From Candidatus Bathyarchaeota archaeon (GTDB taxonomy: Archaea > Thermoproteota > Bathyarchaeia > 40CM-2-53-6): a stretch of 64,000 nt of DNA. Below are positions 1 through 64,000 of the stretch, piece by piece (position 1 is the stretch's first letter; the number at the start of each line of letters is the position of its first letter). The notes below the pieces were generated by a model. That model was not told the DNA's origin. It worked only from the letters and a program-made list of their open reading frames with translations, and made no database searches. A program made the translations under genes and the position numbers. Location of the stretch: contig CAVSBL010000002.1 of NCBI GenBank assembly GCA_963726255.1, positions 1,760,001-1,824,000 of the forward strand, in the 5' to 3' direction.

Positions 1-554
1 ACGTCGATGAGCAAGACAATGTGATAGGCTCGGTGGATAGGTTAAGAGCTCACCTAGACGAAGGAATTCTTCACAGAGGGCTGATGGTGGTTGTCAAGAA
101 CGACGAGAACAAGATACTGCTAACGCAACGTTCCATGGATAGGCCTGACTTGGACTTTCCACCCCCGTTCCCTGGTTTCTGGGACATAACCATGGCAGGG
201 CATCCAAAGTGGGGACAGACGGATTACGTTACGCAGATGGAGAACGAGTTGAAGGAGGAGTTGGGAGTCAACGTTAACGGGAGTGAGATCAAGTATCTGG
301 GCAAATTCCAGTATCACGCCCCCGACCCGACATACCCCAACCCCGAGACCCCATCGACATTCAGACTAAGCGAACGTGAGATTTGCGGAGTAGGCGTTCT
401 TCAAACGAACGAGAGTCCCGCCTTAGATTCCGTAGAGCTTCAGGCCTCAATGTGGGTGGAGGCTGGAGAACTCACGGACAAGTTAGCGTCACTCAACGTA
501 GCTCCTTGGGCATTGTTGATGATAGAGAAGTTTCCTCGGTTCTGGACTGGATAG
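1..554 (+). CDS. NUDIX hydrolase, type-1 IPP isomerase-like (5' end outside window)
   Basis: Frame is open from the window start (VDEQDNVIGS...GILHRG). Has FPGFWD, GHP, the Nudix-like ELKEELGV, EREIC and APW motifs typical of IDI-1-like proteins. Confidence 0.7.
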   Translation, partial: VDEQDNVIGSVDRLRAHLDEGILHRGLMVVVKNDENKILLTQRSMDRPDLDFPPPFPGFWDITMAGHPKWGQTDYVTQMENELKEELGVNVNGSEIKYLGKFQYHAPDPTYPNPETPSTFRLSEREICGVGVLQTNESPALDSVELQASMWVEAGELTDKLASLNVAPWALLMIEKFPRFWTG

Positions 555-610
555 ACCAAGAGCGTGATCAACGCAATCTTGGCCGGATAATTGATGTGGA
601 ATTGGCGGAG

Positions 611-922
611 TTAGATTGTGAAGCCGAAAGCGGACGCGAAGGATTCTACTTTCCTGAAGTTGTTGAGGAATTCGATGCCCTTTTGGGTTAGGCTGTATGT
701 TTTTTCGTCGATTCCGTTCTCCTGTATCACGCCTAAGGCTTTGAGTTCCTCTAGGTATTTAACGAGCCTATCATGAGAGAGGTTCGCCCCGTAGAGGATT
801 CTTGTGGGTTTAGCTTCGTTGTTTTCGCGTTGGATGACGTGCATCATGTCGACGTAGATTCGGAACTGGGAGCGGTACTTTGAGACAGGCTTCGCTGCCT
901 GCCCCTGTTCGCTGGGGATCAT
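611..922 (-). CDS. Winged helix-turn-helix transcriptional regulator (archaeal type)
   Basis: YRSQFRIYVDMM...KPTRILYGANLSHDRLVKYLEEL...YSLTQKGIEFL is a typical archaeal wHTH pattern. Confidence 0.8.
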   Translation of the reverse strand: MIPSEQGQAAKPVSKYRSQFRIYVDMMHVIQRENNEAKPTRILYGANLSHDRLVKYLEELKALGVIQENGIDEKTYSLTQKGIEFLNNFRKVESFASAFGFTI

Positions 923-1542
923 GCGGCATGGTTCACCCTTAGCAGCATTGCCAGTAACAGGAGGAAGCCGAACAATTGCGCGATGTGCGCGAACGGGAAG
1001 AAAATGGGGGCGATCGTGAAGAGCAGGAAGAATAGGTGGGCGACTGAGAGGGAGGCGAAGGCGCCGAAAACTAGCAGCGCGCTGGTGGACTTGTTTATGT
1101 TGTAATTGATTGCGGTATTGGTGGCTATGTAAACGAGGAGGAAGATCAGGATGAGTTCGGTTATGGCGTTGTGCTCGAAGAAGAGGGCTGGTACGGCGGC
1201 TGCCATCGCCACCTGCCCACCAACATTCTTCGCCTGTTGCATATACGCGAAAACCAGTAGCCCGTAAGCCAAGAGCTGTGCAAGGAGGTTAATCGTGTAG
1301 CCGAACGCGGATAGAAAGAGGAAGGCCCGGTGGAAGCGGGCGAGGAGAACGACCAAGTTCGCCAAGCCATCAATGAGGAGCCCTGCCCCCACCAAGCCGA
1401 AGCTCAGGTTCAGGTAGAGAAGCGTCCTTTCCTTCGAAAGCCTGTAACCCTTCAAAGCCTGGTAAGCAACGGCGCTCGCGATTGCGAAAGCGATGAACTC
1501 CATCAAGGAGTCGAAGCCAAAGAACCAGAGGGGGGCAAGCAT
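919..1542 (-). CDS. Multi-pass (6-7 TM) membrane protein, coupled to the wHTH gene
   Basis: About seven hydrophobic segments; 4-bp overlap with the downstream wHTH gene. Confidence 0.7.
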   Translation of the reverse strand: MLAPLWFFGFDSLMEFIAFAIASAVAYQALKGYRLSKERTLLYLNLSFGLVGAGLLIDGLANLVVLLARFHRAFLFLSAFGYTINLLAQLLAYGLLVFAYMQQAKNVGGQVAMAAAVPALFFEHNAITELILIFLLVYIATNTAINYNINKSTSALLVFGAFASLSVAHLFFLLFTIAPIFFPFAHIAQLFGFLLLLAMLLRVNHAA

Positions 1543-1641
1543 TAGCTATCAACACAGCCGCCTACAGCCCCTGAGGCGCCTTTTTCAGGGTTATGCATCC
1601 ATCGTTCAAAGGAATTCGAGTTATGAAAAAGGGTATGGAGT

Positions 1642-1803
1642 TTAGTTTGTGGCTAACTGGACGAGTTTTCCGTTCATGAAGAAACCCTTAAGGCCGCACA
1701 CTTCGCAGCGGGCTCCGAGCTGCAGGTCTGAGCCCTCTTCATAGTATACGTCAAGGGTCTTCTGGCCGCATCTTGGGCAAGTGCCGCCTTCGATCTTATC
1801 CAT
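1642..1803 (-). CDS. Small zinc-ribbon protein (53 aa, not in ORF track)
   Basis: Manual translation MDKIEGGTCPRCGQKTLDVYYEEGSDLQLGARCEVCGLKGFFMNGKLVQLATN, with CPRCG and CEVCG knuckles. Confidence 0.7.
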   Translation of the reverse strand: MDKIEGGTCPRCGQKTLDVYYEEGSDLQLGARCEVCGLKGFFMNGKLVQLATN

Positions 1804-1954
1804 CACTTACCAAATTATTTACACACTTGCATCCATATAGGCCTGACAGGTGGCTGAAAATAACAGAAATGATACTAAGCCTAGCCGTGCCGCCTGAAGG
1901 CAGCGTTAACCGATTTTCGCCTCAAAAATGCGTTTTTAACCGCTCCAAAGGAAC

Positions 1955-2851
1955 GTGCCGTCCATGGACAGACTCACCTTAATGGGCCTTCCATTTTACA
2001 GCCTCTCAAAATACAGGGGCATAGGCAAGGCCGTAGGAGCCCTACGTTGGGCGGGAATTGCCGAAACCCTAGGCAAATCCGCTACGCACTTCACCGACCT
2101 AGGCGACCTTCGCTTGACACTGATAACTGAAGACCAGGGCCCACCGAATCTCAAGAATTTCCCACAATTCCTGCGCGATATGGACGCCGCGCAAGTAATG
2201 GCAAGCAGAGTTGGCTCTGACGACTTCGTATTCTGCCTTGGCGGAGAATGCATACTTGTAACAGGGACACTAGCCGGGTTCAAGAGCAGGTTCAAAGGCA
2301 AACCTGGAATGTTGTGGGTGGATGCCCACGGAGATTTCAACACTCCCGAAACAACAACTTCAGGGTTCCTTGGCGGGATGCCCCTCGCTTTCGCTTGCGG
2401 CCGCGGCCCCAAACTAAACCAAAACATAGAGGACGCGAGGCCGTTGCTTGAAGAGGAGAACGTTGTCCACTTGGGCAGCCGGGCCCTTGACCCCCTCGAA
2501 TCAGAAGCCATGTCCTCCTCACCAATGAAACTCTACCCCGCATCAACCATGCACAAGGAAGGTGCATCGAAAGTAGTCGCCGAAGCTACAGCCTACCTCG
2601 CGGACCATTCCGACTGGATAACCTGCCACTTAGACGTCGACTCAATCGACCCCACAATTGTTCCCGCTGTAAACTACCCAGAACCTGGCGGCCTAAGACT
2701 TGAGGAAGTCAAAACAGCGGTAAGAGCTCTGCAGAAAACCGGCAAATTGAAAGTCTTCAACCTAACCGCGTACAACCCAACATTGGACAAAGACCATGCG
2801 TCAGCCCAGAGACTTGTCACGTTGGTCGCGGAGCTTATGACCCCAGAATAG
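1955..2851 (+). CDS. Arginase/ureohydrolase family protein
   Basis: GGEC, WVDAHGDFNTP, SGFLGGMP, HLDVDSIDP and YNP motifs. Confidence 0.9.
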   Translation: MPSMDRLTLMGLPFYSLSKYRGIGKAVGALRWAGIAETLGKSATHFTDLGDLRLTLITEDQGPPNLKNFPQFLRDMDAAQVMASRVGSDDFVFCLGGECILVTGTLAGFKSRFKGKPGMLWVDAHGDFNTPETTTSGFLGGMPLAFACGRGPKLNQNIEDARPLLEEENVVHLGSRALDPLESEAMSSSPMKLYPASTMHKEGASKVVAEATAYLADHSDWITCHLDVDSIDPTIVPAVNYPEPGGLRLEEVKTAVRALQKTGKLKVFNLTAYNPTLDKDHASAQRLVTLVAELMTPE

Positions 2852-2857
2852 GTAAGA

Positions 2858-3433
2858 GTGTTGGAACATTCGATGGGCACAGGACGAGTCGTATCCGTGA
2901 ACGTGGGATCACCCAGAAATGTCCTTTGGAACAACCACAAAGTAGCTACGGGTATCTTCAAAGAACCCGTTAACGGACGGGTGAGAATTCGAACCTTAGG
3001 GTTGGATGGCGACACTCAAGCTGACCCCATCGCTCACGGGGGCCCTAAGAAAGCCGTGTACGCATACCCCTCAGAGCACTACGAATTCTGGAAACGAGAA
3101 CTAAACCAAACATCAATGCCCTGGGGAATGTTCGGCGAAAACCTGACGACGCAAGGACTCTTGGAAGACGAGGCCCGCCTTAGGGATGAATATCGAATTG
3201 GCTCTGCGACGGTTGTGGTGACGCAGCCACGTTTTCCATGCTATAAGCTCGGCATAAAATTCGGATCGATGGAAATGGTAAGCCGATTTCAAGCAAGCGA
3301 CCGAAGTGGATTCTATTTCGCTGTAAAGGAAGAAGGAGAGGTAAGCGCGGGGGACAGGATCGAATTGATTCGCAGCCACAAGGCGCAGCCAACCATCGCA
3401 ACAATCTTCACTGCAAGAAAAGAAGAAACCTAA
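2858..3433 (+). CDS. MOSC domain protein (YiiM-like)
   Basis: GLDGDTQAD..HGGPKKAVY, FGENLT and QPRFPCYKL motifs. Confidence 0.9.
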   Translation: MLEHSMGTGRVVSVNVGSPRNVLWNNHKVATGIFKEPVNGRVRIRTLGLDGDTQADPIAHGGPKKAVYAYPSEHYEFWKRELNQTSMPWGMFGENLTTQGLLEDEARLRDEYRIGSATVVVTQPRFPCYKLGIKFGSMEMVSRFQASDRSGFYFAVKEEGEVSAGDRIELIRSHKAQPTIATIFTARKEET

Positions 3434-3632
3434 CACGATTAGGCATTGGAAAAGAGGAGAAGGTGGCCCTGTTGATTCTCCGCGAAAGAACCTAGAGGGA
3501 TATGGAGGAGACTGCGTAAGCTAGGTTGCCTGCGCTGTCTGTGAATTGAAGTTAAGGCTAGAAAGAAAGCCAAACTGACTTCTTCATGGATATCGTTTCT
3601 TACTTCCACACGCGCCAGGTGCGCGATTGGCG

Positions 3633-4406
3633 TCAAGCGTATCGGTTTAGGAACGGGATCGATGCGAGCGCCGACTCCCCTGCAATTATTCTCTTGAAAT
3701 CTAACTTTGGCCCATTCACGATCTTCAGCCAAGCGCGGTACTGGTGCTTGTTGGTTTCGATTATGTTGTAGGAATTGGAGAAGAACCCGCGGAGGCGTTC
3801 GGATGATAGGCTGCCAGCGTGGATTATGGGGATGCGGTTTAGGGTCCATTTCCACGGCCTATGCCTATGCCCGCAGAGAACTAGGCTTACCCCCGAACGG
3901 TCTAAGGCGCGCAGAACATCTCCGGCATCCAAGATTGGAATCGTATTAGGGCCAGTGTCCGGGACGGGCACCAAGTGGTGGTGCATCATAACCAACTTGA
4001 ACCGCCTCTTCTCCCTTCGCAGGACATTTTCAAGCCAAACGATTTGCCGGTGCCCCGCCTCACCATCATTGCGTTCAGGGCGGGCAGTACCTAGGGTTAG
4101 AACTAGGAGGTCCTTGGTGCGCATCATTGGCTTTGAGGGGAAGAATTGGCGGAACAGTAGGTATCCCGTGCTGCGGTAGTCGTGGTTACCGCTCGTGTAC
4201 AACCTATGCTTGCAATTGAACTGTTTCATTAATTCACCCGCGCCTTCGTACTGTGAAAGCAAACCGTTCTCGGTAAGATCACCAGTCACCAAGAGAAGAT
4301 CGGGGTCGAGCTCGTTGATTTCATCAACCGCCCGATGAAAGATGTCGTCCCGAAACTCGGGACCTACATGAATGTCGGAGATTTGGACGATTAGCACGCA
4401 ATTCAT
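3633..4406 (-). CDS. Metallophosphoesterase (Icc/CpdA-like)
   Basis: SDIH, TGDLT, GNHD, HHH and GHRH calcineurin-like motifs. Confidence 0.9.
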   Translation of the reverse strand: MNCVLIVQISDIHVGPEFRDDIFHRAVDEINELDPDLLLVTGDLTENGLLSQYEGAGELMKQFNCKHRLYTSGNHDYRSTGYLLFRQFFPSKPMMRTKDLLVLTLGTARPERNDGEAGHRQIVWLENVLRREKRRFKLVMMHHHLVPVPDTGPNTIPILDAGDVLRALDRSGVSLVLCGHRHRPWKWTLNRIPIIHAGSLSSERLRGFFSNSYNIIETNKHQYRAWLKIVNGPKLDFKRIIAGESALASIPFLNRYA

Positions 4407-4465
4407 CTGCCTAGCATACGCAAGTTTAATCCTCTTTAAAGAGCATATTCAGATGGAGATACGGA

Positions 4466-4819
4466 ATGACGCAAGAATCGGACAATGGAGCCGGGTTACC
4501 TTTCTGCCCCAAGTGTGGGTCACCAACCTCGCATCAATACAATTACTGCGAACATTGTGGGGCTCCAATAGGCATCCCTCAACCGACCGTAGCATGCGCG
4601 AATTGCGGCGCCAGCCTATACTCTGGAGATAGGTTCTGCTGGAAATGCGGATTACTAACACTGAAGCAACCTGCAAAGCCGGCCTTACCCATAGTTGTGA
4701 GAGCTCTGCTAGCGGCCTTTGTCTTAGTCCCAGTTATCGGCCTTGCGTTCTACAGGCTGTGGGGATGGGTGTCGCTTGGCGTTGGGATATGGCTTCTTTT
4801 TGCACTGATTCTCTCGTGA
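4466..4819 (+). CDS. Double zinc-ribbon protein with C-terminal TM helices
   Basis: FCPKCG, YCEHCG, CANCG and FCWKCG followed by two hydrophobic segments. Confidence 0.8.
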   Translation: MTQESDNGAGLPFCPKCGSPTSHQYNYCEHCGAPIGIPQPTVACANCGASLYSGDRFCWKCGLLTLKQPAKPALPIVVRALLAAFVLVPVIGLAFYRLWGWVSLGVGIWLLFALILS

Positions 4820-4873
4820 GAGCTAGGAGTATTTAAGAAGACGGCCTATCCGACGTAGCAAACCCGAGGCTTC

Positions 4874-5158
4874 GTGATGATAACCGCGTTCGTTATGATG
4901 AACGCTGAGCGGGAACGCATTGCCGTAGTGCCTGATGAACTTCTGAAGATCGGTGGGGTGACAGAGGTTTACTCTGTAGCCGGAGATTTTGACCTCGTAG
5001 CCATAGTTCGCGTCAAGGAAGCTGAAGACCTCGCAAAAGTGGTAACTGAGGAATTCGTGAAAGTGCGCGGCATAACCCGAACGAGGACACTCATAGCCTT
5101 TCGGTGCTTCAGCAACTACGACCTAGACCACATGTTCCAGATAGGCTTCAAAAGCTAA
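4874..5158 (+). CDS. Lrp/AsnC ligand-binding (RAM) domain protein
   Basis: GVTEVYSVAGDFDLVAIV...GITRTRTLI. Confidence 0.85.
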   Translation: MMITAFVMMNAERERIAVVPDELLKIGGVTEVYSVAGDFDLVAIVRVKEAEDLAKVVTEEFVKVRGITRTRTLIAFRCFSNYDLDHMFQIGFKS

Positions 5159-6126
5159 CCATACTTGGACAGGACGGTGGCGAGAGTTTTCAGAGAAACA
5201 TTCCCGCCACTCACAACCACGACCACTTTCTCTTCTAGCTTAGGACGGATTTTCTCAAGCAATGCTGCAATTGCGGCGGCGGCTGAAGGCTCAATCACCA
5301 AGTGGCATTCATTCATTGCGGTGAAAACTGCTTTCTCTATTTGCTCCTCGCTTACGAGGACTATGTCGTCAACGTTACGTTTGACTATCTCGTAGGTTAG
5401 CGCACCTGGTTCGCGTGTAGCAAGCCCGTCAGCGATTGAGGTTGTGTCAGAGAGGCGCGTGATTTTGCCATTCTTAACGGACTGGTACATTGAGGAGGCC
5501 TTCTCCGGTTCAACCCCGAGCACCTTCACACCGGGTTTCAGGCTTTTGACCGCGGTTGAAATTCCTGAGATTAGCCCGCCCCCACCAATTGGCACGATTA
5601 CCCTTTCGACCTCGGGTAGGTCTTCGTAGATTTCTAGGCCGACAGTTCCCTGCCCGGCAATTACGTCGGGGTCGTCGAAGGGCGGTATTGGTACGGCTCC
5701 GGTGGCCTTCTGAATCTCCATCGCCTTCTCGAAGCGTTCATCGTGGAAGAGGCCGTGCTTCACAACTATACCCCCGTACTCTTCAATGGCCTTCACTTTC
5801 TCCTGCACCGCGTTCGTTGGAACCACGATCGTCGCGTGGGTTCCGGTCATCTTTGCGAGGTATGATACGGCCAAGCCATGGTTGCCGGAGGAGGCGGCGA
5901 TCAAGCCACGTTTGCGCTCGTCCGGATTGAGCTTGAGTATCTTGTTGGCGGCCCCTCGGATTTTGAAGACTCGGATTGGCTGGTATGATTCGAGTTTTAG
6001 GTAGACATTCGCCTTGGTCAGCGCACTTAACCGCGGTGAATAGTACAGTGGCGTGCGGTACGCGACATTTACAATCCTATCTTTTGCTTCTTGAATAGCG
6101 CTGAGAGTAACTTGGGGGCTGCTCAT
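5155..6126 (-). CDS. Threonine/serine dehydratase (PLP, fold type II)
   Basis: LKLESYQPIRVFKIRGA, SSGNHG, PIGGGGLISG and SGGN motifs. Confidence 0.9.
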   Translation of the reverse strand: MSSPQVTLSAIQEAKDRIVNVAYRTPLYYSPRLSALTKANVYLKLESYQPIRVFKIRGAANKILKLNPDERKRGLIAASSGNHGLAVSYLAKMTGTHATIVVPTNAVQEKVKAIEEYGGIVVKHGLFHDERFEKAMEIQKATGAVPIPPFDDPDVIAGQGTVGLEIYEDLPEVERVIVPIGGGGLISGISTAVKSLKPGVKVLGVEPEKASSMYQSVKNGKITRLSDTTSIADGLATREPGALTYEIVKRNVDDIVLVSEEQIEKAVFTAMNECHLVIEPSAAAAIAALLEKIRPKLEEKVVVVVSGGNVSLKTLATVLSKYG

Positions 6127-6572
6127 CGTCCCCCGGATCCTGTACTGCTCGTTGACGCAACGCCTGAAGCTTTTCCCTTACCAAAGTAGCTTTGGACGCG
6201 GGGTTGCATAAGGTAGTAGAGTATCACCAAGTCCAGGATTAGGGAAACGCCCTCTCCTAGCCGAGCCCTCATGAACAATGACAGAGACGAGAAGACGAGC
6301 CCAATTACAGCAAAGATGAGTGAACCAGCCCAAGCCCACCCCTTCCCCTTCCACAGCCCATAAGCCAGAATGAAGTCAACCAACGCGAAAGCAACCAACC
6401 CTAACCCCGAAAACATTGACCTTGTTGCGAAAAACCTCACGTGCGGAAACATTTCTGGGAGGACAAAGGTAACGACGGCCAAGGCTGCCCCGCCTAGAAG
6501 TTCAAGGATTCCAAGCAGAATTTGCAGGGCTGCTAGGAGCGTGACGCCAAATGGGCGGGCCGTGGGGGACAA
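6123..6572 (-). CDS. Four-TM membrane protein
   Basis: RPFGVTLLA N-terminus, four hydrophobic helices, YYLMQPRVQSYF end. Confidence 0.7.
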   Translation of the reverse strand: MSPTARPFGVTLLAALQILLGILELLGGAALAVVTFVLPEMFPHVRFFATRSMFSGLGLVAFALVDFILAYGLWKGKGWAWAGSLIFAVIGLVFSSLSLFMRARLGEGVSLILDLVILYYLMQPRVQSYFGKGKASGVASTSSTGSGGR

Positions 6573-6587
6573 TTCAAAAGGCCCTGT

Positions 6588-6713
6588 CTACTCGCTTTTT
6601 TGTTGGGCCAACAGCTGCCTGATCTGTTCAGCCAGCTTCTTCCGTTCAGCGTCGTCCTTGGCAGACATCCACTGCAATTTCAAATAGAAGACATCTTTGT
6701 CCTTTGAAGGCAT
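6588..6713 (-). CDS. Small hypothetical helical protein (41 aa, not in ORF track)
   Basis: Manual translation MPSKDKDVFYLKLQWMSAKDDAERKKLAEQIRQLLAQQKSE; co-oriented and fills the gap upstream of 6572. Confidence 0.5.
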   Translation of the reverse strand: MPSKDKDVFYLKLQWMSAKDDAERKKLAEQIRQLLAQQKSE

Positions 6714-6885
6714 TAGCCTCGCCCGAAATATCTGAAGTTTGAGTGGCGCATCAGTTCAAGAATGCGAAATATAACTTTAGGCCGCAGGCGTCGCTTACTT
6801 CGAAACGACGGTATCGTAACTAATGTTTAGCACGTCCCGTGGATGCGCGGCCGATTCCTATGGGCTGGCTATGTGGGGGAGGTTG

Positions 6886-7173
6886 CTAGCCTTTTACGGT
6901 GGCGACGAATTCGCTTAACGCCATCGCTGGAAGTGTCGTAATCTCTACTGTTCCTCTAGAGCCAAGTTCGACGGACACTTTCGCTATGGTTTTGTTGTCT
7001 GGTGCCTCAACGATGTTAACGAAATCGTAGGCGCCAAGTGTAGCATATTGTGAGAGGACCTTCGCCCCGAATTTCTCGATTTCCTTATTTACTTCCTGAA
7101 TGCGCCCTGGATTCTCACGGACTGTTTTTCGGCCTTCCGCTGTTAACTTCGAGAGCAGGATGTAGACTGCCAA
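6886..7173 (-). CDS. GYD domain protein
   Basis: YATLGAYDFVNIVEAPD motif. Confidence 0.9.
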   Translation of the reverse strand: MAVYILLSKLTAEGRKTVRENPGRIQEVNKEIEKFGAKVLSQYATLGAYDFVNIVEAPDNKTIAKVSVELGSRGTVEITTLPAMALSEFVATVKG

Positions 7174-7230
7174 GCTATCTTCCTGCTTACAAGCTGTGCT
7201 AGCGGTGAATTTGGAACTTTCTATCTACAC

Positions 7231-7674
7231 CTAGCTGAGCAGTTTCCGCATCGCGGCCGCACCCTCGCCGCACTCCGGAAACTCAGGCGAAGCCTTCACG
7301 GCCTCGTCGATATCCTTTCGGCCAACAACTTCGAAGCCGAGGCCACTAAAGTAGGCCTGCGCCGTGTCGGTTAGCAAGTAGATTCTTTCGAGGCCTTTCG
7401 CTCTGGCGTTCCGAAGAACAGCGTCCACTAAGGCCCGGCCCTGGCCCATGCCCCTGAACCGCTGGTCAACTGCGACCGACCTCAACAGGCCGCTCTTGCC
7501 ATAAACTTCAAGCCCAGCAACGCCAACCCAAGAACCATTTCGGGTTTGTGCGACGACGAAGTTCTCGATGCATTTATCGACCCCGACGGTCGGCAACTCA
7601 TTCTCGTTCAGAAAATGTGAAATTTGCTGCAGGTCGCCCCTTACGGCAGGCCTGATGCGGATGTCCGCTAACAT
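7231..7674 (-). CDS. GNAT N-acetyltransferase, ArsN2-like
   Basis: GLEVYGKSGLLRSVAV..RGMGQG, YLLTDTAQAYF..LGF and SPEFPEC. ATG at 7674 is preferred over the ORF-track start at 7785. Confidence 0.8.
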   Translation of the reverse strand: MLADIRIRPAVRGDLQQISHFLNENELPTVGVDKCIENFVVAQTRNGSWVGVAGLEVYGKSGLLRSVAVDQRFRGMGQGRALVDAVLRNARAKGLERIYLLTDTAQAYFSGLGFEVVGRKDIDEAVKASPEFPECGEGAAAMRKLLS

Positions 7675-7881
7675 TCCCAAGTTAGCCTTTTTTTCTCCGC
7701 ACAGGAATGAAAACCATTCGAAGAATCGTACACCGTCGGCTTGGAAGCCACAGTTGGGTGTTTCACGCGGAATTTTCATGAGCAAAAAGCCTTCGCCTGT
7801 CTGTCAACTTAGGAAAACGCGCACTCGAATTCGCAAAGGCAAATAAGCACGGAGTTCGCCATCCCGCGAACGGAGGATTAA

Positions 7882-8160
7882 ATGAAAATGGCTAAGTCTA
7901 CAAAACCTCTATTGATGTACACCGGAATTGCAGTGTTTCTAGTCGGCCTTCTGACCTTCATCTTTCCCTACATCATGGACGCAGGCAACATGATGGTCAG
8001 ACCGGGCTGGTTCCAGACCCACCCAGGCGGAGTCGTAGGATGGTTCTGGGGCCCAGCAGATCCGACAATAGGACTATTCGCACCCTTCTGGACCTTCGCT
8101 GTTGGTCTAGTCATCGCCGGCCTAGTGCTAAGCGGCGTATCGTTCGCCCTCAAGAACTGA
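7882..8160 (+). CDS. Small two-TM membrane protein heading the ECF operon
   Basis: GGAGGA RBS upstream; two TM helices separated by a Trp/Gly/Pro-rich loop. Confidence 0.7.
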   Translation: MKMAKSTKPLLMYTGIAVFLVGLLTFIFPYIMDAGNMMVRPGWFQTHPGGVVGWFWGPADPTIGLFAPFWTFAVGLVIAGLVLSGVSFALKN

Positions 8161-8179
8161 ACACAAAGAGTGATCGAAA

Positions 8180-8962
8180 TTGGCAGCTAAAACCAAAAGC
8201 AGACTGTACCTCTTTGGAACTCCAATTGCTTGGATAGCCGTCTACGGCGCGCTTGTGGGCGTCACATCGCTTGTGCCGCTCTTACCGTACGCAGGCGGCG
8301 GCGGCTACTGGCCCTTGGCAACTGTCATTGCAGCGCTCGGCGCACTAGTATTGGGTCCAATTGGTGGCGCAGTCGCAGCCTTTATCGGAGGAATCATCGG
8401 CATGTTCATTGCTCCACCAGCCTTCCCGCTAGGAATAATCGATGCAATCGCGGTTGTTCTCATACCAGAAATCTTCGTTGCATTGGCGTTCAATGTGAAG
8501 AAATATCGATGGGCTTTCTTGGGTTGGCAGGCTCTGATGACCGCTATCTTCTTCATCGTGCTCTTCTTCTACCCAGGCGTTGTCGGGGGATGGCCCCCGA
8601 TCCCCACAGCTAACTACTTCCTCGCGACATTATACTACTGGCTACTGCCCACCATCGTGCTCGCGTCTCCACTCGGAAGCAAGTACGTCTACGAATGGTC
8701 TAGAAGCTCGGATGTGAAGCAACGATCGATCGGCGTCTTCTTGGGCAGCTGGATGGCCATGAACGCGTGGTACATTTCGCCGTCCTTCTGGTTGTACTGG
8801 ATTCTCTTCGCCTTCCCGTCAGCATTGCTCTACTTGATGGCTTGGGGAATCTACACCTGGTACATGCCTCTCTTCGGATTTGTCCTGTCGCTGATTGCAG
8901 TTCCCATCATAGAGGCGCTTCGAAGAAGCGGAATGGCCAAACCGCCAAACGTCTTGTGGTAG
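8180..8962 (+). CDS. ECF transporter substrate-binding (S) component
   Basis: Highly hydrophobic, with the AxxGAL and LGPIGGAVAAFIG patterns; directly upstream of the ECF ATPase and EcfT. Confidence 0.75.
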   Translation: MAAKTKSRLYLFGTPIAWIAVYGALVGVTSLVPLLPYAGGGGYWPLATVIAALGALVLGPIGGAVAAFIGGIIGMFIAPPAFPLGIIDAIAVVLIPEIFVALAFNVKKYRWAFLGWQALMTAIFFIVLFFYPGVVGGWPPIPTANYFLATLYYWLLPTIVLASPLGSKYVYEWSRSSDVKQRSIGVFLGSWMAMNAWYISPSFWLYWILFAFPSALLYLMAWGIYTWYMPLFGFVLSLIAVPIIEALRRSGMAKPPNVLW

Positions 8963-9047
8963 GCTACTCTACTCTCTTTCCCTCTTTCCCTTTTTTCTTG
9001 GGACCCAGTTAGGCCTGGACCGAACTCGAATCGAGTGAAGTGCAAGA

Positions 9048-10760
9048 ATGAATGACTTGATAGTGGACGTTCAGAATCTCTCTTTCAGTTATCCGGATGG
9101 TGCAAAGGCTCTCGTCAAGATCAACTTGAAGGTCGCCCGTGGAGAGATTGTTGCTGTTATGGGGGCTAATGGCGCAGGGAAGACGACCCTCTGCCATCAC
9201 CTTACAGGCGTAATTCCGAACATCTATGAAGGCACAACGGAAGGGAAAGCAGTAGTAGCCGACATGGATGTCTATGAACATCCCGTCTACGAATTAGCTC
9301 AGAAGATCAGTTTTGTGACACAGGACCCCGAGGGCCAACTCATCAACCCTGATGTCCTGATGGAAGTTGCGTTTGGGCCCGAGAACTTGGGCGTGCCGCG
9401 AGAAGAGATCATGAGGAGGGCGAAATGGGCCCTAGAAGCGGTCGGAATGCAAGGATTAGAATCGCGCTCACCCTCCGAACTATCAGGAGGGCAGAAACAG
9501 CGCCTCGTCCTCGCTGCGGGGCTAAGCATGCAACCGGAGTTGCTTGTTCTCGACGAACCAACGTCTCAACTCGACCCCATAGGGACGACGGAAGTATTCC
9601 ATGCCCTCGTCGACCTAAAGAAAAAGTACAATATGACTACGGTTCTGACAACGCACGCGTCCGAGGAGATGCTTGGATTCGCGGATCGAGTAATTGTTCT
9701 CAGCAAAGGCGAGATCGTGGGCGAAGGCACACCTGAGGAGGTCTTCTCTCAAGTCGAGCTTCTCGACAAAGTTGGGGTGCAGGTACCGCAGATCGCATCG
9801 CTCGGCCATGGAATAGCTCCTAGTCAGCCTGTTCCGATGACGATTAATGAAGGCAAGAAACTGATTGTGGACATGATCGAACGGAAAGCACTGCACCCAC
9901 GCGCCATGACGAAAGCCAGCACATTTCATGGAGGGGATGTTGTGCTGGAATGCCAAGATCTGACTTTCACGTACCCAGGATTTCCCCCCGTCACCGCTCT
10001 GAGAAATGTGAACCTCCAGATTCGAAAGGGGGAGATGATAGGAATCGTCGGACAGAACGGCTCAGGGAAGACGACCCTTGTCAAGCAATTTCTGAACCTA
10101 CTTAAACCAACCCGCGGGCGGGTCCTACTCAAAGGGAAAAATATTCAGGACTTCACGACCGGGGAACTCGCGAACTCCATGGGGCTTGTGCTTCAGAACC
10201 CGGATGAACAGTTATTCACCATCTCCTGCCAGAAGGAAGTTGAGTTTGGGCTGCAAAATCTGAAACTCCCTGCAGACGAGATTAAGCGTAGGACAGATGA
10301 GGCGTTGGGTTTCGTCGGCCTCGGTGAACAATGGGACACGTTTCCGTTCAGATTGAGTTTCGGTGATCGAAGGAGCCTGACAGTCGCAGCTGTCATTGCC
10401 ATGCGCCCAGAAGTCGTGATTATGGATGAACCCACGACTGCGCAGGATTATCGCGGAAGACATAGAATCGCGAAGTTGGCGAAGAAGTTAAACGAGGCTG
10501 GACATACGGTCATCATGATAACTCACGACATGAACTTGGTCACCCAATACGCCGACAGGACGGTGGTCATGTGTGAAGGCGAGGTTCTGCTGGATGCGCC
10601 CACCGCGAAAGCGTTCTCGGAGATTGATACGTTGAAGAAGGCGTTCATCAAGCCACCCCCTATCGCCCTGTTGGATAAGGAACTCGAATCTTACGGCGTA
10701 CCGCAGGGAATCTTGACTGTGGACTCGATGATCGAATCGTTGGGTATGGAGGGCGCATAG
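9048..10760 (+). CDS. ECF transporter ATPase, fused A-A' domains
   Basis: Two ABC cassettes: GANGAGKT/LSGGQ/LDEPT and GQNGSGKT/LSFGD/MDEPT. Confidence 0.95.
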   Translation: MNDLIVDVQNLSFSYPDGAKALVKINLKVARGEIVAVMGANGAGKTTLCHHLTGVIPNIYEGTTEGKAVVADMDVYEHPVYELAQKISFVTQDPEGQLINPDVLMEVAFGPENLGVPREEIMRRAKWALEAVGMQGLESRSPSELSGGQKQRLVLAAGLSMQPELLVLDEPTSQLDPIGTTEVFHALVDLKKKYNMTTVLTTHASEEMLGFADRVIVLSKGEIVGEGTPEEVFSQVELLDKVGVQVPQIASLGHGIAPSQPVPMTINEGKKLIVDMIERKALHPRAMTKASTFHGGDVVLECQDLTFTYPGFPPVTALRNVNLQIRKGEMIGIVGQNGSGKTTLVKQFLNLLKPTRGRVLLKGKNIQDFTTGELANSMGLVLQNPDEQLFTISCQKEVEFGLQNLKLPADEIKRRTDEALGFVGLGEQWDTFPFRLSFGDRRSLTVAAVIAMRPEVVIMDEPTTAQDYRGRHRIAKLAKKLNEAGHTVIMITHDMNLVTQYADRTVVMCEGEVLLDAPTAKAFSEIDTLKKAFIKPPPIALLDKELESYGVPQGILTVDSMIESLGMEGA

Positions 10761-10761
10761 G

Positions 10762-11589
10762 ATGGCGAGTATAGAGTATGTTCGAAAGGATACGCCGATT
10801 CATGGGTTGCAAGCGATCACGAAGATGCTGCTCGTATTGGCGAGCTTCGCCGTGAGCTTCTTCGCATTAGACTACCTTCTGCTTGGGCTGTGGATAGCCT
10901 TCCTAATTGGGTGGTGGGTTCTGGGCGGAATTGAAATTAGAAGGCTGGGCGTGATCTTGAAAGTGCTTCTTGGAACGTACTTGTTCTTCGTACTCCTGCA
11001 AGGATTCACGTACCGTTTCGGTAACACCGAATTGTTCCGGCTTGGTGTGCTTATGGTTGGTAGCCGCAATTATGCCGCCTACACGCTGGAAGGATTTCTG
11101 TTCGGGACCCTTGTCTTCATGCGAGTTCTAGCAGTGGTTTTCACTCTACCAATCCTAACTATGACGACCCCGATGACCAAAATCGCGGCGACCCTCGGCA
11201 AGCTGAAGGTCCCCTATCAGTTTACGATGATATTTGTCACGGGCATTCGTTTCGTGCCGCTGGTCTTTCAGACCTGGACCAACGTGATCCAGGCTCAGAA
11301 GTTGCGGGGGCGGGACATCGATAAGATGCCTATCTACAGAAAGGCGGCGGTATACACTAGCGTACTTACTCCGCTCCTTCTCTACCTCCTGAAACTCTCA
11401 CAGACCCTCCAGACCGCCCTGGAGTGTAGAGCGTTCGGTTCCCCTGCAGCCAGAACCTATGTTGAAGAGGCGAAGCTCAGAATCGGAGATTACGTTGCTA
11501 TTGCTACGATCATCGTGGTTGCTGCGGCACTTGTGATAATGAAAGCCACAGGTTATTCATCACTACCTTACATCATGCACGCAGCGTAG
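10762..11589 (+). CDS. ecfT: ECF transporter transmembrane (T) component
   Basis: RFVP...AQKLRG and ALECRAF conserved Arg motifs. Confidence 0.9.
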   Translation: MASIEYVRKDTPIHGLQAITKMLLVLASFAVSFFALDYLLLGLWIAFLIGWWVLGGIEIRRLGVILKVLLGTYLFFVLLQGFTYRFGNTELFRLGVLMVGSRNYAAYTLEGFLFGTLVFMRVLAVVFTLPILTMTTPMTKIAATLGKLKVPYQFTMIFVTGIRFVPLVFQTWTNVIQAQKLRGRDIDKMPIYRKAAVYTSVLTPLLLYLLKLSQTLQTALECRAFGSPAARTYVEEAKLRIGDYVAIATIIVVAAALVIMKATGYSSLPYIMHAA

Positions 11590-11628
11590 CGTAAGTCTCG
11601 TAATGGTTGTTTTGTTTGTGGAAGTGAG

Positions 11629-12978
11629 TTGGGTTTGAAGTCTACCGTGACCGTGAAGGAGAAGGAATCGGACGTGAAGAAGCGAAGCAGTTTTGCAGAA
11701 CTGGCAAGTCGACGCGAGAAACTACTTGCCCCGGTATTCGCGCAAGACTGGCCGAACCTCCCCGTGGTGAGGGCTGAGGGGATTTACTTGTATGGTCTCG
11801 ACGGGAAGAGGTACATGGATTTCATGGCGGGCTTCGGCGTTGTGAACGTGGGCCACAACCATCCACGGATCGTGGCCGCGGCGAAAGAGCAGATGGAGAA
11901 GATGGTCCACGGCCCAGTGGGCGTCGTGCTTCATGAACCTGTGCTTCGACTAGCGGAGATGTTGCCTGAGATTCTTCCCGGCGCTATGGACATGTTTTTC
12001 TTTGGGAACAGCGGCTCCGAGGCAGTTGAAGGAACCATCAAGCTCGCTCGCAACGTAACAAAGAGACCAGGGATAATCGCGTTCACGGGAGCATTCCATG
12101 GACGAACATACGGAGCCGCCACGCTCACAGCCTCCAAGGCGATCTACCGTACTGGACTCGAACCCTTCCTCCCCAGCGTATACCATACCCCATACGCAGA
12201 CCCATACCACTCCTCACATCCAGATGACCCGTCACAATGCGTCGACGAGGCGCTCGGCGCCTTGCAGACAGTGCTGAAGAGGATTATCGCTCCATCACAG
12301 GTTGCAGCCATAATTGTTGAACCGATTCAGGGAGAAGGCGGCTATATTATGCCGCCCAAAGAATTTCTGAAAGGCCTACGAGAAATCTGCACGACTAATG
12401 ATATTCTGCTCATATTCGATGAGGTGCAGACTGGTTTCGGCAGAACCGGCGAATGGTTCGCGGCGCAAGCGTTCGACGTAACGCCGGACGTTATGGCGAT
12501 TGCGAAGGGGATAGCCTCCGGTTTTCCGTTGGGTGTGGTATGCGTGCGAAGTGAGCTGATGAGCCGTTGGGGGCCCACGGTTCACGGCACAACCTTCGGC
12601 GGTAACCCAGTGTCATGTGCCGCAGCCATAGCCACAATAGAGACAATCCGAGACGAAAAGCTCTTACAAAATGCGAAAGACCAAGGCGCGTACCTCCTGA
12701 AGCGACTGAGAGAGCTGAAGACGAAGCATCCAGTGATTGGCGATGCTCGCGGATTAGGGTTGATGACGGCGATTGAGTTCATTGTTCCTGGCACAGACCG
12801 TGAGCCGAATGCTGCCGCAGCAAAGAAATTCCTCGCCGAGTCCCTAGAGAGAGGGATGCTAATGTACCCCTGTGGCTTGTACGGTCAAGTGGTCCGCGTC
12901 GCACCACCTCTTACAGTCACCCGCGAACAAATCGACGAAGCCATCAACATCGCAGATCAAAGTTTGGATGCTGTCTAG
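11629..12978 (+). CDS. Class III PLP aminotransferase (4-aminobutyrate/omega-amine type)
   Basis: NSGSEAVE, FHGRT, EPIQGEGG, DEVQTGFGRTG, AKGIASG and GTTFGGNP motifs. Confidence 0.92.
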   Translation: MGLKSTVTVKEKESDVKKRSSFAELASRREKLLAPVFAQDWPNLPVVRAEGIYLYGLDGKRYMDFMAGFGVVNVGHNHPRIVAAAKEQMEKMVHGPVGVVLHEPVLRLAEMLPEILPGAMDMFFFGNSGSEAVEGTIKLARNVTKRPGIIAFTGAFHGRTYGAATLTASKAIYRTGLEPFLPSVYHTPYADPYHSSHPDDPSQCVDEALGALQTVLKRIIAPSQVAAIIVEPIQGEGGYIMPPKEFLKGLREICTTNDILLIFDEVQTGFGRTGEWFAAQAFDVTPDVMAIAKGIASGFPLGVVCVRSELMSRWGPTVHGTTFGGNPVSCAAAIATIETIRDEKLLQNAKDQGAYLLKRLRELKTKHPVIGDARGLGLMTAIEFIVPGTDREPNAAAAKKFLAESLERGMLMYPCGLYGQVVRVAPPLTVTREQIDEAINIADQSLDAV

Positions 12979-13074
12979 TATACCGAAGCCACGTCTGTCC
13001 CGGCTTATGCGCGGCTTTGGCTTCGTGTGTGAGTGCACCAGCTGAAGGCGAAATAGTCAATTTATACTTGGTCT

Positions 13075-13503
13075 GTGTTGCGAACACTGGTGTCGCCTGT
13101 GTTTTCGGAGCCTGAGATTGAGTATATGAAGTCGCAGCGCCTGTGCAGGTTTGCCACGGTCTCCTCTGATGGCCAGCCTGATGTTGTGCCGGTAGCATTC
13201 GAGTTCGACGGCAAGTACTTCTACGTTGGAAGCCACAGCCAAGACATCTTCCTCAGAACACGCAAATACAAGAACGTCAAAAACGGCAGAACCTCGATCG
13301 CCCTAACCATCGACGACTTGAAGTCAGTTGAGCCATGGAGGCCTCGGGCAATCAGAGTATACGGAACCGCAGAAGTGGCGGATCACAAGGGAATGTTCGG
13401 CCCTGGCAAGTACCTACAAATCACCCCGAAGGTCTCTTGGAGCTTCGGCATCGAAGGCCTGAAACTTGAGGAAGGAGAATGGAGCCACAAAGCGCTTCAC
13501 TAA
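13075..13503 (+). CDS. PPOX-class (F420-dependent-like) split-barrel oxidoreductase
   Basis: RFATVSSDGQPDVVPV...KYKNV...IDDL...W.PRAIRVYGTA. Confidence 0.8.
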   Translation: MLRTLVSPVFSEPEIEYMKSQRLCRFATVSSDGQPDVVPVAFEFDGKYFYVGSHSQDIFLRTRKYKNVKNGRTSIALTIDDLKSVEPWRPRAIRVYGTAEVADHKGMFGPGKYLQITPKVSWSFGIEGLKLEEGEWSHKALH

Positions 13504-13523
13504 GTAAGAACGGTCGTAGCGAC

Positions 13524-13643
13524 CTAAGCGCTTTCTTTCTTACCTCTCAATCCCGTAGCAAGCAGAGCGATCCCCAATACCGCAAGAACGATTCCGGGTA
13601 TGATGTTTATCCAAAGAACTACCTCCGTCCCATCTGAAACCAT
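13524..13643 (-). CDS. Small single-TM protein (39 aa, not in ORF track)
   Basis: Manual translation MVSDGTEVVLWINIIPGIVLAVLGIALLATGLRGKKESA: TM helix plus basic tail. Confidence 0.5.
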   Translation of the reverse strand: MVSDGTEVVLWINIIPGIVLAVLGIALLATGLRGKKESA

Positions 13644-13697
13644 AAACGCTCTAGCCAGCAAACTTGCACAAGTATCTGGCGTTCCACAATAGGAGAA

Positions 13698-14375
13698 TCA
13701 AAGCACGAGTTTGTGAGCGTGAAGGTTCTTTCGCAGCTTCTCGACAGCGAGGTTGACATCGGCCCTAGTCTTGGCGCCTGTGCAGACGAATTTTCCGCTG
13801 GTGAAGAGTAAAAATACGACCTTCGGTTCCTCCATCCTGTAGATGAGGCCGGCAAACTGTTCCGGCTCATAAATCGTCTTGACCAATCGTTCAGCTACAT
13901 TCTCCAGATCAATCCGGTTACCGAGATCACCTGTCGCCACAATGTTCTCGATTCGAACGTCAGGCATTTTCAGGATAACTATTCCATCTGCTCTAAGCTC
14001 GGTGATTATTCGTGCAATAGCCCTCTCAGCGGACCTTGCAGATACAGCGCCGGTGCAGACCATCTTGCCGGAGGCAAACAGAAGTGTGCTCGTTTTTGGT
14101 CTTTTCAACTTGTAAAGGAGACCGGGAAATTGCTGGGGATTATATTTGGCTCCAGAAGTCACTTTGAGAATCGAATCCAAGTCGAGGTGTTGACCCAAAT
14201 TCGCTGTTGCCACAACGTTCTCGATCTTCGATTGCACACTCTTCAGCCCAACTGAGTCGCTCAAACCAGAAAGCCCAAGATCAATGGCAGATGACCCAGT
14301 CAACTGTCTGACAGGGATTGTCAAGATTGATCCTGCTTTAGCGTCCAGCTCGTACCCAGCTTGTTTTATGCTCAA
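13698..14375 (-). CDS. tbp: TATA-box-binding protein (probable paralog)
   Basis: Two TBP repeats: IENVVAT...YNPQQFPGL...LLFASGKMVCTGA and IENIVAT...YEPEQFAGL...LLFTSGKFVCTGAK. The true start may lie downstream of 14375. Confidence 0.92.
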   Translation of the reverse strand: MSIKQAGYELDAKAGSILTIPVRQLTGSSAIDLGLSGLSDSVGLKSVQSKIENVVATANLGQHLDLDSILKVTSGAKYNPQQFPGLLYKLKRPKTSTLLFASGKMVCTGAVSARSAERAIARIITELRADGIVILKMPDVRIENIVATGDLGNRIDLENVAERLVKTIYEPEQFAGLIYRMEEPKVVFLLFTSGKFVCTGAKTRADVNLAVEKLRKNLHAHKLVL

Positions 14376-14521
14376 TAGCTTCCGCTCGCTTCAGTCAGGT
14401 TAAGAGCCGATTGTATCTCAGGATCTTATTCGACGGTGACAGATGCTAAGGCTTACGAAGGGAACTGGCAATATTGAGGCTGAACACTTGAATGGGGACG
14501 TGGTGAAACTGGGGCAGTTGT

Positions 14522-14609
14522 TGTGGGTCTGGTGGTGCGGGCAACCAAATTTGAACCGCGGTTCTCAGTGTGTGTGGGTCTAATGGTGCGGGGAAACAGA
14601 ATTGAACCA
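14522..14609 (+). repeat. Two tandem 37-bp degenerate repeats (tRNA-3'-end-like on the minus strand)
   Basis: tgtgggtctggtggtgcgggcaaccaaatttgaaccg (14522-14558) and tgtgggtctaatggtgcggggaaacagaattgaacca (14573-14609). Confidence 0.8.
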
Positions 14610-14622
14610 GTCAGTTTTCGTG

Positions 14623-15375
14623 TTACAATTGACTCTTCTTCTTGATAGCCTCCAAGCTCACTGAGAGATCTTCAGCCACACGAAGAATGTGCTTCGATGT
14701 ATCCACAGGTGTCCCTTTGAAAGCTCGGGCCCGCAACGTGTTTTCCATTTGGCCTTCGATCTCTTCTGTTCTCAGTTCAAAGACTCCGTCGGCGCTTGTC
14801 ATCACCGATGTGTACAAGGCATCAGAATGCACTCCGCGGACAAATCCGTCAATTACAATTCTTCCCTTTGTAACAAACCTGGAAATCCATGTTCGATAGA
14901 ACTTGAGGAAGCTCTTTTCGTCAGAGGCCTCCACAACCTCGGAAACGTTGTCAAAAAGTCTAACGCTTCCCGGCGCCCACTGGTCGAGAGACTTACTCGA
15001 GATTAGGCTAATGTCCGCTATGTTGAGGGATGGGAAATGGTATCTCTCAGTCGATTGGCGGCCAGTTTTGAAGGTGAATGCGTCAGAAAGAACCAAACGC
15101 TCATCCGTCTCGAAAGGAGACGTGTCCAAACCATGCCTGCGAAAATTATCACGAATCTCTGATAATTGTTTTGAGGTTGATATGTAGAGAACCTCCGTTC
15201 CCTTTCGAAGCATTTCCGCCACCATATTCAAAATGAGCATCAACCATTGCGAGTCCGCGTCGAATATGAACACAAGAACTTGTCCAGCTTTCACAGGACG
15301 TTTCAGCAGTTGCCCAATGACGGGCAATTCAACTTGCACGGTACTCTCAGACTCGGCGGTCAAACAGGCGCTCAA
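14623..15375 (-). CDS. RAD55/KaiC-like RecA-fold protein with degenerate Walker A
   Basis: RecA-fold pattern (VLYIST, SADGVFELR, LRARAFKG), but the P-loop position reads FIFDADSQWL. Confidence 0.75.
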   Translation of the reverse strand: MSACLTAESESTVQVELPVIGQLLKRPVKAGQVLVFIFDADSQWLMLILNMVAEMLRKGTEVLYISTSKQLSEIRDNFRRHGLDTSPFETDERLVLSDAFTFKTGRQSTERYHFPSLNIADISLISSKSLDQWAPGSVRLFDNVSEVVEASDEKSFLKFYRTWISRFVTKGRIVIDGFVRGVHSDALYTSVMTSADGVFELRTEEIEGQMENTLRARAFKGTPVDTSKHILRVAEDLSVSLEAIKKKSQL

Positions 15376-15490
15376 CTGCCTCGTAGATTGGAAAATCCTC
15401 AGTAACAGTTAGAGATTTGGTGAGTGCATGTAACGTTTCCGGTGCATCCCTAGCGAACTATCATTCACAGGTCGTCTTTTATTTTGTGTG

Positions 15491-15562
15491 TGTGGGTATG
15501 TTGGTGCGAGCACCGTAATTTGAACTGTCATTTTTGTCTGTGCGCACCACCGACCCGCACAT
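15491..15562. repeat. Third 37-bp repeat copy plus an inverted partial copy
   Basis: tgtgggtatgttggtgcgagcaccgtaatttgaactg (15491-15527), then on the minus strand tgtgcgggtcggtggtgcgca (about 15541-15561). Confidence 0.75.
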
Positions 15563-15572
15563 GAAAAACGCG

Positions 15573-15653
15573 AAAAGTCATGCATTGAATGTTCTAGTCT
15601 CCGTTGACGCTAACGCCGCAGGCCTACCGCTCTCCCAGTCCCACGCCACATCG
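15573..15653 (-). pseudogene. Displaced duplicate 3' end of the beta-propeller gene at 17904-18833
   Basis: Ungapped match to 17899-17979, about 66/81 identical by manual count. Encodes DVAWDWESGRPAALASTETRTFNA-stop versus DVESDWKGARLAALASTETRTFNA-stop. Confidence 0.85.
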
Positions 15654-15824
15654 AATTCATCCCACTCCTCAACGATCTTTGCGGACTTGATACGAACTGG
15701 CAGTTCCTGTAGTAGCGGTGGAGGACAGGACTATTATCCCATTGCGCCGCAATGGCTATTCCGTAGACGAGGCGAATCTGCGGGTGTTAAGGAGCCTTGA
15801 TCATTCATTTGGGGAGGTGAAATC

Positions 15825-16064
15825 ACGTCTGCTGAGAAAGACCCCGTCAGAGATTTGTTGAAGCTTTATGCATACGGGTCGTTGGCAAATCTCTGGATAA
15901 GTCTAGCAACGATGGAGCCGCTGCCTGAGGACGAAGCGAAGGCACTTCTCCGAGTCCAAGATGCGGTCGTCAAAGAGTTCGAGAAGACCCTCACTCGTTA
16001 CTTAGATTTCCCATCGATGAAGGCGTTTGGGGAGTATGTAACCAGGTACAAAGCCCGGATTTGA
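15825..16064 (+). CDS. Small hypothetical protein
   Basis: GGAGGTGA RBS at about 15813-15820 followed by an in-frame ACG at 15825; first TTG at 15855. Helical, protein-like composition. Confidence 0.55.
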   Translation, partial: TSAEKDPVRDLLKLYAYGSLANLWISLATMEPLPEDEAKALLRVQDAVVKEFEKTLTRYLDFPSMKAFGEYVTRYKARI

Positions 16065-16274
16065 CAATCCGTTCAACTGTCAAACATCACGCAAGAGGGC
16101 GCCATGATGACCGGCCTCATTTCGTCTTTTTTCTGACTCTGTCTAACGATCCTGCCTCCATCCTCGACCGTGTGCGCGCGCAGTGTTCTTTGGTTTCCCC
16201 GTTGGTGGGCGGAATGCTTCTTAGAAGCTCATGCTGAATATTTGCTCACGGACCTTATGTGGGCAATAATGAGC

Positions 16275-17717
16275 CTAGTAGAGTTTGTCCTTGTCCAGCA
16301 TTAGCTCCGTCTCTACGTACCTTCGGCCGTACATCTTCTTCACTATTAGGAATCGGCGAGCTCTTTCCCTTAACTCCCTTTCGTAGATTTCGATTATTCC
16401 ATCGAACAGATCCATGATTGTTTGTGTATCCTGTTTGGATGATATCATTGGGTTGAGGACTCCGAGAATCGTGAAACCTTCCGCTTTCCGTTTGCCGATA
16501 AAGTCATCCAACCATTTTCGGGTCATCAGGGCTTTGTGCTCAAGCAATACGTCTGAGAGGAGGTCTATGATGATTAATCTGCTCGGACTGGTTTTTGGCA
16601 ACGTCTCCACGGCTTTTGCGAAGGAGATGTTCACATCGCTCAGATTCTGAACGCTTTGTATCTTGAAGACGTTTGCACTCGGAGGGGTGATTTTGTCCGC
16701 CTGCGGGCTGAACACGTAAAAATTCTTCTCATATCGACTTGCATAGTCCTGTGTTTTGCCCAAGTCACGAGACATGAAGAACACCGAACTTCCCATCGAA
16801 AGGCCAGACTCGATGATCTTCCTGAACAGCAAATCCCTTTCATCGCAGGGTGGAGAAACGATTAGAATTGCGAAGCCGACCGGTAAGCCTCCGGCTAATA
16901 GGGCATCTAGTTCGGCATAGCCTGTGGAAATATTCTGTGCCGCTGGCATTAACTTCAGATGAGGGCCTTCAGGCTTCACTTCTTTTACAGTCTCCTCTTT
17001 CAGGACCGCCTTCAGTCCCGTTTGTGACTTTCCCCGCCTCATGAACAGCATAACCGAAGCTATCAGACCTACTGCAACAATCACTCCGATTATGCCGAAC
17101 GTTCCGAAAGGTAGATTGTTCGACGTGACCGTTGTGCCTTGGCTTTGAGTCAGTTGAGCGCTTTGAGTGAGCTGGGTGCTTTGAGTGGGTTGAGTGTTCT
17201 GAGTGAGTTGAGTTGATGTTACGATTACGCGCGAAGAGGCTCCGGTCGTGACTAGAATTACCGAAGCTGGGAAGGCCAATTCAACCTTCGCAAAACCACC
17301 CGTGAGGTGACCGGGCTTGCTGGTTAGTACGAAAACGAAATAATAAGTGCCATTTGCCGGCAGGGTGAGGGAGCGGTAAGAATTGTCGTGGCCGACCGAG
17401 TTCAATTCGCTGAAGAGGGGCCTTGAACTTGGTGGGAGACTGCAGTTTGGGTTTTGGATGGTACTATAATCTTGTTGGGACAGAATGTAAAAATTGACTG
17501 CTGCATCCGACCCGAAAGTTCCTACGATCTGCCTCCCCGCTTGTGCTGAGAAGGCCAGCGAAATTTCGGAACACTGGCCTGAGGGGGGTTCAGTAATGGT
17601 CGTCGTGGTCGTTATAGTGGCTGATTGACTGTTCGCATTCTGCAAAGACAATAACGAGACGAAAAGCGCTGCAAGCAGAAGATACGAAAACAGACTCTTG
17701 GACTTCATGTTGACCAC
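16275..17717 (-). CDS. Signal peptide + extracellular domain + T/Q linker + TM + cytoplasmic inactive KaiC/RAD55-like domain
   Basis: N-terminal hydrophobic leader, TQSTQL repeats and TM (FGIIGVIVAVGLIASVMLF-RR). Then ISTGYAELDALLAGGLP, a degenerate P-loop SPPCDERD, and FDGIIEI...LIVKKMYG. Confidence 0.85.
   Translation of the reverse strand: MVNMKSKSLFSYLLLAALFVSLLSLQNANSQSATITTTTTITEPPSGQCSEISLAFSAQAGRQIVGTFGSDAAVNFYILSQQDYSTIQNPNCSLPPSSRPLFSELNSVGHDNSYRSLTLPANGTYYFVFVLTSKPGHLTGGFAKVELAFPASVILVTTGASSRVIVTSTQLTQNTQPTQSTQLTQSAQLTQSQGTTVTSNNLPFGTFGIIGVIVAVGLIASVMLFMRRGKSQTGLKAVLKEETVKEVKPEGPHLKLMPAAQNISTGYAELDALLAGGLPVGFAILIVSPPCDERDLLFRKIIESGLSMGSSVFFMSRDLGKTQDYASRYEKNFYVFSPQADKITPPSANVFKIQSVQNLSDVNISFAKAVETLPKTSPSRLIIIDLLSDVLLEHKALMTRKWLDDFIGKRKAEGFTILGVLNPMISSKQDTQTIMDLFDGIIEIYERELRERARRFLIVKKMYGRRYVETELMLDKDKLY
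17140..17216 (-). repeat. Intragenic degenerate tandem repeat encoding a TQ-rich linker
   Basis: Repeated tgagt units encoding STQLTQNTQPTQSTQLTQSAQLTQSQ. Confidence 0.7.
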
Positions 17718-17903
17718 CTTGATGCGCTAGCTGAAACATCGGAGGAATTCACTATCTCCAATACGACGCTAATGTGTCTTTCGAACGCCCCAAAGGCTCA
17801 GTAGATCAACAATTTGTCAGTACTCGTCCCTACTATCACTCAATTAAGAACGAAATCAAAGAGAGTACGCTCGACGCCGATGGTTGAAGACGTGAATCAA
17901 AAG

Positions 17904-18833
17904 TCACGCATTGAATGTTCGGGTCTCTGTTGACGCTAACGCCGCGAGCCTAGCACCTTTCCAATCCGATTCCACATCGCTAAAGAAGAATCCAGCGTCA
18001 CTGAAGATCGTGTTCAAGGATCTGCCGTCCCAGAGGAAGATAGTGCCCTTAGCCATGCCGGCCTGTCCGGTTGCGGTTACGATAGCCGCAAGGTCTGCAG
18101 AGGGTTTCCATGCAACGGCAACGGGGTAGACGTGCTTATTGTCAAATTGGACGGGTGAAAGCGTCGATCCGTTTAAGATTCCGATGAATCCATTATGCCA
18201 GACAACATCATACCCTACAACCAACGCCGACTCTCCATTCCATTTCCAATCCACCCCGATGAGGTCTGCGCGTCCTTCGTTCAGGGGTTTTACAATGTTC
18301 GTTTCCGGCTCGTAATTGAAGAGGTTCGGCGAAGGGATGAATTCCTCGGCGAAACAATTGGATGCGATGAGTGCGCCCTCGGATTTTGGCCGCCACGAAA
18401 TGTCCCGCAGGTTCGCCCTTCCCGCGTCGACCGGCACAACCTCTCCCCTCGAAAACTTGAGCAAGGTTCCGTTGTTTCCGGCCAACAGGGCTATCGACCC
18501 GTCATGGTTCCATGCGACTGCACGCAGGTTTTCGAACGTAGGCACTGGTACCTTCGTGAACCGTTCTCCCTCCAGAAGCAGGGCCGTCCCACCGTTGCCA
18601 ACGATCAGCGCGCGATCATCTGTCGGGTTTACAGACACGGCCCGGAGATTATGCCGTGTCCCAGAATCAAGGGGAACAGGCCCATCCTCCCGAACCTTTA
18701 GAACTCGACCACCATTGCCCACAACGATCGGAAAACGATCCTGACGATCCCAGGCTAGCCCGCGAAGGTGGCCTTGCAGGATTTTTGTGCGCAGGTTCTG
18801 ACCGTCGTAATAGAGCAGCTTCGAAGCCAACAA
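17904..18833 (-). CDS. Beta-propeller repeat protein
   Basis: About 40-aa repeats of NLRAVAW...ALIVGNGG type. Confidence 0.8.
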   Translation of the reverse strand: MLASKLLYYDGQNLRTKILQGHLRGLAWDRQDRFPIVVGNGGRVLKVREDGPVPLDSGTRHNLRAVSVNPTDDRALIVGNGGTALLLEGERFTKVPVPTFENLRAVAWNHDGSIALLAGNNGTLLKFSRGEVVPVDAGRANLRDISWRPKSEGALIASNCFAEEFIPSPNLFNYEPETNIVKPLNEGRADLIGVDWKWNGESALVVGYDVVWHNGFIGILNGSTLSPVQFDNKHVYPVAVAWKPSADLAAIVTATGQAGMAKGTIFLWDGRSLNTIFSDAGFFFSDVESDWKGARLAALASTETRTFNA

Positions 18834-18858
18834 TTCACAATCCTAAGCTCAGTAAACC

Positions 18859-19269
18859 TTGACCGGGACGCCCAGCCCAAAAGTAGATTTGAAAGCAATA
18901 TTAAGAATGGGACAAGTGCCACGCAACATGCCCAAGAGCAGAACCCACAGTCCGCGAACAGTTGAACTGTATTCTGAACGACCCATTAACACGGAAGAGG
19001 ATTTGCTGGTTTACATTGAGGCATTGGACGAAGATGAAGGAGTCAGAATCGAGGGAAACCTCAAGAACCATGAGAATGGCGGGTTCATTTTCGTCGGAAC
19101 CTACAGGGGCAGCTACTGCGTTAACATCTGCGACAAGGTGTGGGCCCCTAAGCTAAGGCGGTACATAGCCGGCGAGAAGGATGAATGGTACTACTTCGAC
19201 AAGGGAAAAGAGGCATTCCGCTTCGCCTTGAAAGAAGCAAAAAAGCCCCTACGGGCTTGGCTATACTAG
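18859..19269 (+). CDS. Hypothetical protein
   Basis: Protein-like ORF divergent from the propeller gene; start uncertain. Confidence 0.6.
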   Translation: MTGTPSPKVDLKAILRMGQVPRNMPKSRTHSPRTVELYSERPINTEEDLLVYIEALDEDEGVRIEGNLKNHENGGFIFVGTYRGSYCVNICDKVWAPKLRRYIAGEKDEWYYFDKGKEAFRFALKEAKKPLRAWLY

Positions 19270-19345
19270 GACGTTCGCGACTAAGGTACATTTTCTGCGC
19301 TAGATCAGTTGCCCTTGGCTATGCGGTTCGAACAGCAGGGTTATC

Positions 19346-20425
19346 CTAGTCCTTGGTTGGAAGCGTGACTGTCGCCACTTCGACTTGTGGCTGGCGGAAG
19401 TAATGCTTCTTAGCCCACAGAGCCACATTCACAAGACCAATCAGGACTGGAACTTCGAATAGGGGCCCGATTACGGCGGCGAAGGCCTCGCCAGAATTTA
19501 TTCCGAAGACCCCGACTGCAACCGCTATTGCCAGCTCGAAATTGTTGCTGGCCGCTGTGAAGGATAACGTTGCGGTTTCTGGATAGGAGAAGTTCCATGC
19601 CTTGGACATAATGAATGAGATTGTGAACATGATGAGGAAATAGCAGACGAGTGGTATTGCAATTCGCACAACATCCCAAGGTAGTGCAAGAATATACTCG
19701 CCCTTCAGTGAGAACATGACTACAATCGTGAACAGCAACCCAATCAACGCCGTTGGACTCAGTTTCTCCACAAAGACTTGGTCATACCATTCCTTTCCCT
19801 TCTTGCGTACGAGTGCGTACCTGGTTACTATGCCTGCGATGAATGGGATGCCTAGATAGATGAAGACGGTCTTGGCTATATCCCATATTGAGATCGCAAC
19901 AACTACTCCTGAGCCGCGAGCCATCCAAGAGGAAAGAAGTGTAACAAAGAACCACGCATAAACCGAGTATAATGCAACTTGGAAGATTGAATTGAGGGCA
20001 ACGAGAACCGCTGCATACTCGTTGTCGCCTTCGGCGAGCATGTTCCATACAAGGACCATCGCGATGCATCTTGCTAGCCCGACGATGATGATTCCGATTC
20101 TGTACTCGGGCATGTCGGGCAAGAACAGCCACGCGAGGCCGAACATTAGAAAAGGCCCGACGAGCCAGTTCTGGACGAGGGAGACGCTGAACATCTTCCA
20201 AGCCTTTCCAACCTTCGAAAGCTCCTCATACTTCACCCGCGCTAAGGGAGGATACATCATCCACAGTAATCCGACCGCAATTGGAAGAGAAATTGTGCCT
20301 ACACTAAACGTCCCGAGAAGCTTCGGAAGTTGTGGAAAAACAGCGCCTGTGCCTACCCCTATGGCCATTGCTAGGAAAATCCAGAGGGTGAGAAATCTGT
20401 CGAGCAACGAAAGGCGTTGTGCCAT
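19346..20425 (-). CDS. acr3: ACR3 family arsenite efflux transporter
   Basis: [35 protein letters not shown] and [11 protein letters not shown] motifs. Confidence 0.96.
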
Positions 20426-20473
20426 TTTTTCCGAAACTCGTGAATCTGTGCGCTGACCGCCTAATGGGAATGG

Positions 20474-21205
20474 TCAGCTAGGTTTCGTAGCCTTCCAGAT
20501 CATGCTCTTCACGCTAAGCCGCTTAGACTCCATTTCCTGGTTTATCGCGTGAGACTCATCTGATCCCTCGATTTCTGTGAACCCTGTCTTTTCGAGGATG
20601 CCTTTGTACTCGTTGAATGTAACCGCCCCTGCTATGCAAGCCGCCCATTCTTCCGGCTTGATTTCCTTTCGGCCTTCTTGAGTTGCCACCATATCTGACA
20701 CAGAAATTTTCCCGCCAGGTTTGAGGACGCGGTATATCTCTCTGAACGCTAACTCCTTGTCTGGAACCAAGTTCAGGACGCAGTTGCTTATGACTAGGTC
20801 CACCGAGTTACTCTCGATTGGCATGTGTTCGATTTCCCCAAGTCGAAATTCCACATTCTTGTAATCATACTTCTTGGCAGTTTCTCGTGCCCTGAAAATC
20901 ATCTCGGGCGTGGCATCAAGGCCGATAACGCGGCCTTCTTCCCCGACAAGTTTCGAACCGCGGAAGACGTCAACCCCTCCCCCGCTGCCCAGGTCTAGCA
21001 CTGCCTCTCCTCCTCGAACCTGCACATGCGTTAAGGGGCTCCCACAACTCGCCGCCACGCTCAGAGCCTCGCTCGGGAGAGCTTCCTCCGTCGAGCTTGT
21101 TGCGCAGCACGAACCCTCGGAGCCGCTTCCGCAGCACGGTTCATTCAGTACAGCCAGTTCGCTGTAGTGTTTTCTTACCGCTTCCTTGATTTGTTCCTCA
21201 CTCAA
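20474..21205 (-). CDS. arsM: Arsenite S-adenosylmethionine methyltransferase
   Basis: N-terminal CC pairs, SCGSP, VLDLGSGGGVD, ISNCVLNL and WAACIAGA; lies within the ars cluster. Confidence 0.88.
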   Translation of the reverse strand: MSEEQIKEAVRKHYSELAVLNEPCCGSGSEGSCCATSSTEEALPSEALSVAASCGSPLTHVQVRGGEAVLDLGSGGGVDVFRGSKLVGEEGRVIGLDATPEMIFRARETAKKYDYKNVEFRLGEIEHMPIESNSVDLVISNCVLNLVPDKELAFREIYRVLKPGGKISVSDMVATQEGRKEIKPEEWAACIAGAVTFNEYKGILEKTGFTEIEGSDESHAINQEMESKRLSVKSMIWKATKPS

Positions 21206-21233
21206 AGTTGCTCACCGCTGAGGTATTAGAACA

Positions 21234-21257
21234 ACATATTTAAGTACATTGATATGT
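21234..21257. promoter_or_regulatory. Putative ArsR operator overlapping the divergent promoter
   Basis: Imperfect palindrome ACATATTTAA-GTAC-ATTGATATGT in the 69-bp gap between arsM and arsR. Confidence 0.6.
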
Positions 21258-21274
21258 AGGCTCTTCTGGTCAAC

Positions 21275-21673
21275 ATGAGCACCACAATCGCCCAAGCAAG
21301 AATGAAACGCCTCGTAAGCCTCGGACTGGTCCAGTCTAATTGCACGCCCAGTGAACGGATCACGCAGCTGAAATCGCGAATAAGGGAGGAGGATGCCACG
21401 TTTCGAGAATTGAAGGCCTTCTTCTCCGCGCTTGGCGATTCTACGAGGCTGAAGATGCTTAGGCTAATTGGCGATGAGGAGTTATGTTCCTGCGAAGTTA
21501 TGGCTGCCTTGGAGCTAACGCAGCCAACTACCTCGCACCACCTAGGCATACTCGAAAGAGCTGGGCTGTTGAGTTCACGTCGTAATGGGAAGTGGGTGTT
21601 TTACAAGATAGCGAACCCGAAAGTCAGGAACCTGATCACGAAAGGCTTCAGCCTAATTGAGGCGACGGATTGA
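21275..21673 (+). CDS. arsR: ArsR/SmtB family metalloregulator
   Basis: ALGDSTRLKML...ELCSCEV...QPTTSHHL..L..AGLL..RRNGKWVFY. Confidence 0.9.
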   Translation: MSTTIAQARMKRLVSLGLVQSNCTPSERITQLKSRIREEDATFRELKAFFSALGDSTRLKMLRLIGDEELCSCEVMAALELTQPTTSHHLGILERAGLLSSRRNGKWVFYKIANPKVRNLITKGFSLIEATD

Positions 21674-22071
21674 TGAAAAAAGCCCTCTTCGTCTGCGTGG
21701 AGAACGCGGGCAGAAGCCAGATGGCTGAGGCAATTGCGCGCTCATACGGAATTGACGCCATCAGTGCAGGCACAATCCCTGCTACGAAAGTTAACCCGAC
21801 CGTTATTGAAGCGATGAAAGAGAGGGGCTTCAACTTATCCTCCACCAAGCCGAAACTTCTCACACCCGAGATGATTGAAGCTGCGGACTATGTTGTTACG
21901 ATGGGCTGCCGTGTTGAGGACGTTTGCCCAAGACCCTTGATTGTCCGGATGGAGAAGAAGCTTGTTGATTGGCACATTGAGGACCCCAAAGGCAAGCCAA
22001 TAGAAGACGTCCGCAAGATACGAAGCGAAATAGAAGAACGCGTTATTGAATTACTTAAGAAACCAGACTAG
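21670..22071 (+). CDS. arsC: Arsenate reductase (LMW-PTP fold)
   Basis: CVENAGRSQMAE P-loop, TMGC, VCP and DWHIEDPKG. Confidence 0.9.
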   Translation: MMKKALFVCVENAGRSQMAEAIARSYGIDAISAGTIPATKVNPTVIEAMKERGFNLSSTKPKLLTPEMIEAADYVVTMGCRVEDVCPRPLIVRMEKKLVDWHIEDPKGKPIEDVRKIRSEIEERVIELLKKPD

Positions 22072-22140
22072 CCCCGCAGATAGTCCAGGGACGAAGTAGG
22101 AAGGAATGCACGACCTAGTTTCTAGGAACATTGCCCAGTG

Positions 22141-22428
22141 TTAGTTGATGGCCTTCAGTTTTGTTTCCATGGTTGCAGCCTTGTCGCGCCTATCATCAAT
22201 CTTTACCGTGGTAACCACCCTTTTTGCACCCGTCTTGACGACGGCTAAGTGAGCGGCCTTCACGGCATCGAGAACCTCGTCAATGGTAGCAGCCTCAATG
22301 GAAGTCGAGTTAGGGCCTGAAATCGTTTTGAGCCCTGACTTTTTCAAACTCTCGACGGCGACGCGGACGAACGGGCCGATGCTTGAGCCTTCCCCGAGTA
22401 CTGAGACGGTGACCTCTGCGATTATCAT
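22141..22428 (-). CDS. MTH1187/YkoF-like thiamine-binding protein
   Basis: MIIAEVTV..G.SIGPFV...GPNSTSIE...RVVTTVKIDDRRDK. Confidence 0.85.
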   Translation of the reverse strand: MIIAEVTVSVLGEGSSIGPFVRVAVESLKKSGLKTISGPNSTSIEAATIDEVLDAVKAAHLAVVKTGAKRVVTTVKIDDRRDKAATMETKLKAIN

Positions 22429-22588
22429 CTTCCAATCGCCCACACTGGGATGGATCCCCCCTCAAATATCTTCGCCGATACAAGCTGTAGCAGCAAGCAA
22501 TTTTGATTGGCGGTTGGAATTGAGCGGTGGATTCGTTAATATCGGACGCTTTGAGGCGTTGGCTTGCAGATAGGTCGGTGGGATTGGA

Positions 22589-23546
22589 GTGAAAGCGATT
22601 CGAGTTCGAGAGTTCGGTGGTCCTGAAGTCATGGTGTTGGAGGATATGCCGGACCTTCATCCTAGCCCGAAGCAGGTTGTGGTCCGGGTGAAGGCTGCGG
22701 GCGTCAACCCCACGGATACCTACACGCGCTCAGGCACCTCGAGGAGGCCCACGTTACCATACACTCCTGGTATAGATGCGGCGGGGATCGTGGAATCCGT
22801 AGGCGAAGGTGTCACTAGCGTGAAGGTTGGCGCACGTGTCTACATTTCTGGCAGCATTAGCGGCGCGTATGCGGAGGAGGCGCTCTGCGAAGAATACCAA
22901 GTACACCCATTGCCTGACAAGGTAACGTTCGCGCAAGGAGCTGGAGTCAACGTCCCTTACGCCACAGCCTACCGGGCGCTCTTCCAACTCGCTAAAGTCA
23001 CTCCGGGAGAATTTGTTCTGGTTCATGGGGCATCTGGCGGCGTCGGCGTCGCGGCGGTACAGTTGGCGCGCGCCGCAGGTATGAAAGTTATTGGAACAGG
23101 CGGTAGTGAACGAGGAAGGAAGTTGGCGCTTGAACAAGGCGCCCATTATGTGTTAGACCATCGTGCGCCCAACTATCTCGACCAAATCCAACCCTTCACC
23201 CAAGGTCACGGCGTCGACGTGATTCTAGAGATGCTTGCCAACGTCAACCTTGACAAGGACCTGAAAATCCTGGCGATGGGTGGACGGGTTGTAGTGATTG
23301 GCAGCAGGGGTAGAATAGAAATTGACCCGAGAGATGCCATGATGCGGGATGCTTCGATTCTGAGCATGCTCCTGTTCAACGTCACGCCTCAACAAGCATC
23401 CGCCATTCACTCTGCCCTGTACGCAGGATTAGAGAACGGGAAGCTAGGCCCTGTTGTAGGGAAGGAAATTCCGCTAGCAGAAGCATCGCGCACACCGCGA
23501 AGTAATGGCGCCCTACGCTTACGGCAAAATCGTCCTCATTCCCTGA
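22589..23546 (+). CDS. NADPH:quinone reductase (MDR family), frameshift near the C-terminus
   Basis: GVNPTD.Y.RSG, PYTPG.D.AG and HGASGGVG. The conserved end AHREVMAPYAYGKIVLIP-stop lies in another frame after about 23490. Confidence 0.9.
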
Positions 23547-23601
23547 ACATGTAGCCACGCCAAGAGGTTAGGAGTTATCCCACGGCGGCTTTCAACGATT
23601 A

Positions 23602-24813
23602 CTAGTTCACTATGCCAAGTACGTTAGCCATTCTTCGGAACGCGGTTTCCGCTCTCAATTTTGCTTCTTGGCTTACTCTCAGGCCTGCTAGGTTTCTAGC
23701 GAACGTTTTCAGGACGCCGAGGACTTTGGGCGTGTCGAAGTCGTTGTCCATGTTGCGTTTGAAGGCGTATTCAGATCTTTCGAGTAGAGCCTGCAGCTTC
23801 CTTTCGTGTTTCTGGGTGGTTGTTGGTTGGGCTGCCATGAAAGTTTGAAGAGCATTGTTTATCGCGGTTAGTTCGCGTGTAGCCTTTCTGAGCCCGTTTG
23901 CCGAGAGGATCATCGGTTGCCGGTAGTGGAATGAGGCAAAGTAAAATCTCAGTGTGGGGACGCCGTATTCTTTGATGGCCTCGCGTATGCGGACCACGTT
24001 GCCCAGTGATTTGCTCATTTTTCGCCCCTCCACACTCAACAAGCCTGTGTGGAGCCAGTACCGTACGAAGGGCGCTTTGCCCGTCAACGCTTCCGCTTGT
24101 GCTATCTCTGCTTCGTGGTGTGGGAAGATGAGTTCTGAGGCGCCACCATGCATGTCATAAGTGTCCCCGAAATGGGCAATTGAGACGGCCGTATCCTCAA
24201 TGTGCCAACCGGGCCGGCCAGAACCCCAGGGCGAATGCCAACGCTGCCCCTTGTCGTATTTCCTCCACAACGAGAAATCTTCGGGGTTGCGCTTCGAGGA
24301 GCACAATTCAAGCCTCCTCAACCCAAGCTCGTCATGGCTCAGCCCGGAGAGTTCGCCGAAACTTGGAAACTTCCCTACCTCAAAATATACTCCAGTCTCA
24401 GTCTCGTACGCTACCCCTTTGCCAACCAAGCCTTCAACTTGCGCGATCATCTGTGGAATGTAGTCGGAAGCTCTCTCGTAACGGTCAACGCTAGTTATCC
24501 CTAAGCTTTGCATATCTTCCAAGAAGGCTGCTTGGTACTGGTGGGCCAATTTGAATGGGTCCCGTTTGAGTTCCTCCGCCCGCTCCACAATCCGCTCCGC
24601 CACATCCGTCACGTTCATGATGTAATGTACATGGTAGCCTGAGAACTTCAGGTAACGGGCGATTATGTCGAAGGCGAGAAATGTCCTCGCATGCCCAAGG
24701 TGAAGGTAATCATAGACCGTAGGTCCGCAAACGAATAGCTTCACTTCGCCGCCTGGGGAGGGCGTGAAGAGCTCTTTGCGGCGGGAGAGGGAGTTGTACA
24801 CTCTAAGAGGCAT
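23602..24813 (-). CDS. cysS: Cysteine--tRNA ligase
   Basis: CGPTVYDYLHLGHAR, WGSGRPGWHIE, FPHHEAE and KMSKSLGN. Confidence 0.95.
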   Translation of the reverse strand: MPLRVYNSLSRRKELFTPSPGGEVKLFVCGPTVYDYLHLGHARTFLAFDIIARYLKFSGYHVHYIMNVTDVAERIVERAEELKRDPFKLAHQYQAAFLEDMQSLGITSVDRYERASDYIPQMIAQVEGLVGKGVAYETETGVYFEVGKFPSFGELSGLSHDELGLRRLELCSSKRNPEDFSLWRKYDKGQRWHSPWGSGRPGWHIEDTAVSIAHFGDTYDMHGGASELIFPHHEAEIAQAEALTGKAPFVRYWLHTGLLSVEGRKMSKSLGNVVRIREAIKEYGVPTLRFYFASFHYRQPMILSANGLRKATRELTAINNALQTFMAAQPTTTQKHERKLQALLERSEYAFKRNMDNDFDTPKVLGVLKTFARNLAGLRVSQEAKLRAETAFRRMANVLGIVN

Positions 24814-25105
24814 CTATGCCGACCTTCCTTTCCTTTGCACCTGTTGGGCGCCCATGTTAACTGCTCGCCGCACCACGCTGCTCAGTAGCCCGCCAGAACC
24901 TAGTAAATACCTCTATGACGCAGCTTCGCGTAACCAGTCGCAAAGCCGCGTTAACCGTCGCTCAGACAGCCATGTAATTCGTTAACGAAATGCTTCATAG
25001 TATGTTCGTTGGCGTCCGCTTGTCATGCTCTGGAAACCTTATCGTTGATAGAGGGTTAATTGACCCTCAAATTCGAACGGTGCCTTGAACTATCTAGATT
25101 CTTGG

Positions 25106-25336
25106 CTAGACGCGGGGTTTCTTCGGTTGAACGATGTAGTAATTTTCGTCCACATCGATTTCCAAGTCAGGTACGAAGGATAGGATGAACTCGACCAATT
25201 CATCCATGCTGCGTTTACGCTTCTCTTTCAACTGGAGAAAACCTTGGAGGCTTATCAACCGCTCGTACATGTCAGAGCTAATTTTGACGCTGCGGCTTAA
25301 CCGTCGTTTCTTGCTCGGCTCGAATGTCTTTGACAC
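25106..25336 (-). CDS. Small ribbon-helix-helix-like protein
   Basis: RSVKISSDMYERL...SMDELVEFIL strand-helix-helix pattern. Confidence 0.6.
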   Translation of the reverse strand: MSKTFEPSKKRRLSRSVKISSDMYERLISLQGFLQLKEKRKRSMDELVEFILSFVPDLEIDVDENYYIVQPKKPRV

Positions 25337-25465
25337 TACTTCTCCCTAGTGGAAATGTAGAACATTCGGCCCTTTTTATTTTTTCTCCAACCCACGTTAT
25401 ATACGGGTGCGACCCACACCGACCACGAATTGATGTTATACAGGGAATTCTGGAGGTGAGTTGAA

Positions 25466-25552
25466 ATGGCGAAGAAGCGCAAGGTCAAGATGAAGCTTGC
25501 AGAAAGTGGTCACGTTAAATCTGAGACCGGTCAAACCGAATACGTAGCGTAA
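25466..25552 (+). CDS. 28-aa basic peptide (not in ORF track)
   Basis: GGAGGTGA RBS at 25452-25459 and ATG at 25466, giving MAKKRKVKMKLAESGHVKSETGQTEYVA-stop. TTATATA about 65 bp upstream and a terminator downstream. Confidence 0.65.
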   Translation: MAKKRKVKMKLAESGHVKSETGQTEYVA

Positions 25553-25622
25553 ATCCGCATGAGCGGGTTGAGCTAGTTCCGGTAGGAACTGGTCCATATT
25601 CTTTTTCTTTCTTTATATTTTT
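25553..25622 (+). terminator. Two hairpins followed by a long pyrimidine/T tract
   Basis: ATCCGC-ATGA-GCGGGT and CTAGTTCC-GGTA-GGAACTGG, then TTCTTTTTCTTTCTTTATATTTTT. Confidence 0.6.
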
Positions 25623-25735
25623 CAATTTAGTTCTTCTTCCGTTTTGATTGCTGCGGTAGCTCTTCGGCTAGCCCGCACGGATAGAGTCTTAAGCTAATTC
25701 ACGGATACATAGGCGAACACGCGAGTGTTCGTCTT

Positions 25736-26506
25736 ATGCTGGGATTGGTTGAAGGTCGGACAGCTCAGGCTGTGCTGCTAATCATTGTGCTGGCAGCGAT
25801 TTACGAACTATCAAGATTTGCTTCGAAAAGGAAGTTGAAGACGCGTGGAATCCCTGGCCTGGAAAGAATCGACGAGTGGATTAAAGAAGCGGCAAAAATG
25901 GGCCGAAGCGTCTTCTACACGCCAGGGACAGGGAGCATCGCGTCGCCGGACACCTTAGCCGCATTAACCCTCTTAGAGTACGTGGCGGAACATTGCGTTG
26001 AGCATGATGCCCGCCTGCTCGTTGGAACCGCGGACGTGAACGTGCAGCAGGTTGCAGAAGACATCGTGAAGACCGCGTATACTAAGGCGGGTAAAGCGAA
26101 GGAGTTCATGGCCGATACCGTTCGGTATCTATCGGCTAGGCAATTTGCGTTCGCGGCCGGTGTAATGGGAATACTCCGGAGGGAGAAACCTGCCGTTAAT
26201 TTCTTCGTAGGCGACTTCTCGGCTGAGGCGCTGGAGATTGCCGAAGCAGGCCGAACCGAAGCATTCGCCCAGTTCGGCGGAACTTCCAACGTGGACCAAT
26301 TACCCTTCTTCATGGCAACATGTGACCAGACCCTAATTGGCGAAGAGCTGTATACGGCCCAAGGCTACCTCTCCACTGACCCAGAAGCAATCTCAACCCT
26401 CGTTGGGCCAGACGCAGGTAAATTCCTCGCAATCCTCCTAATTCTATTGGGAGCTTTGTTCATCACCTTCGGCAACTCGGTACTCATCGATTTGTTACAG
26501 CTTTGA
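25736..26506 (+). CDS. DUF6754-like membrane-anchored protein
   Basis: N-terminal TM, IPGLERIDE...A..MGR.V.YTPG.G, QFAFAAG, QLPFFMATCD..LIGEELY...YLS, and a C-terminal TM. Confidence 0.75.
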   Translation: MLGLVEGRTAQAVLLIIVLAAIYELSRFASKRKLKTRGIPGLERIDEWIKEAAKMGRSVFYTPGTGSIASPDTLAALTLLEYVAEHCVEHDARLLVGTADVNVQQVAEDIVKTAYTKAGKAKEFMADTVRYLSARQFAFAAGVMGILRREKPAVNFFVGDFSAEALEIAEAGRTEAFAQFGGTSNVDQLPFFMATCDQTLIGEELYTAQGYLSTDPEAISTLVGPDAGKFLAILLILLGALFITFGNSVLIDLLQL

Positions 26507-26516
26507 GGGAAGAAGA

Positions 26517-27209
26517 TTGACTTCGAGTAAACGGAAGATGACTCGGGGAGAACTAATTCTTCAGATACTAATCTTCTCGCTGGGTTTCTTCTACGCCTTC
26601 GTTTACTACGTGAATGTTTCGCAACCGATCGACTTGCAAGCAGCTTCAGACCAGCTTTTCGCGTACCTGACTGCAATGTTAACTGCAGCATTCGCCATAG
26701 GAATCATCAACCTAACGAGAGTTCACGTGAACAACGTCAGGCGAAAACGCCCTGCGTGGCGGTATAGCATCATTCTAATCGTATGCCTATACGGCATGGC
26801 CATCATCAGCATGATTTCCTCACCCTTCGCCTTAGACCCAACCGGGGCCGTCATCCCAGGCAGCCTCATAGACGCTGTGACGCCAATCTGGGAATTCCTA
26901 TACTACAAGATCCTGGTTACGATAAATTCCAGCATCTTTTCACTACTAGCCTTCTTCATCGCCTCGGCCGCCTACAGAGCCTTCAAAGCTCGAACCTTTG
27001 AGTCAACCATACTCTTGGCCGCGGGGTTGCTTGTCGTGTTAGGACAGGCGCCTATCATGGATTTAGTTTGGCCCGGGTTCGCCGCAATCCGCGCTTGGAT
27101 ACTGTCGTTTCCAAACACTGCGGGACAGAGGGGCATCTTGATTGGGGCCGCGCTGGGCATTCTCGCGTTCAGTGTTCGCAGACTGATTCGTTACCCGTGG
27201 GGAAGATGA
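26517..27209 (+). CDS. Conserved hypothetical multi-TM protein (DUF6754 cluster)
   Basis: SLLAFFIASAAYRAFKART.E..ILL and PNTAGQRGILIGAALG motifs; 5-6 TM. Confidence 0.75.
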   Translation: MTSSKRKMTRGELILQILIFSLGFFYAFVYYVNVSQPIDLQAASDQLFAYLTAMLTAAFAIGIINLTRVHVNNVRRKRPAWRYSIILIVCLYGMAIISMISSPFALDPTGAVIPGSLIDAVTPIWEFLYYKILVTINSSIFSLLAFFIASAAYRAFKARTFESTILLAAGLLVVLGQAPIMDLVWPGFAAIRAWILSFPNTAGQRGILIGAALGILAFSVRRLIRYPWGR

Positions 27210-28036
27210 GCATGTCAAACTTACGATCCGACCCTAGGCTCATCTACCTGCTGTTGGCTTTGGTAGTTACCGTACCAATACTCACGCATTCCATGATCCC
27301 AGTTCCTGTAACCTCAACGACGCAAGCATTGTACGACTTCATACAAAAACTGCCCGCCAACAGCCTCGTGGTCCTCAGCTTCGATTATTCGACGAGCGTC
27401 GTTCCTGAACTCCACCCTCAAGCCATAGTGGTAACGCAGCAGCTCTTCATGCGGCCGCTGAAGATTCTCTTCGTAGCACAATGGACCGACGGACCAGCCT
27501 TAGCCGACGCGGTTCTAGATGCAGTCGATAAAGGAAACAAAACCTATGGCGTCGATTACGCAACGTTAGGATATATTCCAAACTCGGCCACACTTCTCGG
27601 CATGACCACCGATATACGCCAATTCTTCCCCGTTGACACGCATGGCAACCCAACGGATGCGCTCCCGATAATCAAGGAATTTCCAGCCGCCAAACAAGCC
27701 GCGCTCGTCATCACCTTCGCAGCCGGTGAGCCGGGACTGTCGCAATACCTACAATATTGGCAAGCCCGTTTCAACATACCTGTAGCAGTCGGCGCCACTG
27801 CCTCCTCCGCTCCGGGTTACCTTCCGTTCTATAGTTCCGGCCAGCTCGTTGGGATCCTGGTCAGCATACGGGGAGCTGCGGAATATGAGATTCTCATTCA
27901 TAGAATAGGAATAAGTGGTGCGACCTCCGCCATGGTCGCCCAGTCAGCTGCACACCTTCTGATCTTTGCCATGGTAGTATTCGGCAATGTCGCCTACTTC
28001 GTCGCGAGGGGCAGAAGGAAGGACGGTGCGGAGTAA
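27206..28036 (+). CDS. Conserved hypothetical TM-globular-TM protein (DUF6754 cluster)
   Basis: ATG overlapping the previous stop; SFDY...PELHPQA, YGVDY..LGY and PFYSSGQL.G....RGAAEYE. Confidence 0.75.
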   Translation: MSMSNLRSDPRLIYLLLALVVTVPILTHSMIPVPVTSTTQALYDFIQKLPANSLVVLSFDYSTSVVPELHPQAIVVTQQLFMRPLKILFVAQWTDGPALADAVLDAVDKGNKTYGVDYATLGYIPNSATLLGMTTDIRQFFPVDTHGNPTDALPIIKEFPAAKQAALVITFAAGEPGLSQYLQYWQARFNIPVAVGATASSAPGYLPFYSSGQLVGILVSIRGAAEYEILIHRIGISGATSAMVAQSAAHLLIFAMVVFGNVAYFVARGRRKDGAE

Positions 28037-28804
28037 ATGGTAAACATAATCGACGTCATCGGCATTTGGGCAGCCGTCTTCGTAACGCTGATGGTCCTTA
28101 GCTTCCTGTACAAAGAGAACCCTTTCTTCCGCCTAACAGAATATGTTTTCATCGGTTTGAGTAGTGGGTATGGGTTCGCCGCGGCGCTGCGCCTCTTCAT
28201 CAACCAAGCCTTGAACCCCATCTTCATAGATGGAAGCCTAGCATTCATAATCCCCCTCGTCTTAGGCGCGTTATTCTACACTCAATTCACGAAGAAATAC
28301 TCCCTGTTCTACCGCCTTCCGTTAAGTCTGGCCATCGGCTACGGTTTGGGTGTAACTATCTGGAGCGTTATGGACGCGTACTTCGTCAGGCAAGTAAGCG
28401 CCACGATGCTTCCGCTCTTCACTGGCGACCTAATGACCACTGTCGACAACCTGGTTCTAGTCGTAGGCACCATCCTCTCCCTATCGTACTTCATCTTATC
28501 GCGCGAACAGAAAGGGGGTTGGGGGACCATAACGAGAATCGGGAAATACTTCGTCCTCATCACGCTTGGCGCAGTTTTCGGCAGCACGGTCTTAGGAAGA
28601 ATGCAAATCATAATTCAGCGAATTCAGTTCCTAACCGGCGACCCAGCCTTTCCTTGGCTCGCACTAAAAATGGGCACGGCGCAAGCGGGCAGCTACGCCC
28701 CCCTCGCAATCCTAGTATTTCTGCCAGTCTTCGGGTTCTACCTATATCGGGAACGCAAGGGCAAACCTAACAGCACATCCAAAGCGGGACGCGCTAGGGC
28801 TTAG
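28037..28804 (+). CDS. Conserved hypothetical multi-TM protein (DUF6754 cluster)
   Basis: TLMVLSFLYKENPFFRLTEYVFIG and GKYF.LITLGAVFG.TV.GR; abuts the previous gene. Confidence 0.75.
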   Translation: MVNIIDVIGIWAAVFVTLMVLSFLYKENPFFRLTEYVFIGLSSGYGFAAALRLFINQALNPIFIDGSLAFIIPLVLGALFYTQFTKKYSLFYRLPLSLAIGYGLGVTIWSVMDAYFVRQVSATMLPLFTGDLMTTVDNLVLVVGTILSLSYFILSREQKGGWGTITRIGKYFVLITLGAVFGSTVLGRMQIIIQRIQFLTGDPAFPWLALKMGTAQAGSYAPLAILVFLPVFGFYLYRERKGKPNSTSKAGRARA

Positions 28805-29072
28805 GTTTCGACAACGCCTCTATTCGCTCTATGATCCTGCCGACGTTCTCTTTCTTCATGAATAACCCAGTGTACTTTGGGCCTTCCAGTTCGAATAGCC
28901 ACTGAAGTGGGCCTAGGGCAACGATTGCAAGTTGGGACGCGATGAAAGAGAGGGGTCGCGTGACCTCTAGGAACATGATTGCGGGTGCTTCAAGCCCCTT
29001 GTCCACAACGAGTTTGGCAATATTGTCGATTAGCTTCCGTTCTTCTTCCTCGGTCAAATCGAACTCAGACAA
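28794..29072 (-). CDS. Conserved hypothetical protein downstream of kaiC-like gene
   Basis: LIDNIAKLVV..GLEAPAIMFLE..RPLSFIASQ. Confidence 0.7.
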   Translation of the reverse strand: MSEFDLTEEEERKLIDNIAKLVVDKGLEAPAIMFLEVTRPLSFIASQLAIVALGPLQWLFELEGPKYTGLFMKKENVGRIIERIEALSKPKP

Positions 29073-29095
29073 GACTGGCTAATCATCTTCTAGGC

Positions 29096-29881
29096 TCAGA
29101 CGGAGCGGAAGACTGTTTCCTCTGGGTAGACTTCGATGCCCTCGGCGGTTATCCTGTAGGGACACAACCTATCAGTGTGCTTAGCCCCACGCATCTTCCT
29201 GACCTCCAGCGCTTTCACGTTCGATTCTTCGACCCTGTACATGTGAAGAACAATAACCCCCTGCGCCAGAAAGGCCTCCGCACCGAACCTCGTCATATCC
29301 TGCCTATCTTCAGGATTCTCGGCTAGCATTATCGTTGTTAGGTCCATCTCAGTTAGCTCTTTGATTAGGCGTAGGGTCTGCTGGCGTATCTCGAAATCGT
29401 CCCTGTATTGCAAGGTGAGCGCTGAGATCGAGTCAATAACGCACCGCTTCGCGTTCACCTTTTTCTTAACTTCCTTGATTGCGTTTATCACGTCATCAAT
29501 CTTGAATTTCTCAGCACCCAAGAAATTCTGCCCAAGCGAAGGCGGCACGAAAGTGGTGGCTTTAGCCTCACGCTTGATTGGTGAAACATCAACGTAGGCG
29601 AACGTGCCTTGCTTCTCCGCGTCGGCAACATTCCACCCATACCGCTGAGAATTAGTCGTAATAGAGTAAGGCGGTTCATCGAACGTTACGTACATCCCAT
29701 TTTCTCCGTAATCGGTGAGCCCCTTGTACAGGTATTGTACTCCGAAGGTTGTCTTACCGGTCCCGGGTCCCCCAAGCAGCAGGAACCCGTACCCTCTCGG
29801 CAGGCCACCTTCGATAAGTTCGTCCAATCCCTTAATTCCGGTCTTAACTCTCTCACTCACACTCATTATGGAAGACTCCAT
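29096..29881 (-). CDS. KaiC/RAD55 family ATPase (single domain, intact)
   Basis: KTGIKGLDELIEGGLP, GGPGTGKT, YVTFDE, VIDSISAL and LEVRKMRG. Confidence 0.92.
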   Translation of the reverse strand: MESSIMSVSERVKTGIKGLDELIEGGLPRGYGFLLLGGPGTGKTTFGVQYLYKGLTDYGENGMYVTFDEPPYSITTNSQRYGWNVADAEKQGTFAYVDVSPIKREAKATTFVPPSLGQNFLGAEKFKIDDVINAIKEVKKKVNAKRCVIDSISALTLQYRDDFEIRQQTLRLIKELTEMDLTTIMLAENPEDRQDMTRFGAEAFLAQGVIVLHMYRVEESNVKALEVRKMRGAKHTDRLCPYRITAEGIEVYPEETVFRSV

Positions 29882-30006
29882 TCAACTTTCAGTGGCACAT
29901 GTGCTACGTTCGTTATGTGTTTACTCCACTAGGTTCCATCCTGGCCAAATAAACAGCACTATCGGTAAGTTCTTCAGTTCATTCGCTGAAGTTTCATGAA
30001 ACAAAC

Positions 30007-31515
30007 TTGAGGTTCGAGACTGTGGAGCACCTGCAACGCCTCGTTCAGGAACTAGCGTTGGCAGGATACCAGCTCGACCGTTCAGCATTCGACTATATCA
30101 GGTCACTAAACGAACCTGATGCGACAAGATTCGCCAAGAACCTTCTCGTAAAGATTGGAGAAACGCCTGAAGCGGGGCGGATTCTTACAAAGCAAGAATT
30201 GTTGGAACTCACCAAGAGCCCGCAGGCTCCCTTAACGCCTGCGTCGGTCTCAGTGACCATTCCGGCAAAACAGATCTCCTCGCGATTAGAAATTCTACGG
30301 GATCCGTCGAAAGAAAGCGGGACCGGGGGCAGCATCGACGACTTCTCACACTACTTTCGCGATAGATTTCACAAATTAACATCAGCCCTTCATGAACGAT
30401 ACGACACAAGGGACGCAACAAACATAGCCGACGCCCTAACCGCCGAGCAAAACAAGAAGGTGAAGTTCATTGCGATGGTTATGGAGAAGCGTGAGAGGCA
30501 GAGGAAGCTTTTCCTACAAATCGACGACCTAGAGGACGCCGCCACAGTCCTTGTTCAGCCGGAAGACCGAGCCGCATACGAAGTAGCGCAGAAGGTTCCG
30601 CTCGATCAGGTGATCTGCGTTTCCGGCGTACGCGCGAAGGGCGACCTGATTGTTGCAAAGGAGATCATGCTTCCCGACATACCCGACCACAAACCACACT
30701 TGGCTGATGAAGAGGTTTGGGCCGTACTCATCTCAGACATACACGCTGGCAGCAAGAAATTCCTCGGGGTTCAACTGGCCAGGGCGTTCGATTGGTTGAA
30801 CCTGAAGGTTGGCGGCCCGGAACAAAGAGCAATCGCTGAACGAACGAAATACCTAGTCATCTGCGGCGATATTGTTGACGGTATCGGAATTTACCCACGG
30901 CAAGAACAGGAATTAGCTATAGTCGACCTCTACGACCAGTACCGCGAAGCAGCAAAGTACGTGGGCATGATACCTGAACACATCGAGATGGTTGTGCTCC
31001 CGGGCAACCACGACCCAGTCAGGCAGGCGCTACCACAACCACCCATACCGAAAGATTTTGGAGAACCACTCTACGAATCGCGCGAATTCAAGTCCCTAGG
31101 TAACCCTGCCGAGGTCTCAATGCACGGGGTTAGGCTTCTCCTTCACCACGGCCGCAGCCTCGACGACATAATCACAAGCGTACCCAACATAGACTTCACC
31201 CAACCCGAAAAGGCGATGAGGCTTCAACTGCAATGCCGACACCTCGCCTCTGAGTATGGGAACAGAACCTCACTAGCCCCTGAGAAATCCGACCACTTAA
31301 TCATCGAAGACATCCCCGACATATTCCAGTCAGGGCACGTACACGTCGTGAAATACGAAAACTACAGGGGCACACAAATCATAAACTCCGGCGCCTGGCA
31401 AGCGCAAACCGACTACCAACGACGAGTCGGCTTGATTCCGACACCTGGAATACTGACCGCCGTAAACTTGCAAACCCTTCAAGTTCGTTTAATCAACTTC
31501 ATGGACACGAGCTAA
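30007..31515 (+). CDS. polB: DNA polymerase D small (DP1, proofreading) subunit
   Basis: YFRDRF, OB-fold, SDIH.GSK.F, GDIVDGIGIYP.Q, PGNHD, HGRSLDD, GHVH and NSGAWQ.QT.YQ. Confidence 0.96.
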   Translation: MRFETVEHLQRLVQELALAGYQLDRSAFDYIRSLNEPDATRFAKNLLVKIGETPEAGRILTKQELLELTKSPQAPLTPASVSVTIPAKQISSRLEILRDPSKESGTGGSIDDFSHYFRDRFHKLTSALHERYDTRDATNIADALTAEQNKKVKFIAMVMEKRERQRKLFLQIDDLEDAATVLVQPEDRAAYEVAQKVPLDQVICVSGVRAKGDLIVAKEIMLPDIPDHKPHLADEEVWAVLISDIHAGSKKFLGVQLARAFDWLNLKVGGPEQRAIAERTKYLVICGDIVDGIGIYPRQEQELAIVDLYDQYREAAKYVGMIPEHIEMVVLPGNHDPVRQALPQPPIPKDFGEPLYESREFKSLGNPAEVSMHGVRLLLHHGRSLDDIITSVPNIDFTQPEKAMRLQLQCRHLASEYGNRTSLAPEKSDHLIIEDIPDIFQSGHVHVVKYENYRGTQIINSGAWQAQTDYQRRVGLIPTPGILTAVNLQTLQVRLINFMDTS

Positions 31516-31571
31516 ATGGCAGAATGCTAATTGCGTGAAAGCGCCCGTTCGGAAACAGAGAGCTGGGAAAA

Positions 31572-31763
31572 TTGCCACCAAAATTGACGTTGCTATGCTC
31601 GAAATGTCGCACTTCATTTGAAAAAACTGGCTGGATTATCGGCGCGAGGGCAGGAATCGGAGGAATTCCCGGTTACGCTTGGTACTACGTCAAATGCCCT
31701 CACTGTAGCGAAAGACACTGGAACAAGCTCATTCACCTTGAAATAGGCGAACGACCGCAATAA
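31572..31763 (+). CDS. Small zinc-finger protein
   Basis: CSKC ... YVKCPHC....W. Confidence 0.6.
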   Translation: MPPKLTLLCSKCRTSFEKTGWIIGARAGIGGIPGYAWYYVKCPHCSERHWNKLIHLEIGERPQ

Positions 31764-31857
31764 ACGCACGCTAAATCAAGAACGTGCAGTATTGTTCGTC
31801 GCCCAGCTGATTTCGTACTTAGCTGCCGTGATTCTTACAACATGAGAGGAGTCGAGT

Positions 31858-32178
31858 GTGAATCAATATCTCTATAGAATTCAACCCACCCGCCTTGAAA
31901 TGGTTACGAACGGACCAACAGACGAGGAAGCCTCAATTCTTTCGGAGCATTTCAACTATCTCCAATCGCTCACAAAACAAGGCGTCGTGCTGGTTTTCGG
32001 CCGCACGCAAAACAACGACCCGTCAACCTTCGGCATCACCATCTTCCGCGCTGAATCTGAGAACGCGGCCCGCTCGATAATGAACAATGATCCTGCAGTC
32101 AAAAAGGGCCTAATGCGGGCGGAACTATTTCCTTACAAAGTCGCTGGCTTGGATGCCAGCAACTGGGCAGCCGACTGA
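31858..32178 (+). CDS. YciI family protein
   Basis: EHFNYL..L...G....GRT and A...M.NDPAV..G.M..EL.PY. Confidence 0.85.
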   Translation: MNQYLYRIQPTRLEMVTNGPTDEEASILSEHFNYLQSLTKQGVVLVFGRTQNNDPSTFGITIFRAESENAARSIMNNDPAVKKGLMRAELFPYKVAGLDASNWAAD

Positions 32179-32283
32179 TCGACGAATGCACTGTGACTAT
32201 TGTTTACCCCTTTCTCAACGAATCACTGAAGCCAGAGTTCAAATTACGATACCAGCACTTGACAGGTACTCGCGTCCCGTGAG

Positions 32284-33060
32284 GTGAGAACCACGAGTGA
32301 TGGACAAACGATGAAGGAACCGGAGTACGGCAATTGGGTGTCCGCCAAATTGCTCTATGCCTCGGTTGCGATGAGCCTTCTATTCCTGTGCCTATCGTTT
32401 GTGGTCTCCATCCTCGTCGTTGGAGCAGTTCCATTTCTCTTGTCACTCGCCTATTTTGCGTATGCGCGCCGCACGTTCTCACAGCGAGGAGGAAACCTAC
32501 AGGCCCGAATCCGCAACCTCGTGATTGAGCACTTAAATTGGGAAGGAGAGGGCAAAGCGCTCGACATCGGATGTGGAAATGGTCCGTTGGCGATCAAGCT
32601 GGCAAACCGACACCCTAACGCTCACGTGACCGGGATTGATTATTGGGGCGGCATGTGGGAATACTCGGAAACGGTCTGCGAGAGGAATGCGGAAATCGTA
32701 GGTGTCGCTGACCGTATAACTTTCCAAAAGGCAAGCGCAGCCTCCCTGCCATTCGAAGACGAATCATTCGATGCAGTAGTCAGCAACCTCGTATTTCACG
32801 AGGTACGCGACGTCAAAGACAAAAGAGAACTGGTCAAGGAAGCTTTGAGAACGGTCAAGAAAGGCGGAGCATTCTCTTTTCAGGATCTGTTCCTTTCAAA
32901 GGAATATTTTGGAGATGTCGATGGTCTGCTCGCGACGATCAAGAGCTGGGGGGTCAGAGAGGTGGTGTTTGTGAACACAAGTGATTCCGAGTTCATACCG
33001 AAAGCGCTGAGACTCCCGTTCATGCTCGGGAGAATAGGCATCGTCTACGGAACAAAGTGA
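32284..33060 (+). CDS. Class I SAM-dependent methyltransferase with N-terminal TM
   Basis: ALDIGCGNG, GIDYW and LPFEDESFDAVVSNLVFHEV. Confidence 0.9.
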   Translation: MRTTSDGQTMKEPEYGNWVSAKLLYASVAMSLLFLCLSFVVSILVVGAVPFLLSLAYFAYARRTFSQRGGNLQARIRNLVIEHLNWEGEGKALDIGCGNGPLAIKLANRHPNAHVTGIDYWGGMWEYSETVCERNAEIVGVADRITFQKASAASLPFEDESFDAVVSNLVFHEVRDVKDKRELVKEALRTVKKGGAFSFQDLFLSKEYFGDVDGLLATIKSWGVREVVFVNTSDSEFIPKALRLPFMLGRIGIVYGTK

Positions 33061-33157
33061 TGTGGTGGTTGTGGGAGTGGAAGATTCGGGGAGCAGCCCG
33101 ATAGTGTCATTATCGAGAAGGCGCAGTGCTTCCGATTTTGTGTATGGTTGGGTCGGC

Positions 33158-34204
33158 CTAAGTTTTCGTGCTCTTGCTGCTTTTCCTTAACGCCCAGAAA
33201 GCCATGGCGATTCCTATCAGGCCTATGATTATGCCACTCATGCCGAGCGTTGTTGCCGTGCTTATTTGCTGCCCAAATGAACCTGTCTGCGAGACCGGGA
33301 GCACAATCACTTCACCTACCATACCGGCTATGTGGCCGTTTTCGACCGCCGAGTGATACTTACAGTAGTAGAGGTAGGTTCCAGGGTTGTTGAAAGTATA
33401 GCTGAACGTATCCATTCCGGGTACTGGTGCCATTGCTCCGCCTAGCAACGCTACGCCCTGATCATTGACTGCAGGCACTTGGTCTATCGTAATGCCTGGG
33501 GGCGCAATCATGGGGCTTGAGTCGAACAACGTGCCAAGAACCTGGGTGCCATTTGGCAATGTTACGACTGAGACAACGGTGTGTACTTCAAAGCCGGAAA
33601 GGTTTTGGAAAATCACTTTCGTTCCCCATGGGACTGCGATGTTGTTCGGCAAGAATTGCTCAACCTCTGTAGGTCCGCTCGAGACGCCAGTTACGACGGT
33701 GAACTGCGAACCAGGAGAAGCTGTTTGATTTGTTACCGTCAGCGTTCCATTCATTCCCGAATCCTGATGGAGGGTACACAAGAACCCGTAGGTTCCCGGG
33801 CTAAGCTTGCTAGTATCTAAGACAAAGCTGCCACCAGGTGGGATGAAACCCCCAGGACCAAATACGAACGGAGGTAAAGGAAACGAAACCTTCGGGTTCG
33901 AGTCAAACAACGGCGTACCGTCGGCCGTGACGTTCTCTGAGGTCACAGTATGTGGTCCGTCTAGAGCCTTCCAAACAATAGTATCGCCTGCATTGATGAC
34001 CATCACTGAGGGGCTGAAGCCCATATACATCGACTCCCCGCCCGGATGCGGCAGGTCGCCCCCCACAAACACTGTGTGCGTTGTGGGAGAATTCTGCGCA
34101 AACGCACTGGACGGCAGAGCAAGTGCGATTACTAGAGTCAGAGAAAGGACAACGATTGCCGCGAACAATTTCCCAGTGTGTGTACTCAGACTGATCTTGA
34201 CCAT
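33158..34204 (-). CDS. Membrane-anchored two-domain cupredoxin (blue copper) protein
   Basis: Signal peptide; two type-1 Cu sets HTV...CTLH...M and HTV...CKYH...M; C-terminal TM plus basic tail. Confidence 0.85.
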   Translation of the reverse strand: MVKISLSTHTGKLFAAIVVLSLTLVIALALPSSAFAQNSPTTHTVFVGGDLPHPGGESMYMGFSPSVMVINAGDTIVWKALDGPHTVTSENVTADGTPLFDSNPKVSFPLPPFVFGPGGFIPPGGSFVLDTSKLSPGTYGFLCTLHQDSGMNGTLTVTNQTASPGSQFTVVTGVSSGPTEVEQFLPNNIAVPWGTKVIFQNLSGFEVHTVVSVVTLPNGTQVLGTLFDSSPMIAPPGITIDQVPAVNDQGVALLGGAMAPVPGMDTFSYTFNNPGTYLYYCKYHSAVENGHIAGMVGEVIVLPVSQTGSFGQQISTATTLGMSGIIIGLIGIAMAFWALRKSSKSTKT

Positions 34205-34219
34205 ATCAACATCAACGCA

Positions 34220-34864
34220 TTATTTTGACGCCGCTGAAATGAAACCATCATTATTAAGTTTGGTTAAGGGGCTGAGGCCTCTCGCGACCATTCCGGCTAC
34301 GCGGATTGGTTCGGGCAGCCGCGAAATTGTAGCTGCGAAAGCGATGGCCTTCCTGGCAAATGACGGTGAAGTGCCTTTGACTTCGAAGTAGAGTTTGGCT
34401 TCTTTGGGGTGTGGTTTGAAGTTGTAGAGCGGGCCGGCGTTCTGGACTATTCGCCAGCGCTCCGCCCAATCGGTAAAATGTTTTCGCAGAGCGCGCCTGA
34501 CGGCTGTGTTATTCGGCTGCTCTTTGCTGATTGCGACGATGGGCTTCCGGGTGGACCGGGCGAGTTCTTGAATGTCAACGAGGTTGAAGCCTCCGAAAGA
34601 AATGCCGGATAGCATCACAACATCGAATCTGAGGGCCTTGAGCATAGATGCTAAGACTCGGTTGGCGTCCCTTCCGTCAACTTCTATCAGTCCCAGCCTC
34701 ACAGCGGAGATGGTTGAATGTTGGAAGAGCACTGCCGCTAGGAGGGCGTGTTGCTTAACCTTCTGCGTTATCTGGAATGTTCCGTCGTCTACTCCTACAA
34801 TTCTCAGGTTATTTCTGGTGTTTCTGAAGTGACTTCGGGACATATCCGAAGAGTCTGCCTGCAA
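34220..34864 (-). CDS. DUF99 / endonuclease V-like protein
   Basis: RIVGVDDG, IEVDGRDA, LSGISFGGFNLVD and RLPEPIRVA; start uncertain (overlaps the cdc6 end). Confidence 0.85.
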   Translation of the reverse strand: MQADSSDMSRSHFRNTRNNLRIVGVDDGTFQITQKVKQHALLAAVLFQHSTISAVRLGLIEVDGRDANRVLASMLKALRFDVVMLSGISFGGFNLVDIQELARSTRKPIVAISKEQPNNTAVRRALRKHFTDWAERWRIVQNAGPLYNFKPHPKEAKLYFEVKGTSPSFARKAIAFAATISRLPEPIRVAGMVARGLSPLTKLNNDGFISAASK

Positions 34865-36068
34865 GGTTGTCCTCGGCGTAAGTGTCCGCGATGACTCGTG
34901 GTGAGACGCCTATTCTTATCTTCTTGGTTCGGCCGTACCGCCCGAAACTTACCACGCGCGCATTCAAGATGCCCATTACGTCTAATTCGTTGATCAAGCC
35001 GCTAACCCTACGTTGTGTTAGGGGCTCCAAGTCGCTTGTTGAGCAGAGTTCATGGTACACTTCGTACACGTCGCCTGTAATCGCACCTCCAGGAAGGTGG
35101 TTGCTGAGCAGGTAGGCACTTACGAGGAGTATTTTCGAGTGCGCTGGGAGGGACTTCAAGACCTCCGACACCCGGTCATGTTCAATTTTCTGTTGGGCTA
35201 GTCGTACGTGCTGCTCAAGGATACGTGTCGCACTTTCGCGTTCCGCTAACTCGCCTGCCACCCGGAGAAGGTCTAGGGCGCGTCGAGCATCACCATGCTC
35301 CCCAGCCGCGAGAGCGGAACAAAGCCTCAAGGCGTTTTCATCCAGGCGGCCGTTAATGAAAGCCAGCTTCGCCCGATCCATCAAAATATCGAAGAGCTCA
35401 TTGGCCAAGTATGGCCGAAAGACCACTTCTTCTTCGCTAAGAGAGCTTAGAACCCGTGGGTCCAAGAATTCCTTAAAGTGAAGGTCGTTTGAAATTCCCA
35501 CGAGGCTAATCCAGGATGAATTTAGGTTCTCGTTGATCCTTGTCAACTCGTACAGCAACGAGTCATCCGCGCTATGTCGTATGAGGGCATCAATCTCGTC
35601 CAACGTAACGAGCAGCGCAGTTCGATCCGCGTTTATCCCGTTAGAGAATCGGTCGAGCAATTCGCCAACTGCAATGCCTGTGAAAGGCACTTCCACACCC
35701 ACAGCCCTGCATATCTCGGCGAGCACTCGGTAGTTTGTCCCCGCCAGACGGCAGTTGATGTAAGCGATCTTAACCGGTGCTCCGATTTCCGTAGCTTTCT
35801 TCTCAAGTTTGCCAAGAACAAATTTCGTGACGATCGTCTTACCAGTGCCCGTTTTACCGTAAACAAACACGTTCGATATCTTCGACTCTTGAAGCGCGGG
35901 TGCGAGGATCCCGGCCAGGCGCTGGATATGTTCGTCCCTGTGCGGTAGGTGGATTGGCATGTAATCATGTCGAAGAACGTCCCTATCCTCGAAAATCTTT
36001 GCAGTCGACAGGTACTTGTCGAACAAAGTCTCCATAACATCTGTTGCTGGTAAAGAAAACCTCTCCAC
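34809..36068 (-). CDS. cdc6: Orc1/Cdc6 replication initiator
   Basis: LRHDYMP..LPHRD, YGKTGTGKT, LDEID, LDPRVLSSL, GDARRALDLLR and GRYGRTK wHTH. Confidence 0.97.
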   Translation of the reverse strand: MERFSLPATDVMETLFDKYLSTAKIFEDRDVLRHDYMPIHLPHRDEHIQRLAGILAPALQESKISNVFVYGKTGTGKTIVTKFVLGKLEKKATEIGAPVKIAYINCRLAGTNYRVLAEICRAVGVEVPFTGIAVGELLDRFSNGINADRTALLVTLDEIDALIRHSADDSLLYELTRINENLNSSWISLVGISNDLHFKEFLDPRVLSSLSEEEVVFRPYLANELFDILMDRAKLAFINGRLDENALRLCSALAAGEHGDARRALDLLRVAGELAERESATRILEQHVRLAQQKIEHDRVSEVLKSLPAHSKILLVSAYLLSNHLPGGAITGDVYEVYHELCSTSDLEPLTQRRVSGLINELDVMGILNARVVSFGRYGRTKKIRIGVSPRVIADTYAEDNLAGRLFGYVPKSLQKHQK

Positions 36069-36609
36069 TGGTTATGGCGCTATTGCATGTTGAAAAGTAG
36101 CTAACCATTCTTGTACAAGAAAACCAACTTGTGCCAGTGGAAACTTCTAATACAAATCAAGGGCGTACTCGCGAAAAATGGTGTAACTTCAGTAATAATT
36201 TGAAAAACTGACCCCCACACCCCTATGGTTCCACTCCAAGTATGCGGTTAGGAGAAATGGTTTGTAATCTGTTAAGAAGAACCCGGTAATGGTAATGCAC
36301 TCGTAATGTAAAGGATAGCGTATTTGTTTCGTTGTATAATATACTCTAATTTTTAGTGGAAGCACTCGTGTTGCCGTTCTTAGTATTGTTATTGAAGCCA
36401 TGGAATGATCAATATCGGATGGAAAGTCCAGTCGAAATGAAGGGGTTAGGGAAACGGTTTCTGAACGACATTACTACGGTTCACCTGTTGTCATCTGTGG
36501 ACTGTTGTAATAACCCCTCTATTTCCACTGTAAGCTTAGAATTGCTACTGGAAGCAAGGAAATCTTCGCCTCCACAGTTAAGTTCAACTTATAACATGTT
36601 GAGTGTTAT
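36069..36609. other. Chromosomal replication origin (oriC) with ORB elements and AT-rich DUE
   Basis: ORB-like boxes: GCCAGTGGAAAC (36133-44,+), GGAGTGGAACCATAGGGG (about 36220-37,-), TCCAGTCGAAATGAAGGGGT (36427-46,+), TACAGTGGAAATAGAGGGGT (36513-32,-). AT-rich stretch at about 36321-36355; directly upstream of cdc6. Confidence 0.85.
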
Positions 36610-36621
36610 TTGTGGTCGCCC

Positions 36622-37017
36622 ATGAAGAAGCGAATCAAGCTCGAGTTCTTCGATCGCACAGGCGTTAAGCACAGCATTGCAATCGAAGGCGACGTCACTG
36701 CCGATAAAGTAAACCATCTCCTAGAATACGCTGAGATTGTTGCCGGGTCCTCAAATCAGAGGATCCCACTGGCGCCAGGCGCGCAGGATAGCAAGATGAA
36801 CAGGTTGCTGGATGTGATCAACACTCGTTTGGTTGACCGCAGCTTTGACTCGAGGGAGATTCTTCAGTCCTACAGGGAGGCTTGGGGAGATGAGTTCACA
36901 TTGGGGGCCGTTTCAACATACCTCTCCCGTTTAGCGGATCGGGGCACTTTAGAGAGGACGGGCTCGCCCTCTCACTGGTTCTACCGGCTTAAGTCTTCTC
37001 CGACGCTTTCTCCGTAA
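36622..37017 (+). CDS. Hypothetical protein with C-terminal winged helix
   Basis: Small beta-rich N-domain, then FDSREI...Y...LGAVSTYLSRLADRG.L.R.G....Y. Confidence 0.75.
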   Translation: MKKRIKLEFFDRTGVKHSIAIEGDVTADKVNHLLEYAEIVAGSSNQRIPLAPGAQDSKMNRLLDVINTRLVDRSFDSREILQSYREAWGDEFTLGAVSTYLSRLADRGTLERTGSPSHWFYRLKSSPTLSP

Positions 37018-37687
37018 CTTCCGGATTGCCAGGGCTAAGCGCGGAACGGGCAGTCTCGCTTATCCTGTATCTAAATGGGGCTTTGTTCGATTCGCGGTCA
37101 ACGTATCCTTCCAAGTACAACTTCTTCATCAATCGCGACGTGTGCTCCCTCGACTTGTTCAGGCGCCGTCCCAATTCAGGTGCTGCCTTAGGCCCTTCCC
37201 GGCTCAATATCTCCAAGGTTTCGCGCTCGGTGGGAGTCAGAGAAGACAAAACGTCCCCCTCGCGCACAACACCACCTAATGGAGGGCGTTTAGCGGGGGC
37301 TTCGACTGTTGGCCCTTTCTGTTGAAGGGAGGCAAACTTAGTTTTCGCCTGTTCGAGTTCGCTTATCAGACGTTTGTCATTGGCTAGGGTTTCCTGCATG
37401 CTCTTTAGCAGCTGACTATGGGACGAGTGAAGGGATGCTTGCTCCCACTCGACTCCCGAAGTCCGGCTCTTGACGCCGTCCAGCTCGACTTGCAGTTGGC
37501 TGACGACAGATTCGGATTGTTCAATGCGTGAGGTAAGGGCGTCTACGATCACGCTGACGAAGGAAGCTGACTCGGTGAGCGCCTGTTTACTCTGCTTGAA
37601 CGCTCGCACAGCCCTGCCTGCTAAGAGCAGGAGGGCTATGAATATCACAACAGAAAGGGCGTCCAGGGCTAACGTCAATGGGTCCAA
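36989..37687 (-). CDS. Membrane-anchored coiled-coil protein with C-terminal wHTH
   Basis: N-terminal TM (residues about 5-25), about 95-aa heptad region, then LTPTERETLEIL..EGPK.APEL...L.KSREHTSRLMKKLY.EGYV.R. Confidence 0.85.
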   Translation of the reverse strand: MDPLTLALDALSVVIFIALLLLAGRAVRAFKQSKQALTESASFVSVIVDALTSRIEQSESVVSQLQVELDGVKSRTSGVEWEQASLHSSHSQLLKSMQETLANDKRLISELEQAKTKFASLQQKGPTVEAPAKRPPLGGVVREGDVLSSLTPTERETLEILSREGPKAAPELGRRLNKSREHTSRLMKKLYLEGYVDRESNKAPFRYRISETARSALSPGNPEVTEKASEKT

Positions 37688-37731
37688 GGTTGAGAAGACG
37701 TTTGGACGAGCCTATTTTAGTCTCATTTACG

Positions 37732-37944
37732 CGTGTGATGTCACACGGCACATTTGACGTCACAATGATGACACGGTGATGGAAGAATGATGCGGCTCCG
37801 CATCACAATCTCACGAAACCCGCCGTATATGCGTGGGAAAGGCTGGAAATCACCTCTTTTCACGATATTCAGCCTACCTAAGCTCATCACGGTGATGCCG
37901 GGAGGATGTCCAGCGCTCATGAGACATCACGTGATGTCACGTGA
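37732..37944. repeat. Cluster of GTGATG/CATCAC and TGAYGTCA palindromic motifs
   Basis: CGTGTGATGTCACACG (37732-47), TGACGTCA (37755-62), TGATGACAC, GTGATG, CATCAC, CATCACGGTGATG (37885-97), ACATCACGTGATGTCACGTGA (37924-44). Confidence 0.8.
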
Positions 37945-37975
37945 GCAATTTTCAAATGAGCTTCGCTCGCCATTG

Positions 37976-38446
37976 TCAGAGTGTGTCTTTGAAACTTTGG
38001 CGTTTGGCTAGGGCGGAAATGCTTTCGAGGAGTCTTTGGTTCAATTGTTCGATGGCTTCGCGGTCAGTTTGGGATGACCTCTTAGCTTCCTGAATGTATC
38101 CCTGAATCGTGTCCGAGAGTTCGGTGAAGGGTTGAAGGGAGGGTGTATCGAAGAGCCCCACGTATCCAAGCAGCAAAATGGTGTAAATTGAGCGAACCAC
38201 ATTGTTTTGGCCTTGAATCAGGGTGCGATTGTACGCGCCACGGCTGACGCGTTTCCCAGACGGCCTAAAGAGTCGTCTTTGCGCCTTTAGTGCTCCCTTC
38301 TCACTTGAGAGAGAATCAGCGAGGAGGGTTTCTAACTGCGGGAGAGTAAGTTGGCTGCTCCGAAGAAGGAGTCGCGTCACAGGATCGGTCAAGGTCTCGC
38401 GAATTGAGGAACGGGCCTCAGACACCATATCTAGACGGTCAGACAC
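37976..38446 (-). CDS. Conserved hypothetical protein, HTH-like
   Basis: LTLPQLETL...VSRGAYNRTL.Q...N...SIYTILLLGYVG pattern resembling a region-4-type HTH followed by a helical bundle. Confidence 0.7.
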   Translation of the reverse strand: MSDRLDMVSEARSSIRETLTDPVTRLLLRSSQLTLPQLETLLADSLSSEKGALKAQRRLFRPSGKRVSRGAYNRTLIQGQNNVVRSIYTILLLGYVGLFDTPSLQPFTELSDTIQGYIQEAKRSSQTDREAIEQLNQRLLESISALAKRQSFKDTL

Positions 38447-38619
38447 ACCACCAGCCTCATGGATACGGTTTCGTATTCGCTTAAGACCTTTTTCGACGAC
38501 CCCGACTCAATCTCCACCCCCATCAATTTTCTACAACGTTCCATGAAAGTTCGCTGACGGCATGCAACCTTGAAATAAGCCGTGACTCATGTCAACTTCT
38601 ACTAAAGAAGGAAATCTGG

Positions 38620-38904
38620 TTGGGTAGACGCAGAAGAAGGGTCGTCAAAGTAATCAAGAAGAAACTGCCATCAGTTTTCACTTGCCCTTCCTGCGGCGAG
38701 GAATCAATACGCGTGAAATTGCCCCAAGGGCCGGGACCCGCTACAGTTCAATGCGGTGCCTGTGGAATCAAACGCGAATTCGAAGCCACACCCTCAAGCC
38801 AGATCGTCGACATCTACTGCAAGTTCACGGACGAATACTACAGCAAAGAGAAACCACCAGAAGCCCCCAAGCAAACATCCGAACCTCCCCCGCAAACGAC
38901 GTAG
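38620..38904 (+). CDS. elf1: Transcription elongation factor Elf1
   Basis: MGRRRRR...LPSVFTCPSCG...CGACG...VDIYCKFTD. Confidence 0.9.
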   Translation: MGRRRRRVVKVIKKKLPSVFTCPSCGEESIRVKLPQGPGPATVQCGACGIKREFEATPSSQIVDIYCKFTDEYYSKEKPPEAPKQTSEPPPQTT

Positions 38905-38992
38905 CCTCCCATCGCATCACTAGAGCCAGCTGAATCCTCGCGCCTCTCAGTGTTAAATTCCTCTTAGCTACTCTTTAGGCTGGGCTAGCCTA

Positions 38993-41900
38993 ATGGAGGC
39001 CTCCGTTCTCAGCGAACATGACGCGTATTTCCAACGCCTCAAAGATCAGTTAGATAGACTCTACGATCTTTCTAGGCAGGCGAGAGCGAAAGGATTCGAC
39101 CCCTCACCCGAACCTGAATCCCTAGTTACACACGACGTCGCCGAGCGTGTTGAGAAGGCAGTTGGCCCGGTTGGCGTGGCTTCAAGGATTCGTGAACATT
39201 CACGTGTCATGCAACGCGAGCTTGTGGCACTTAAGATGGCGGAAGAGATCGCCCTAGGTAAGTACGGGACTGGAGGGGAAGAAGCAGCTGAACAGGCGGT
39301 GCGAACGGCCTCCGCCATACTTGATGAGGGGGTAACCGCCGCCCCAATAGAGGGAATCTCAGACGTCCGAATTAGAACGAACCAGGATGGCAGCAAATAC
39401 CTAGCGGTCTACTTTGCCGGCCCCATAAGGTCGGCCGGCGGCACAGATATGGCGCTTATTCTCGTAATCACCGACTACGTTCGCCACCAACTCGGATTGG
39501 GCAAATACAAAGCTACGGAACTTGAAGCGAAACGATTCGTGGAGGAACTCCGCATCTATGAGAGAGAAGTCGCCCGATTCCAGTTCAAGGTATCAGATGA
39601 GGAGTTGTTCAACGCAATCATGCGGCTTCCGGTTGAAGTTAACGGCGTCGAAACCGACCCTGTCGAAGTGAGTGCGTACCGAAACGTGCCAAGAGTGGAA
39701 ACCAACCGGGTCAGGGGCGGAGCACTCAGGGTTGTCCACGACGGTTTGATTGGCAGAAGCCACAAGGTTCTGAAAATTGTGGACAGCCTCGGCATTGAAG
39801 GGTGGAGTTGGCTGAGGGAGATCAAGCCCCCAGTCGCTGAATCGGAGGAGGCACGTGAGTTCATGTTCATGGAGGACGTTCTCGCAGGCCGGCCAATATT
39901 CTCCTTCCCACAATTCCCCGGAGGCTTCAGGCTAAGGTATGGGCGGGCCAGAAACACAGGGTTGGCCGCCATTGGGGTACATCCCTCGACAATGATCGTT
40001 CTTGGAAAATTCATTGCGGTTGGGACACAGTTGAGGCTGGAGAAGCCTGGCAAAGCAGGGATAGCCGCGACGGTTGATTCCATTGAACCCCCAATCGTAA
40101 AACTAAAGGACGGGTCCGTCGCCAGGCTGCCCGACCCTAAGCAAGCGGAAAAACTGCTTGATTCAATTAGCAAGGTCCTCTTTCTCGGCGACCTTCTCAT
40201 AGGGTTCGGGGAATTCCTTGAAAACAACCGCCCACTCCTGCCGTCGGGTTTTGTTGAGGAATGGTGGCGGGAGCTCGTTAGGCTTGAGGCTGCGAACTAC
40301 GGTGGACTAGAGGCGTTCGCGAAACATGTCGATGTGAACGCCGCCGGACTAATCGAGTGGGCCGATGATTCAATTGGGGCCGTCCCAACCGCCGAAGACG
40401 CACTGCGCATCGCGAAACATTCCAACATACCCCTACACCCGCGGTACACCTACTTCTGGGAGAACATCGCCCCCCAGGACTTTGACCAGTTACGTTCCAG
40501 GCTGATGGACAAGGCCCAAACAGTAGCTTCCGCTACGCGAATCGTAACCAGAAGTGAGCCGTTAACCAAGGCCATTCTGGAGAACCTTTGCTTCCCCCAC
40601 AATGTCGACCATGAATCCATAGTAATCGAGGCCGAGGCGCCAATCCTGTACGAATGCCTCGGGCTGTCTTCCCCATCGAAACCACTCGAGGGCGGGGACG
40701 TCTTCCAGAAAATTGCCCAAGCATCGGGCATCCGCGTGATGAAGAAGGCCCCGGTCTATGTGGGCGCTAGGATGGGGCGGCCGGAGAAGGCAAAGCGGCG
40801 AGAGATGCGGCCGTTAGTCCACTGCCTCTTTCCCGTGGGGTTAGGTGGGGGCCCAAGGAGAAGCATCGTGGAGGCAGCAACGGAGCATGCCGTTATTTCC
40901 GTTGAAATAGCCTACCGAAAATGCAAGTGCGGCAACGTAACCCACCTTAACTTCTGTGAAAGATGCGGCGAGAAAACCACGAAGGTGTTTGTCTGCCCGA
41001 AATGTGGCGCTGAGGGCGCAAGCAAGACCTGCCCCAACTGCAGGAGCACCGCGCACGCGTATACAGAGAGAAGCGTGCCAATTCGGGATTTGTTGAATTT
41101 AGCGGAAAGAAAACTCTCCCTCACCGTGGTCCCCGAGTCTGTGAAAGGAGTGCGGGGGTTGACTAACGATGCTAAAGCACCGGAGCCGCTCGAGAAAGGC
41201 CTACTCCGGGCGAAACATGACGTGTCCGTCTTCAAAGATGGGACGATTCGATTCGACGCAACCAACGCCCCTCTTACACACTTCAAACCAGCTGAGGTAG
41301 GCGTCGAGGTTGAAAAGCTTCAAGCGCTAGGCTACAGCGTGGACATGAACGGCGAACCCCTCAAGTCAGCCGAGCAGTGTTGCAACCTCAAAGTGCACGA
41401 TATCATAGTAACCGAACAATGCGGCGACTATTTCGTCAGGGTTGCAAAGTTCCTTGATGAACTACTCCAAACCTTCTACGGCCTACCACCCTTCTACCAA
41501 GCCAGAACGAGACAGGACATAGTCGGCCAACTGGTCGTAGGCCTCTCCCCACACACGTCAGTCGGAGTCATCGGGCGCATCGTCGGATTCACCCGCGCCA
41601 GCGTCTGCCTCGCCCACCCCTTCTGGCACGCCACCAAGCGCCGCGATTGCTTCTCAGGAAAAGAAACGCTTCCCGTCTACGATGGAAAGGAGTGGAGAAT
41701 CCTTCCTATTCAAGAGCTAGTTGAAGACAAACTCCGTACGTGCAAGAGCAGAGAATACCCATTCGGTGAAGTCGTAGCAGAAGACCGAAGCCTACAGACA
41801 CTGGCACTTAACCCGCATACTATGCGTTACGACCTGAAACGAGTAATTGCATACTCTCGCCATCCCGCCCAGAATCACGTCGTAGAGCTAGTTACAAAGA

Positions 41901-43816
41901 GTGGGAGAAAGATAGTAACCACCGGAGTGCACCAGTTTCCGATCCCTAACGGACAAGTCCTAAGCAAAGTAAGTGCCCATGAAGCACCAAGAGTTCTCGT
42001 GCCCAAGAAACTGCAAATCCCCTTGAAGGACATCGACTTCGTGGATTTACTAGACCTCGATGATCCAAACATAATGATACGCGGCTGTCGAACGGTTTTG
42101 GAGAAGGCGTTACTGAGGGAAGGCGGCTTGGCAAGAACCGCCGCGAAACTCGGCTTGACATTCAAAGCCCTCTCGAACTACGTATATCGCGACTCGGTTC
42201 CAAAATGGGTTTTCCAGAAACTCAGGCTACAGGTTCCGAAAAACGCCAAGATTGCTGCAAAGCGGGACACCGTGGAACTGCCACGCATGTTGCCAGTGAA
42301 TAGAGACTTCCTGACGCTTCTGGGAATCTACTGTTCTGAGGGCTATGCTAGCAAACGCGCCGAGGCCTATCAGGTCACCCTATGCAACAAGAAACTGGAG
42401 AAACACGTTGTAAGAATCGCAAAGAAACTCTTCGGAGTCAACGTTTGGGTCGGCAAGGATGAGCAAACGATAAGCTCACGTTTGGTCTACAAACTATTCA
42501 CGGAGTATCTCAAGTGCGGGAGCAGGGCGAGTGAAAAGAGAGTCCCGAACTTCGTATTTTCACTCCCGAAGACGAAAGTCAAACACTTCTTGCGAGCGTA
42601 CTTCGAAGGAGACGGAAGCGTTTCCATGGCCAGCACTCTCGAAGCCAATTGCACCTCCATAAACCCGCTTCTCCTTCGTGACGTAGAATTTCTGCTCTCA
42701 AGATTTGGAATCGAAACATCCTGGCAGCATGACAGGAGGGTTAATCGCGGGAATGGTGTAGTTGGGGCCTTCTACAAAGGGAAGGGAATGGAGCGCGTTG
42801 ACGACTCTTTCAAGTTGCGCATGTTCGCTGCAAACGCGAAAGCATTCTGCCAACAGATAGGTTTCTACAGTCAGAAGAAAAACGGCAAAGCAAAGAGATT
42901 GTCGTCGCGTAAGTTTAGGTCGAGAAGCCATCTCCTAGGCCAGACGAAAATTGAAAGGGTAAAGGAGGTAACCATTCGCAGAAACGAGGAACCCTTCTAC
43001 AACATAACCGTGGAGGACCACCACAACCTAGTGATCTCTGGTGTAACATCAAACAATTGTGACGGTGATGAAGATTCTGTCAGCTTAGCGTTGGATATTT
43101 TGTTGAATTTTTCTAGGCAGTTTCTGCCTTCGAGGATTGGGGGGATCATGGATGCGCCCCTCTTGTTGACGGCAACCATCAAGCCAAGTGAGATAGCACG
43201 CCAGGCCTTCAACCTCGAAACGGTCCAACGCCTTCCGTTGAAGTTCTTTGAGGAGACACAGATACGTTCGGACCCGAAGACACTAACGGCGTTAATCGAG
43301 ACGGTGCAGCAAAAGCTTGGCTCCGACGCCGTCCTGGGGTCACTTGGCTTCACTCATGAGACTCGTGACTTCAACAGCGGAAACTTGGAAAGCGTGTACA
43401 AGAAGCTGGGGTCCATGATTGACAAGGTGACCTTGCAGCTGAATCTGGCTGAGTCGGTGAAGGCGGTGGAGGCTGGTGAAATTGCGAAACGGGTTCTGTC
43501 GACACATTTCATGCGGGACTTAACCGGAAACCTGAGGGCGTTTGCGGGGCAGCGGTTCCGCTGCACGAAGTGTAATGCAAAGTTTCGAAGGGTCCCATTG
43601 AAGGGCGCGTGCCCGCGTTGCGGTGGCAAACTCTCACTAACCGTGTACAGGGGCAGCGTAGAAAAATACTTGACCGTGGCGCAGGACTTGGTCAAGAAGT
43701 ACAACCTAGGCAAATACCATGAACAACGCCTACTACTTCTACATGAAGAGATCAATTCACTGTTCAATGAACAGGAGGAGAAAAGGAAACAACCCACCCT
43801 CGCGCAGTTTGTCTGA
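38993..43816 (+). CDS. polC: DNA polymerase D large (DP2, catalytic) subunit with intein
   Basis: AGPIRSAGGT, GFRLRYGRAR, GARMGRPEKAK.R, EKGLLRAKH, GLSPHTS, KRRD/CDGDED, GGIMDAPL and the C-terminal Zn finger. Confidence 0.97.
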   Translation: MEASVLSEHDAYFQRLKDQLDRLYDLSRQARAKGFDPSPEPESLVTHDVAERVEKAVGPVGVASRIREHSRVMQRELVALKMAEEIALGKYGTGGEEAAEQAVRTASAILDEGVTAAPIEGISDVRIRTNQDGSKYLAVYFAGPIRSAGGTDMALILVITDYVRHQLGLGKYKATELEAKRFVEELRIYEREVARFQFKVSDEELFNAIMRLPVEVNGVETDPVEVSAYRNVPRVETNRVRGGALRVVHDGLIGRSHKVLKIVDSLGIEGWSWLREIKPPVAESEEAREFMFMEDVLAGRPIFSFPQFPGGFRLRYGRARNTGLAAIGVHPSTMIVLGKFIAVGTQLRLEKPGKAGIAATVDSIEPPIVKLKDGSVARLPDPKQAEKLLDSISKVLFLGDLLIGFGEFLENNRPLLPSGFVEEWWRELVRLEAANYGGLEAFAKHVDVNAAGLIEWADDSIGAVPTAEDALRIAKHSNIPLHPRYTYFWENIAPQDFDQLRSRLMDKAQTVASATRIVTRSEPLTKAILENLCFPHNVDHESIVIEAEAPILYECLGLSSPSKPLEGGDVFQKIAQASGIRVMKKAPVYVGARMGRPEKAKRREMRPLVHCLFPVGLGGGPRRSIVEAATEHAVISVEIAYRKCKCGNVTHLNFCERCGEKTTKVFVCPKCGAEGASKTCPNCRSTAHAYTERSVPIRDLLNLAERKLSLTVVPESVKGVRGLTNDAKAPEPLEKGLLRAKHDVSVFKDGTIRFDATNAPLTHFKPAEVGVEVEKLQALGYSVDMNGEPLKSAEQCCNLKVHDIIVTEQCGDYFVRVAKFLDELLQTFYGLPPFYQARTRQDIVGQLVVGLSPHTSVGVIGRIVGFTRASVCLAHPFWHATKRRDCFSGKETLPVYDGKEWRILPIQELVEDKLRTCKSREYPFGEVVAEDRSLQTLALNPHTMRYDLKRVIAYSRHPAQNHVVELVTKSGRKIVTTGVHQFPIPNGQVLSKVSAHEAPRVLVPKKLQIPLKDIDFVDLLDLDDPNIMIRGCRTVLEKALLREGGLARTAAKLGLTFKALSNYVYRDSVPKWVFQKLRLQVPKNAKIAAKRDTVELPRMLPVNRDFLTLLGIYCSEGYASKRAEAYQVTLCNKKLEKHVVRIAKKLFGVNVWVGKDEQTISSRLVYKLFTEYLKCGSRASEKRVPNFVFSLPKTKVKHFLRAYFEGDGSVSMASTLEANCTSINPLLLRDVEFLLSRFGIETSWQHDRRVNRGNGVVGAFYKGKGMERVDDSFKLRMFAANAKAFCQQIGFYSQKKNGKAKRLSSRKFRSRSHLLGQTKIERVKEVTIRRNEEPFYNITVEDHHNLVISGVTSNNCDGDEDSVSLALDILLNFSRQFLPSRIGGIMDAPLLLTATIKPSEIARQAFNLETVQRLPLKFFEETQIRSDPKTLTALIETVQQKLGSDAVLGSLGFTHETRDFNSGNLESVYKKLGSMIDKVTLQLNLAESVKAVEAGEIAKRVLSTHFMRDLTGNLRAFAGQRFRCTKCNAKFRRVPLKGACPRCGGKLSLTVYRGSVEKYLTVAQDLVKKYNLGKYHEQRLLLLHEEINSLFNEQEEKRKQPTLAQFV
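41648..43057 (+). mobile_element. Intein with LAGLIDADG homing endonuclease (470 aa) in DP2
   Basis: Starts CFSGKE after HATKRRD; block B TTGVH; LAGLIDADG-like LLGIYCSEG and FLRAYFEGDGS; ends YNITVEDHHNLVISGVTSNN before the +1 Cys of CDGDED. Confidence 0.93.
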
Positions 43817-43825
43817 GATGATAAC

Positions 43826-44098
43826 ATGCCAAAGGCCCCCGCACTTCATCCAAAAGCCTACCTAACGTTGAAGAGGAACGTCAAAGCCGGATTGATGTCC
43901 AGGTCAAAAATCCTAGTCGTTCTTGAAAGGGAACGGAAGAGCGCCAGTGGCATAGCGAAAGAAGCTGCGCTCTCATACGAGTGCGTGGCTTACCATCTGA
44001 AGGCGTTAAGAAAAGAAAGGCTAGTTGACAGGCTAACTAAGACACGGCCGTTCACGTGGGGACTCACCCCATTCGGCCAACAGAAACTGCCAACGTAA
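43826..44098 (+). CDS. ArsR-like winged HTH protein
   Basis: RSKILVVLE...SASGIAKEAALSYECVAYHLKAL..E.LV.R; directly after DP2. Confidence 0.8.
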   Translation: MPKAPALHPKAYLTLKRNVKAGLMSRSKILVVLERERKSASGIAKEAALSYECVAYHLKALRKERLVDRLTKTRPFTWGLTPFGQQKLPT

Positions 44099-44175
44099 CC
44101 ACGGCCTTTTCACAAACACACTAATTACAAGCCTTCCCCTACTTCTTCCAAGAAACTCAGCCCCGGCGATATGAA

Positions 44176-44943
44176 ATGCAAACGGAGGTTAGGTACTCTC
44201 AACAACCGCAACTCAGCAAACCTGTAATGGTTTGCGGCCTGCCAGGAATCGGGTCCGTGGCCTGGCTTGCGGTCAGCCACCTGTTAAAGGAATTGAAGGC
44301 AGAGCTTTTCGCGGAAGTCTTTTCTCCCATGTTTTCGCCGAAGGTGTGGCTTACAGACGAGGGAGTGGTGCAATTGATGAAAGGAGAATTTCATTTCTGG
44401 AAAAACAACGGTGGCGGAACGGATTTGTTATTGTTTTCGGCAAATGAGCAACCGTACTCACCAGAGGGGCAGTATGAGCTGGCTGAAGTTGTTTTGGAAA
44501 TGGCGCAGAAGTTCGCTGTGAAAAGAGTCATCACGATGGGTGGGATGGCCACAGAAAGGTTCACCGAGCAACCAAAAGTGTACGTGGGCGGCACGGATGT
44601 GCAACAGGTAAAGGAATTGGAGGAGTATGGCGCCGTTAAACTTGCGGGGGGCGCAATAACGGGGACAAACGGCCTAATTTTCGGGCTTGCAAAACCAAGA
44701 AAGATACCTGCTATCTGCCTGCTCGCGGAAACTCCCGGTTACCTAACACTGGACGCCAACGCTGCGAAAGCGGCTTTGCAACTCGCCTCTAAGCTGCTGA
44801 ACATCTCAATGGACCTGTCGGCGTTGGAAAAACAGGCCAAGGAGAACGTTGACGCAGTGAAACGTGCGAAGGATCTGTCCCGCGGAGCTTTCCCACCTGA
44901 AGCTAAGAAAGGCGGCGAAAGAGAACTCCCGTACGTAAGCTGA
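44176..44943 (+). CDS. PAC2 family (proteasome assembly chaperone-like) protein
   Basis: GLPGIGSVA, EQP...GQYEL, ITMGG, G.ITG.NGL and CLLAETPGY..D..AA. Confidence 0.9.
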   Translation: MQTEVRYSQQPQLSKPVMVCGLPGIGSVAWLAVSHLLKELKAELFAEVFSPMFSPKVWLTDEGVVQLMKGEFHFWKNNGGGTDLLLFSANEQPYSPEGQYELAEVVLEMAQKFAVKRVITMGGMATERFTEQPKVYVGGTDVQQVKELEEYGAVKLAGGAITGTNGLIFGLAKPRKIPAICLLAETPGYLTLDANAAKAALQLASKLLNISMDLSALEKQAKENVDAVKRAKDLSRGAFPPEAKKGGERELPYVS

Positions 44944-44960
44944 CGCGCCCAGGGCTCCAA

Positions 44961-45122
44961 ATGAAAGTAATGTGCAACCAATGCGGTAAAGTGCTCGACC
45001 TTATGGGCTCAACGTCCTTTGCAGTAGAAGAATCTGGCCAACTGAAAACATACTACTTTTGCACTGATGAGCACATGACGGATTTCGCCCAGAAGAAAGG
45101 GCTGCCTTTAGGGAAGGATTAA
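44961..45122 (+). CDS. Small TRASH/YHS-like metal-binding protein (53 aa, not in ORF track)
   Basis: Manual translation MKVMCNQCGKVLDLMGSTSFAVEESGQLKTYYFCTDEHMTDFAQKKGLPLGKD. Confidence 0.7.
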   Translation: MKVMCNQCGKVLDLMGSTSFAVEESGQLKTYYFCTDEHMTDFAQKKGLPLGKD

Positions 45123-45153
45123 CTGCTCGCTCAACGCCATAGTCCCCGTAAGG

Positions 45154-45462
45154 GTGGATTATGGTATGTCGGCTTCCGACGAACTGAAGTCCGCCTCCAC
45201 AACTTTCGCTGCGTTAGGTAATAGTGTCCGGCTTCGCATTCTACTGATGCTCATGGATAGTAGGAAACCCTTGCACATTACTGCAGTCGCGAGCAACTTG
45301 AAGATGGATTATGGCGGAATTTACAGGCATGTAGAGGTTCTACGAGACGCAGGCCTTCTACAAGTCTATGAAGTGGGCAGGTCGAGAGTTCTCTCCCCCC
45401 TGAACGCAGATCTTCTGCGTGACCTCGTTTCGAAAGCGAAAAGCTTTAGTAAAAAGCGATAA
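45154..45462 (+). CDS. ArsR family transcriptional regulator
   Basis: FAALGNSVRLRIL...LHITAVA..L.MDY...YRHVEVLRDAGLL. Confidence 0.85.
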   Translation: MDYGMSASDELKSASTTFAALGNSVRLRILLMLMDSRKPLHITAVASNLKMDYGGIYRHVEVLRDAGLLQVYEVGRSRVLSPLNADLLRDLVSKAKSFSKKR

Positions 45463-45486
45463 TTTAAGGCCATAATGGACATGTAG

Positions 45487-45514
45487 TTATGATTATTTAG
45501 TAAAATTGTCATAA
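45487..45514. promoter_or_regulatory. Imperfect 28-bp palindrome (putative operator) in AT-rich promoter
   Basis: TTATGAttATTT-agta-AAATtgTCATAA-type symmetry upstream of the S-component/cofD/cofC genes. Confidence 0.45.
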
Positions 45515-45555
45515 TGTAAAGGTTAAGTAGTTGTGACTTATCGTGCGCACAATCT

Positions 45556-46251
45556 GTGGTTTCCTTGGCGCAAGCATTGTTTGCCAGACGAAGCGTGGCT
45601 TTGACTGGCGCTGCCGTGTTCGGGAGCTTGGCGGCTCTCACAACAATGGTGCTTCCAGCCAATATACAGCCCGCATTCCCACTATTGCCGTTCCTCCGTT
45701 TCGACCCGGCTGAATTATTCTCCGTCCTAGCCTTCTTGATCTTTGGCCCAATCCCAGCGCTGATAACCGCCACCGTTCACTGGGCAATTCTTGCAGAAAC
45801 TGGGACTAACGGCATCCTGGGCCCGACGGGGAAGTTCGCCGCAGTCTTGTCGACGCTGTTGGGGCTGTGGTTAGGGAGTATGGCTTACCGGCGAATTGCA
45901 CATAGAAGCACGCACACCTCTGTGGCCCTAGGCACGATGCTGGGCTTTGCAGCCTTGGCTCGTGTTGGCCTAATGCTCGTCCTCAACTACTTCATTTTCA
46001 CGTATATTGGGCCAGTTATTTTTGGAATCGATTACCTCGGCTTCAGCCAAAAGTCGCTTGCCGCGGTAGGGATGCAGTTCGCGAACCCATGGCAAGTGCT
46101 CTGGGCGATGCTCTTCTTCACCAGTATCTTCAACGGGTTGCACGCGGCCTTCTCTGTGGTCATCCCGTGCATGATTTTCACGCCTTTGAGTTTGAAGGTC
46201 CCTGAGATCGCTTCAGGTCATCCCTGGATTAGCAAGTTTACGTCCCATTAG
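45556..46251 (+). CDS. ECF S component, RibU-like
   Basis: AVFGSLAAL, FPLLPFLRFDPAELFSVLAFLIFGP, R...M..LNY and FNGLH; about 6 TM. Confidence 0.75.
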   Translation: MVSLAQALFARRSVALTGAAVFGSLAALTTMVLPANIQPAFPLLPFLRFDPAELFSVLAFLIFGPIPALITATVHWAILAETGTNGILGPTGKFAAVLSTLLGLWLGSMAYRRIAHRSTHTSVALGTMLGFAALARVGLMLVLNYFIFTYIGPVIFGIDYLGFSQKSLAAVGMQFANPWQVLWAMLFFTSIFNGLHAAFSVVIPCMIFTPLSLKVPEIASGHPWISKFTSH

Positions 46252-46287
46252 AGAAACGCTCCCGACTGCAAATACACGGTCCTCTTC

Positions 46288-47214
46288 TTGATCGTAGCCC
46301 TAGCTGGAGGAGTAGGAGCAGCCAGATTCCTCGAAGGCTTGATTCGGGTAGTTCCGCAGAAAGAAATCACGATCATAGGTAACGTTGGAGACGACACAAA
46401 CATTTACGGCCTCCACGTATCCCCAGACTTGGACATCGTCACCTACACGCTCGCTGGCCTTGTCGACGCGCAGAAGGGGTGGGGTTTTCGTGGCGACACC
46501 TTTCACTGCCAAGCCCTACTTCGAAAGTATGGGTTCGAAACCTGGTTCAACCTCGGTGACCGAGACCTATCTACGCACATCTACCGCACGGAAGAACTTC
46601 GCCGGGGAAGACGGCTGTCGGAAGTAACAGCAGACTTGGTTTCACGTTTCGGTCTTCGAGTAAAACTGCTCCCTGCAAGCGACGACCCGCTCCAAACATA
46701 CGTTCGTTCCGGCGGGCGCCAAATGCACTTTCAAGAATACATGGTAAAACGAAAGACAAGGCCAACGGTTCAAGGAATCAGTTTCCGGGGGGCTGAATCC
46801 GCTCGGCCGGCAAAACACGTTACGGAATCAATTGGTAGAGCAAAAGGTATCGTTGTTTGCCCGAGTAACCCGATTGTTAGCATCGGCGCAATCCTAGCCG
46901 TTCGCAAGATCAAATCCGCACTGAAGAAGACCCGGGCAAAGGTTGTCGGGATCAGCCCAATCGTGGGCGGCAAAACTGTGAAAGGGCCAGCTGACAAACT
47001 GATGAAAGCGGTCGGGATTGAGGCGAGTGCATTTGGCGTAGCCAAGTGTTACAGCGACTTCTTAGACACGCTCATAATTGACCGCGTTGACAGGGCACTC
47101 GCACAGGATATTGAGGCTCTGGGAGTCAAACCGATCGTGATGAACACCCTGATGAGAGGATTGGCTGACAAGGTACGATTGGCAAGAGCCGTCAAAAGTG
47201 AATTCGAAGATTGA
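46288..47214 (+). CDS. cofD: 2-phospho-L-lactate transferase (F420 biosynthesis)
   Basis: LAGGVGAARF, NVGDD...GLHVSPDLD, WFNLGDRDL, HFQEY, PSNPIVSIG and KGPADKLM. Confidence 0.95.
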   Translation: MIVALAGGVGAARFLEGLIRVVPQKEITIIGNVGDDTNIYGLHVSPDLDIVTYTLAGLVDAQKGWGFRGDTFHCQALLRKYGFETWFNLGDRDLSTHIYRTEELRRGRRLSEVTADLVSRFGLRVKLLPASDDPLQTYVRSGGRQMHFQEYMVKRKTRPTVQGISFRGAESARPAKHVTESIGRAKGIVVCPSNPIVSIGAILAVRKIKSALKKTRAKVVGISPIVGGKTVKGPADKLMKAVGIEASAFGVAKCYSDFLDTLIIDRVDRALAQDIEALGVKPIVMNTLMRGLADKVRLARAVKSEFED

Positions 47215-47912
47215 AGAGACAGCCACGTCGAGGCGGACGCATACATGCGATAGTTCCTGTGAATGTTCTTAGGAAGTCCAAGGCTCGCCTTTCCCCACTA
47301 CTGAACCCTGTCGAGAGGGAGCAGTTAACTGTCGCAATGTTGAAGGACGTTCTCAGCGCCTTGAGAAAGGCGAAGAGGATTCATTCCGTAACAGTTGTGA
47401 GCGCCGATACGAGCGTGCGTAGAATTTGCAGGCGTTACGGGGCCAGTTTTCTATGGGAGGGGAAGCGGCGCGGCCTCAATAGGGGTGTCAAATTAGCTGT
47501 TAGTAATTCTGAACGAAGGGGCGCCTTGTCCGTCCTCGTGATTCATTCGGACCTTCCACTTCTCAAATCTTTGGAAATTGACATGTTCCTTAGGCGGTCC
47601 CAAGGGTACTCTGTGGCGCTCACCCCTTCCAAAGACCGCAACGGAACCAACGCCCTGCTCATGACTCCCCCCCATGTCATCCGCCCGGTTTTTGGGAGAG
47701 ACAGCTTCCGAAGGCACCTACGGCTTGCTAGGCAGAGGAACGTACGAAGCAAGGTGTTGCGGTTCAAGGGAATTGGCTTCGATGTTGACACGCCCCGTGA
47801 TCTCGTTCACTTAATGCATGTGCCGTTGCGAAATGAGTCAGGCCGATTCCTGCGGGCATTTCGCGAACGGGTCAGTGAATTACTGAGAGGTATTCAGGGC
47901 AAAGGAATTTAG
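47211..47912 (+). CDS. cofC: 2-phospho-L-lactate/phosphoenolpyruvate guanylyltransferase
   Basis: IVPV....KARLS..L...ER..L...ML.DVL, GLN, SDLPLL, GTNAL, FG.DSF..H and DVDTP.DL. Confidence 0.92.
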   Translation: MKRQPRRGGRIHAIVPVNVLRKSKARLSPLLNPVEREQLTVAMLKDVLSALRKAKRIHSVTVVSADTSVRRICRRYGASFLWEGKRRGLNRGVKLAVSNSERRGALSVLVIHSDLPLLKSLEIDMFLRRSQGYSVALTPSKDRNGTNALLMTPPHVIRPVFGRDSFRRHLRLARQRNVRSKVLRFKGIGFDVDTPRDLVHLMHVPLRNESGRFLRAFRERVSELLRGIQGKGI

Positions 47913-47937
47913 ATGCAGCTGGCTGTGCTTGGTTGGG

Positions 47938-49294
47938 GTGTTTGGTTTAACATCGCCTAAGGAAAGCCACGATAAAGTGCTGCAACTGCTTGAGCAGCAT
48001 CATAAGTGGTTTTCAGAATCGATTCCGTTGATCGCATCGGAGAACGTTCCCAGCCCCGCGGTTCGCGAAGCTATCGTTTCGGATTTCGGGAACCGTTACG
48101 CGGAATAGGCCTAAGCCGAGCTTAGGCCTCCGTAGGGATGGGTCGGGGAACGCATATACGCGGGCTGCGTATACATCGACCAGGTTGAGAGGCTCTGCAT
48201 AGACCTAGCAAAGGAACTATTCCACGCTGAATTCGCGGACGTTAGGCCCGTCTCTGGAGTTTGCGCAAACCTAGTGGTTTACACCACCTTCACAAACCCA
48301 GGCGACCGCATGCTCACTTTAGCCATACCGAACGGCGGCCACATCTCGAGTGGGCGGAAGGATTTCTCGGGAACTGCGGGCTCGGTCCACGGCTTGGAGG
48401 TAGAGTACTTTCCCTTTGACCGTCACGAAATGAACATCGACGTGGACAAGGCCAAAGCCAAGATCGAGAAGATGGCGAAGGAGGAAAACGAACCGCCCAA
48501 ACTTGGAATGTTCGGGGGAAGCCTCTTCCTCTTTCCGCAGCCTATCAAAGAGCTCGCCGAGTCATTACATAATGTTGGTGCAACCGTCGCCTATGATGCA
48601 GCGCATGTTGCCGGGCTCATTGCCGGAGGCATCTTCCAAGACCCGCTCAGGGAAGGCGCTGATGTAGTATGCCTGAGCACCCATAAGACGCTCTTCGGCC
48701 CGCAAGGAGGCGCGGTACTCTCCTTCGAAAAGTACGGAGCAAATCAAGAAGGCAACTTTTCCATCAAACACGAGCAACCACCACCTGCATCACCTAGCTG
48801 GAAAAGCGGTTGCTTTCGCGGAAATGTTAGAATTCGGAAAACAGTACGCTCGGCAAGTCGTGGCCAACGCCAAAGCCTTGGGCCAAGCGTTGCATGAACG
48901 GGGCTTTGCCCTACTGGGCGAGCACAAAGGTTTCACTGAGTCGCATCAAATCGCAGTTGACGTATCCAAGTTCGCTTTGGGCGGAGATATGGAAAGAGCA
49001 CTTGAAAGCGCCAACATAATCGTCAACCGCCAACTACTCCCCGGCGACATACAGGCCGGAAGGCACTACCAAAACCCAGGGGGCATACGCATCGGGACCT
49101 CGGAAATCACCCGCCTCGGGATGAAAGAAAACGAAATGGTGGAAGTAGCTGAGCTAATCAAACGAATCGTGATCGACAAGCAGGATCCAAAGAAAATCAA
49201 AGCCGACGTAACAGAGTTCAGAAAAGATTTCCAGAAGGTTCACTACTGCTTCGAAAACGCAAAGAAAGCCTACGAATACATCAGAATACGTTAG
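47938..49294 (+). CDS. glyA: Serine hydroxymethyltransferase, interrupted by a 30-nt putative intron and one frameshift
   Basis: LIASENVPS, NRYAE|GWVGERIYAGC, SGVCAN, GGHISS, YDAAHVAGLIAGG, STHKTLFGPQGG, FPSNTSNHHLH and GIRIGTSEITRLG. Frameshift at about 48736. Confidence 0.93.
48106..48135 (+). other. Putative bulge-helix-bulge mRNA intron in glyA
   Basis: TAGGCCTAAGCCGAGCTTAGGCCTCCGTAG carries three in-frame stops. It has a 10-bp inner stem, two 3-nt bulges and a 4-bp central helix; removal restores YAE-GW. Confidence 0.85.
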
Positions 49295-49310
49295 CCTATA
49301 GGGCTGGGGA

Positions 49311-50093
49311 TTACCAACGGATCATAAAGTCACCGTAATAACCGGCGCAAGCAGCGGCATAGGTGCCGCCTTGGCTAAGGAACTTGGCTCCAGAGGCCAC
49401 CGGTTGGTGCTCGCGGCCCGTCGAGAGAAGGAACTGAAAGAAGTAGCGTCCCATGCTGGGCCTGAAGCGGTGCCGATTGTTGTGGACGTTACCCGGCGGC
49501 AGGATGTCGAACGTTTGCGTGATGTTGCGATAGAGAAATTCGGTTACGTTGACGTTTGGGTGAACAATGCAGGCCGCGGCTCAGGGAAGACGGTTGTGGA
49601 GTTGACGGAGGAGGAATTGGATGAGATGATTGACGTTAACTTGAAATCTGTTTTCTACGGGATGAAGGCCATCGTCCCATATTTTGAGAAGAGGGGCGAG
49701 GGGCATCTGATCAACGTTTCATCCTTTCTCGGCAGGGTTCCTTTGGCAACGTACCGTTCCGCGTACAATGCGGCTAAGGCAGGCGCAAATTCCCTAACCG
49801 CCAATTTGCGTATGGACCTTAGGGCGAAGTATCCAAAGGTGCATGTTTCGCTGGTGTTGGCGGGGTTTGTCGATACTGACTTTCACAAAGTCGCCCGCAC
49901 ACCTTTCCCAGTGAAGGCGGGGGCCCGCGTTGGGGATGCGGTTGTTCAGTCAGCTGAAGAGGCCGCCAAGCAGATTGCTTCACTAATAGACCATCCAACC
50001 GCCGAACTCTACACAAACCCAGGCCTCAGAGATCTTACCCTACATTACTATCAAGACGTGGGCGCGTTCGAAGAAAAAATGGGCCAAAGATAG
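49311..50093 (+). CDS. Short-chain dehydrogenase/reductase
   Basis: VITGASSGIG (upstream of the ORF-track start), VNNAG, NVSS and YNAAK. No canonical start codon upstream of the Rossmann motif. Confidence 0.88.
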   Translation, partial: LPTDHKVTVITGASSGIGAALAKELGSRGHRLVLAARREKELKEVASHAGPEAVPIVVDVTRRQDVERLRDVAIEKFGYVDVWVNNAGRGSGKTVVELTEEELDEMIDVNLKSVFYGMKAIVPYFEKRGEGHLINVSSFLGRVPLATYRSAYNAAKAGANSLTANLRMDLRAKYPKVHVSLVLAGFVDTDFHKVARTPFPVKAGARVGDAVVQSAEEAAKQIASLIDHPTAELYTNPGLRDLTLHYYQDVGAFEEKMGQR

Positions 50094-50173
50094 TTCCTGA
50101 ATGTGTGGACTTCGCGGTGAGTACCGTCACGAAAAACTAAACCCAGACTACGCTAGAATCTTAGCCGGTATCG

Positions 50174-50737
50174 ATGCCAGTCCTACGCCCAGGGCAAATG
50201 TACAAAGAGGTTGTTCTTCGAGACGGCAGGAAGGCTATTCTGAGGGCTCCTGACTGGAATGACCTCGACGACTTCTTGCGTTTGATAAACGAGTTAGTAG
50301 ACGAACACGTCGACATTCTGAGAAGCAAGCATTCCTCACGGACTGAGGAGGCTGAATGGTTAGCGGAGCGGTTGGCCGCTATAGAGATGGGAAACGTAAT
50401 CGCCCTAGTCGCCGAAGTAAACGGAAAGGTCGTAGCGAGTTCAGACGTGGCCCAGAGGACTCCGCAGAACCCGGAACACAGCCACGTGGGAGTCCTAGGC
50501 ATCGTCGTTTTGAAGAATGCTAGGGGAGTTGGGCTCGGGAAAGTGCTGATGGGCTCCCTTCTTCAACTTGCCAAACAAGCGGGTTTGAAAATAATAATCT
50601 TAGACATGTTTGCAACCAACACGGATGCCAGACGCCTCTACGAAAGCGTTGGATTCGTCGAAGTCGGAAAGATACCGAAAGCCATCCACCGAGACGGCAA
50701 ATACATCGACCTCGTCCGATTCGCCATCGAACTCTAA
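50174..50737 (+). CDS. GNAT N-acetyltransferase
   Basis: HVGVLGIVV...ARGVGLG..L, N..A.RLYESVGF.E.G. Confidence 0.88.
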   Translation: MPVLRPGQMYKEVVLRDGRKAILRAPDWNDLDDFLRLINELVDEHVDILRSKHSSRTEEAEWLAERLAAIEMGNVIALVAEVNGKVVASSDVAQRTPQNPEHSHVGVLGIVVLKNARGVGLGKVLMGSLLQLAKQAGLKIIILDMFATNTDARRLYESVGFVEVGKIPKAIHRDGKYIDLVRFAIEL

Positions 50738-50772
50738 AACATACATATGGGCCTAATGGTGCGCGTCGTACT

Positions 50773-51663
50773 ATGAAACCAGCTAAACTATCCCTTACTG
50801 CAAGAATCGCTCGGCCATCTGATTATCGATTAGCCGCTCGCCTTTGTAGACGTGCCACTGGCCCAAGTGATTACGTGCTTTCGATTTTGAAAGCAGCCAT
50901 CGATAATCACGGCCTCTTTCTAGCTTGGAACGAAGGCCAACTTGTTGGAATGACTAATTTCGAAAAATGCATCGACGGAAGCGCCTGGTTGAGCATGGCT
51001 CGCACCGATCCCGAGTGGCGTCGCAGTGGTGTCGCCTTATTCCTCCAAAGGCAAATCGCTGCTCACGCGAAGCAGAGGGGAACTAGAACCCTCAGATTAT
51101 GGGTACTCTCCAAGAACAAACCGTCAATCAGAGCGTGCGTCAAAGGGGGTTTCAAGCCGGTTTGCGAAGCCGCCCACATCTCCTGTAGCATTCGGCGGAA
51201 ACCTTCGAAAACAAGAATCCCCCCAGTCAACGCAAGGTTAGACGCCTTCCCCAGATCTATCTGGAGATCCACATACCTATCCAAAATGAATGGTTACATT
51301 GCTTACAAGCGACATTTCCTTAAAGCGAGCAACGGCCTCCTCAAGCAGTTGCTGCAAGAAGAAGGGCTTTACACCATCGGCACATCTGCGTTCATTCTAA
51401 CTAAACCTGAAAGGAGATTCCATACGCTGACAAGCAGTTTGACGGTTCTGAACGGACCATTAGCCCCCTCGCTACGAACCGCTAGGGAGGTTGCTGGAGG
51501 ACTGGGTGCACGCAGGTTAGGGGCTTACGTCCCATACGACTCATACATGCTAAGAACGGCAAGAGAACTCGGTTTCAAAAGAGACGACTGGGGTAAGCAC
51601 TGCGTAGTCTTTGAGAAGTCGCTTCGAAACACGACCCGAGACCCGCCGCTAGGTGACAAGTGA
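50773..51663 (+). CDS. GNAT N-acetyltransferase (N-terminal GNAT domain)
   Basis: AWLSMARTDPEWRRSGVA...NKPS.....KGGF. Confidence 0.8.
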   Translation: MKPAKLSLTARIARPSDYRLAARLCRRATGPSDYVLSILKAAIDNHGLFLAWNEGQLVGMTNFEKCIDGSAWLSMARTDPEWRRSGVALFLQRQIAAHAKQRGTRTLRLWVLSKNKPSIRACVKGGFKPVCEAAHISCSIRRKPSKTRIPPVNARLDAFPRSIWRSTYLSKMNGYIAYKRHFLKASNGLLKQLLQEEGLYTIGTSAFILTKPERRFHTLTSSLTVLNGPLAPSLRTAREVAGGLGARRLGAYVPYDSYMLRTARELGFKRDDWGKHCVVFEKSLRNTTRDPPLGDK

Positions 51664-52274
51664 CACGAATGCCATCGACCCAGCACGCCCACAAACGTTT
51701 CCCTGAAAGATTGGCCTTCTTACTCAACAATCCAATAAGAAGAGCCACCAGCTCACCTGACGAAATTATTTCTAAACTCAACGTCAGCCACGACAACGTT
51801 GTAATGGATTTCGGCTGTGGCCCAGGCTTCTTCACAATTGCCCTCGCGAAAATCGCAGCCAAAACAATCGCGGTTGACGTATCAGCGGGAATGCTAGAGA
51901 AAACGGCGAACTATGCACGGAAGAATCGAGTTCACGTTGAGTTGTTGAAGAGCGACGGAACCATAATCGACCTGGCAGATGGCAGCGTGGACCTGATCTT
52001 TCTCTCCCATGTCTTCCACGAAGTTGAGGATAAGCCGAAAGTACTGAGTGAGTTCTCTAGAATCTTGAAACCGGCAGGCAGACTAGCGATAGTTGAGAAA
52101 ACTCAGCGTAACGGAAAATTCTCGGGCAGTTTTGGGCCACCTATTATCAAAGCGGGCGACGTCATTGACGAAACGACCCGCGCAGGCTTCAGGCCGATTC
52201 AAAGCATCCCTCACCATAAGGATACAATAATTATTGTTCAGAAGTTGCGAGCGGACGATGACAGTAACCAATAG
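51660..52274 (+). CDS. Class I SAM-dependent methyltransferase
   Basis: MDFGCGPGFFT, AVDVS..ML, SVDLIF..HVFHEV and RILKPAG. Confidence 0.9.
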   Translation: MTRMPSTQHAHKRFPERLAFLLNNPIRRATSSPDEIISKLNVSHDNVVMDFGCGPGFFTIALAKIAAKTIAVDVSAGMLEKTANYARKNRVHVELLKSDGTIIDLADGSVDLIFLSHVFHEVEDKPKVLSEFSRILKPAGRLAIVEKTQRNGKFSGSFGPPIIKAGDVIDETTRAGFRPIQSIPHHKDTIIIVQKLRADDDSNQ

Positions 52275-52335
52275 CCGCCGTCACGATCTTAGAATTGGCG
52301 GCCGCGGACGGAAACGGGTAGTCTTGGCTGCACCC

Positions 52336-52803
52336 CTATCTCTCTTTGACTTCGACCATAATTACTCTGTATGAGATGAATAGTTCCAAGGCCTGGTAGG
52401 CTACTCCGCATACCACGAGAAACATTCCCGCAGTGAAAGTGGCGTTGATCATGAGCTGCGTGAAGCTTGTTGGAACGGAGAAGTATCCCAACCCTATTGA
52501 AAACGAAGTGAGGACGAAGAATATGACCGCTAGCAGGTGGCACAGCATCCCATTTCTTACGTACTTCACCCGCGGCAAGAGTAAGCCTAACTGGTTGTCG
52601 ATGTTCTTTTCCCTCAGCTTTTCCGTTTTATCCAGCTTCCTTTGAAGCCGCCTTCTCTCATCGTTCAGCAACCTGATTCTGTTTACGAGGGAACTATGTC
52701 TGGCGTTGAATGTGAGGAGAAGCAAACCTACACCAGTAATCATAACCGCCGGGGCTAGAATTCCCTGAATCGCTTGTATCGTAGTAACAACATCACTAGC
52801 CAA
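52336..52803 (-). CDS. DUF2721 family membrane protein
   Basis: ILAPAVMITGVGLLLL....R......RIR.L pattern; TTG at 52803 is preferred over 52926. Confidence 0.8.
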   Translation of the reverse strand: MASDVVTTIQAIQGILAPAVMITGVGLLLLTFNARHSSLVNRIRLLNDERRRLQRKLDKTEKLREKNIDNQLGLLLPRVKYVRNGMLCHLLAVIFFVLTSFSIGLGYFSVPTSFTQLMINATFTAGMFLVVCGVAYQALELFISYRVIMVEVKER

Positions 52804-52971
52804 CTTTGACCCTAACCTGGGCTCGACCGCAGTCGTTGTCGTCGCCGTGGTTGCAGTATTATTCGTTGTGGTTATTACGAGGAAACGAAGTCGAGGTTTT
52901 GGTCGATTGCATATACTGACAAACATGCAAGATGATTCCCAACAACTTGAGCTTTCGCACTAAAGACTCAC

Positions 52972-53030
52972 CGATTTGAACCGTAAGCTCAGTTTGTGTG
53001 TGTGCGCGCACCAGTGGACCCACACACAAA
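52972..53030. repeat. Distant member of the TGTGGGTC..TGGTGCG / TTTGAAC repeat family
   Basis: Plus-strand ATTTGAACCG followed by minus-strand TTTGTGTGTGGGTCCACTGGTGCGCGC; same arrangement as 15518-15562. Confidence 0.65.
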
Positions 53031-53096
53031 TGAATCGCAAAGTGTAATTCTTAGTATTGTGTGAGATTAAGTTCAGATCCAAGGACATGAAATGAA

Positions 53097-54011
53097 ATGA
53101 AATCGGTACATGTCTTTCTTGTTACAACTGCGCTTCTCCTGTCAATCTCGCTGTTCAGCGCCGCGTTCGCTCAGCCCGCTCAGGTTTCGTACACAGTTAA
53201 CCTGAACTCGTTTAGTCTACAAGTAACCTACCCATCAGAAGTTATGCCCGGGGATACTGTTACCGTGACTGTTCAAGGTAGCCCGAAGAGTAACAGCATT
53301 TACCTACAGAGTCTAAGCGCCACAATCTATTACGCTGACGCGGCCGGCCTCCATCAGCTCGCATCCCAAAACCTCGTCAACAGCTCAGCAAACGCTTACG
53401 GGTATTACGGAGCTTCCACGACGGGAAGTTTCAGCAAGACCTTCACGGTGAACGTACCGCAAAATACACCGAGAACTTCACTCGTGGCAATATTCTCCGA
53501 AGCCGTCCAATCTAACAACTATTACTATTCCGACTACTGGCCATACTATGGCTCGTACTGGTACTACGGAAACCCATTCTTCTACGCCTACTACCCATCC
53601 TACAGCACTGTGACCGACCAAGCAATAGCACCCCTATCCTACATCAAGGCGACTACGCCCGAATACGTGGCTCTTCAGTCTGAATATCAGATGCTTCAGC
53701 AGCAACTCAACCAGACCCAAACTCAGAATCAGCAACTACAAACCACCATTACACAGCAGGGCGCTATGATTAGCCAGCTGAACCAGCAACTAACTTCCGC
53801 AAACACCACTGCGCAGACTTACCAGACGGTCGCGGCAGTCTTCGTCATCATAGCCGTGGCGTTGGCCGCATTCAGCATCTATGAGTTGAGAAGTAAGAGA
53901 AAACTCGCAACGCAGCCCAGCAATAGCGCCGCGACAGTGGCCTCAGCCAGAGCGGCGCCGTCACCTTCACGTCGCCCTCGGACTGGAAGCAAGACAGAGT
54001 CAACGCCGTAG
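53097..54011 (+). CDS. Secreted/surface protein with Tyr-rich segment, Gln-rich coiled coil and C-terminal TM
   Basis: Signal peptide (..AAFA), beta-rich domain, YYYSDYWPYYGSYWYYGNPFFYAYY, QQQLNQTQTQNQQLQ, then TM plus basic tail. Confidence 0.8.
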   Translation: MKSVHVFLVTTALLLSISLFSAAFAQPAQVSYTVNLNSFSLQVTYPSEVMPGDTVTVTVQGSPKSNSIYLQSLSATIYYADAAGLHQLASQNLVNSSANAYGYYGASTTGSFSKTFTVNVPQNTPRTSLVAIFSEAVQSNNYYYSDYWPYYGSYWYYGNPFFYAYYPSYSTVTDQAIAPLSYIKATTPEYVALQSEYQMLQQQLNQTQTQNQQLQTTITQQGAMISQLNQQLTSANTTAQTYQTVAAVFVIIAVALAAFSIYELRSKRKLATQPSNSAATVASARAAPSPSRRPRTGSKTESTP

Positions 54012-54122
54012 AGAACAAGTTCCTCAAGAATCCCTGACTTGAGCCCTTCTTCAAAACCAAGAGCGACGGATTGAAAAGGCTCCTAACGACGCTAGAACAC
54101 TCGGAGTCTTCTGCTATTGTGA

Positions 54123-54905
54123 TTGATGGTGATCTATGTGCGATTTGAGGGAAGGGTGGCAGTTGTTACGGGCGCTTCGAGAGGAATTGGGAGGACGACC
54201 GCCTTGGCTCTGGCGAGGGAAGGGTGCAACGTGGTCATTGGTTATGAGAAGAATCGAGAGAAGGCACGCGAGGTCGTTCAAGCCGCGAAAGAGTCAGGAG
54301 TGAGGGCCATTGCAGTCGCGTGCGATGTTTCGATCAGAAACGACGTTGAAACTATGTTTAAGACTACCGTGCAAGAGTTCGGAAAGGTCGACATACTTGT
54401 TAACAACGCTGGCATCGACTATGGTATCAAATTATTGGAGACAACTGACGAGGTCTGGGACAGGACGCTGGATGTTAACCTCAAGGGAGTATTCCTCTGT
54501 ACGCAAATTGCGGCTCGTTACATGATCCAGAGAAGATATGGGAAGGTCGTGAACATCGCGTCCAATTCAGGTTTCGGTATTGCGGTGTGGGGAGAGACGG
54601 CTTACGCCGCGTCCAAGGCAGGGGTCATACAGCTGACGAAGACAGCTGCATTTGAACTCGGCGAATATGGTATCAACGTAAACTGCGTGGCGCCAGGAAC
54701 AGTTAACACAGAGATGCTGAAGGGAAACATGACCGATCAAGAGTACGCTCAATTTCTTGACGCGAGGAAGAAGATAACCTCGCTAGGCTTTATCGCTGAA
54801 CCAGACGATGTCGCCAATGTGGTGCTTTTCTTTGCCAGCGACGAATCGCGATTCGTGACCGGAAAAACACTACTGGTCGATGGGGGAAGAAGAGACTTCC
54901 TATGA
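54123..54905 (+). CDS. SDR family oxidoreductase (FabG-like)
   Basis: [30 protein letters not shown] and VTG..L.VDGG. Confidence 0.92.
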
Positions 54906-54969
54906 CTCGAATCATGGATCGAAACAGATCAGCTGGCCTTGTAATTGTTCCGCGTCAGCGGAGATCGAT

Positions 54970-55950
54970 ATGAAACCCAAAGTGTACGTAACGAGGCTCC
55001 TGCCCAAGCCGGCTATGGATAAGATTCATTCATTTTGCGAGGCAGAGGTATGGGAGGGCGAGCTTCCGCCACCGAGAGATACTCTCTTGGAAAAAGTTCG
55101 CGATGTGAAGGGTTTAGTCTCGCTTCTCACGGACAAAGTGGACGCCGAACTCATGAATGGAGCGCCCAACTTGAAAGTCGTTAGCAACTATGCAGTCGGC
55201 TTTGATAACATAGACGTGGCTGAGGCCACAAATCGGGGCATAATAGTCGGAAACACGCCCGGAGTTTTGACGGACACCACAGCAGACTTTGCTTTCACGC
55301 TCATGATGGCGGCCGCCAGAAGAGTGGCAGAGGCCGATAGAACGGTGCGGGCCGGAAAGTGGAAGACTTGGGGGCCAATGGTTCTCTTGGGTCAGGACAT
55401 TCATGGCGCGACGCTCGGTATCCTTGGACTGGGACGCATCGGTCAGGCGGTCGCTCGACGAGCAAAGGGCTTCGACATGAAACTACTATATTATGATGCC
55501 GTCAGACAAAAGCAGAGTGAGGAAGAGCTTGGTATTCAATTTGTGGAATTTGATAGGCTTCTGGCCGATTCGGATTTCATAACAATTCACATAAACCTCA
55601 CGCCGGAAAATTATCACCTCATGGGAGCCAAACAATTCGACAAGATGAAGAAAACGAGTATTCTAGTCAATACCGCGCGAGGCCAAATCGTTGATAACAT
55701 GGCATTGTATGAAGCGCTTCGCGACCGAAAAATAGCGTATGCGGCTCTAGATGTTACTGACCCTGAACCGCTACCAGCCGAACATCCGCTACTCACGCTT
55801 GATAACGTGATAGTTGTCCCTCACATCGCCAGCGCTTCGGTGGCAACAAGGACAAAGATGGCCCTGATGGCCGCCGACAACCTCATAGCAGGTTTAAAGG
55901 GCGAGACTCCTCCTAATCCTGTGAACCCCGAAGCTCTCAAGAAGGCCTAG
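54970..55950 (+). CDS. gyaR: Glyoxylate/hydroxypyruvate reductase (D-2-hydroxyacid dehydrogenase)
   Basis: [41 protein letters not shown] and PHIASA. Confidence 0.88.
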
Positions 55951-56186
55951 TGCCAGACTCTCAATCGCGCTTTGAGAGCTAAGCGATAACTTATCGGAAT
56001 TGCTTCGGTATTCTGACGCAGTAGACCGCAAGAAATCCTAGTGATCTCAGCCTAACTGTAGCTGGTACGTTCCGGTTAGGCTCATCGTCCAAGTTAGATC
56101 TGCGTAGAGTGGAAATCATTTGTGTGGCATGTTTTCACGACTGATATTGAGTAGTTTAATGTTTAGCTGTCTCACCCGTTGCAGGC

Positions 56187-57563
56187 GTGGCAAGCAGGAG
56201 CGATATGAAATTGGTTACTGCCCTAAGGTATGTTGACCGAAATCGAGCTGAATACGTTTCACGAACGAAGAAATCCAAGGAGCTGTATGAGCGAGCCTGT
56301 AAAGTTATTCCTGGCGGGATTTCTGCCAACGCAAAAGCGGTTCTTCCTTATTCCATTTTCATGGACAAAGCTAAAGGAAGTAGAGTTACTGACGTGGATG
56401 GGAATGTCTACGTAGACTACTGCATGGGTTATGGCCCGCTTATCCTAGGGCATAGGCATCCAGAGATCCTCAAAGCTGTATATTCACTCTTCGAGGAACA
56501 TGGCACATGGCACTTTGGAACGCCTACTGAAATGGAGCTGAAACTGGCGGAGAAACTGTGCCGTGTGATTCCTAGCGCTGACATGGTGCGATTCACTAAT
56601 TCCGGCAACGAGGCAACTATGATGGCGGCAAGGCTTGCTCGCGCATACACGAAGAGAACGAAGATTGGACGATTTGAAGGCCACTACCACGGGTGGAACG
56701 ACTTCGCAGCCATCAGCTTTAACCCATCCCTCGACAGCGTAGGGGCCAGAGAATCGCCAAATCGGGTAATTCAGTCAGCAGGGCTGACTCCTGGCGCAAT
56801 TGAAGACACAGTAATCTTGCAGTTCAATGACGTCGACATCCTTGAGAAGCAGCTGAAACTACACAAGGACGACTTGGCTGGAATAATAATTGAACCTATC
56901 TCGAAAGCATTCTTGGCAACTGAGCCTGAGTTCATGAAGGTTCTGCGAGAACTAACGGCGCGTTATGGAATCACGCTAATTTTCGACGAAGTCATAACCG
57001 GTATGCGGGTCGGTCTGACGGGAGCGCAAGGATACTACAATGTTAAGGCTGATCTAGTCGCAATGGGAAAAGTGATCTCAGGAGGATTTGCAATGGGTGT
57101 CATTGCGGGTTCTGAAGAAATAATGAAATTGGTATCACCAACCGAGCCGGTTGAGCGTCGAATCTTCCACAGTGGAACATTCAACGGCCACCCTGCAGCC
57201 ATGGTTGCAGGCCTTAAAACCATCGAGATACTTGAAACCACAGACGCATATGAGAGAGCGAATGGCGCTGCCGAAAGACTCAGAAAAGGATTACAAGAGA
57301 TCATCAAGGACAGACGTGTGGATGCTCAAACTTTCGGAGTAGCCTCAACCTTCCACATATTGTTCACAAAAGATGAAGTCAGGTGTCATCGTGATGTGAT
57401 GAAATCCGACATGGATAGACTTCTCGCATACTATTATGGAATGTGCACTAAAGGGTGCTTCGTTCTACCTAGACACGCCTGCTACACCTCAGCCGTTCAT
57501 ACCAACGAAGACGTGGAAAAGACCTTGGCCGCAGCAGATGAAGTGATCAAAGACCTCAGGTAG
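56187..57563 (+). CDS. Class III aminotransferase, glutamate-1-semialdehyde aminomutase-like
   Basis: DYCMGYGPLILGH, RFTNSGNEATM, FDEVITG.R, MGKVISGG and HSGTFNGHP. Confidence 0.88.
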   Translation: MASRSDMKLVTALRYVDRNRAEYVSRTKKSKELYERACKVIPGGISANAKAVLPYSIFMDKAKGSRVTDVDGNVYVDYCMGYGPLILGHRHPEILKAVYSLFEEHGTWHFGTPTEMELKLAEKLCRVIPSADMVRFTNSGNEATMMAARLARAYTKRTKIGRFEGHYHGWNDFAAISFNPSLDSVGARESPNRVIQSAGLTPGAIEDTVILQFNDVDILEKQLKLHKDDLAGIIIEPISKAFLATEPEFMKVLRELTARYGITLIFDEVITGMRVGLTGAQGYYNVKADLVAMGKVISGGFAMGVIAGSEEIMKLVSPTEPVERRIFHSGTFNGHPAAMVAGLKTIEILETTDAYERANGAAERLRKGLQEIIKDRRVDAQTFGVASTFHILFTKDEVRCHRDVMKSDMDRLLAYYYGMCTKGCFVLPRHACYTSAVHTNEDVEKTLAAADEVIKDLR

Positions 57564-57582
57564 AGGGAATCAATCAGGATTA

Positions 57583-59304
57583 CTAATATGTAGGAACGCC
57601 GGGGAACATCTCCTCGCTAAGCCTGCGTTCCGGTCCAATCGGCGCATACTCTCTCTTGTCGGTGATCACGTCAACCACCGCTGGTTTACCGCAATCGAAG
57701 GCCACACGGATTGCCTCTCCTAGTTCGCTGGGCCTCTCCACCCGCACGCCATAACATCCAAAACCTTCAGCGATTTTGGCGTAATCGACATCGCCGAAGT
57801 CCGTGCAGCATATCCATGGCGGCTTTTCGTTTTTCCAGTCTTCAAGTTGTGGTCTGGCTTGGGCAAGGCTCGAATTATTGTTGACGAGAACGACAAGCGG
57901 TACATGTGCGTCGTTATACCGTCTGGCCGTCTCAAGCTCCGAAATGCAGTAGGCGAACCCGCCGTCACCTATCATGTTGAGAACTCTCTGATGCTCCTCG
58001 GCTGCAAAGGATGCTCCTATAGCAAGCGGAAAACTCGATCCTAACGTCCCGCCGCTTGAGAGGTATGTTCTCCCAGCGTTCCTTATCTTCAAGAGACGGG
58101 TAGTCCAGCAAATCGTTTGACCCGTGTCACTGACAACAATGTCGGTGGGCCTCAATATTTCGGATATTTCTTTGACAATTCGTTGCGGCTTTATTGGAAC
58201 CGCATCAGAGCCCATCATAGGTTGAATCGTGCTTTCGTACGCCTCTACCGCATCACTAATGACGTGCAAACGCTTTTTCCCATTGGCCTTCGCATCTACG
58301 CTTCTAACCGCCTTCAAGAGACCTTGCAAGGTTGCCTTTGCGTCACCAACAAGAGGCACGTCGGTCTTGTAGACGCGTCCTATCGAAATCGGGTCGATGT
58401 CAAGATGGATAATCCTAGATTTCGTCGGTTCGGGAGCGCTTAACTCTTCGGTCATGTGACGACCCGCTCTTGTTCCTGCAAAAAATACGACGTCCGCTTC
58501 ACGAACGATCTGGTTGGTCACCTCGCGACCGTACGTACCCACCACTCCAATCGAGAGAGGATGGTCTTCCGGGAAGCAACCCTTTCCAGCGTAGTTTGTG
58601 GCGACGGGTATTGCGAGTAATTCTGCCAGTTCCCTTAGCTCGTCGTATGCGCCGGATATGTGTATGCCTGATCCGCATATCACTACGGGATTCTCTGCAC
58701 CGGCTAGGAGCTTTGCGGCGTCTGCAAGCTTGCTGGACTCAGCCCTTGGCCTGAAAGGGGGGGCCCTGCGAAATGCCTCGTGCGTGTAGAATTCAGACAT
58801 TTCAGCTATCTTCTCCACGATGTCATTGTGCATATTGATATGCGTCGGCCCCGGGCATCCACTCACTGCAATCTGTGTGGCAGTCCGTATGTACTCGGGT
58901 AGCCTACTTACGTCGGTGACATCCACGCTGAACTTACATGTACCTTCGAAGAACGGCATCTCGAAGCATTCTTGAAAGCGCCACTGATCTTTTTCTAACG
59001 TCGGAATGGATCCCGTCAGAGCGACCACGGGGCTGTGCGCATACATTGGTTCATACAGAAGTGAAGCAAGGATTGCCGCTGCGGCTCCATGCTGAGCGAA
59101 GCATATTGAAGGACGATTTGTCACACGGGAGTAGCCATCCGCCATGCTACAGGCCCCCATTTCACTTCTGCAAAGAATCGTGTTCACGCCTTCGCCCTGG
59201 ATCGTCGGGAAGAGCTTAGCCATCGCACCTTCTACGTAGAAGAAGTAGTTGACGCCACATTCTCGTATTGCATGCGCGACTGCCTGTTCTCCACTCAACT
59301 TCAA
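57583..59304 (-). CDS. Thiamine-pyrophosphate-dependent enzyme (acetolactate synthase-like family)
   Basis: R.E..A..MADGYSR, GKG.FPE.HPL..G and the GDGGF...NNS TPP motif. Confidence 0.9.
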   Translation of the reverse strand: MKLSGEQAVAHAIRECGVNYFFYVEGAMAKLFPTIQGEGVNTILCRSEMGACSMADGYSRVTNRPSICFAQHGAAAAILASLLYEPMYAHSPVVALTGSIPTLEKDQWRFQECFEMPFFEGTCKFSVDVTDVSRLPEYIRTATQIAVSGCPGPTHINMHNDIVEKIAEMSEFYTHEAFRRAPPFRPRAESSKLADAAKLLAGAENPVVICGSGIHISGAYDELRELAELLAIPVATNYAGKGCFPEDHPLSIGVVGTYGREVTNQIVREADVVFFAGTRAGRHMTEELSAPEPTKSRIIHLDIDPISIGRVYKTDVPLVGDAKATLQGLLKAVRSVDAKANGKKRLHVISDAVEAYESTIQPMMGSDAVPIKPQRIVKEISEILRPTDIVVSDTGQTICWTTRLLKIRNAGRTYLSSGGTLGSSFPLAIGASFAAEEHQRVLNMIGDGGFAYCISELETARRYNDAHVPLVVLVNNNSSLAQARPQLEDWKNEKPPWICCTDFGDVDYAKIAEGFGCYGVRVERPSELGEAIRVAFDCGKPAVVDVITDKREYAPIGPERRLSEEMFPGVPTY

Positions 59305-59386
59305 CTAATCTAGCGCCGCTGAGGAAGTATCGTTTCACAGAAAAATAGTTTCTTTCAACGGCCTTTCCAAGTGTTCGTTTTTACGT

Positions 59387-60520
59387 GTGACCTGTGTAAG
59401 TAGATGTCAGGTGTCGGAATTGGGTGGACCTGGATATTTGCAGAAGGCGCGTGCGCGCGACCTTGGGATCCCTTTTGAAGGAAGAACGGGTTTGCTGAAT
59501 GCGATCACCGATGTGGTCGGTGTCGAAGTGGGCCATACCACTCTCATCTCGGGCGATGGACCGCTCAAGATGGGTGAAGGTCCTGTGAGGACCGGTGTTA
59601 CGGTAGTATTGCCGCGAGGCAAGGAATCGGACGACCCGACTTTTGCAGGTTGGTTCTCTTTGAATGGTTGTGGGGAGATGACCGGAACCACTTGGATTGA
59701 AGAATCAGGGTTCTTGGAGGGACCGATTGTGATTACGAATACCCACAGTGTCGGAACTGTACGAGACGCGGTTGTCGCATGGCAACTGAAACACTTTCAA
59801 AAAGGAGTGAACCCCTTCTTTCTACCGGTCGTCGCCGAAACCTATGACGGTTACCTGAACGATATCAACGGATTTCACGTAAAGGAAAATCACGTGTTTG
59901 AAGCTCTGGACGGAGCCATGTCTGGACCCGTGGCAGAGGGAAATGTTGGAGGGGGGACGGGCATGGTCTGCTATGAGTTCAAGGGTGGCATTGGGACAGC
60001 ATCGAGGAAGTTGGACGATAGGGCTGGCGGCTTCATTGTGGGCGTCTTGGCACAGTGCAATTACGGTGGTAGAGGTCAGCTGCGAATTGCAGGGGTTCCC
60101 GTGGGTCTTGAGATTCCTGAGAACACCATTCATGTCGAAAACAGCGGATCGATAATAATTGTCATCGCGACTGACGCGCCGTTGCTTCCACACCAATTGA
60201 AACGATTGGCTAGGCGAGCTTCAATGGGAATCGCAAGGAATGGCAGCATCTCAAGAAATAGCTCGGGAGACCTATTCATCGCCTTCTCCACTGCAAACCC
60301 TAGATGCACGAAATCGCTGGAAAGTACTGATGTCACCATGCTTCCTAATGAACGACTAAATCCCATGTTCGAAGCATGCATTCAGGCAGTGGAGGAAAGC
60401 GTGATTAATGCACTCGTTGCAGCAGAGACAATGACAGGAATTGATGGCCGCACGGTGATCGCAATACCGCACGACCGTCTAAGACAGGTCATGAAGAAAT
60501 ATAGTCGACTGATGAACTGA
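59387..60520 (+). CDS. dmpA: DmpA / peptidase family S58 (P1) aminopeptidase
   Basis: RARDLGI, NAITDV.GV.VGH, LNG.GEMTG, EGNVGGGTGM, the GSII autocleavage site and SGD.FIAFST. Start may be TTG at 59438. Confidence 0.9.
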   Translation: MTCVSRCQVSELGGPGYLQKARARDLGIPFEGRTGLLNAITDVVGVEVGHTTLISGDGPLKMGEGPVRTGVTVVLPRGKESDDPTFAGWFSLNGCGEMTGTTWIEESGFLEGPIVITNTHSVGTVRDAVVAWQLKHFQKGVNPFFLPVVAETYDGYLNDINGFHVKENHVFEALDGAMSGPVAEGNVGGGTGMVCYEFKGGIGTASRKLDDRAGGFIVGVLAQCNYGGRGQLRIAGVPVGLEIPENTIHVENSGSIIIVIATDAPLLPHQLKRLARRASMGIARNGSISRNSSGDLFIAFSTANPRCTKSLESTDVTMLPNERLNPMFEACIQAVEESVINALVAAETMTGIDGRTVIAIPHDRLRQVMKKYSRLMN

Positions 60521-60799
60521 GTGGGAATTAGAACAATCTGAGACTTCAATTTCAGGGCAACGATGGTTTTTCAGCAAGTCCGGCAACTATCATCGTGCCG
60601 TCTCGCTTTGAAAGGTCCCTGAGTACTTGCGTAGTCGAACCACTTGGGATTTTTTCAGCTACACTCTCAAGCTCTCTTCGAGTTCAGCAATTATAGCTTG
60701 TTGAGAACTTTCTGGAATCAATTATTGACCTACAATATCCATCAGATTTGCTTATATGGCTGTAAAGTCGTCCTCCGCGTGAAATCGTGAGATGCTCGA

Positions 60800-61915
60800 T
60801 TGAAGTCGATACCGCACGTCAAGGTTTTGGATCTGGAAGGGCCCCCACGGGAACGGGGTCAGGTTTACGGTGAGACTCTCAAACCAATGATCTTGCAGGC
60901 TATCGAGGCGTGGAAAGCAAACTTGCGAAAAGCTGTGGGAACGGACCCGGATCACTATATCGAACGCTTCCTCGCGGAAGCTGATCTAGTCGCCGCGGTA
61001 AGAACCTGGACTCCGCATCTGTTGGATGAAGTGAATGGCATAGGCGAAGGCGCTGGTGTAGATTTTAACAGTATTTTTGCGTATCAGTGTCCAGATGAGG
61101 AATGGTGGTATCGGATATTTGAGAGGGGTCTCGGCTTAGAATCACTTATCCATAGCCATTGCAGCGTGCTTGGATGCTTCAAAGAAGATGGGGCTCCCAC
61201 CCTGTTAAGCCAGAATATGGATCTGCCTAACCTGTATGATGGGTATCAAGTTCTTCTGCACATTAGGGATTGGAAATCGTCGGCAGAATCTTATGTTTTT
61301 GCAGTTGCAGGAATCATGGCGCTTTGTGGTTTGAACAGTCAGCCAATCGGTATATGCGTCAATACTGTACTCGATCTGAACCATGTTAAGGGCGGCTTAC
61401 CAGTAGCTTTCATAGTTCGTCGGCTTTTGGAGTGTTCAACCCTGGATGAGGCCATGAACTTCATTATGAAGATTAAACATGCTTCTGGCCAGAACTACAT
61501 GATCGCGGACGCGGAGAGAGTTGTTGATTTTGAATGTTCAGGCAACAAGGTCTGCGAATTCGAACCTTACAAGGGAGCCCATAGGCTTTATCACACAAAC
61601 CACGCGCTCGCAAATGACGATCAACGTGCCTCCGCCGCACAAGTGGTCGAAGAGAAGGAACCATTAACCCGCAGCAAAGCAAGGTTCAGTTTTCTTGAAA
61701 GGGAGCTTAGTGACCGATCCAAGAGCATTGACGTGAAGACAATCCAGTCTATCTTAACTTCTCATGAAGTACCTGTCTGCATTCACGATAACCATGACTC
61801 CAATGGCGTTCACACGTGCGGGTCTCTGGTAATGTCCTTATCCAGTACACCGGAACTACAGCTTGCCGTACAGCCCCCATGCTCTAGAGGATATGAAACG
61901 TTTCGTTTCTCCTAA
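60800..61915 (+). CDS. Peptidase C45 / acyl-CoA:6-APA acyltransferase-like Ntn hydrolase
   Basis: G.P.ERG..YG, the HCS nucleophile site, QNMD, GLNS and HTNH. Confidence 0.85.
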   Translation: MKSIPHVKVLDLEGPPRERGQVYGETLKPMILQAIEAWKANLRKAVGTDPDHYIERFLAEADLVAAVRTWTPHLLDEVNGIGEGAGVDFNSIFAYQCPDEEWWYRIFERGLGLESLIHSHCSVLGCFKEDGAPTLLSQNMDLPNLYDGYQVLLHIRDWKSSAESYVFAVAGIMALCGLNSQPIGICVNTVLDLNHVKGGLPVAFIVRRLLECSTLDEAMNFIMKIKHASGQNYMIADAERVVDFECSGNKVCEFEPYKGAHRLYHTNHALANDDQRASAAQVVEEKEPLTRSKARFSFLERELSDRSKSIDVKTIQSILTSHEVPVCIHDNHDSNGVHTCGSLVMSLSSTPELQLAVQPPCSRGYETFRFS

Positions 61916-62010
61916 AGCTCCAACGCGCCAATCCAAATCGCTCCTCAACGCATTTTTAGAGGCTTTGGGCTTGGTGATCCAATTTCGTATACTCCGTTCG
62001 GCTGCAACGC

Positions 62011-63411
62011 TCACAGGGATGGTCTTCGGTTACGAAGTTCGGGGGTGGCTTTCTCAAGAGCAAAGGCCAATTTGAGAAGTTTAGCTTCGCACAGTCTTGG
62101 TGCCATCAGTTGGACGCTGAGCGGTAACCCCTCAACTGAATAGCCATATGGAAGAGTTATAGCCGGTATTCCCGTAATATTTCCTAGCAGCGTAAATCGT
62201 ACGCAACAAGACCTGATGTCCATCCGCTTTGAACCAACTGTGACCTCTTCTTCACCAATTCTGGGCGCAGAGATCTGTACTGAAGGCGTGACCAGAAAGT
62301 CTGCACTTTGGAAGAGAATCTCGACCTCTCGGCGTATAACTTCACGACCTCTCAAAGCCGCGATGTACTCCGATCCTGTGATTTTCTGGCCTGTTCTGAA
62401 ACGATTGATTACATTGGCACCGTATTTGTCGGAGTGTTCTTTCAGTAGCTCTGAGTGTTGGGCAGCAGCTTCAGCCAAGAGTAGTTTCGTCGCGGTAGGT
62501 TCAATCAGACCAGCTGTCTCAAAGCTCCTTTCAACGATCTCTCCTCCCAGATGCTCAATTCTTGAAACAGCGTCTTTGTAGGCTGCTTCAACTTGAGAAT
62601 CCATAAATTCCGGAATCAAATCTGGACATGTCGCAATGCTAGTTCCCTCGATCGAGTCGCCGATTTCTTGTGAGAAAATGGGGGGCGGAGTCATAAGACT
62701 TCTTGGGTCAGCCTCATCAAATCCCGCTAATGTTTGCAGCATGATCGCGCTGTCGGTAACAGATGACGTTATGGGTCCAACGTGATCCATTCCGATAGCA
62801 AGTGGAAAAACACCTGCAGTGCTTACTCTGCCATATGTTGGTTTCAGACCTACGACACCACAGAAAGCCGAAGGGATCCTGATAGAGCCGCCTGTGTCGG
62901 TTCCCACAGCGGCGGCACACAAGAAGGCGGCAACAGCCGCCGCCGACCCGCCGCTGGAACCTCCCGGTATCCGATCCAGTGCCCAAGGATTTCTAGTCGT
63001 TCCATAATGCAAGTTATTGGTTGTAACGCCCAGCGCGAATTCAGCCGTATTTGTCTTGCCGAGAATTATCGCACCGGCTTGATTCAGGCGCAACACAATA
63101 GTGGCGTCTCTCTGCGGAACATTGTTTCGGAAAATCGCCGAGCCATACGTCGTTCTGATTCCCGAAGTATCTACAATGTCCTTCACACCTATCGGGATAC
63201 CGTGAAGCGGTCCCCTATACTTGCCTGCTCGGATTTCATCTTCAGCTATTTTCGCTGCACGCCGAGCGGCTTCGGCAGAGATTGTCACGAACGCATTCAA
63301 CTTCGTATTGATTTTGGCTATTCTGTCAATGCAATACTCAACAGCCTCGACTGGCGATATGTCGCCTTTTTCAAGAAGGTCTGCAAGTTGAGCTATTCCA
63401 AGAGACATCAT
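62011..63411 (-). CDS. Amidase signature family protein
   Basis: GPLHGIP.GVKD, GKTNT.EFA, GGSSGGSAAAVA and GTDTGGSIRIP. Confidence 0.93.
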   Translation of the reverse strand: MMSLGIAQLADLLEKGDISPVEAVEYCIDRIAKINTKLNAFVTISAEAARRAAKIAEDEIRAGKYRGPLHGIPIGVKDIVDTSGIRTTYGSAIFRNNVPQRDATIVLRLNQAGAIILGKTNTAEFALGVTTNNLHYGTTRNPWALDRIPGGSSGGSAAAVAAFLCAAAVGTDTGGSIRIPSAFCGVVGLKPTYGRVSTAGVFPLAIGMDHVGPITSSVTDSAIMLQTLAGFDEADPRSLMTPPPIFSQEIGDSIEGTSIATCPDLIPEFMDSQVEAAYKDAVSRIEHLGGEIVERSFETAGLIEPTATKLLLAEAAAQHSELLKEHSDKYGANVINRFRTGQKITGSEYIAALRGREVIRREVEILFQSADFLVTPSVQISAPRIGEEEVTVGSKRMDIRSCCVRFTLLGNITGIPAITLPYGYSVEGLPLSVQLMAPRLCEAKLLKLAFALEKATPELRNRRPSL

Positions 63412-63641
63412 ATGCGTAACCTACAGATGGCACACAGGATCGCGATTTGAAGTTGTTTGAAAGACAAAAGTGTCGTACAGCGCAGTGCATGATTCGAGAC
63501 TAAGAGCCCGCGAAACCTGTTCACTAACTCCTCACATCCCTCAAGAGCTACGTCCGCATAGCTCTCGACAAGCTCGACTGCCTCGTTCAATAATCGTACA
63601 GCAAAGATAAATCCCATATGCCTCAAGCCCAACAAGGGGGT

Positions 63642-64000
63642 TTGTTGACTCTCCGCAGCTACGTTGTGGCACGCGTGCTATTGACGGTACCAATGGTTTT
63701 GTTGCTTCTAACGCTCGTATTCATCATTCTAAGAGTGATACCCGGCGATCCTGTCCTTCTGCATTTTGAAAAGTCTGCGAGTCCAGCGGCCATGGACGCG
63801 ATGAGGCATGAACTGGGAACTGACAAGCCTCTGATCAACCAGTACATTGACTATGTCTGGGGACTGCTTCACGGGGACATGGGAAAGTCCATGATAGATT
63901 ACTCTCCGGTGTCGCAACAGGTTATGTCCGCTTTTCCAGCCACATTGGAACTAGCAATATACTCGACGGTTTTTGCAGTCGTGTTAGGCATATTATTGGG
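63642..64000 (+). CDS. ABC peptide/nickel transporter permease DppB-like (runs off window)
   Basis: Manual translation LRSYVVARVLL...LRVIPGDPV...LGTDKPLINQY..Y...LLHGDMGKS...FPATLELA. Confidence 0.88.
   Translation, partial: MLTLRSYVVARVLLTVPMVLLLLTLVFIILRVIPGDPVLLHFEKSASPAAMDAMRHELGTDKPLINQYIDYVWGLLHGDMGKSMIDYSPVSQQVMSAFPATLELAIYSTVFAVVLGILL

Follow-up and report, generated by a model that had tools for sequence, protein, structure and literature searches.

The glyA gene of the uncultured Bathyarchaeia archaeon analysed here, which encodes SHMT (serine hydroxymethyltransferase), is interrupted by 30 nt that very probably constitute a bulge-helix-bulge (BHB) intron spliced by the tRNA-splicing machinery. 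An original prediction, made from the letters of this DNA, had put glyA forward as the host of a tRNA-type spliced intron. Comparison with relatives supports that proposal through recurrence of the insert at the same site, covariation of the paired bases, constraint on the exons, and the EndA and RtcB genes found in the genome.

A 30-nt insert separates adjacent positions of SHMT

glyA lies on the plus strand of the window, beginning at about 47929 and ending at 49294; by the window we mean the whole 64,000-nt stretch of DNA analysed (C2:1760001-1824000; positions given without a contig name are those of the window). CofD and CofC lie upstream of the gene (within 1.6 kb), and a short-chain dehydrogenase and a GNAT acetyltransferase lie downstream (within 1.4 kb). 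The start codon is uncertain and could be TTG at 47929 or GTG at 47938. The features of the locus, with what each rests on, are as follows.

47929..48105, plus strand: glyA exon 1, about 59 codons, ending ...NRYAE (ORF 47929..48108; Pfam SHMT 4-50)
48093..48099, plus strand: outer helix, 5' strand, in exon 1, weak (C48099 pairs with G48137)
48100..48103, plus strand: central 4-bp helix, 5' strand GCGG, comprising the Ala codon and the first base of the Glu codon (pairs with 48130-48133)
48104..48106, plus strand: 5' bulge AAU, predicted cut 48105/48106 (BHB cut rule as given in PMC2738675)
48106..48135, plus strand: predicted BHB intron, 30 nt, with in-frame TAG, TAA and TAG (same-site inserts in relatives)
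48107..48129, plus strand: inner hairpin, 10-bp stem 48107-16/48120-29 with loop CGA at 48117-19 (sequence, fold, covariation)
48130..48133, plus strand: central helix, 3' strand CCGU, in the intron (sequence, covariation)
48134..48136, plus strand: 3' bulge AGG, predicted cut 48135/48136 (sequence, geometry in relatives)
48136..49294, plus strand: glyA exon 2, GWVGERIYAGC to the stop codon (Pfam SHMT 51-243 and 265-399)
48137..48141, plus strand: outer helix, 3' strand, in exon 2 (alignment)
48734..48735, plus strand: 2-base (CG) assembly deletion that shifts the glyA frame (16 relatives; X1 contig)

Sequence and translation bear out the originally described break: the SHMT frame is interrupted by 30 nt that translate as *A*AELRPP* (asterisks are stops), and upstream NRYAE and downstream GWVGERIYAGC share one frame. 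The Pfam SHMT model aligns to exon 1 at positions 4-50 and to exon 2 at 51-243, placing the insert between the adjacent positions 50 and 51, so removing the 30 nt costs no residue. Exon 1 is 72-100% identical to exon 1 of 26 orthologous loci across 46-49 aligned residues.

Exon 2 falls into two frames in the assembly, owing to a 2-base deletion. The CG after 48734 is missing in this genome alone, and the 16 relatives aligned are each two bases longer at this point. In DNA run X1, from the probable source sample, a contig covering 48346-48757 has the CG behind 48734 at a depth of 11.1 of 11.1, and is otherwise identical to the assembly, with 0 other letter differences. The frameshift near 48735 is an assembly error and not a lesion of the gene.

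Given that indel errors do occur in this assembly, the 30 nt might themselves be the product of misassembly or of a chimera. The original prediction had named reads lacking the 30 nt as the sign of such an artefact. X1 DNA contigs nevertheless carry the insert: they cover 48088-48134 at a summed depth of 31.5, and none leaves out the 30 nt. Homologous inserts are also found in independent assemblies of many species, and we regard the chance of an artefact as next to negligible. One X1 contig has a DNA joint from 48105 to 48317; it derives from a divergent relative and was set aside. In three metatranscriptome runs, contigs break off at 48094 or 48101 and start again at 48155, leaving 48102-48154 uncovered, and none of them spans the junction in either spliced or unspliced form.

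The insert and its flanks can form a relaxed BHB motif

Every pairing of the originally proposed structure is present in the sequence, namely the 10-bp stem, the AAU and AGG bulges, the GCGG/CCGU helix and the pair C48099-G48137. The inner stem (A48107-C48116 with G48120-U48129) is a perfect 10 bp closed by a 3-nt loop, and the central helix contains one G-U pair. The outer helix amounts to one contiguous base pair in this genome (C48099-G48137), which is C-G in 18 of 18 aligned sequences; beyond a 2-nt interruption, CCGU at 48093-96 may pair with AUGG at 48138-41. This possible extension lies within conserved codons, and its conservation is uninformative. The motif is a relaxed BHB, like that which PMC10485636 describes for cbf5.

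For the cbf5 BHB, PMC2738675 places the cut between the second and third bulge residues. Applied to glyA, this rule yields excision of exactly 48106-48135, as had been predicted, with an in-frame join of SHMT positions 50 and 51. Excising 30 nt after 48103, 48104 or 48105 yields ...YAEGW in each of the three registers, so the protein alone leaves the cut unfixed, and it is the BHB rule that selects 48105/48106 and 48135/48136.

Fold prediction alone does not single out the BHB. The minimum free energy fold (-28.8 kcal/mol) has a shifted register and only one 3-nt bulge, compared with -21.7 kcal/mol for the BHB conformation, and the local fold z-score is a modest -2.27, with 5 of 200 shuffles equally stable. 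The hairpin core occurs once in the window, with no match in 100 shuffles, and once in the genome, where the intron is without a detectable sequence relative. A 15-nt exact match to the 5' part of the intron at C2:468734 lies within an ordinary ORF and was dismissed as chance. Rfam returned no family for window positions 47800-48400 at E <= 1.

Relatives carry inserts at the same site

When 40 relatives were searched with the Pfam SHMT model, many broke at model positions 50/51 or showed in-frame stops there. We took the junction from 25 orthologous loci, excluding a paralog (L001), a duplicate (L003, of L002) and a distant SHMT type that is 33-37% identical (L004-L009). An insert of 25-34 nt is present exactly at the Glu-Gly boundary in 13 of the 25 loci; the other 12 lack it. 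Scanning a single genome for each species added 80 further loci, 14 with the insert and 66 without. Once duplicates were removed, the distinct intron-bearing sequences numbered 19, or 22 with those from a later pattern scan, whose 38 matches comprised 16 in glyA (3 of them new) and 22 chance matches in bacterial contigs. A further break, at model positions 240/260 in contig C17 of genome G019, was rejected as an intron and is a G-run frameshift.

Within the window's genus the break occurs in 13 genomes, this one included, and in two (G016 and G019) the ortholog is uninterrupted. A covariance model derived from the alignment matched 6 of 151 genomes drawn evenly across the class: this genome, all three of family f8 and two of the three of family f7. 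None of the 11 genomes of other genera in the window's family matched.

The inserts of the 19 sequences measure 25, 29, 30 (four sequences), 31 (two), 32 (five), 33 (two), 34 (three) and 39 nt. Twelve of these lengths are not divisible by 3, and the remaining seven inserts all contain an in-frame stop; the inserts must therefore leave the RNA, as they cannot be translated through. All 19 sequences have the same geometry, with two 3-nt bulges on opposite strands and a 4-bp helix between them (4/4 pairs in 16 sequences, 3/4 in 3). Cuts after the second bulge residue would join the SHMT frame in every one, and the junction restores a contiguous, highly conserved YAEGW with no residue gained or lost.

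These comparisons bear on whether the ribosome might instead bypass the 30 nt, as on T4 gene 60, or read through the stops. In gene 60, bypassing involves a stop after the take-off codon, a hairpin at the start of the gap, and matching take-off and landing codons. The glyA insert is reminiscent of this arrangement in that a stop follows directly on the last sense codon and a stable hairpin opens the gap. However, it has no matching landing codon: the take-off codon would be GAA, whereas UAG precedes the resume site, and in relatives the codon at that position is UAU, CAG, CAC, UUG, UUU, CAA, CAU or UUA. Read-through is impossible for the 12 inserts of non-triplet length. Moreover, the feature that is conserved is the BHB pairing of exon with intron, which bypassing would not need. 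Translation across the insert is extremely improbable on these grounds.

The helices covary, and synonymous codons follow the intron

Covariation was computed on an 18-sequence alignment with the originally proposed structure, using slid partners as controls. Standard pairs fill 86.2% of cells, compared with 31.9-46.5% in the slid controls. Changes on both sides of a pair occur in 42 cells, against 6-13 in the controls, and 11 of the 16 pairs show them. The covariation score is 0.430, against 0.050-0.149 for the slid controls, and none of 500 shuffles scored as high. All 10 pairs of the inner helix have changes on both sides across relatives. The central helix is paired in 95.8% of cells, its innermost pair being mismatched in 3 sequences, whether counted among the 18 aligned or among all 19. 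The third pair of the central helix involves the third base of the Ala codon and is GC in 15 sequences, CG in 2 and AU in 1, meaning that a synonymous codon position covaries with an intron base. The alignment of glyA from relatives that was suggested along with the original prediction thus shows variation in presence and absence together with compensatory changes in the central and inner helices.

Codon use at the junction follows the same division. The Tyr codon is TAC in 19 of 19 sequences with the intron and in 31 of 70 without it, and the Ala codon is GCG in 16 of 19 and 12 of 70, respectively; both comparisons are descriptive, as the sequences are related. Synonymous codons appear to be constrained here only where the intron is present.

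We also asked how the exons have evolved. Compared with five intron-bearing orthologs, exon 2 has a dN/dS of 0.034-0.082, and we found no pseudogene signature, that is, neither relaxed selection nor accumulating disabling mutations. For five more pairs, synonymous sites are saturated (pS 0.75-0.83) while pN is 0.08-0.10. Such values point to strong purifying selection on functional glyA exons.

These results can be set against the possibility that glyA is a decaying pseudogene, into which a palindromic element inserted and whose function was taken over by a paralog. The assembly does show two lesions, the stop-bearing insert and the frameshift, and the genome contains a second, divergent SHMT-family ORF (C2:208335-209381) that is intact and 428 aa long. 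Yet the frameshift is absent from the error-free contig of the probable source run, the same-site insert recurs in 19 distinct sequences with exon dN/dS of 0.03-0.08, and the insert is single-copy and belongs to no repeat family. The paralog is only 44% identical to glyA over 192 residues, and it has a counterpart beside the intron-bearing glyA in at least nine relatives, which argues that it is old and not a replacement copy. The original prediction had weighed an intact second glyA combined with accumulating lesions against itself; what we found is a diverged paralog, and the sole extra lesion is the assembly error. Decay of glyA is already largely refuted, and we consider it very unlikely, although with the paralog present the cell might not depend on this glyA copy alone.

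The genome encodes splicing enzymes and a second BHB insert, in cbf5

Two ORFs of the EndA family, 188 and 187 aa long, are present, and both EndA domains (PF01974 and PF02778) occur in each. The two loci are on C2, one at about 748.2-748.8 kb (minus strand) and one at about 1451.4-1452.0 kb (plus strand). One scores 90.9 bits against TIGR00324, above the endA equivalog cut-off, and is closest to PDB chains 3p1z_B, 3ajv_B, 2cv8_A and 2zyz_B (E 8e-41 to 4e-28), which we take to be subunits of crenarchaeal two-subunit EndA enzymes. The other is more divergent, matching the N-terminal unit of two-unit enzymes and, weakly, beta-subunit models. Together, the two products probably form an (alpha-beta)2-type, two-subunit enzyme, a form that PMC10485636 links to relaxed BHB motifs and to cbf5 splicing. 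RtcB is encoded by one gene (571 bits). ARAGORN, with introns allowed, found 30 tRNA genes and called an intron in 26 of them, archaeal intron calls of this type being rough.

In cbf5 of the same genome, the Asp codon of the GGTLD motif, presumably that of the catalytic Asp, is interrupted by a 19-nt insert of BHB type, with a CCCU/GGGG central helix and bulges AGA and UAA. This insert is the classic archaeal mRNA intron. The original prediction had anticipated further tiny mRNA introns in the lineage; cbf5 provides a second case, but a genome-wide scan for BHB-split genes brought no other convincing one. The scan accepted only strict 3-nt bulges around a 4-bp helix with three or more inner pairs and one or more outer pairs, a length of 12-130 nt and 60 or more open codons per side, rules under which relaxed motifs and introns near gene ends would be missed. 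It returned 4653 raw candidates, mostly noise, and 31 remained after filters for coding potential and the lack of a start codon. Judged by eye, none of the 31 was convincing beyond glyA and cbf5. The other 29 resemble gene boundaries or homopolymer frameshifts, as in an acyl-CoA dehydrogenase (C2:720312-720373) and an ABC ATPase on C1 and C5, and the compact top candidates (C2:493709, 587900, 841293 and 1051706) are ordinary gene starts. Homopolymer frameshifts elsewhere in the assembly fit the reading of the glyA frameshift as an assembly error.

A model for splicing of the glyA transcript

We propose that glyA is transcribed with the 30 nt included, and that GCGG of exon 1 (48100-03) would pair with CCGU of the intron (48130-33) to form the 4-bp central helix. 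Two 3-nt bulges would flank this helix, with the 10-bp intron hairpin inside and a weak exon-exon helix outside. EndA, probably in its two-subunit form, would cut after the second base of each bulge (48105/48106 and 48135/48136), and RtcB would then join the exons and probably circularise the intron. The product would be the open frame ...NRYAE-GWVGER..., while an unspliced mRNA would stop at the UAG directly after Glu59. We infer cleavage, ligation and the cut sites from sequence, with the exact sites resting on the BHB rule.

EndA could also cut the BHB with no re-joining of the exons, in which case the motif would act as a cleavage or decay switch for glyA mRNA or would give two separately used fragments. 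Ligation is a predicted step of our model, and yeast TSEN is described in PMC10485636 as cleaving mRNAs without splicing them. Against this, the first in-frame start codon in exon 2 lies 46 codons past the junction, the conserved YAEGW is restored residue-exactly in 19 of 19 sequences, RtcB is encoded in the genome, and exon 1 is conserved along with exon 2. Cleavage alone is quite unlikely on this evidence, and splicing with ligation is the reading that we carry forward.

The probable intron has been gained or lost repeatedly on the gene tree

To follow the history of the intron, we built a quick gene tree from a 248-residue piece of 94 distinct SHMT sequences, of which 19 carry the intron and 75 lack it; many of its forks are weak. 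At least seven gains or losses of the intron label are required on this tree, and well-supported branches force five of these; with shuffled labels the average is 17.5 changes. Most carriers form one clade, the window's genus, in which 13 of 15 members have the intron, and the two members that lack it make up a single sub-clade, fitting one loss. Elsewhere, isolated carriers adjoin intron-less neighbours, some of them in MAGs labelled Nitrososphaeria or Methylarchaceae. The insert occupies the identical phosphodiester bond in three Bathyarchaeia families and in several MAGs labelled Nitrososphaeria, Thaumarchaeota or Methylarchaceae.

This distribution suggests either an old intron that was lost many times or repeated gain at the same bond. 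A bolder idea, which we hold to be rather doubtful though worth stating, is that the glyA mini-intron is mobile and, with no homing endonuclease involved, inserts anew at a single conserved exon site. If some of the gains were independent, BHB introns would spread site-specifically into protein genes. This could happen if the EndA/RtcB reaction ran in reverse and its product was then reverse-transcribed, or through gene conversion in which transferred alleles are the donors.

Discussion

According to a 2023 review (PMC10485636), the archaeal genes spliced by the tRNA endonuclease number two, cbf5 and HVO_1309, with more likely to follow; in the account of PMC2738675, introns in other protein genes are so far only predicted. 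The BHB intron of cbf5 pre-mRNA was described in Desulfurococcales and Sulfolobales (Watanabe 2002 and Yoshinari 2006, as cited in PMC2738675 and PMC10485636).

The glyA intron resembles that of cbf5 in its relaxed BHB, in cuts predicted to fall after the second of three bulge residues, in its association with an EndA that is hetero-oligomeric (two-subunit), here probably so, and in lineage-specific presence and loss. The two differ in their host genes, cbf5 being an RNA-modification enzyme and SHMT a core metabolic enzyme. They also differ in their hosts: the published cbf5 intron is that of Desulfurococcales and Sulfolobales, whereas the glyA intron comes from peat, soil and sediment metagenomes, where Bathyarchaeia and some MAGs labelled Nitrososphaeria carry it. 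Unlike that of cbf5, the distribution of the glyA intron requires the many gains or losses seen on the gene tree. For cbf5, cDNAs have been sequenced, whereas the glyA intron is known here from DNA comparison. HVO_1309 of Haloferax volcanii is likewise a case of an archaeal mRNA BHB processed by EndA, but in a different gene and with a different EndA form (alpha2), according to PMC10485636. Introns of pre-tRNA and pre-rRNA have the same motif and, by inference, would use the same enzymes (EndA and RtcB); unlike theirs, the exons of glyA are coding, and the strands of its helix double as codons, which places a constraint on synonymous codons.

A search of openly accessible main texts found no paper linking SHMT or glyA with a BHB intron, and the only paper containing both terms was an unrelated cancer review. 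glyA and Bathyarchaeia are a new host gene and a new lineage for a known kind of intron. Among genes for metabolic housekeeping enzymes, glyA would be the first known to carry such an intron, in an abundant uncultured lineage of soil and sediment archaea, and the comparative evidence is unusually clean because the exon bases double as codons and as helix strands.

Gene-calling software would break glyA up or cut it short, and metabolic reconstructions could wrongly score SHMT as missing or broken; relatives show 386-aa open frames that begin within exon 2. The intron-bearing and intron-less orthologs offer a natural series for BHB intron gain and loss and for the substrate range of a two-subunit EndA. 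For the organism itself, the sequence comparisons indicate that the cell most likely must splice glyA mRNA with its tRNA-splicing enzymes to make SHMT.

BHB inserts and introns across the genome

Outside the window, cbf5 of the same Bathyarchaeia genome (G000) is interrupted by a 19-nt bulge-helix-bulge (BHB) insert at G000:C2:296552-296570, which falls inside the codon for Asp in the GGTLD motif and has an inner helix GAC/GUC and a central helix CCCU/GGGG. ARAGORN found only 30 tRNA genes in the whole genome and called an intron, at varied positions, in 26 of them, which suggests that the tRNA set is intron-rich and that some tRNA genes are too disrupted for detection.

Among the SHMT loci collected from G000 and its relatives, the glyA introns of four (L024, L026, L058 and L153) begin alike with AAGCUU and have similar ends. 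Their hosts are Bathyarchaeia of family f8 and a MAG with an SHMT that clusters with those of Nitrososphaerales, and the likeness of these intron sequences hints at a common origin in distant hosts.

Paralogous and intron-less SHMT loci

G000 also encodes a divergent SHMT-family paralog with an open frame of 428 aa (L001; G000:C2:208335-209381, minus strand). It is 44% identical to glyA exon 2 and carries NRYTSHEHYYMGTRY at the place of glyA NRYAEGWVGERIYAGC; many relatives keep this paralog together with glyA. In relative G002, an intron-less, truncated SHMT fragment of 127 aa (L120; G002:C22:35000-37776) is ~85% identical to genus members and is altered at conserved residues, reading YVE rather than YAE and YADC rather than YAGC. 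This fragment may be a copy in decay, or its contig may have been joined wrongly. An intron-less glyA ortholog from the genus of G000 (L119; G019:C17, ~1949-1964) changes frame at a G-run, which probably reflects a mistake of assembly, as in the window's own glyA.

Contig redundancy and indel errors in the assembly

The genome-wide search for BHB-split genes returned identical candidates from contigs C1 and C5 of G000, and candidates from C3 were identical to those at C2:1159279-1159382 and C2:1163029-1163152. The small contigs therefore duplicate one another or pieces of the large contig, and this duplication may contribute to the 9.3% ‘contamination’ figure. Small indel errors that break genes are also present in the G000 assembly:

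Window 48734-48735: 2-base deletion in glyA
G000:C2:720312-720373: acyl-CoA dehydrogenase-like gene frameshifted at a G-run
G000:C1:5918-6027 and C5:4899-5008: frame breaks in an ABC ATPase

Seeming pseudogenes of this genome need to be checked against the reads.
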